From Alkalilimnicola ehrlichii MLHE-1 (lineage in GTDB: Bacteria; Pseudomonadota; Gammaproteobacteria; Nitrococcales; Halorhodospiraceae), in assembly GCF_000014785.1 (NCBI RefSeq), contig NC_008340.1, forward strand, positions 2,880,001-2,912,000: 32,000 nt of DNA, given 5' to 3'. Below the pieces are notes generated by a model. That model made no database searches. It was not told where the DNA came from and saw only the letters and a program-made list of their open reading frames with translations. This document shows positions 1 through 32,000 of this stretch, piece by piece; within the stretch, counting starts at the first letter, position 1; each line of letters opens with the position of its first letter. A program made the translations under genes and the position numbers.

Positions 1-449
1 AGGATGACCTCCTCCGGAGCCAGGCCCTGCTGCCCCTCCAGCCACGTCAGGGCGGCCTCCGCATCCTTATAGACCCCCGGCTCATCCGGCCGCCCCTCGC
101 TTCGGCCGTAGCCGCGATAGTCCAGGATCAGCACCGATACCCCCAGTTCGTGGAAGATCTCCAGCGAATCCAGGCGATGGGAGATGTTGCCGGCATTCCC
201 ATGCAGGAACAGCAGCGTGCCCCGCGGCGAGTCGTGGGGCAGCCACCAGGCGTGCAGGCGCAGTTCGTCGGCCGTGGTCAGCCACACCTCCTGGTAGGGC
301 AGCCCGCGGGCCTCCGGCGTGGCCACCAGCTCGCGCCCAGGAATATGCGGCAGGAAGACCAGCCGGTTCTGCCCCAGGGCCATGATGAGGCTCATCGCCA
401 GCCAGGCCAGCAGGACGGTGCCACCAATGATAACGACGGCTCTGAGCAT
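1..449 (-). CDS. alpha/beta hydrolase (BEM46/ABHD13-like), N-terminal part; 3' end runs off the window
   Basis: Not in the ORF track because it is open at the window edge. My minus-strand translation from the ATG (complement of cat 447-449) reads [42 protein letters not shown]...[31 protein letters not shown]...[14 protein letters not shown]. It has an N-terminal TM anchor plus HGNAGN and DYRGYG motifs typical of this hydrolase family. Confidence 0.7.
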
Positions 450-673
450 GCTATCTCCGTGATCTGCCCGGCAATCCTGTCATGAATCCAACGTTGATTA
501 TTCGCGACAGTCTGCCAATATGGCAAAAGTCGGGTTACATGCTTGACCAGTCTGACTCAGGACTGCCGAATCCCTCGAGTGCATCGTGTGTTCAGCAGCC
601 TCCCAGCCAGTCCGGGCAACGCTTGCAACCCGGCGGGGAACGCTTTACGTCAAGGTTTTCAGAGGTTGCTGTC

Positions 674-883
674 ATGGCAGAACGCGAGACCGGTACGGTC
701 AAATGGTTTGATAACGCCAAGGGGTTCGGCTTCATCCAGCGCGAGCAGGGTGAGGACGTGTTTGTGCATTTCCGCGCGATCCGCGGTGAGGGCTTCCGCT
801 CGCTGGACGAGGGCCAGCAGGTGGAGTTCAACGTGGTTCGCGGCCCCAAGGGCCTGCAGGCGGAGGACGTGGCGGCGGTCTGA
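674..883 (+). CDS. cspA: cold-shock protein, CspA family
   Basis: 69 aa from ATG 674: [22 protein letters not shown]...DVFVHF. RNP-1 (KGFGFI) and RNP-2 (VFVHF) cold-shock domain motifs are present. The N-terminal extension of track ORF 482-883 is unsupported. Confidence 0.95.
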
Positions 884-904
884 GCCCGCCTCGACTGCAT
901 GTCC

Positions 905-930
905 GGACGGGGGCCTGACGGCCCCCGTCC
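905..930. terminator. GC-rich hairpin between convergent cspA and EVE genes (possible bidirectional terminator)
   Basis: ggacgggggcc (905-915), loop tgac, ggcccccgtcc (920-930): a perfect 11-bp stem. It is followed by gcgttctg on the plus strand. There is no long T-tract, so confidence is moderate. Confidence 0.5.
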
Positions 931-954
931 GCGTTCTGCCCGGCGTGAGCCGAC

Positions 955-1431
955 TCAGCCCGCCGGGTCCTGCTCGGCCAGGGCGATAATATGCGCCCAG
1001 TGATCCGGCTCCACCGGCATGACCGACAGCCGGTTCCCCCGGGCCAGCAGCTTCATCCCCTCCAACTGCGGTTGGCGTTTGAGTTCGTGCAGGGTCACCT
1101 TGCGCGGCAGTATCGCCTTGAATTTCACGTCCACCAGGTACCAGCGCGGCTTCTCCGGGTCGCTCTTGGGGTCGTAGTGCTTGTCATCGGGGTCGAACTG
1201 GGTGGGGTCGGGGTAGCCCTCGCGCACGATCTCGACGATGCCGACAATACCCGGCGGCTTGGTGTTGGAATGGTAGAAGAAGGCCAGGTCGCCGACCTTC
1301 ATCTGGTCGCGCATCATGTTGCGCGCCTGGTAGTTGCGCACGCCGTCCCAGGGTTCGATCTGGTCCGGGCGCTGCTTCAGGTCCTCGATGCCGAACTCGT
1401 CCGGCTCCGACTTCATCAGCCAGTAGTTCAT
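955..1431 (-). CDS. EVE (PUA-like) domain-containing protein
   Basis: 158 aa from ATG at 1431: MNYWLMKSEPDEFGIEDL...WDGVRNYQARNMMRDQMKVGDLAFFYHS...KPRWYLVDVKF, a canonical EVE-domain layout. The track ORF extends 30 codons further upstream toward the palindromic repeat; I reject that extension. Confidence 0.85.
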   Translation of the reverse strand: MNYWLMKSEPDEFGIEDLKQRPDQIEPWDGVRNYQARNMMRDQMKVGDLAFFYHSNTKPPGIVGIVEIVREGYPDPTQFDPDDKHYDPKSDPEKPRWYLVDVKFKAILPRKVTLHELKRQPQLEGMKLLARGNRLSVMPVEPDHWAHIIALAEQDPAG

Positions 1432-1507
1432 GCACTCCCCCGGTTGCAAGCCAATAATCGGCGCCAGTTTTGCACAGCGCGACGGGGTTTGTCTTATCGG
1501 CCCGGGC

Positions 1508-1721
1508 GGCTGTTGGGACATGCCGGGGAGGGGCGGAGATCGGGATGGGGCGACTTATGCGCACCGAGCAACGCAGCAAAAGAGCGGAAAAAAGGCGCGC
1601 CTGTCCGAGCGAAGCGAGTTCGCGCCGCCGCTCTTTTGCGAGTAGCGCAGGGGACCCCGAAGGGGTGCGCATTCGGAGCCCCATCCCGATCTCCGCCCCT
1701 CCCCGGCATGTCCCAACAGCC
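1508..1721. repeat. ~214-bp palindromic MITE/REP-like element with 43-bp perfect terminal inverted repeats
   Basis: Left arm ggctgttgggacatgccggggaggggcggagatcgggatgggg (1508-1550) is the exact reverse complement of 1679-1721. The interior holds further nested inverted repeats: gcaaaagagcgg / ccgctcttttgc and atgcgcacc / ggtgcgcat. It lies in the fau-EVE intergenic gap. Confidence 0.8.
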
Positions 1722-1728
1722 ACCTTGG

Positions 1729-2358
1729 CTAGCGCCTGACCGAGCCGTTTCGCGGGATCCAGATTCCCCGCTCCGTCGCCACCCCGTGCAGCGGGATATC
1801 CCAGGGGGCCAGGGGCAGCTCCGGGACGTGCTGGAAGGACCAGGCCACACCCAGCAGGCGGGGGTGGGTGCGCCAGCGCCAGCGCCCGAGGAAGGCGAAG
1901 CTGGCATCGTAGAAGCCGCCGCCCATGCCGAGCCGGCCGCCCCGGTGGTCGAACGCCACCAGCGGCGTCAGCACCAAGTCGAGATCCCGGGGGCGCAGTA
2001 ACGGGGAGCTGTTGGGCAGCGGCTCGGGGATACCGAACCGGTTGGGTCGTAGCGGCCGCCCCGGGCACCAGGCCCGGAAGCGCAACACCCGGCTGCCGGG
2101 GCGCACCACCGGCAGGTAGAGGGTGATCCCCCGCCGGTGCAGACGCCGCATCAGGGGCAGCGGGTCCATCTCACCGTCGGCGGGCATGAAGGCGGCCAAC
2201 CGGCGGACGTTGCGCAACAGCGGATGGCGGGCCACGCGGCGGGCGAGCTGGCGGGCGGCCCAGCGGCGCACGGCCATGGGTTGCGCACGGCGGCGGGCGC
2301 GCATAGCGTGGCGCACCTGCTGCCTGTCCAAGGGGTCCTGAGGGGGTTCGACCGACAT
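1729..2358 (-). CDS. fau: 5-formyltetrahydrofolate cyclo-ligase
   Basis: 209 aa with a conserved C-terminal core: LVLTPLVAFDHRGGRLGMGGGFYD. It sits immediately downstream of zapA-ssrS, as E. coli ygfA does. Confidence 0.85.
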   Translation of the reverse strand: MSVEPPQDPLDRQQVRHAMRARRRAQPMAVRRWAARQLARRVARHPLLRNVRRLAAFMPADGEMDPLPLMRRLHRRGITLYLPVVRPGSRVLRFRAWCPGRPLRPNRFGIPEPLPNSSPLLRPRDLDLVLTPLVAFDHRGGRLGMGGGFYDASFAFLGRWRWRTHPRLLGVAWSFQHVPELPLAPWDIPLHGVATERGIWIPRNGSVRR

Positions 2359-2404
2359 GCCGATCAGCTTACCAGAGCCATCACACGGCCCCGATAGGGA
2401 AAGA

Positions 2405-2597
2405 AAGACGCCCCCCGCCTGTGCCGTGCGGGCATCGCCCTTGAACCCTGAGGTCCAGGTGGGGATATCGGGAGCGCCTTAGGCTTTCCGCTACCAGGGC
2501 GGACATGCACACCAGCCACTCCACGCCTTATCCCCTGGCGATTACGTTGAGGCTCAAGAATACTTAGCCCGCGCTCGTACACCGCAGGGGGCGTGAG
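2405..2597 (-). ncRNA. ssrS: 6S RNA
   Basis: Minus-strand sequence ...CGCCCCCUGCGGUGUACGAGCGCGGGC...GCGGAAAGCCUAAGGCGCUCC...CCUCAGGGUUCAAGGGCGAUGCCCGCACGGCACAGGCGGGGGGCG. The 5' and 3' ends pair into the long closing stem. The GGGUUCAAGGG block and GAAGCCUAA-like block match my memory of E. coli 6S RNA. The position between zapA and fau is the canonical one. Ends are approximate (+/-10 nt). Confidence 0.75.
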
Positions 2598-2666
2598 TCC
2601 ATGATGGACCAGGGGCACCGGCGCCGTCCAGTCCTTTCGCCCCGACCCCGTTAGGGTGCGGCAGCG

Positions 2667-2951
2667 CTACTCACCGGTGGCCTCGGCGATGCGCGCATCC
2701 AACGCCCGCAGCCGGCGCCGCACGTCCTCCATGCTGGCGTTCTCCTGGCGCGCCTCCAGAAGTTCGTAGGTGATGTTGAGCGCGGCCATCACCGCGATCC
2801 GGTCGGTGCCCAGCACCTTGCCGCGATCCCGGATCTCCTTCATCTTCCGATGCAGGTAATCGGCGGACTGCAACAGCCCCTGTTTCTCGTCCTCGGGGCA
2901 GGCAATCATGTATTCCTTGTCCAGGATCTGGATCTTGACGGGTTCGGTCAT
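2667..2951 (-). CDS. zapA: cell division protein ZapA
   Basis: 94 aa: MTEPVKIQILDKEYMIACPEDEKQGLLQSADYLHRKMKEIR...DRIAVMAALNITYELL, the typical ZapA pattern. GGAGA lies upstream of the ATG at 2951. Confidence 0.9.
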   Translation of the reverse strand: MTEPVKIQILDKEYMIACPEDEKQGLLQSADYLHRKMKEIRDRGKVLGTDRIAVMAALNITYELLEARQENASMEDVRRRLRALDARIAEATGE

Positions 2952-2976
2952 GACAGGGTCTCCGGCGGGGGTGAGG

Positions 2977-3192
2977 TCAACCGTGCTCCATGGCGCGCAG
3001 ACGGCTGATCATGGCCTCGATCTGTGAGCGGGCCAGGTCGTTCTTCTCCTTCAGGCTGGCACGCTCGGCATTGAGCTGCTCCAGGGACTGGCGCAGCACC
3101 CGGTTTTCTTCCCTGAGCCGGGCGTCGGCCTTCAGCAGCGCCTCCACGCGCTGCTCAAGCCGCACCAGCTCTTCGGTAACGGAATCAGCCAC
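2977..3192 (-). CDS. small coiled-coil protein (TIGR02449-like / ZapB-like) upstream of zapA
   Basis: 71 aa from GTG at 3192, with AAGAGG 7 nt upstream. Continuous heptad coiled coil: EELVRLEQRVEALLKADARLREENRVLRQSLEQLNAERASLKEKNDLARSQIEAMISRLRAME. Only this part of track ORF 2977-3912 is credible; the rest is antisense to ygfB. Confidence 0.6.
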   Translation of the reverse strand: MADSVTEELVRLEQRVEALLKADARLREENRVLRQSLEQLNAERASLKEKNDLARSQIEAMISRLRAMEHG

Positions 3193-3330
3193 TTGACGAC
3201 CTCTTTTGACGTTAATCCGGAATATAGTGTGCGCGCCCCTTAAGGTCAACGCAAAAAGAGCGCCACAGCCACCACAATCCCGACTCCCAACCCGAGTGGT
3301 GTTAGCATTGGATGTCCGTAAACAACCCAA

Positions 3331-3915
3331 GTGAGCGTCATGCGCCTGGAAGCAGCCTACGACGACCTGCAGGAAGCCCTCGCAGCTATTAACGCCAGCA
3401 GCCACCCGGCCGAGGCCCACGGTGTGCTCTGTGGCATGAGCGCCCTGCCCGACGGCGCCGACAAGGCGCGTTGGATCGCGCAGGTGCTGAGCGGCACCCA
3501 ACCCAGCGGCGACGCCGCCAAACGGGTCCTGGCCCTGCTCGCCGGCCTCTATGACCAGGTGCAAAGCCAGCTCGACGATAAGGACCTGGCCTTCGACCTG
3601 CTCCTCCCCCCTGACGAGGAGGCCCTGGAGGTGCGCGCCGATGCGCTTTCCCAGTGGTGCCAGGGTTTTCTCTACGGCCTGGGCGTGGCCGGCCTCCCGG
3701 AGCTCAGCGAACTGCCCACGGACGTGCGCGAGGTGCTCACGGACCTGGGTGAGATCGCCCGGGTGGAACTGGACCCCGAGTCCACCGAGGACAACGAGTC
3801 CGCCTACGCGGAGCTGGTGGAATATGTCCGTGTCGCCGCCCTGCTGGTGCGCGACAACCTCCACCCACTGAAACCCGACGCCGGCCCCGCCCCGGACAAA
3901 TCCACCCTGCACTGA
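3331..3915 (+). CDS. ygfB: UPF0149 family protein YgfB
   Basis: 194 aa (GTG 3331; alternative ATG 3340). PAEAHGVLCGM... and QWCQGFLYGLG... motifs match the YgfB family. It is divergent from zapA and directly upstream of pepP, as in E. coli. Confidence 0.85.
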   Translation: MSVMRLEAAYDDLQEALAAINASSHPAEAHGVLCGMSALPDGADKARWIAQVLSGTQPSGDAAKRVLALLAGLYDQVQSQLDDKDLAFDLLLPPDEEALEVRADALSQWCQGFLYGLGVAGLPELSELPTDVREVLTDLGEIARVELDPESTEDNESAYAELVEYVRVAALLVRDNLHPLKPDAGPAPDKSTLH

Positions 3916-3926
3916 CCGGAGTCGCC

Positions 3927-5236
<1,310 letters not shown>

Positions 5237-5240
<4 letters not shown>

Positions 5241-6478
5241 GCGGGCGCTACGACATCATCATCGCCGGCGGCGGCCTGGTGGGGGGCTGTCTGGCCGTGG
5301 CCCTGGGCCAGACCGGGCTGCGGGTGGCGGTGCTGGAGGCGGTGGCCCCGGAGGCCCCGGTACAGCCCAGCTACGACGACCGCACCACCGCCCTCTCCCC
5401 GGTCTCGCGCCGGATCTTGGAGGCCCTGGATCTGTGGCCCGATCTCGAGGGGGAAATCACTCCGATCCGCGAGATCCACATCTCCGAGCAGGGCGGCTTC
5501 GGCTATGCCCGCCTGCGCGCCGATCGCGAGGGCGTGCCGGCCCTGGGCTACCTGGTCCCCAACCGGCGTTTCGGGCAGGTCCTGCCGCAGCGGCTGCGCC
5601 AACAATCGGGACTGGACTACCTGACACCGGCGCGCGCCGTGGCCACGCGCACCACCCCCGGGGGCATCGAGGTCACCATCGAGGACGACGAGGGCCGGCG
5701 ACGGCCGCTGCAGGCCCGGCTGGCGGTTGCCGCCGACGGCACCCACTCGGCGCTGCGCGAGCTCTGGGACCTGCCCCTGCAGACCCATGACTACGGCAGC
5801 CACGCGGTAATCGCCAACCTCACGCCGGAGGAGGACCACCGCGGCCGCGCCTTCGAACGCTTCACCCCGGATGGCCCCATGGCGCTGCTGCCCACCACCG
5901 GCGGGCGCTGCGCCCTGGTCTGGTCAGTGGCCGACGCCGAACTGAACCAGGTGCTGGCCCTCGACGACGCCGCCTTCCTGGCCCAGGTCCAGCGCCGCTT
6001 CGGCTACCGCCTGGGCCGCCTCCGCCAGGTGGGCCGACGCGGCCACTACCCGCTGCGGGGCCACCGGGTCACCCAGCCGCTGGCGCCCCGGGGGGTCGTG
6101 ATCGGCAATGCCGCCCACACCATGCATCCGGTGGCGGGTCAGGGGCTCAACCTGGCCCTGCGCGACGTCGCCTGGCTCGCCCAACTGCTGGCCGAGGCGG
6201 AGCGGGCCGGCGAGGACGTGGGCCACCCGGCCCTGCTGCAACGCTATGCCCGCCAGCGCCAGGCGGACACCCGCCTGATCATGGGCTTCACCCATCTGCT
6301 ACTGGGCAGCTTCGGCAACCGCCTGCCCGGACTGCGTGCCGGGCGCAACCTGGCGCTGAAATGGCTGGACGTCATACCGCCGGCGCGGCGGGCCTTCATG
6401 AGACTGGGTATGGGACTGGGGGCGCCGCTGCCGGCACTGGCCGCGGGCTGCCCGCTGAATCGCGAGGAACGGCGATGA
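5237..6478 (+). CDS. ubiH: FAD-dependent ubiquinone-biosynthesis hydroxylase, UbiH-type
   Basis: 413 aa. N-terminal dinucleotide fold YDIIIAGGGLVGG and fingerprint GNAAHTMHPVAGQGLNLALRD. ATGA start/stop overlap with pepP. Confidence 0.85.
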
Positions 6479-7698
6479 AGATCGATTACGAGGCCGTCAT
6501 CCAGGGCGGCGGCATGGTGGGCCTGGCCCTGGCCCTCACCCTGGCACGGGCCGGCCTGCCGGTGGCCGTCCTGGAGGCCCACACCCCGCGGCGCTGGCGC
6601 CGCGAGGACCCGGTGGATCAGCGCGTCTCCGCCATCTCGGTGGCCTCGGAGCGCTACCTGGGCCGGCTGGGTGCCTGGGCGGACATCCGCCGCGCCCGCG
6701 CCTGTCCCTTCCACGGCATCCATGCCTGGGACGGCGAGGGCGGTGGCGCCATCCACTTCGACGCCCACCGTTACGGCGAGCCCCACCTGGGTCATATCGT
6801 GGAGAACCGGCTGATCCAGACCACCCTCTGGCAGCACCTGTCCCGACACGACAACGTACGCCTGATGGTGCCCGGCAGCGTCGAGGGCTGGGATGCGGAG
6901 CCGGAGGGCCTGCGGGTACGGCTGAACGACGGTGGCGAGTGCACCACCCGGCTGCTGGTGGGCGCGGACGGCGCCCGCTCGCGCCTGCGGGAGCTAGCCG
7001 GAATCGGCCACAGCGTGCGCCCTTACGGGCAGCACGGCGTGGTGGGGACGGTCTGGCCGGAGCACCACCACGGCGGCATCGCCCGCCAGCGTTTTCTGCC
7101 CACCGGGCCGCTGGCCCTGCTGCCGCTAGCCGACGGCAGTTGCTCCATTGTCTGGTCCTGCCCGGAGGCCCAGGCCACGGAGCTGCTCGAGCTGCCGGAG
7201 GCGCGCTTTCGCGAACAGCTCACCCAGGCCAGTGAGGCCGTGCTCGGGCCGATCAACGCCTGCGGCCCGCGGGCGGCCTTCCCGCTGCGGCGCAGCCACG
7301 CCAGGCGCTATATCGACCGGCGCCTGGCCCTGGTGGGCGACGCCGCCCACACCATCCACCCCCTGGCCGGCCAGGGGGTCAACCTGGGCTTCATGGACGC
7401 CGCCACCCTCGCCGAGGAGATGCTGGCGGCCCACGAGCGTGGCCGCGACCCGGGCGGCCAGGCGGTGCTGCAGCGCTTCCAGCGCCGGCGCCTGGGCGCC
7501 AACCACCTGATGCAGACCGGCATGGACGCCTTCCACTGGTTGTTCGCCAACGACCTGCCACCGCTGGTGGTGCTGCGCAGCCTGGGGCTGAGTCTCACTG
7601 ACCGGCTGGCGCCGGCCAAGTCGCTGTTCATGGCGCGGGCCATGGGACTCAGCGGCGAGCTGCCGGCGCTGGCGCGTCCCCATCCGCAGACCGGCTGA
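6475..7698 (+). CDS. ubiI: FAD-dependent ubiquinone-biosynthesis hydroxylase, UbiI/VisC-type
   Basis: 407 aa from ATG 6475 (ATGA overlap with the ubiH stop). VIQGGGMVGLALAL Rossmann fold and GDAAHTIHPLAGQGVNLGFMD fingerprint. The N-terminal extension of the track ORF (6361) is rejected. Confidence 0.85.
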   Translation: MKIDYEAVIQGGGMVGLALALTLARAGLPVAVLEAHTPRRWRREDPVDQRVSAISVASERYLGRLGAWADIRRARACPFHGIHAWDGEGGGAIHFDAHRYGEPHLGHIVENRLIQTTLWQHLSRHDNVRLMVPGSVEGWDAEPEGLRVRLNDGGECTTRLLVGADGARSRLRELAGIGHSVRPYGQHGVVGTVWPEHHHGGIARQRFLPTGPLALLPLADGSCSIVWSCPEAQATELLELPEARFREQLTQASEAVLGPINACGPRAAFPLRRSHARRYIDRRLALVGDAAHTIHPLAGQGVNLGFMDAATLAEEMLAAHERGRDPGGQAVLQRFQRRRLGANHLMQTGMDAFHWLFANDLPPLVVLRSLGLSLTDRLAPAKSLFMARAMGLSGELPALARPHPQTG

Positions 7699-9319
7699 GC
7701 CGGACCTCGGTCTCCGGCTCCTGCCAGCCCGCCGGTACCCCCGCTGGCGCCATCTGCAACGTCAGCCGGAAGCAGGCCCCCGCCTCGCCCGGGTTGCTCA
7801 GGCGGAGATCGGCCCGATTGCTCTCGCAGAGCTCCCGGCAGATGAAGAGCCCCAGCCCAGACCCGGACGGCCGGCTGGTGAAAAAGGGCTCGAACACACT
7901 GTTGGCGATATCCCGCCCGACACCGGGGCCATCGTCGCAGATCTCCAGCCACGCCTCCCCGGCTTGCGGCTGCCGTCCGCTCAGGGTGACCGTCACCCTC
8001 GGGCGGCCGTCCGAGGCGTGGCGAACGGCGTTCTCCACCAGGTTGGTCAACACTTGGTGGAGGTGGTTGGGGTCGAACAGCACCAACAGCCCCGCCGGCG
8101 TCACCCGACAGCGGATGCGGGCCCCCTCCCGGCCGTGCTGCTCGCCCCAGCGCTGCAGGAACTCCTGAAGAAAGGCGTCCAGCGCCACCGCCTCCCGCCG
8201 CGCCCGTCCCCGCCGGGAGAGTTGCTGCACGTCCTCGACGATGGTGTTGAGCCGCCGGCCGTGGCGGCGAACGATGTCCAGCAACCGCCGGTCATCCTCG
8301 CTCAGATCCGGCGACTCGGCCAGCAGTTGCCCGGCATGCAGAATGGCACTGAGCGGATTGCGGATCTCGTGGGCGATACTGGCCGTCAGCCGGCCGAGGG
8401 CGGCCAGTTTGGCCTGCTGCACCCGGGCACGCAGTTCCGCTTGGTCCTCCAGCAACAGCAACAACGGCCCCTCCGGGTCCGCGCCCAGCGCGGAGATGTT
8501 CACCCGCACCTCGGCGCCACGCGCCTGCACCGGCACCACCAGGCCGGAACCCACCCGGCCCCGCCGCCAGCGCCGCACTGCGAGATCCAGGGTCGGCGCC
8601 ACATGCTCCAGCGCCGCGCCGCGGCCGCTGGCCAGCCAGCCCATGGCGGAATGGTTGAGCAGCCGGATGATGCCGGCCCCGTCCACCACCACCACCCCCG
8701 GTTCCATGTGCTGGACGATGTGCTCGTTTAGCGCCTGCATGTTGGCCAGGTCCACCCCGCGGCGTTCGGCCAGGGCCTGCGCCGTACGCACGCGGATGGC
8801 CAGCAGGCTACCGCCGGCGCCGAGCAGAAACAGGCCCATGCCGTACATCCCCACCAGGGTGTAGCCCTCAGCGGCGCCGTCGGCGTAGAGGGCCACGAAG
8901 CCCTGGACCGCCAGCAGGGCGAGCGTGGCCATGGCCGCCAACCCCAGCGCCAGGCGCAGATTGGCCAGCATCAGGCTGCCACCGGCCACCACGATCAACA
9001 CCAGCAGGGCAAGCCCGCCGTCCATCCGACCGGTGGCCGCTACCAGCAGACTCAGTGCCAGGACATCCACGCCCAACTGGGCGTAAAGCTGCAGGGAGAA
9101 GGCCGGAACCCGTCGCTGCTGCAGCCATAAGGCCACCACCGACCAGGCGAGGTAGGCCAGCAGGGTGGCCAGGAAGACGTCCGTCCAGCGCACGGCCAGC
9201 AGTAAGGGTTCGCCCCGGGCCCAGATGAAGAGCAACAGCAGCGCCAGCACCACCACCAGGCGGTAGCCGCAGAAGACCTGCAGCGCCGCCCAATCGTTCG
9301 CCCGCGCGGTGGTCATCAC
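7649..9319 (-). CDS. PilS-like sensor histidine kinase (multi-TM, PAS, HisKA, HATPase)
   Basis: 556 aa. About 6 N-terminal hydrophobic helices, a PAS-like segment (VQHMEPGVVVVDGAGIIRLLN), H-box ASIAHEIRNPLSAI, N-box LVENAVRH, G1 DDGPGV and G2 GSGLGL. A ~35-aa low-complexity tail overlaps the 3' end of ubiI. Confidence 0.8.
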   Translation of the reverse strand: MMTTARANDWAALQVFCGYRLVVVLALLLLFIWARGEPLLLAVRWTDVFLATLLAYLAWSVVALWLQQRRVPAFSLQLYAQLGVDVLALSLLVAATGRMDGGLALLVLIVVAGGSLMLANLRLALGLAAMATLALLAVQGFVALYADGAAEGYTLVGMYGMGLFLLGAGGSLLAIRVRTAQALAERRGVDLANMQALNEHIVQHMEPGVVVVDGAGIIRLLNHSAMGWLASGRGAALEHVAPTLDLAVRRWRRGRVGSGLVVPVQARGAEVRVNISALGADPEGPLLLLLEDQAELRARVQQAKLAALGRLTASIAHEIRNPLSAILHAGQLLAESPDLSEDDRRLLDIVRRHGRRLNTIVEDVQQLSRRGRARREAVALDAFLQEFLQRWGEQHGREGARIRCRVTPAGLLVLFDPNHLHQVLTNLVENAVRHASDGRPRVTVTLSGRQPQAGEAWLEICDDGPGVGRDIANSVFEPFFTSRPSGSGLGLFICRELCESNRADLRLSNPGEAGACFRLTLQMAPAGVPAGWQEPETEVRLSRSADGDAPAPAARR

Positions 9320-9325
9320 CGGCGC

Positions 9326-9592
9326 TCAGCCCTCCCAGCGGGCGGCGTCACGGTGGCCGTCGCTGCAGTACCACCGCCCGGCGTCCTCCACCGCCTCGTT
9401 GCGCGGCACGTAGACCCCGCAGTGCTCGCAGCGCACCATCGCCTCCACCCGGTCACGCCCCCGACCCCGGCGCTGGCTTTGCTCGTCCGCCACCGCTGCC
9501 CGCTCCCGTTGTTCGCGCAGCTGGCGCAGCACCGAGCGCAGCCCCAACCAGGCCAGGATGAGCACTATAATGACGAGGATCTGTCCGAGCAT
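9326..9592 (-). CDS. small membrane-anchored zinc-ribbon protein (PP0621-family-like)
   Basis: 88 aa from ATG 9592 (GGAGA upstream). It has an N-terminal TM helix ([18 protein letters not shown]), a basic linker, and a C-terminal CEHCGVYVP...YCSDGH Cys/His cluster. Its stop is 6 nt upstream of the kinase start. The family call is from memory. Confidence 0.55.
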
Positions 9593-9740
9593 GGGGTCTC
9601 CGTGGGCGAATCGACGCTTCAGCCCCCACTTTACCCCATCGGATTCCACACCGGGGCGACAATTTGCCGCGTTTTTTGCTTTTGGACCGGGCTTTGATAG
9701 AGAATACGCAGGCTTTTCACGAGGAGGAGGCAGGCCATCC

Positions 9741-10916
<1,176 letters not shown>

Positions 10917-10945
10917 ACCACGCCGGAGAAGAGGATCCAATCGAC

Positions 10946-11818
10946 ATGAGCGTACTTGTAGACAAGAACACGAAGGTCATCGTCCAGGGCTTCACCGGCA
11001 AGCAGGGCACCTTCCACGCCGAGCAGGCCATCGCCTACGGCACCAACGTGGTGGGTGGCGTGACCCCCGGTCGCGGCGGCCAAACCCACCTGGACCTCCC
11101 GGTGTTCAACACCGTGGAAGATGCCGTCCAGGAGACCGGCGCGGACGCCAGCATGATTTACGTGCCGGCCGCCTTTGCCGCGGACGCCATCCTGGAGGCC
11201 GCCGACGCCGGCATCAAGGTGATCGCTTGTATCACCGAGGGCATCCCGGTGCTGGACATGCTCAAGGTGAAGGCCGCCCTGGCGCAGTACGACGCCCGCC
11301 TGATCGGCCCCAACTGCCCGGGCGTCATCACCCCCGGCGAGTGCAAGATCGGCATCATGCCCGGTCACATCCACAAGGCCGGCTCCATCGGCATCGTCTC
11401 GCGCTCGGGCACCCTGACCTACGAGGCGGTCAAGCAGACCACCGACATCGGTCTGGGCCAGTCCACCTGCATCGGCATCGGTGGCGACCCGATCCACGGC
11501 ATGTCCTTCATCGACGCCCTGGAGCTTTTCCAGGCCGATCCGCAGACCAAGGGTATCGTCATGGTGGGTGAGATCGGCGGCACCGCCGAGGAGGAGGCCG
11601 CCGAGTACATCCAGCAGAACGTGGACAAACCGGTGGTGGCCTACATCGCCGGGGTCACCGCACCTCCCGGCAAGCGCATGGGCCACGCCGGTGCCATCAT
11701 CGCCGGCGGCAAGGGCACTGCGGACGACAAGTTCGCCGCCCTGGAGAGCGCCGGGGTCGCCACCGTGCGCTCCCCGGCCGAGATCGGCCAGAAGCTGAAC
11801 GAACTGTTCAGCGGCTGA
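10946..11818 (+). CDS. sucD: succinyl-CoA synthetase subunit alpha
   Basis: 290 aa: [14 protein letters not shown]...[10 protein letters not shown]...GIGGDP...MGHAGAII (phosphohistidine loop). Confidence 0.97.
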
Positions 11819-11926
11819 GCCCCGCCGCGCGATGGCCCACGCCATTGCCGGCAGCCGAACGGCCCGCACCCGCACGACGGGGCGGGCCGTTCGCACGTCC
11901 GGCCACCAACCCAGGAGAACCGCGAC

Positions 11927-13552
11927 ATGAGCCTGCGCGTCACCATGGCCCAACTGACCTGCCCGGTGGGCGACATCGAAGGCAATACCCGCCGCATCGT
12001 CGGGGCCATCGAGACCGCCCGCGACAGGGAGGGCGCTCAACTGGTCGTCTTCCCCGAGCTGGCCGTCACCGGCTACCCGCCGGACGACCTGCTGCTGCGA
12101 GACGACTTCACCCGGGCCGCGGAGAACGCACTGCAGGCCATCCAGGCCGCCAGTCGGGGTGTCACCGCCGTGGTCGGCGTGCCGTTGCGCGATCGCCGTG
12201 GACTGCACAACGCCGCCGTGGTGGTCCAGGACGGCCGGGTGATCGCGCGTTACGCCAAACGGGAACTGCCCACCTACAGTGTGTTCGACGACAGCCGCCA
12301 CTTCGTCGCCGGCGACAGCCCCTGTGTGGTCGACGTGGCCGGCACCCGGGTGGGGCTCAGCATCTGCGAGGACATCTGGTGGCCGACACCGGCCCGCGAG
12401 GCGGTGGCCGCCGGGGCCGAGTTCGTGGTCAACCTCAATGCCTCGCCCTTCCACCGGCGCAAGCAGGCGGAACGCGAGGCGGTCCTGCGCGAGCGCGCGC
12501 TGGACACCCACCGCCCCCTGCTCTACGTGAACATGGTCGGCGGCCACGACGAGGTGGTCTATGACGGTGGCTCGCTGGCCGTGGATGCCGGCGGCACCGT
12601 CCAGGCGCGCGCCCCCCGCTTCCGAAGCGGGCTCTGCACCGTGGAGGTGGACACGGATCACGGCAATGTCAACGGCGAGCAGAGCACCCAGCCCTCGGAG
12701 GAGGGGGCCGTGTACCAGGCGCTGGTCACCGGTCTGCGTGACTACGTGCAGCGCAACGGCTTCCCCGGCGTAGTCCTGGGGCTGTCCGGGGGGATCGACT
12801 CGGCCGTTGCTGCGGCAGTGGCCGTGGATGCCCTCGGCGCCGACCGGGTCCAGGCGGTGATGATGCCCAGCCGCTATACCGCGCCCATGAGCTTGGACGA
12901 TGCCCAGGCCATCGCCCGCATGCTGGGCATTCGCTACCAGACCACCTCCATCGAGCCCATCTTCCAGAGCTTTCTCAGCAGCCTGGCCCCCAGTTTCGAG
13001 GGGCTGGACCCGGACGTGACCGAAGAGAACCTGCAATCGCGCATCCGCGGCACCCTGCTCATGGCGCTGTCCAACAAGACCGGGCGCATGGTGCTGGCCT
13101 GCGGCAACAAGAGCGAACTGGCCGTCGGCTACGCCACGCTCTACGGCGATATGTGCGGCGGCTATGCACCGCTCAAGGATGTCTACAAGACCGAGGTCTA
13201 CCGGCTGGCCCGCTACCGCCAGAGCCTCAAACCGGCATTCCCCGACAACATCTTCTCACGCCCACCGACCGCCGAACTGGCGGCGGGCCAGAAGGACGAG
13301 GACAGCCTGCCACCCTATCCGGTGCTGGACGATATACTGGAGAGGTACGTGGAGCACGACGAGAGCGAGGCACTGATCGTCGCCGCCGGCCATGAACCGG
13401 CCACCGTGGCCCAGGTCACCCGGCTGCTGCGGCGCAACGAGTACAAGCGGCGCCAATCCGCCCCCGGCCCCAAGGTAACCCCCCGGGCCTTCGGGCGCGA
13501 CCGCCGCTATCCCATCAGCTCAGGTTGGCCGGGCGTACCGGTAACCTCCTGA
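11927..13552 (+). CDS. nadE: glutamine-dependent NAD+ synthetase
   Basis: 541 aa. N-terminal CN-hydrolase domain (VVFPELAVTGY...ICEDIW) plus a C-terminal synthetase domain with the P-loop GLSGGIDSAV. AGGAGAA lies upstream. Confidence 0.93.
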   Translation: MSLRVTMAQLTCPVGDIEGNTRRIVGAIETARDREGAQLVVFPELAVTGYPPDDLLLRDDFTRAAENALQAIQAASRGVTAVVGVPLRDRRGLHNAAVVVQDGRVIARYAKRELPTYSVFDDSRHFVAGDSPCVVDVAGTRVGLSICEDIWWPTPAREAVAAGAEFVVNLNASPFHRRKQAEREAVLRERALDTHRPLLYVNMVGGHDEVVYDGGSLAVDAGGTVQARAPRFRSGLCTVEVDTDHGNVNGEQSTQPSEEGAVYQALVTGLRDYVQRNGFPGVVLGLSGGIDSAVAAAVAVDALGADRVQAVMMPSRYTAPMSLDDAQAIARMLGIRYQTTSIEPIFQSFLSSLAPSFEGLDPDVTEENLQSRIRGTLLMALSNKTGRMVLACGNKSELAVGYATLYGDMCGGYAPLKDVYKTEVYRLARYRQSLKPAFPDNIFSRPPTAELAAGQKDEDSLPPYPVLDDILERYVEHDESEALIVAAGHEPATVAQVTRLLRRNEYKRRQSAPGPKVTPRAFGRDRRYPISSGWPGVPVTS

Positions 13553-14017
<465 letters not shown>

Positions 14018-14027
14018 GCCCCGCCGA

Positions 14028-14056
14028 GCGGGCCGGGACGCCGGGGCCCGGCCCGC
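14028..14056. terminator. GC hairpin between convergent glnB and bamD
   Basis: gcgggccggg (14028-14037) pairs perfectly with cccggcccgc (14047-14056) across a 9-nt loop. No T-tract. Confidence 0.35.
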
Positions 14057-14077
14057 GGCATCACCGGCCCCGTCCCG

Positions 14078-14842
14078 TCATTGGGCGGCCAACGGGTGGC
14101 CGGGGAAGTTCTCGCCGATCACCCGGCGCACGTCCTGCTGCAGGTCCGCCAGCTCTAGCATCCCGTAGGCCTCCACCAGCACCTCCAGGGCGTCCTCCAC
14201 CGCTCCGGTGCCCTGGTACTCCTGGAGCACCGTGCGGGCACGGCCCACCGCCGCCACCGGCGCATCCCGCCGGAGGTAGAAGCGCGCCACGTAGATCTCG
14301 TGCCGCGCCAGCAGGTCGCGGATCTCCTGCATCCGCTCTCGGGCGTCGTCCACGTATTCGCTGTCCGGATGGCGCTGGATCAGCTCCCGGAAATCCACAA
14401 AGGCGCGACGCAACGGTTGCGGGTCGCGCAGACTGCGGTCGAGATTGAAAACCCGGGTGAAGAACTCATCGCCAACGCCCGCGTTCGCCAGCCCACGCAT
14501 GTACCGGGCGTACGCCACGTTCGGGTCGCGGGGATAGAGCCGCATGAAGCGGTCGGCGGCGGCGATGGTCGATTCCAGCTCACCGGCCTGGTAATAGGCG
14601 TAGATGATATCCAGCTGCGCCTGGGTGGCGAAGGGCCCAAAGGGGAAGCGCCCCTGGAGGCGTTCCAGCGTCTCCACGGCCATGGTGTAGTTGCCATTCT
14701 CCAGCTGGCGCCGCGCCTGCTGATAGAGTTCCTCCGCGGTGGCCTGCTCCTCCTGGCGCTCCGGACCGTTGGAGGAACAGCCGCCGGCCAGCAACAGCGG
14801 CACGATCAGGAGCAGCGACCACAGCCAGGGCTTGCGCGACAT
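14078..14842 (-). CDS. bamD: outer membrane protein assembly factor BamD (lipoprotein)
   Basis: 254 aa from ATG 14842. Lipobox LLLAGGC and TPR-like repeats (AEELYQQARRQLENGNYTMAVETLERLQGRFPFGPFATQAQLDIIYAYYQ). Divergent from rluD, as in E. coli and Pseudomonas. Confidence 0.9.
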   Translation of the reverse strand: MSRKPWLWSLLLIVPLLLAGGCSSNGPERQEEQATAEELYQQARRQLENGNYTMAVETLERLQGRFPFGPFATQAQLDIIYAYYQAGELESTIAAADRFMRLYPRDPNVAYARYMRGLANAGVGDEFFTRVFNLDRSLRDPQPLRRAFVDFRELIQRHPDSEYVDDARERMQEIRDLLARHEIYVARFYLRRDAPVAAVGRARTVLQEYQGTGAVEDALEVLVEAYGMLELADLQQDVRRVIGENFPGHPLAAQ

Positions 14843-14912
14843 AGGGGACCTCAATCTGACATTCTGCGGGAAAGCGCTTATTCTACGCGCCTGCGCGCAG
14901 CGGAACAGCACC

Positions 14913-15854
14913 ATGGGCACTCGCATAGAACACGACATCCTCATCGACGAGCAGCAGACCGGTCAGCGGCTGGACCAGGCCTTGGCCGCCCTGCTGCCGG
15001 ACTACTCCCGCAGCCGTATCCAGCAGTGGATCCGCGAGGGGGCGGTCCGGCTGGAGGGCACCGCCCCCCGGCCGCGGGACAAAGTCGCTGCCGGGCAACA
15101 GGTCACGATACGGGCCGAACTGGAGGAAGAGCAACGGGTCAGTGCCGAGCCGATCCCCCTGCGCATCCAGTACGAGGACCGCCACCTGTTGGTCATAGAC
15201 AAGCCCGCGGGCCTGGTGGTTCACCCCGGGGCCGGCAACCGCGAGGGCACCCTGCAGAACGCCCTGCTCCACCACGACCCGCAACTGGCCGAGCTGCCGC
15301 GGTCCGGCATCGTACACCGGCTCGACAAGGACACCTCCGGGCTGATGGTGGTGGCGCGCAGCCTGGCCGCCCACACCGCCCTGGTGGCCCAGCTGCAGGC
15401 CCGCAGCGTCCGGCGCGAATACCTGGCGCTGGTGAACGGCTGTCCGGTGGCCGGCGGTACCGTGGAGGCCCCCATCGGTCGCCACCCGCGGGACCGCAAA
15501 CGCATGGCGGTGGTCGAGCGCGGGCGCCCGGCCACCACCCACTACCGGGTGGAGGAGCGCCTGGCCGCCCACACCCTCCTGCGCTGCTTTCTCGAGACCG
15601 GACGCACGCACCAGATCCGGGTGCACATGGCCCATGCCGGCTACCCGCTGGTGGGCGATCCCGTCTACGGCGGGCGGCTGCGGCTGCCGCCGCGGGCCAC
15701 CGAGGCGCAGCGCCAGGCCCTGCGCGCCTTCCAGCGCCAGGCCCTGCACGCCGCCCGACTGGCCCTGGACCACCCAGAGAGCGGCGAGCGCCTGAGCTGG
15801 GAGGCCCCCCTGCCCGAAGACATGGCCGCGCTGCTGGCCTGTCTGCGGTCCTGA
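14913..15854 (+). CDS. rluD: 23S rRNA pseudouridine(1911/1915/1917) synthase RluD
   Basis: 313 aa from ATG 14913. S4 domain (GQRLDQALAALLPDYSRSRIQQWI), catalytic HRLDKDTSGLMVVA, and THQIRVH near the C-terminus. Confidence 0.92.
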   Translation: MGTRIEHDILIDEQQTGQRLDQALAALLPDYSRSRIQQWIREGAVRLEGTAPRPRDKVAAGQQVTIRAELEEEQRVSAEPIPLRIQYEDRHLLVIDKPAGLVVHPGAGNREGTLQNALLHHDPQLAELPRSGIVHRLDKDTSGLMVVARSLAAHTALVAQLQARSVRREYLALVNGCPVAGGTVEAPIGRHPRDRKRMAVVERGRPATTHYRVEERLAAHTLLRCFLETGRTHQIRVHMAHAGYPLVGDPVYGGRLRLPPRATEAQRQALRAFQRQALHAARLALDHPESGERLSWEAPLPEDMAALLACLRS

Positions 15855-15908
15855 CACCCCCGGTGCCGGTGCTTCCCGCCGCGGGCACAACCACGCTACG
15901 CTTGGGGC

Positions 15909-17009
15909 ATGGACGCACTCACCGCGAAGACCGCGTTGGAGAAGGGTAAGGCCAGTCGGCACGAGTTCGAGGGCCTGCACTACATCCGGCTGCACGACAG
16001 CGTGGCCCGGCTGCCCAAGGGCAGCGTGCGACTCGACGATGGCACCGTCGTCCCGGGCTACCCCTCCATCGGCCGCATCCAGGCCCTGGGCCCCGGTCTG
16101 GCGAAGCAATACGGTGATGAGCTCTTCTGGGCGGAAGAGAAGATCGATGGCTTCAACATCCGCATCCTCGCCCACCAGGGCCGGCTGCTGGCCTTCAGCC
16201 GCGGCGGGTATCTCTGCCCGTTCAGCACCGACCGCGTTCCCGAGCTGCTTGACCCCACCCTGTTCGACGACCACCCGGGGCTGATCCTGTGTGCCGAGTT
16301 GGCAGGGCCGGAGAACCCCTACATGGAAGGCAGCCCGCCCCACGTCACCGAGGACGTGGCCCTGTTCGTCTTCGACATCCGGCGCGCCGGTGCCAACGGC
16401 TTCCTCCCGCAGGAGGAGAAGCTGGCCCTGGCCGAGCGCTACCGGCTGCCCCTGGCCCGGGTCTTTGGTCGCTACCGGGCCGACGACCAGCAGGCGCTGC
16501 ACGCCTTGATCCTGGAACTGGATGAGGCCGGCTGTGAAGGCCTGGTGTTCAAGGGCGAGACACGCGGGGCACGCAGCAAGTACGTCACCGCCCGGTCCAA
16601 TATCACCGATATCGCCCTGGTCAGCGACGCCCTGCTCGACCTGCCACCGGAGTACTTCACCCACCGCCTGATGCGCTTGGCGCTGTTCGAGAGTGAGCAC
16701 CGCGGCGACGACACGGCGCTGGAACAGGAGCTGGGCCGGGCCCTGCTCCGGGGCCTCGGCCGGGCGGTGGAGCGCAGCCGCAGCGTGGGCCGGGTCGGTC
16801 ACCGCTACCGCTGCCGATTCCGCGAGAAGCGCAACCTGGAGCACTTCGTCGCCCACCTGGAGGCCACCGGCGGCCCGCAGCACGTCAAGATCCTCTACCA
16901 GCCCACGCACCAGGAGGACGGCTACTGGGTGCTGGAGTTTGAGCGCGTGCTGCCGCGGATGACCGGTACCCTGGCCCACAGCCTTTCCGGCGGCGCCCAG
17001 TTCGACTGA
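15909..17009 (+). CDS. ATP-dependent RNA ligase, archaeal Rnl3 (Pab1020/MthRnl)-like
   Basis: 366 aa. Nucleotidyltransferase motifs occur in order: I WAEEK78IDGFNIR (AAG 16140-16142), III ILCAELAG, IIIa LFVFDI, IV CEGLVFKG, V RSKYVT. A ~130-aa C-terminal domain follows, as in the homodimeric archaeal enzymes. Confidence 0.8.
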   Translation: MDALTAKTALEKGKASRHEFEGLHYIRLHDSVARLPKGSVRLDDGTVVPGYPSIGRIQALGPGLAKQYGDELFWAEEKIDGFNIRILAHQGRLLAFSRGGYLCPFSTDRVPELLDPTLFDDHPGLILCAELAGPENPYMEGSPPHVTEDVALFVFDIRRAGANGFLPQEEKLALAERYRLPLARVFGRYRADDQQALHALILELDEAGCEGLVFKGETRGARSKYVTARSNITDIALVSDALLDLPPEYFTHRLMRLALFESEHRGDDTALEQELGRALLRGLGRAVERSRSVGRVGHRYRCRFREKRNLEHFVAHLEATGGPQHVKILYQPTHQEDGYWVLEFERVLPRMTGTLAHSLSGGAQFD

Positions 17010-17031
17010 CGGCCTACCCCGCCCCGGCGCG

Positions 17032-18348
17032 CTAGGCGCGCTGCACCCAATCCACGATGCGCTCCATCCCGGCCACGACGTTGGGACAGCAATGTTCGAG
17101 GAACTCCTCGGAGAGCTTGCCCGCCGGTTCCGCCGACGCCGCAGTGAGCACCCGGGCGCCGTCGAAGTCCACATAGGCGAGCCGGGCCGACAGTTCCGCC
17201 TCGGGCCGCCCGAACGCACTGCCCGGTAGCAGCGCCACGCCGGTCTCCTGCAGCAGCCGGTTGCAGAGCGCCGGCGCGGTGTGGATGCCGCGCGCCACCA
17301 GCCGCTCGCGCTGTGGGCTGAAGTCGGGGAACAGGTAGAACCCGCCAACCGGACGGGGCGTGGACAGGCCCGCCTGATCGAGGCGCCGCCAGCAGTACCG
17401 GCCCAGTGCCTGCAACACGCGCCGGGACTGCTGCAGGTATTGTTCGATCTCCAGGCCGCCCTGGAAGGCGCGCACCGCCGCATACTGGATCGGAGAGCTG
17501 GTGGAGGTGTAGGTCTCGCTGGCCACCACCGCCATGGCCTCCAGCAACCAGTGCAGCCCGCGGGGGAAGGCGAAGGTACCCAGCCGCCACCCCCCCGCCC
17601 CGCACCACTTGCTCAACCCGCTGCTGATGATGGTGCCCTCCGGGTAGAAGCGCGCCACCGAGACATGCTGGCCCCGGTGGTGCAGCTCGCTGTAGATCTC
17701 GTCCGAGAGCAGGACCACCCGGTACTTGCGGGCGACCCGGGCCAGCCCCCGCAGCTCGTCCGCGGTATAGCTCTCGCCGGTGGGGTTGTTCGGGTAGTTG
17801 AGGATCAGGATGCGGGGCCGGGAGGGATCCTCCGCACAGAGCTTCTCCAACTCCTCGGGCAGCAGGCGCCAGTCGTTCTCGTAGCGGGTCTGCACCCAGC
17901 GGATCTGCCGGCCGATGATGTGGGCCTGGGGGGCGTAGGAGACCCAACTGGGGGTGGGAATGACCAGGTCGCCGTAGTAGACCAACTGCAGGATGAACAT
18001 CAGCTCCTTGGAGCCCGGACCGATCAGCACATCCTCGGCCGACAGCTCCACGCCCTGGCTGCGCCGGTGGTACTCGGCCACCGCCTCGCGCAGGTTGCGC
18101 AGGCCCTCCACCGGCAGGTAGTCCTTCTGGTGGGCATTGGCCTTGAGCTCGGCCTCCACCGGCCCCGGGACCGGGAAGGGGGACTGGCCGAGACCGAAGC
18201 GGTAGACGTGGCGCCCCTGCGCGGCCAGGGCCGCGCTGCGCTCGTTGATGACGAGGGTGGCGGACTGGCCCAGCCCGCGGACGTTGAGATTAAGGTGGAT
18301 CTCCGGGGCGTGGTTGCGACGCCCGGGGTGGTTAGCGTATTGCGGCAC
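17032..18348 (-). CDS. PLP-dependent aminotransferase, class I/II fold
   Basis: 438 aa from GTG 18348 (AAGGGGGG upstream). ILILNYPNNPTG and the PLP-lysine block SSGLSKWCGAGGWRLG are present. Substrate specificity cannot be inferred. Confidence 0.85.
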   Translation of the reverse strand: MPQYANHPGRRNHAPEIHLNLNVRGLGQSATLVINERSAALAAQGRHVYRFGLGQSPFPVPGPVEAELKANAHQKDYLPVEGLRNLREAVAEYHRRSQGVELSAEDVLIGPGSKELMFILQLVYYGDLVIPTPSWVSYAPQAHIIGRQIRWVQTRYENDWRLLPEELEKLCAEDPSRPRILILNYPNNPTGESYTADELRGLARVARKYRVVLLSDEIYSELHHRGQHVSVARFYPEGTIISSGLSKWCGAGGWRLGTFAFPRGLHWLLEAMAVVASETYTSTSSPIQYAAVRAFQGGLEIEQYLQQSRRVLQALGRYCWRRLDQAGLSTPRPVGGFYLFPDFSPQRERLVARGIHTAPALCNRLLQETGVALLPGSAFGRPEAELSARLAYVDFDGARVLTAASAEPAGKLSEEFLEHCCPNVVAGMERIVDWVQRA

Positions 18349-18595
18349 AGCGATGCCCCCCTTGCTGACTGCGACCGGCGGACCGGCCGCTCACCATCAC
18401 CGGGCAGCGCATCGCCACGGCGAGCGCCCCCCTTTCCCCGAAGGTTAGCCGCTCCCGTCCGCCTGTCATGCCCACCCTTCCCGGACGGGAACCGGGCACA
18501 CTTCCTGCTACCGTTTTGGTTATCAGAAACGCGGCGTAGCCGGCCGCATGGGCCGGTGCGCCTCGTGGTCATGACAAAGATAAAGGGAGGCAGCT

Positions 18596-19378
18596 ATGAC
18601 CAGACCCCCCGTGGACGGGCTCCTGCTGGATATCGGCGGCGTGCTCTATCAAGGTGCAGAGGCCCTGCCCGGTGCACCGGAGGCGATGCAGCGCCTGCGC
18701 GCCAGCGGGCTGGCGCTGCGCTTCGCCACCAATACCAGTCGCACCACCCGCGCCGCCCTGGCCGAAAAGCTGGGCCGGCTGGGCTTTGACGTGGCGGCCG
18801 AGGAGATCTTCACCGCACCGCTCGCCGCGGTGCAGACCATCCGCGAGCGGGGCCTGCGGCCGCTGCTGCTGGTCCACCCGGATCTCGGCCCCGATCTCAC
18901 CGGCTTCCCCGATGGCCCACCCGACGCCGTGCTCATCGGCGACGCCGGTGAGCACTTCGATTACCGGGGCCTGAACCGGGCCTTCCGGCTGCTGATGGAG
19001 GGGGCACCGCTGCTCGCCCTGGCGCGCAACCGCTACTTCCGGGAGCAGGACGGGCTGTCGCTGGACGTGGGCCCCTTCGTGGCGGCGCTGGAGTATGCCA
19101 GCGGTGTGGCGGCGGAGGTCTACGGCAAACCCGCCCCGGGCTTTTTCCGGGAAGCGGCGGAGGCCCTAGGGGTGGCCCCGGAGCGGCTGCTGATGGTGGG
19201 TGATGACGTGGAATCGGACGTGATCGGCGCCCTGGACGCCGGCCTGCAGGCGGCCCTGGTGCGCACCGGCAAGTTCAGTCCGGAGGACGAAACCACCCTG
19301 GCCGACCGCGCCCCGGTGCTGGAGGACTTCCCGGCGCTGGTGGACTGGCTGCTCGGCGCCGGGGGCGAGAACGGCTAA
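18596..19378 (+). CDS. HAD-IIA family phosphatase, LHPP-like (TIGR01458-like)
   Basis: 260 aa (AAGGGAGG upstream). It is collinear with human LHPP as I remember it: LLLDIGGVLY / VLLDISGVLY, RERGLRPLLLVH / KERGLRPYLLIH, DAGEHFDY / DAGESFSY, LSLDVGPF..ALEYA, GKPAPGFF, MVGDDVESDV, LVRTGKF. Motif I is D-x-G rather than D-x-D. Confidence 0.8.
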   Translation: MTRPPVDGLLLDIGGVLYQGAEALPGAPEAMQRLRASGLALRFATNTSRTTRAALAEKLGRLGFDVAAEEIFTAPLAAVQTIRERGLRPLLLVHPDLGPDLTGFPDGPPDAVLIGDAGEHFDYRGLNRAFRLLMEGAPLLALARNRYFREQDGLSLDVGPFVAALEYASGVAAEVYGKPAPGFFREAAEALGVAPERLLMVGDDVESDVIGALDAGLQAALVRTGKFSPEDETTLADRAPVLEDFPALVDWLLGAGGENG

Positions 19379-19953
19379 TGGCCGGCACCCAGGTTCTCCA
19401 TCACCTGGCGCAGATAGTCCGCGGTGAGCAGCTTCACGCCCATCCGATTGCCCAACTTGCGCATGCCCTCGTCGGCGCTGACCAGCTCGGCGTCCAGCTC
19501 CATGGCCAGCAGCACCGCGTCCACGTCCTCGCGGGAGTCCACCAGCCCCTTGCGCATGGCCTCCCGGTAGCGCTCGCGCAGGCTGGCGATCAGCTCCGGA
19601 CGCATGTCGGTGGCCGCCCCCGCCTGGCGAGTGTGCTCCTCGGCGATCCGCAGCCCGCGGTCGATGCGGCCGCGCAGCTCGTGGATGAACTCGTAGAGGA
19701 TCTCCGCCGGGATGGTCATGCTGAACCGGCGCGGTGAACGGACCCAGACATCGGTCTCGAAGTCCGCCGCCATCTCCGCCAGGTCCCGCATGCGCCGGAA
19801 CTCGTCATAGACCGACAGCGGCATGTAGAACTCCGCTGGACAGCGCCGGGCCAGGTGCAGGAAGGTCTGCACCCCGGCCAGCGGGTCCTCGCCGAACTGC
19901 ACGGCGCAGTGGGGGTTGGTGAAAACGCTGGTGTCCAGCACGAATCGGCGCAT
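19375..19953 (-). CDS. PIN-like 'RNA ligase partner' protein (MJ_0950 / UPF0278 family-like)
   Basis: 192 aa from ATG 19953 (GGGAG upstream). MRRFVLDTSVFTNP is a PIN-type first acidic motif. The middle is helical (PAEILYEFIHELRGRIDRGLRIAEE). C-terminal DVDAVLLAMELDAELVSADEGM carries further acidic residues. The family call is from memory of archaeal MJ_0950 homologues. 4-nt convergent stop overlap with the HAD gene. Confidence 0.7.
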   Translation of the reverse strand: MRRFVLDTSVFTNPHCAVQFGEDPLAGVQTFLHLARRCPAEFYMPLSVYDEFRRMRDLAEMAADFETDVWVRSPRRFSMTIPAEILYEFIHELRGRIDRGLRIAEEHTRQAGAATDMRPELIASLRERYREAMRKGLVDSREDVDAVLLAMELDAELVSADEGMRKLGNRMGVKLLTADYLRQVMENLGAGH

Positions 19954-20035
19954 GGTGGCACTCCCTGTGATCCTTACCCTGATGATCCGCCGCGCCGCCG
20001 GCCGGGTCAATCCGTGCCGCGGCGCTGTCGCTGCC

Positions 20036-20770
20036 TCACGCCAGCCAGATCAGCGTGGCCATGCGCCCGGTCTCGCCGTCGCGGCGGTAGGAGAAGAACC
20101 GCCCGGCATCGGACCAGGTGCAGTGGTCCGCGCCGTACACGGCCTGCACACCGGCGGCGGCCAATCGTCGCGCGGCCAGGGTGTAGAGATCGGCCCGCCA
20201 ACGCCCCTGCGCATCCGCCCGGAAGCAGGGCCCGGCGCCGTCATCCCGGGCCAGAAAGGCCTGACGCACGTCGTCACCCACCTGGAAGGCCTCGGGACCG
20301 ATCGCGGGCCCCAACCAAGCCATCAGCCCCCCGGGGCCGCCCAGGGCGCTCACCCCCGCCTCCAGGATGCCACCGGCCAGGCCGCGCCAGCCGGCGTGCA
20401 GGGCCGCCACCCGGGGCCCGTCCTGGTCGCAGAGCACCACCGGCAGGCAGTCGGCGGTCAGGACCGCGCAGACCACGCCCGGTCGGTCGGTCCAACTGCC
20501 GTCGGCCTCGGGCACGCCCTCCACGGCGTGCGCCGCCACCACCCGCGTACCGTGGACCTGCCGGAGCCAGACCGGCCCCGAGGGCAGTGCCGCGGCCTCG
20601 CGCAGGCGCCTGCGGTTGTCGGCCACTCGCTCCGGATCGTCGCCGGTGTGGCCGCCGAGGTTCAGGCTGTCGTAGGGGGGCCGGCTGAACCCACCGGTAC
20701 GGGTCGAGACCAGTGCCCGCACCCCGGCCGGTGCCGGCCAATCAGGCCGGATGAAATCCAGTTCACTCAT
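20036..20770 (-). CDS. pgeF: peptidoglycan editing factor PgeF (YfiH/laccase-domain family)
   Basis: 244 aa from ATG 20770: MSELDFIRPDWPAPAGVRALVSTRTGG..., parallel to the E. coli YfiH N-terminus. TADCLPVV and ALHAGWRG motifs are present. Alternative starts at 20779/20782. Confidence 0.9.
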   Translation of the reverse strand: MSELDFIRPDWPAPAGVRALVSTRTGGFSRPPYDSLNLGGHTGDDPERVADNRRRLREAAALPSGPVWLRQVHGTRVVAAHAVEGVPEADGSWTDRPGVVCAVLTADCLPVVLCDQDGPRVAALHAGWRGLAGGILEAGVSALGGPGGLMAWLGPAIGPEAFQVGDDVRQAFLARDDGAGPCFRADAQGRWRADLYTLAARRLAAAGVQAVYGADHCTWSDAGRFFSYRRDGETGRMATLIWLA

Positions 20771-20825
20771 GGCGTCCATCATCGGCCAAACCGATGCTGA
20801 CGCCAAGCCGAAACGGTGCCCACGG

Positions 20826-20853
20826 TTGAAAAGCCCTGCGCACTCCCCCATCT
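20826..20853 (+). promoter_or_regulatory. sigma-32 (RpoH) heat-shock promoter of clpB
   Basis: TTGAAA (20826-20831), 14-nt spacer, CCCCATCT (20846-20853). This fits the E. coli sigma-32 consensus TTGAAA-N13-15-CCCCATNT and lies ~55 nt upstream of the clpB ATG. Confidence 0.6.
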
Positions 20854-20907
20854 GTTAGTGCAAAGGCATTGACGGGTGACTCACACCCTGGAGCAAGAGG
20901 ATTCACC

Positions 20908-23502
<2,595 letters not shown>

Positions 23503-23589
23503 GGCAGGCCCTGGGGGGGTATCGGTGACGCCCCCAACAGGCTGAGTAATGGCCGCGATATAACGGGTATTGGCCAATTTACCGCACAG

Positions 23590-23619
23590 AGCCCCCGACC
23601 TGCGAGTCGGGGGCTTTTT
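23590..23619 (+). terminator. rho-independent terminator of clpB
   Basis: agcccccgac (23590-23599), loop ctgcga, gtcgggggct (23606-23615), then a TTTTT tract. Confidence 0.8.
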
Positions 23620-23649
23620 GTATCTGGGCTGGGGCTACCGGCTGAAGCA

Positions 23650-23898
23650 GTGGCCCGAGAGGAACCGGCTGCACCCCTCAAGCTAGACACCAGCCGCGTC
23701 CGTTTGCGGGAAACCGACACCCGCCAGCACTTCGTCTACGTCTTCAACCGCATGCTGGAGAACCTGTTCATCGAGCGCATGGACGGCAACGAGGAGATCT
23801 TCGAGCGGCTGATGAACGACGACGACCTCCGTCGGGTGGCGGGCGCGCACCTGCTGGACGAGGTCTACGAACGCCTGCAGGAGGGCCGCGAAGCGTGA
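23650..23898 (+). pseudogene. C-terminal remnant of a helicase-type restriction enzyme R subunit (type I HsdR-like)
   Basis: The 82-codon ORF has no credible RBS or N-terminus. The segment FVYVFNRMLENLFIERMDGNEEIFERLMNDDDLRRVAGAHLLDEVYERLQ matches the extreme C-terminal pattern I remember from HsdR-like proteins (F..rM..NeeIf..i.dD.efr..v...l...vY..l). No helicase, hsdM or hsdS sequence is present. Confidence 0.45.
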
Positions 23899-23937
23899 TG
23901 TTATGGGGCTATGGCGTGAGTAGCCGGCCCTTCCCAC

Positions 23938-23978
23938 TTGACATACCATATATGATATACATACTATTTATGGTATGT
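23938..23978 (+). promoter_or_regulatory. putative promoter plus operator of the toxin-first TA operon
   Basis: TTGACA (23938-23943), 18-nt spacer, TACTAT (23962-23967). A perfect 10-bp inverted repeat, acataccata (23941-23950) / tatggtatgt (23969-23978), brackets the -10 element and covers the ATG at 23975. No Shine-Dalgarno sequence is present. Confidence 0.45.
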
Positions 23979-24256
23979 GGAAGATATTCGAGCACAGGAG
24001 AGTGGCGAAGAACTTGTCGGCAGCGCCTGTCGAGGTGCAGAAAAGGTATGAGAAATGGAAAGACATTGTCGCCATATCAGGGCCACAGGGGCTGCGCTCT
24101 ATTAGGGGTTTCAGCGATGAAGCCTTATCAGGCAAGTGGAAAGGCTTCCGGTCTTCACGGCTTAACATACAGTACCGCGTCATCTATCGGGTACGGAAGA
24201 ATCAAGTGCTCGTAGGGGTCGAGAAGGTAACTCCCCACGATTACGGGAGGAAATAG
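23975..24256 (+). CDS. type II toxin, RelE/ParE superfamily (HigB-like gene order)
   Basis: 93 aa. The C-terminal half, LSGKWKGFRSSRLNIQYRVIYRVRKNQVLVGVEKVTPHDY, has the typical RelE-fold signature (RliY...v.v..v..H.Y). It is followed 1 nt later by an XRE antitoxin gene. Confidence 0.75.
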   Translation: MWKIFEHRRVAKNLSAAPVEVQKRYEKWKDIVAISGPQGLRSIRGFSDEALSGKWKGFRSSRLNIQYRVIYRVRKNQVLVGVEKVTPHDYGRK

Positions 24257-24257
24257 A

Positions 24258-24518
24258 ATGAGCGAATATCGTAAGGCCAGGAAACGGCTCGAGGTCTCTG
24301 TTGGAGAGTCGGTCCGCATCATGCGTGAACTGCAAGAGATGAGTCAGAATGAGCTGGCCCGCGCTACCGGGATCCCCCAATCCACCATTTCTGCTATCGA
24401 GAACGACCGCGTTCGCCTCGGTGTAGACAGGGCCAAGGTCCTGGCCAGGGCTTTGCGGTGTCACCCCGCCGTTCTCGTATTTCCTGGCTGGGACGTTGAG
24501 CAGGAGTCGGCGGCGTAA
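24258..24518 (+). CDS. XRE-family HTH antitoxin (HigA-like)
   Basis: 86 aa with GGGAGGAAA upstream. HTH segment: MSQNELARATGIPQSTISAIENDR. Confidence 0.8.
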   Translation: MSEYRKARKRLEVSVGESVRIMRELQEMSQNELARATGIPQSTISAIENDRVRLGVDRAKVLARALRCHPAVLVFPGWDVEQESAA

Positions 24519-24584
24519 CTGTCGCAGCCCGTGGAATCATCCACCGCTGGCGGCTCTGCCCATGCAACCGACACTCGACACCGG

Positions 24585-24608
24585 CCAGTGCTACTATAGT
24601 GTCACTGG
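24585..24608. promoter_or_regulatory. near-perfect 24-bp palindrome containing a -10-like TATAGT (candidate Phd/ParE operator)
   Basis: CCAGTGctACTATAGTgtCACTGG. The 6-bp outer arms and 8-bp centre are self-complementary. It ends 18 nt upstream of the antitoxin ATG. Confidence 0.4.
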
Positions 24609-24626
24609 TTGATTCGGGGTGACTCC

Positions 24627-24884
24627 ATGAAAGTTGAGCTCGTTACGAACCTCAAGCGCCAGGCCACGAAGATTCTCGCAGAACTGCGCGCATCGAAGGA
24701 GCCGGTGCTGATCACTGAGCATGGCCAGCCATCTGCTTACCTGGTTGATGTGCAGGACTACGAGTTTATGCAGCGCCGGCTTGAGCTGCTTGAAGGGCTC
24801 TCAAGAGGTGAGCGCGCTGTACTGGAAGGGAGAACGTACAGCCACAGTGAAGCCAGGGATAAGCTGGGTAAATGGCTGAAATAG
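24627..24884 (+). CDS. Phd/YefM family antitoxin
   Basis: 85 aa from ATG 24627: MKVELVTNLKRQATKILAELRASKEPVLITEHGQPSAYLVDVQDYE, the canonical Phd/YefM N-terminal domain. Confidence 0.85.
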   Translation: MKVELVTNLKRQATKILAELRASKEPVLITEHGQPSAYLVDVQDYEFMQRRLELLEGLSRGERAVLEGRTYSHSEARDKLGKWLK

Positions 24885-25183
24885 TCTGGACTGAGCCCGC
24901 CCTTCAGGAACTGGATGCCATCGCTGAGTACATCGCGCTGGATAATCCGGCGGCGGCAAGCCGTTTGGTCCAGGAGGTATTCGCCAAGGCCACACGCCTG
25001 GAAGAGTTCCCCCGATCCGGAAGGATCCCTCCGGAGCTGCCCAACTCCGTATACCGGGAATTAGTAGTACCGCCGTGCCGGATTTTCTATCGTGAAGACG
25101 GGGGGCGAGTTCTTATCCTCTACGTCATGCGGGAGGAACGGCAGCTCCGGGCATACATGTTGGGCGACAACTGCGTTGACTGA
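24872..25183 (+). CDS. ParE/RelE family toxin
   Basis: 103 aa, with a 13-nt overlap with the antitoxin. IVWTEPALQELDAIAEYIALDNPAAASRLVQEV...FPRSGR...YRELVVPPCRIFYRE...VLILYVMREER is a typical ParE pattern. Confidence 0.85.
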   Translation: MAEIVWTEPALQELDAIAEYIALDNPAAASRLVQEVFAKATRLEEFPRSGRIPPELPNSVYRELVVPPCRIFYREDGGRVLILYVMREERQLRAYMLGDNCVD

Positions 25184-25209
25184 CAGGGATCCTGGAGACC
25201 GGGCGGCGC

Positions 25210-26115
25210 CTACTCCCCCCAGCCCTCCAAGTAGCCCCGTAGCTCGTCAGCGGTAGCGGGCGGGTCGGCGAACATCCGCCGGGCGAGGTTGAGCAGGGGG
25301 TAGGGCTCGGTGTCGAACAGGCGGTGGCGGTCGATCATCGCCAGGGTGTGGGGGCCCTCGCCTTCCAGGCCGCGGGTCTCGCCACGGGCGAGGCGGCGGC
25401 CGAGCTGGCGGTGGTGGGAGTCGGCGCTGGTGGCGGAGCCGACGAAATCACCCAGCCCGGCCAGGCCGTAGGGGCTGGTCGGCGCCCCGCCCAAGGCCTC
25501 CACGATCGCCGCCAGCTCCCGGAAGGCATCGATGGTGAGCGCCCCGCGGACGTTGTCACCGAGCTGGAGTTCATCGGCGGCGCCGATGAGGGGGACGTAG
25601 ACGTTCTTGAGCACGACGGCCCAGGAGGCGCCGGTCAGGTCGGTGGTGTGGACCAGTTTCAGAGCGGAGCCCCGGAACAGCTCGCGGACCTGCTGGAAGG
25701 TCTCGCGCTGCGGGCAGGCCAGGTCGGCGAACCCGAGGCGATCCGCCTGCAGGTCCTCGGCGATCATGGGGCCGTAGATGGCGGCCAGGGCCTTTCCTTC
25801 GCCGAGGGCCTGGTGCAGGATGCCGGCGGCGGTACGGCCGCTTTCGTCCAACCCCTTGGCGATGGTGACGCAGACGGCCCCGTCGGGCAGTGCGGCGGCG
25901 ACCCGGGGCGCGATGTCGCTGTGGGCCACCACGGGCATGCAGAAGAAGACGAATTCAGCCTGGTGCACGAGCGGTTCCAGCGGTTCGGGGGCCGAACCGT
26001 CGGGGGGCAGGCCCTCCCAGCTCACCACCGGCTGCCGGCGCCCGAGCAGATGGGCCATGGCCTTGCCAATCCGCCCGGTACCCAGTACCAGGATCCGCCC
26101 TCCCCGCTCTGTCAT
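25210..26115 (-). CDS. NAD(P)-dependent glycerol-3-phosphate dehydrogenase-like oxidoreductase
   Basis: 301 aa from ATG 26115. Rossmann fold ILVLGTGRIGKAMAHLLG and GpsA-like C-terminal domain blocks (WAVVLKNVYVPLIGAADELQLGDNVRGALTIDAFRELAAI). It is shorter than and divergent from canonical GpsA, so this is a family-level call only. Confidence 0.6.
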   Translation of the reverse strand: MTERGGRILVLGTGRIGKAMAHLLGRRQPVVSWEGLPPDGSAPEPLEPLVHQAEFVFFCMPVVAHSDIAPRVAAALPDGAVCVTIAKGLDESGRTAAGILHQALGEGKALAAIYGPMIAEDLQADRLGFADLACPQRETFQQVRELFRGSALKLVHTTDLTGASWAVVLKNVYVPLIGAADELQLGDNVRGALTIDAFRELAAIVEALGGAPTSPYGLAGLGDFVGSATSADSHHRQLGRRLARGETRGLEGEGPHTLAMIDRHRLFDTEPYPLLNLARRMFADPPATADELRGYLEGWGE

Positions 26116-26249
26116 GACCGTCCCTCTGGTTGTGCGATTCTGCTGGTTCGTCGTCACTGCCAGCATAGCCGGGTGGCGCTGCTATGGCGTTGTTGTGCTG
26201 GGCTGTGGCGCTTTGAAATGGGATGGGGTTGGGGGCTTACGGAAGGTCC

Positions 26250-26359
26250 GGCCGGGGCGGGGGTGTTCCGTTCAGGGGACGCCGTGAACCCATCCCTGGG
26301 GGCTTGAAGGCGGCATCCCTGCCGCCTACACCCCTGAACGGAACACCCCCGCCCCGGCC
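26250..26359. repeat. palindromic element A: 29-bp perfect inverted arms around a 52-bp core
   Basis: ggccggggcgggggtgttccgttcagggg (26250-26278) is the exact reverse complement of 26331-26359. The core (26279-26330) contains the hairpin aggcggca-tccc-tgccgcct. Confidence 0.85.
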
Positions 26360-26490
26360 TCCCTAGGTCTGTCTGGGGCCGTGCCCGTCTGCAGGGGTTG
26401 GCCCCTTTATGGACGCCCGGGCGCAATGCTGAATGACCGCGGCCCGCCCACTTAGCCCCTCGCCGAAAGCGACGCGCCGGCAACCTTCAG

Positions 26491-26596
26491 GGGGCTGGCG
26501 GGGTATCGGGTGCGAATCGTAGGCGGCAGGGATGCCGCCTACGAGCCCGCAGGGATGGGTTCACGGCGTATTCGCACCCGATACCCCGCTAGCCCC
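26491..26596. repeat. palindromic element B: 27-bp inverted arms (1 mismatch) around the same 52-bp core in opposite orientation
   Basis: Arms are ggggctggcggggtatcgggtgcgaat (26491-26517) and attcgcacccgataccccgctagcccc (26570-26596). The core (26518-26569) is the reverse complement of core A, with 5 mismatches in 52 by my alignment. Confidence 0.85.
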
Positions 26597-26648
26597 CGTT
26601 CCGGGGCCTATCGGAGTCGCCAGGCTTGGCCAATCTCCCATTTGGCAC

Positions 26649-27536
26649 CTAGAGGCCCTTCTTGTTGCCCCCGTTTTCGAACATCGCCCGTTTACCGCGA
26701 TAGAGCGCGGAGATGTCCTCCTCGCCGTAGCCCTGCTCGATCAGGGGCCGGTACTGCTTGAGGGTCATCTCGACCACCGGCAGCGCCACGCCCATGCTCT
26801 CCAGCATCGACCGGCAGATCTCCAGGTCCTTGTAATGCAGGGCCATCTTGAAGCCGGGCTGGTAGCTGTCGCGCACCAGGGTCGGGCCGCGGTGCTGGAG
26901 CAGCCAGCTTCCGCCGGCGCCGCCGCTCAGCACCTCGATCACCTTGTCCATGTCCAGCCCCTGGGCCTGGCCGAAGGCCAGCCCCTCGGTGACCCCCTGG
27001 ATGATCCCGGCCACCATGATCTGATTGACCGCCTTGGTCACCTGCCCGGCCCCGGACGGGCCCATGTGGGTGGCCGAGCGGCTGATCGCCGAGAGCACCG
27101 GCCGGACCTGCTCCAGGGTGGCCTCGTCACCGCCCACCATCATCACCATGGTGGCCTTCTCCGCCCCCTCCTTGCCGCCGGAGACGGGGGCGTCCAGGAA
27201 CCGCGCCCCGGTCTCAGCCACCCGCCGGGCGGCCTCGCGGGCGGTGTCTGCGCTGACGGTGGAGGTGTCCACCACCACCTTGCCCTCACCCAGCTCGGGC
27301 AGCATGGCGTCGACCACCTCCAGCACATCGGCGTCCGCCGAGACACAGGTGATGATCACGTCGCACTGGGCAGCCACCGTGGGGGCATCGGCCGCAGCGG
27401 CCACCCCATGGCGGCCGGCGAAATCCACCGCCTTGTCATAGGTGCGGTTCCATACCGCGGCCAGCAGCCCCTGCCGGGCCAGGTTGGCCGCCATGCCGGC
27501 GCCCATGGCGCCCAGTCCGATCACGCCTGCCTTCAT
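26649..27536 (-). CDS. NAD(P)-dependent beta-hydroxyacid dehydrogenase (3-hydroxyisobutyrate / tartronate-semialdehyde reductase family)
   Basis: 295 aa: MKAGVIGLGAMGAGMAANL Rossmann fold, DAPVSGG, and the catalytic-Lys region GAGQVTKAVNQ. Confidence 0.85.
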   Translation of the reverse strand: MKAGVIGLGAMGAGMAANLARQGLLAAVWNRTYDKAVDFAGRHGVAAAADAPTVAAQCDVIITCVSADADVLEVVDAMLPELGEGKVVVDTSTVSADTAREAARRVAETGARFLDAPVSGGKEGAEKATMVMMVGGDEATLEQVRPVLSAISRSATHMGPSGAGQVTKAVNQIMVAGIIQGVTEGLAFGQAQGLDMDKVIEVLSGGAGGSWLLQHRGPTLVRDSYQPGFKMALHYKDLEICRSMLESMGVALPVVEMTLKQYRPLIEQGYGEEDISALYRGKRAMFENGGNKKGL

Positions 27537-27576
27537 AAAGCGACTCCCTTATGCCGTGGGTGATGGGTCGGGCCCC

Positions 27577-28155
27577 TCAGGCCTCACCGTTGTACTGCCG
27601 GTGACCGCTGGGGCGCTGCAGTTGCTGCTCCACCTCCGCCGCCTGCGCCTCGCCGGCCAGCAATTCGATCAGCCGGAGGGCGAAATCCATCGCGGTACCG
27701 GGGCCGCGGGAGGTCACCACGCTGGCGTCCACCACCACCGGCTCCCCACCGCGGAGTTCCACCCCCGGGACATCGTCCAGGGCGCCCGGGAAGGCCGTGG
27801 CCTGGCGGCCCTCCAGCAGTCCGGCCCCGGCGAGCACCTTGGGGCCCGCGCAGATGGCCGCCGTGAAGCGCTCGCTGTCAGCGAGCTTACGTAAGAGCTC
27901 AGTGACCCGGTCATCCTCGCCCAGCCGTCGCGCCCCCTCGGCGCCGCCGGGCAGCACCACCATGTCGAAATCGCGGCGCAGGGCCTCATCGAGGTGGGTG
28001 TCCGCCACCAGCGTGACGCCGCGACTGGCCCGCACCGGCTCGCCGTCCAGGGATGCGGTGACCACATCGATCCCCGCCCGGCGCAGCAGGTCGATGACGG
28101 TGACCGCCTCCAGCTCCTCACAGCCCGTTGCCAAGGGCACCAGCACACTACTCAT
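27577..28155 (-). CDS. DJ-1/PfpI family protein (YajL-like)
   Basis: 192 aa from ATG 28155: VLVPLATGCEELEAV..., VLPGG, and the nucleophile elbow AAICAGP. 4-nt overlap with the yibQ-like stop. Confidence 0.85.
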   Translation of the reverse strand: MSSVLVPLATGCEELEAVTVIDLLRRAGIDVVTASLDGEPVRASRGVTLVADTHLDEALRRDFDMVVLPGGAEGARRLGEDDRVTELLRKLADSERFTAAICAGPKVLAGAGLLEGRQATAFPGALDDVPGVELRGGEPVVVDASVVTSRGPGTAMDFALRLIELLAGEAQAAEVEQQLQRPSGHRQYNGEA

Positions 28156-28946
28156 GGCACGTTCTCCTCCTCCTGACCATACAACTCCACCAGCCGCGAG
28201 GCCGGCACCAGTTTGATACCGGCCCGGGCCCACTCCGGCAGTACCTCCTCCAGCACCGCCAGGGTCTCCGGGTAGGGGTGGCCGATGGCCAGCCCGTAGC
28301 CATGCCGGCGCGCGTGCCGCACCAGCCGTTCGAGGTGGTGGCGGATCATCTCCGGATCACGGTCGTGGTCCAGGAAGACATGCCGCCGGGTGGCGGGCAC
28401 CCCGGCCTCCCGCGCCACCTGTTCCGCCACACTGCGTGCCGTGGTCCGGCTGTCCACGAAGTAATAGTCGCCCTCCCCCCGCAGTGCGTCCATGACCCAA
28501 CGCAGGTTGCCCGGGTGGCGTGTATAGAGACTGCCCATGTGGTTATTGACCCCGCGGGCATGGGGCACCGCGTCCAGGTCTTTGCGGACCGCCGCCTCCA
28601 CCGCCGTCCGGTCCATGTGGATGTCCACCCCGCCCGGCCCTCGATCGGCGCCGTTTTTCGCCTGCATCGGCATGTGCAGCATGACCTCCTTGCCGCTGCG
28701 GTGGCAGGCCTCGGCCAGGCGCCGGGCGTGGGGGGTGTGGGGTAGAACGGAACAGGTCACCGGCCCGGGCAGATCAACCGTGCGTTGGCCGCTGGCCAGG
28801 TGATCCCCCAGATCGTCGATCACCACCGCCACCCGCACCGGCTCATCGGCCGACCGGGCCTGCGCCTGGCCCAGCAGCAGGGCCCCCAGGCCGCAGAGCA
28901 GGAGGATCAGGTGGCCGGCAGGGGCTCGGCGCGTCCGGGCAGCCAT
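28152..28946 (-). CDS. divergent polysaccharide deacetylase family protein (YibQ-like)
   Basis: 264 aa with a signal peptide. VAVVIDDLG..., LPHTP, MLHMPM and NNHMGS blocks match the YibQ family. It lies downstream of envC/ctpA, as in E. coli envC-yibQ. Confidence 0.85.
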   Translation of the reverse strand: MAARTRRAPAGHLILLLCGLGALLLGQAQARSADEPVRVAVVIDDLGDHLASGQRTVDLPGPVTCSVLPHTPHARRLAEACHRSGKEVMLHMPMQAKNGADRGPGGVDIHMDRTAVEAAVRKDLDAVPHARGVNNHMGSLYTRHPGNLRWVMDALRGEGDYYFVDSRTTARSVAEQVAREAGVPATRRHVFLDHDRDPEMIRHHLERLVRHARRHGYGLAIGHPYPETLAVLEEVLPEWARAGIKLVPASRLVELYGQEEENVP

Positions 28947-28950
28947 GGCA

Positions 28951-30231
28951 TCAGCGACCGGTAAAGATACCCACGCCCTTCAGCAGGTTCAGCGCTTCGT
29001 ACAGCGTGAAATCGCGCTGCGCCAGGCTCTCGGTCTCGTCGTCCCGATCCACGTCCGGCCGTTGGCGCAGGCCGTGGCGCTCCAGCTCGGCCGGGCTCAT
29101 GTCCTCGCGTTCCACCCGGGCCACCCTGAGCTCCTCGGAGAGGATATCGGGCTGGATGCCCTTATCCTGAATGGAGCGACCGCCCGGGGTGTAGTAGCGC
29201 GCCGTGGTGAGCTTGACCGCCGCACCGCGGCCCAGCGGCAGGATGCTCTGCACCGAGCCCTTGCCAAAGGTGGGTGACCCCATGACCACCGCGCGTCCAT
29301 GATCCTGCAGGGCCCCGGCGACGATCTCCGAGGCGGAGGCGGACCCCTGGTTGACCAGCACCACCAGCGGGGCGCCGTGCAGCATATCCACCGGGGTGGC
29401 GCTAAAGCTCATCTCCGCGCGCTCGTCCCGGCCCTCGGTGTAGACGATCCGGCCGTTGCTGAGAAAGACGTCGGCGACACTGACCGCACCGTCCAGCACC
29501 CCACCGGGGTTGTTGCGCAGATCCAGAACCAGACCGCGCAGGCTGCCGTCGGCCTCCCGCTTCAGTTCGCTGAGCGCTTCCCGCACGTCACGACCGGTGC
29601 GCTCCTGGAACTGGCTGATGCGCAGATAGCCGTAGCCGGGCTCCAGCATCCGGGCCCGCACGCTCTCCACCTGGATAACGGCGCGGGTGATCTCGAAGGT
29701 CAGCGGGCGATCCTCGCCTTCGCGCACCACGGTGAGAGTTATCTGGCTGCCCGGCTCACCGCGCATCTGCTTGACCGCCTCCGTCAACGACATCCCTTTG
29801 ACCGGTTTATCGTCGATGCGGGTGATCAGGTCCCCCGGACGCAGGCCGGCACGGCTCGCGGGGGTGTCATCGATGGGCGCGATGACCTTGATGAAGCCGT
29901 CCTCCTGGCCCACCTCGATACCCAGCCCGCCGAACTCACCGCGGGTGCCCTCCTGCAGGGCCTGGAACTCGCTGGAATCCAGAAAGGTGGAGTGGGGGTC
30001 CAGACTGCTGACCATGCCGCGCACGGCCGCCTCCAGGAGCGCCTTGTCATCCACCTCGTCCACGTAGTGGCTGCGAATCCGCGCGTAGACCTCGGCGACG
30101 GCCTGAAGCTCTTCCAACGGCAGATCCGCGTTGGCCTGTTGCCGCTCCGCCCATACGGTCTGCCCCAACCCCAGCCCGGCGGCCAGGATCAGCAGTATGG
30201 CGGTAGAATAGAGCGGTCGAATCATGCGCAT
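28951..30231 (-). CDS. ctpA: carboxy-terminal processing protease (S41)
   Basis: 426 aa. It has a signal/anchor, a PDZ domain (GGLGIEV...PASRAGLRPGDLITRIDD), LDLRNNPGG, the nucleophile block GSASASEI, and the catalytic Lys in TFGKGSVQ. Confidence 0.92.
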   Translation of the reverse strand: MRMIRPLYSTAILLILAAGLGLGQTVWAERQQANADLPLEELQAVAEVYARIRSHYVDEVDDKALLEAAVRGMVSSLDPHSTFLDSSEFQALQEGTRGEFGGLGIEVGQEDGFIKVIAPIDDTPASRAGLRPGDLITRIDDKPVKGMSLTEAVKQMRGEPGSQITLTVVREGEDRPLTFEITRAVIQVESVRARMLEPGYGYLRISQFQERTGRDVREALSELKREADGSLRGLVLDLRNNPGGVLDGAVSVADVFLSNGRIVYTEGRDERAEMSFSATPVDMLHGAPLVVLVNQGSASASEIVAGALQDHGRAVVMGSPTFGKGSVQSILPLGRGAAVKLTTARYYTPGGRSIQDKGIQPDILSEELRVARVEREDMSPAELERHGLRQRPDVDRDDETESLAQRDFTLYEALNLLKGVGIFTGR

Positions 30232-30345
30232 GCGGCAGCGCTCCCATCCGGTGTTGCTGGTCTCGGGCGCTCACGCCCGGCGGTGCGATACATCCGCTAT
30301 TTCCGCAGTTTACCCCTGTTGCCCCCGCTTGTCAGACCCGCGCCC

Positions 30346-31500
30346 TTAGCGCGCGGCCAGCCACGGCAGCGGGTCCACCGGGTCGCCGTCGGCCCGCACC
30401 TCGAAGTAGAGCCCCGGCTCGCGCCGCCCACCGCTGGCCCCCACCGAGGCCAGCACGGCGCCGGCCTGCACCCATTCACCCTCCTCCACGAACAACGACT
30501 CATTGTAACCGTAGAGGCTCAGGTACCCGTCGCCATGGTCGAGGATGACCAGCAGCCCCAGGCCGCGGAACCAATCCGCGTAGACCACCTGCCCGGTGGC
30601 CACCGCCTGCACCTCCGTGCCGTTCTCGGCATCGATAACCAGGCCGCGCCACTTGATATTGCCCAGTTCCCTCGAATCACCGAACCGGGCCCCCAGCCGC
30701 CCCTCCACCGGCCAGGGCAGCGCACCGCGGTGCTCGCGGAAGCGGAGGTCCTGCAGATCACGCTCGGGCACCGCGGCCAACTCCTCGGCCAGTTCATCGA
30801 GCAGCCCCTGCAGGCGCTGTTCGTCCTCCTCCATGCGCATCAGCTGTTCACCGGTCTCGGCCAGGGAGGCCTCCAGCCGCGCCAGCCGCCGGCGCTGCTG
30901 CTCCCGCTCGCGCGCCAGTTCCGCACGGCGCTCGCGGGCCGCCATCTCCGCCCGGGCCAGGGCCTCGGACTGCTCCTGCAGCCGCTGCTCCAGGCTCTGC
31001 AGGCGCTCCAGGGTCTCGATCACCGACACCAGATCGGCGCGCCGCGCGGCATCCAGGCGGCTGTGATAGGCCAACAACCGTTGCAGCGCTGAGGGGTCCT
31101 GCTGATTCAGCAACACGCGCAGGCCGGCGTCCCGCCCCCCCTGCCAGACGGCACGCAACTGCCGCGCCAGCCGCTCGCGCTGCGCGCGCAGGTGCTGGTC
31201 GCGTTCCGCCATTTTGGCCTCCAGCTCGGCCACCCGCGCCTCAAGCGCGGCACGCTCCTCCTCCGCCGCCCGCAACGCCCGCGCCGCCCGCTGGACCCGA
31301 CGGTCGCTCTCCTCCAGCGCCGCCTCGGCCGCGTCGCGCTCGGCCTCGTCCCGGGCCAACGCCTGGCGGGCCGCCTCGATGCGCTCACGGACCGCTTCTA
31401 GTTCCGCCTCCGTGGCCTGCAGGTCGTCCTCCACCCCGGCCGCCAGCGGTGACACCAGGGTCAGGGCGGTGATCAGGAGCAGCATGGGTGCGATTCTCAT
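30346..31500 (-). CDS. envC: murein hydrolase activator EnvC (coiled-coil + M23/LytM domain)
   Basis: 384 aa from ATG 31500. Signal peptide MRIAPMLLLITALTLVSPLAAG, a long Ala/Glu/Arg coiled coil, and a C-terminal LytM domain (GLVIDAENGTEVQAVATGQVVYADWFRGLGLLVILDHGDGYLSLYGYN). The 43-codon extension in the track ORF is rejected. Confidence 0.85.
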   Translation of the reverse strand: MRIAPMLLLITALTLVSPLAAGVEDDLQATEAELEAVRERIEAARQALARDEAERDAAEAALEESDRRVQRAARALRAAEEERAALEARVAELEAKMAERDQHLRAQRERLARQLRAVWQGGRDAGLRVLLNQQDPSALQRLLAYHSRLDAARRADLVSVIETLERLQSLEQRLQEQSEALARAEMAARERRAELAREREQQRRRLARLEASLAETGEQLMRMEEDEQRLQGLLDELAEELAAVPERDLQDLRFREHRGALPWPVEGRLGARFGDSRELGNIKWRGLVIDAENGTEVQAVATGQVVYADWFRGLGLLVILDHGDGYLSLYGYNESLFVEEGEWVQAGAVLASVGASGGRREPGLYFEVRADGDPVDPLPWLAAR

Positions 31501-31640
31501 GGCGATTCCAGCTCTCGGGTGTGCCTCGGGGGACCTGCGCGGTGGCCGGGAGGCTGGTATCATGGCCGCCCACTTGGCGCGCCGCAAGGTGGTCCGGCCG
31601 GGCCGGTGGCGACGCTGTCCCACAACCAATCAGACAACAA

Positions 31641-32000
31641 ATGGAATCCTCCATGGAGCAGTTGCTGGAATTCATCACCGACAACTGGATGCTCGTGCTG
31701 GCCTTCGTGCTCATCCTGGGCTACTGGGTCGGCGCCGAGATCTACCACTTCAGCAGCGGCGTCAAGACCATCACCCCGGAGACGGCGACCCAGCTCTACA
31801 ACCGCGACAATGCGCTGTTCGTGGATATCCGCAACAACACCGAGTACCGCAAATCGCATCTGCCCGGGGCGTTTCACATGCCGTCCACCGAGGTGGATCA
31901 ACTGCTGGAAAAGCTGCGCCGCCACGAGTCCCGGCCGCTGATCGTCTATGATGCCAATGGACTGCAGGCCAACAAGACGGCGCGGCGACTCCGCAAGGCC
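31641..32000 (+). CDS. rhodanese-like domain protein (YibN-like), N-terminal part; runs off the window
   Basis: Not in the track (open at the edge). My translation: MESSMEQLLEFITDNWMLVLAFVLILGYWVGAEIYHFSSGVKTITPETATQLYNRDNALFVDIRNNTEYRKSHLPGAFHMP...RPLIVYDANGLQANKTARRLRKA. It has a TM anchor plus a rhodanese fold. Alternative start at 31653. Confidence 0.75.
   Translation, partial: MESSMEQLLEFITDNWMLVLAFVLILGYWVGAEIYHFSSGVKTITPETATQLYNRDNALFVDIRNNTEYRKSHLPGAFHMPSTEVDQLLEKLRRHESRPLIVYDANGLQANKTARRLRKA

Follow-up and report, generated by a model that had tools for sequence, protein, structure and literature searches.

An LHPP/HDHD2-family HAD-IIA hydrolase gene between the HARP and RNA ligase genes of Alkalilimnicola ehrlichii MLHE-1

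Described relatives and the HAD-IIA protein

LHPP acts selectively on phosphoramidates, preferring free phospholysine by far to phosphohistidine and O-phosphates (PMC8163145), and is also a pyrophosphatase (PMC8163145; PMC11277029). It carries a Ser at the D+2 position, its capped active site may exclude proteins, and HADs of the NagD clade, the C2-capped HAD-IIA enzymes, use small molecules (PMC11277029). The family that holds LHPP and HDHD2, TIGR01458, is already catalogued. Our literature search found no mention of TIGR01458, and the HDHD2 papers that it returned gave no substrate.

The other system that concerns us is the pairing of HARP, a protein-only RNase P homologue, with an Rnl3-type RNA ligase, which is likewise already published (PMC12153264). 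In a mining study of HARP-positive genomes, Rnl3 was present in 89% of the genomes and co-localised with HARP in 80% of bacterial cases, and the two genes were 'typically bidirectional'. Rnl3 alone was over-represented, and phosphatases go unmentioned (PMC12153264). As cited there from PMC9945441, recombinant A. ehrlichii HARP oligomerises and did not cleave pre-tRNA in vitro.

We analysed a 32,000-nt stretch of the A. ehrlichii MLHE-1 genome, referred to below as the window. A first-pass annotation had described a 260-aa, LHPP-like HAD-IIA protein encoded between an RNA ligase gene and its 'partner' gene, and had proposed a functional link among the three. The ORF is present at 18596-19378 (+ strand). 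Its product passes the curated NCBIfam cutoff of TIGR01458 (HAD-SF-IIA-hyp3; 250.6 bits vs 175.95), with residues 6-250 matching profile positions 1-252 of 257, as well as that of the broader HAD-IIA family TIGR01460 (127.5 vs 100.15). The cutoffs of TIGR01457, NF007762 and the PGP/PLP phosphatase family TIGR01452 were missed, the last with 113.2 vs 201.95 in two fragments. Two Pfam domains, Hydrolase_6 (PF13344, residues 10-85) and Hydrolase_like (PF13242, residues 175-244), lie in its N- and C-terminal halves, and the C2 cap lies between motifs II and III, as in HAD subfamily IIA and its NagD clade. Three solved homologues (3hlt, 2x4d and 2ho4) span its full length with E-values of about 1e-62.

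Read from the sequence, a Shine-Dalgarno-like AAGGGAGG at 18583-18590 (+) lies 5 nt 5' of the ATG at 18596. At the other end the gene interlocks with that of the ligase partner in GGCTAATGG: the HAD stop TAA occupies 19376-19378 and the minus-strand stop TAG (CTA on the + strand) occupies 19375-19377. The 4-nt overlap (19375-19378) is thus as originally described, but it is not conserved, as a relative (L167) has a 12-nt gap instead. Comparison with the two closest relatives gave dN/dS values of 0.17-0.35, from which we conclude that the gene is functional and under purifying selection. Neither intrinsic terminators nor promoters were found near the HAD gene.

All four HAD motifs are kept in an alignment with LHPP, HDHD2 and the 120 closest bacterial homologues. 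Motif II (T45-N46, 18728-18733, +) is invariant in 120/120 of these homologues, while motif III (Lys178 in GKP, 19127-19129, +) and the Mg2+ ligands of motif IV (D203-D204-V-E-S-D208, 19202-19219, +) are each found in 119/120; all three are also found in LHPP and HDHD2. Motif I (D12-I-G14-G-V, 18629-18643, +) holds the nucleophile Asp12, unchanged in 120/120 homologues, and a Gly in place of Asp at D+2. The sequence and the alignment bear out the reported DIGGV, matching DISGV in LHPP and lacking the second Asp. Its description as an unusual feature did not hold up. At D+2 the 120 homologues have Ser (70), Gly (33), Ala (15) or Asp (2). Since 118/120 carry Ser, Gly or Ala, the missing second Asp is a hallmark of the whole family and not of this locus, and almost all of these homologues sit away from any ligase. 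The Alkalilimnicola-like group itself includes one relative with DISGV (L167) and two with DIGGV.

Gene order and the split HARP/ligase junction

The HAD gene belongs to a four-gene block that interrupts a conserved rluD-pgeF-clpB neighbourhood. The left border is formed by rluD (14913-15854, +; M59 of the mechanical ORF is the first residue of the 313-aa form), which is preceded by bamD (14078-14944, -). Next comes the Rnl3-type RNA ligase gene (15909-17009, +), whose product matches TIGR01209 with 306 bits, has RNA_ligase and Pab1020 Lig_C domains and keeps the KxDG motif as EEKIDGFN. Only 22 nt separate it from a gene for a class I/II PLP-dependent aminotransferase (AT; 17032-18348, -) that scores below every NCBIfam equivalog cutoff. 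In Alkalilimnicola-like relatives we observed an extra small gene between ligase and AT, encoding 128 or 140 aa with no Pfam match (L001 667-1053, -; L167 916-1338, +).

Beyond the HAD gene lies the ligase 'partner' (19375-19953, -), a match to PIN_5 and to TIGR03875, 'RNA ligase partner'. This protein is HARP, of which the first-pass annotation was unaware; its UniRef family name is 'RNA-free ribonuclease P', and the 'partner' annotation should be read accordingly. Counted from the ATG at 19953 (the mechanical ORF reaches back to a TTG at 20010), the 192-aa form is 100% identical to a 192-aa protein of A. ehrlichii MLHE-1 (P0121). Upstream of HARP on the same strand is pgeF/yfiH (20036-20851, -), and clpB (20869-23502, +) follows. 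Just 5' of the HARP ATG there is a sigma-70-like promoter match, TTGACC-17-GATCAT at 19982-20010 (-), the sole such match in 15700-21000, where 0.2 would be expected by chance. Given its place directly upstream, HARP may own a promoter besides read-through from pgeF.

The order of ligase, AT, HAD and HARP on the strands is + - + -. On the + strand the ligase gene comes after rluD, and on the - strand HARP comes after pgeF. Because the HAD gene is divergent from AT, across a 247-nt spacer, and convergent with HARP, it is in no operon with either the ligase or HARP. The HAD gene lies between ligase and partner as reported, and the AT gene lies between them too.

A separate observation concerns the stretch 3' of clpB, at about 23600-25000 of the window, where G+C falls to 0.57 and several small ORFs occur. 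The matching stretch of a second complete genome (CP184336.1, L169 2770-4249) holds genes for a ParE toxin, a PhdYeFM antitoxin and an HTH_3 protein, so this is probably a small toxin-antitoxin islet.

The interval between ligase and HARP (17010-19374 of the window) is filled by AT and HAD, and other lineages show comparable interruptions. In Sediminicurvatus halobius, whose HARP is 83% identical, a gene for a 445-aa NAD-binding oxidoreductase lies between HARP and ligase (L168 8577-9949), and in another locus (L079) the gap measures 845 nt and contains a possible 206-aa membrane-protein ORF (10586-11376). Two or more lineages thus have unrelated genes, different ones each time, in a HARP/ligase junction that is normally tight and convergent. 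The surrounding order differs as well. In the window pgeF runs against rluD and clpB; in Halorhodospira-like relatives (L046-L048) all three genes share one strand. Inversion of an ancestral pgeF-HARP-HAD-AT-ligase segment could explain the present order.

Conservation of the neighbourhood and competing explanations

We determined which genes adjoin HARP in a sample obtained by a HARP-alignment scan with one genome per species. The 80 loci came to 1.25 Mb, with flanks of up to 10 kb, and in 57 of them both flanks measured at least 3 kb. All were bacterial, and they included Thioalkalivibrio, Aquisalimonas, Natronospira, Methylonatrum, Halorhodospira, Methylacidiphilaceae and Aquificota. The window proteins were used as tblastn queries (E<=1e-8 for HAD-IIA). 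The ligase was found in 59/80 loci, convergent with HARP every time and, in 57 of these 59, at a distance of at most 127 nt, compared with 2365 nt in the window. No HAD gene was detected within 10 kb in any of the 80 species-level bacterial loci, and AT was not a HARP neighbour in these loci either. According to neighbour clustering, the ligase is the only gene that recurs beside HARP beyond one genus. The next real neighbours reach at most 15/80 loci, all within L008-L022.

Two families, one at 41 loci and one at 33, were considered as a third HARP partner and rejected as probable antisense ORFs over the ligase gene. Apart from the ligase, the large clusters are apparently either such shadow ORFs or Thioalkalivibrio-specific neighbours.

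The HAD side gave the same picture. The family comprises at least 4934 clusters (E<=1e-10, among 8000 candidates scored), compared with 533 for HARP, and some of its lineages, Immundisolibacter and mammals among them, have no HARP. Among 80 metagenomic HAD loci, 25 of them at least 8 kb long, HARP or AT was nearby in one only, an Alkalilimnicola-like contig (L087, the same contig as L001) whose HAD is 90% identical. Ligase, HARP and AT were all absent from the other 79. The AT-HAD-HARP-pgeF-clpB layout was confined to contigs in which the HAD shows 85-100% identity (L001/L087, L167, L169, L170 and L172), and the second complete genome mentioned above (L169) has the same layout as the window. 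At least three Alkalilimnicola-like lineages share this layout. Homologues of the HAD with 57-63% identity occur in unrelated contexts, for example beside pst/phoU, beside purL or 3' of a phosphofructokinase gene.

No recurring HAD neighbour that might serve as a clue to the substrate exceeded 5/81 loci. In four loci only, a TIGR01458 HAD gene lies about 110-150 nt 3' of a phosphofructokinase gene (PF00365) on the same strand: Thioalkalivibrio denitrificans (L173 6601-8762) and three metagenomic contigs (L089, L090 and L091). As LHPP has pyrophosphatase activity, this adjacency may point to the metabolism of PPi or of sugar phosphates.

These comparative data argue that the HAD gene is a bystander of ligase and HARP. 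Because it adjoins them only in the Alkalilimnicola lineage, a functional tie is unsupported. In our view the gene probably encodes a stand-alone, predicted Mg2+-dependent HAD-IIA phosphohydrolase whose position reflects an Alkalilimnicola-specific rearrangement rather than a shared function. The AT-HAD pair would have come into the normally tight HARP/ligase junction in that lineage. That rearrangement would also have brought the module to its place between rluD and clpB and turned pgeF around (compare L046-L048).

In HAD phosphatases, the Asp of motif I accepts a terminal PO3 group from the substrate. By analogy with the family, Asp12 would attack the terminal phosphoryl group of the substrate, forming an aspartyl-phosphate intermediate that would then be hydrolysed, while Thr45, Lys178 and Asp203/204/208 would hold the phosphate and Mg2+. 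Gly14, in place of a general acid/base Asp at D+2, fits leaving groups that need no enzymatic protonation. Candidate substrates would be small N-phosphoryl compounds, such as phospholysine or imidodiphosphate, or pyrophosphate. Phosphoramidates or PPi are our best guess, extrapolated from one mammalian paralogue.

The functional link proposed by the first-pass annotation would have the HAD enzyme serve the ligase or HARP. It might reset lysyl-AMP, strip an N-phosphoryl group from either protein or hydrolyse the PPi that ligase adenylylation releases. The gene does lie between ligase and HARP in every Alkalilimnicola-like contig seen, the KxDG lysine motif of the ligase is intact, and LHPP is both phosphoramidate-selective and a pyrophosphatase (PMC8163145; PMC11277029). 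Nevertheless, we consider this very improbable given the 0/80 HARP loci with a HAD, the 79/80 HAD loci lacking HARP and ligase, the far wider spread of the HAD family, the lack of a shared operon and the different gene that fills the same junction in Sediminicurvatus. A missing genomic association elsewhere had been named by the first-pass annotation itself as refuting the link, and these loci show just that. The chemistry points the same way. The lysyl-N-AMP intermediate of the ligase is an N,O-disubstituted phosphoramidate buried within the enzyme, while HADs transfer a terminal PO3; the AMP-lysine cleavers known to us are HIT/Hint proteins, not HADs. In addition, the substrates of C2-capped HAD-IIA enzymes are small molecules (PMC11277029). 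A narrower version confines the link to Alkalilimnicola, where an LHPP-type enzyme would have been captured into the HARP/Rnl3 junction and now serve that module. Conservation of the arrangement across the three or more lineages, at 85-100% HAD identity, leaves room for such local recruitment, which we regard as highly unlikely. PPi hydrolysis or N-phosphoryl removal would then be chemically most plausible, and direct de-AMPylation less plausible; hydrolysis of the PPi released by ligase auto-adenylylation would drive adenylylation. If correct, a bacterial TIGR01458 protein would for the first time be given a physiological role, and the HARP-ligase partnership, itself unexplained, would gain a third member.

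The divergent AT gene offers another possible partner, with the two enzymes acting in PLP homeostasis or the HAD dephosphorylating an AT-linked phospho amino or keto acid. The common 247-nt spacer, the pairing kept in three Alkalilimnicola-like lineages and the HAD-IIA relatives PDXP/chronophin, which are PLP phosphatases (E ~1e-27), are consistent with such a pair. We think it improbable, as AT is absent beside HAD in the 79 other HAD loci, the TIGR01452 score of 113.2 is well short of 201.95 and AT itself is below every equivalog cutoff. A mobile toxin-antitoxin or defence island with the HAD as an accessory is suggested by the PIN domain of HARP, by published discussion of a toxin-antitoxin role for HARP and the ligase (PMC12153264) and by the way the block breaks a conserved neighbourhood. 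This appears extremely improbable: none of the four proteins has a PADLOC match, G+C is uniform across the block (~0.69-0.71), and no inverted repeats were found at its borders, with only weak GC-rich matches elsewhere (70-90%, 18-44 nt). Moreover, a T. kodakarensis ligase knockout grew without defect (PMC12153264). A stand-alone phosphohydrolase, brought to its present place by rearrangement, thus agrees best with the distribution of the genes.

Comparison with the HARP-Rnl3 pair, LHPP and HDHD2

The window holds both genes of the HARP-Rnl3 pair in their usual convergent orientation (Seshadri and Gopalan, mBio 2025, PMC12153264), and a haloalkaliphilic gammaproteobacterial host fits the published distribution. 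Here, however, the pair is split by AT and HAD, and the HAD is outside the module as published or as observed in our sample.

Among phosphatases, PDXP/chronophin, PGP, E. coli NagD and archaeal p-nitrophenyl phosphatases share the fold and the C2 cap with the HAD protein (PDB E-values 1e-27 to 1e-15). These enzymes have a canonical DxD motif I and phosphate-ester substrates, whereas the HAD protein is without the second Asp.

The closest likeness is to LHPP and HDHD2. The collinearity with human LHPP noted in the first-pass annotation is clear: HAD residues 6-239 align end to end with chain residues 12-251 of PDB 2x4d (E 1.6e-62), collinear over ~235 residues at ~47% identity, and LHPP differs by two short insertions, of 4 residues after motif I and 2 in the cap. 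Both proteins belong to TIGR01458 and neither has the second Asp (VLLDISGVLY in LHPP, LLLDIGGVLY in the HAD protein; Ser vs Gly at D+2), and motifs II-IV are identical. HDHD2 (human/mouse) is equally close. It provides the best structure match (3hlt, E 7.5e-63; 2ho4, E 1.8e-62), has Ser or Asn at D+2 and is ~44% identical over 246-249 residues without internal gaps; these identities to LHPP and HDHD2 are approximate, as the eukaryotic sequences were retyped from alignments. LHPP and HDHD2 are themselves ~44% identical. The residues beside the motifs lean towards LHPP (V16, Y18 and GKPxP; DIGGVLY and GKPAP vs DLSGTLH and GKPEK in HDHD2). The name 'LHPP-like' is therefore sound at the level of the family, but an LHPP-specific orthology is not borne out by E-values of 7.5e-63 for HDHD2 vs 1.6e-62 for LHPP.

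Homologues of LHPP/HDHD2 occur widely in bacteria, so screening any of them for substrates would bear on what human LHPP does, which is debated; the Alkalilimnicola locus offers no special handle on this. Given the near-equal E-values and the identities of ~47% and ~44%, the A. ehrlichii protein is best regarded as co-orthologous to LHPP and HDHD2 alike.
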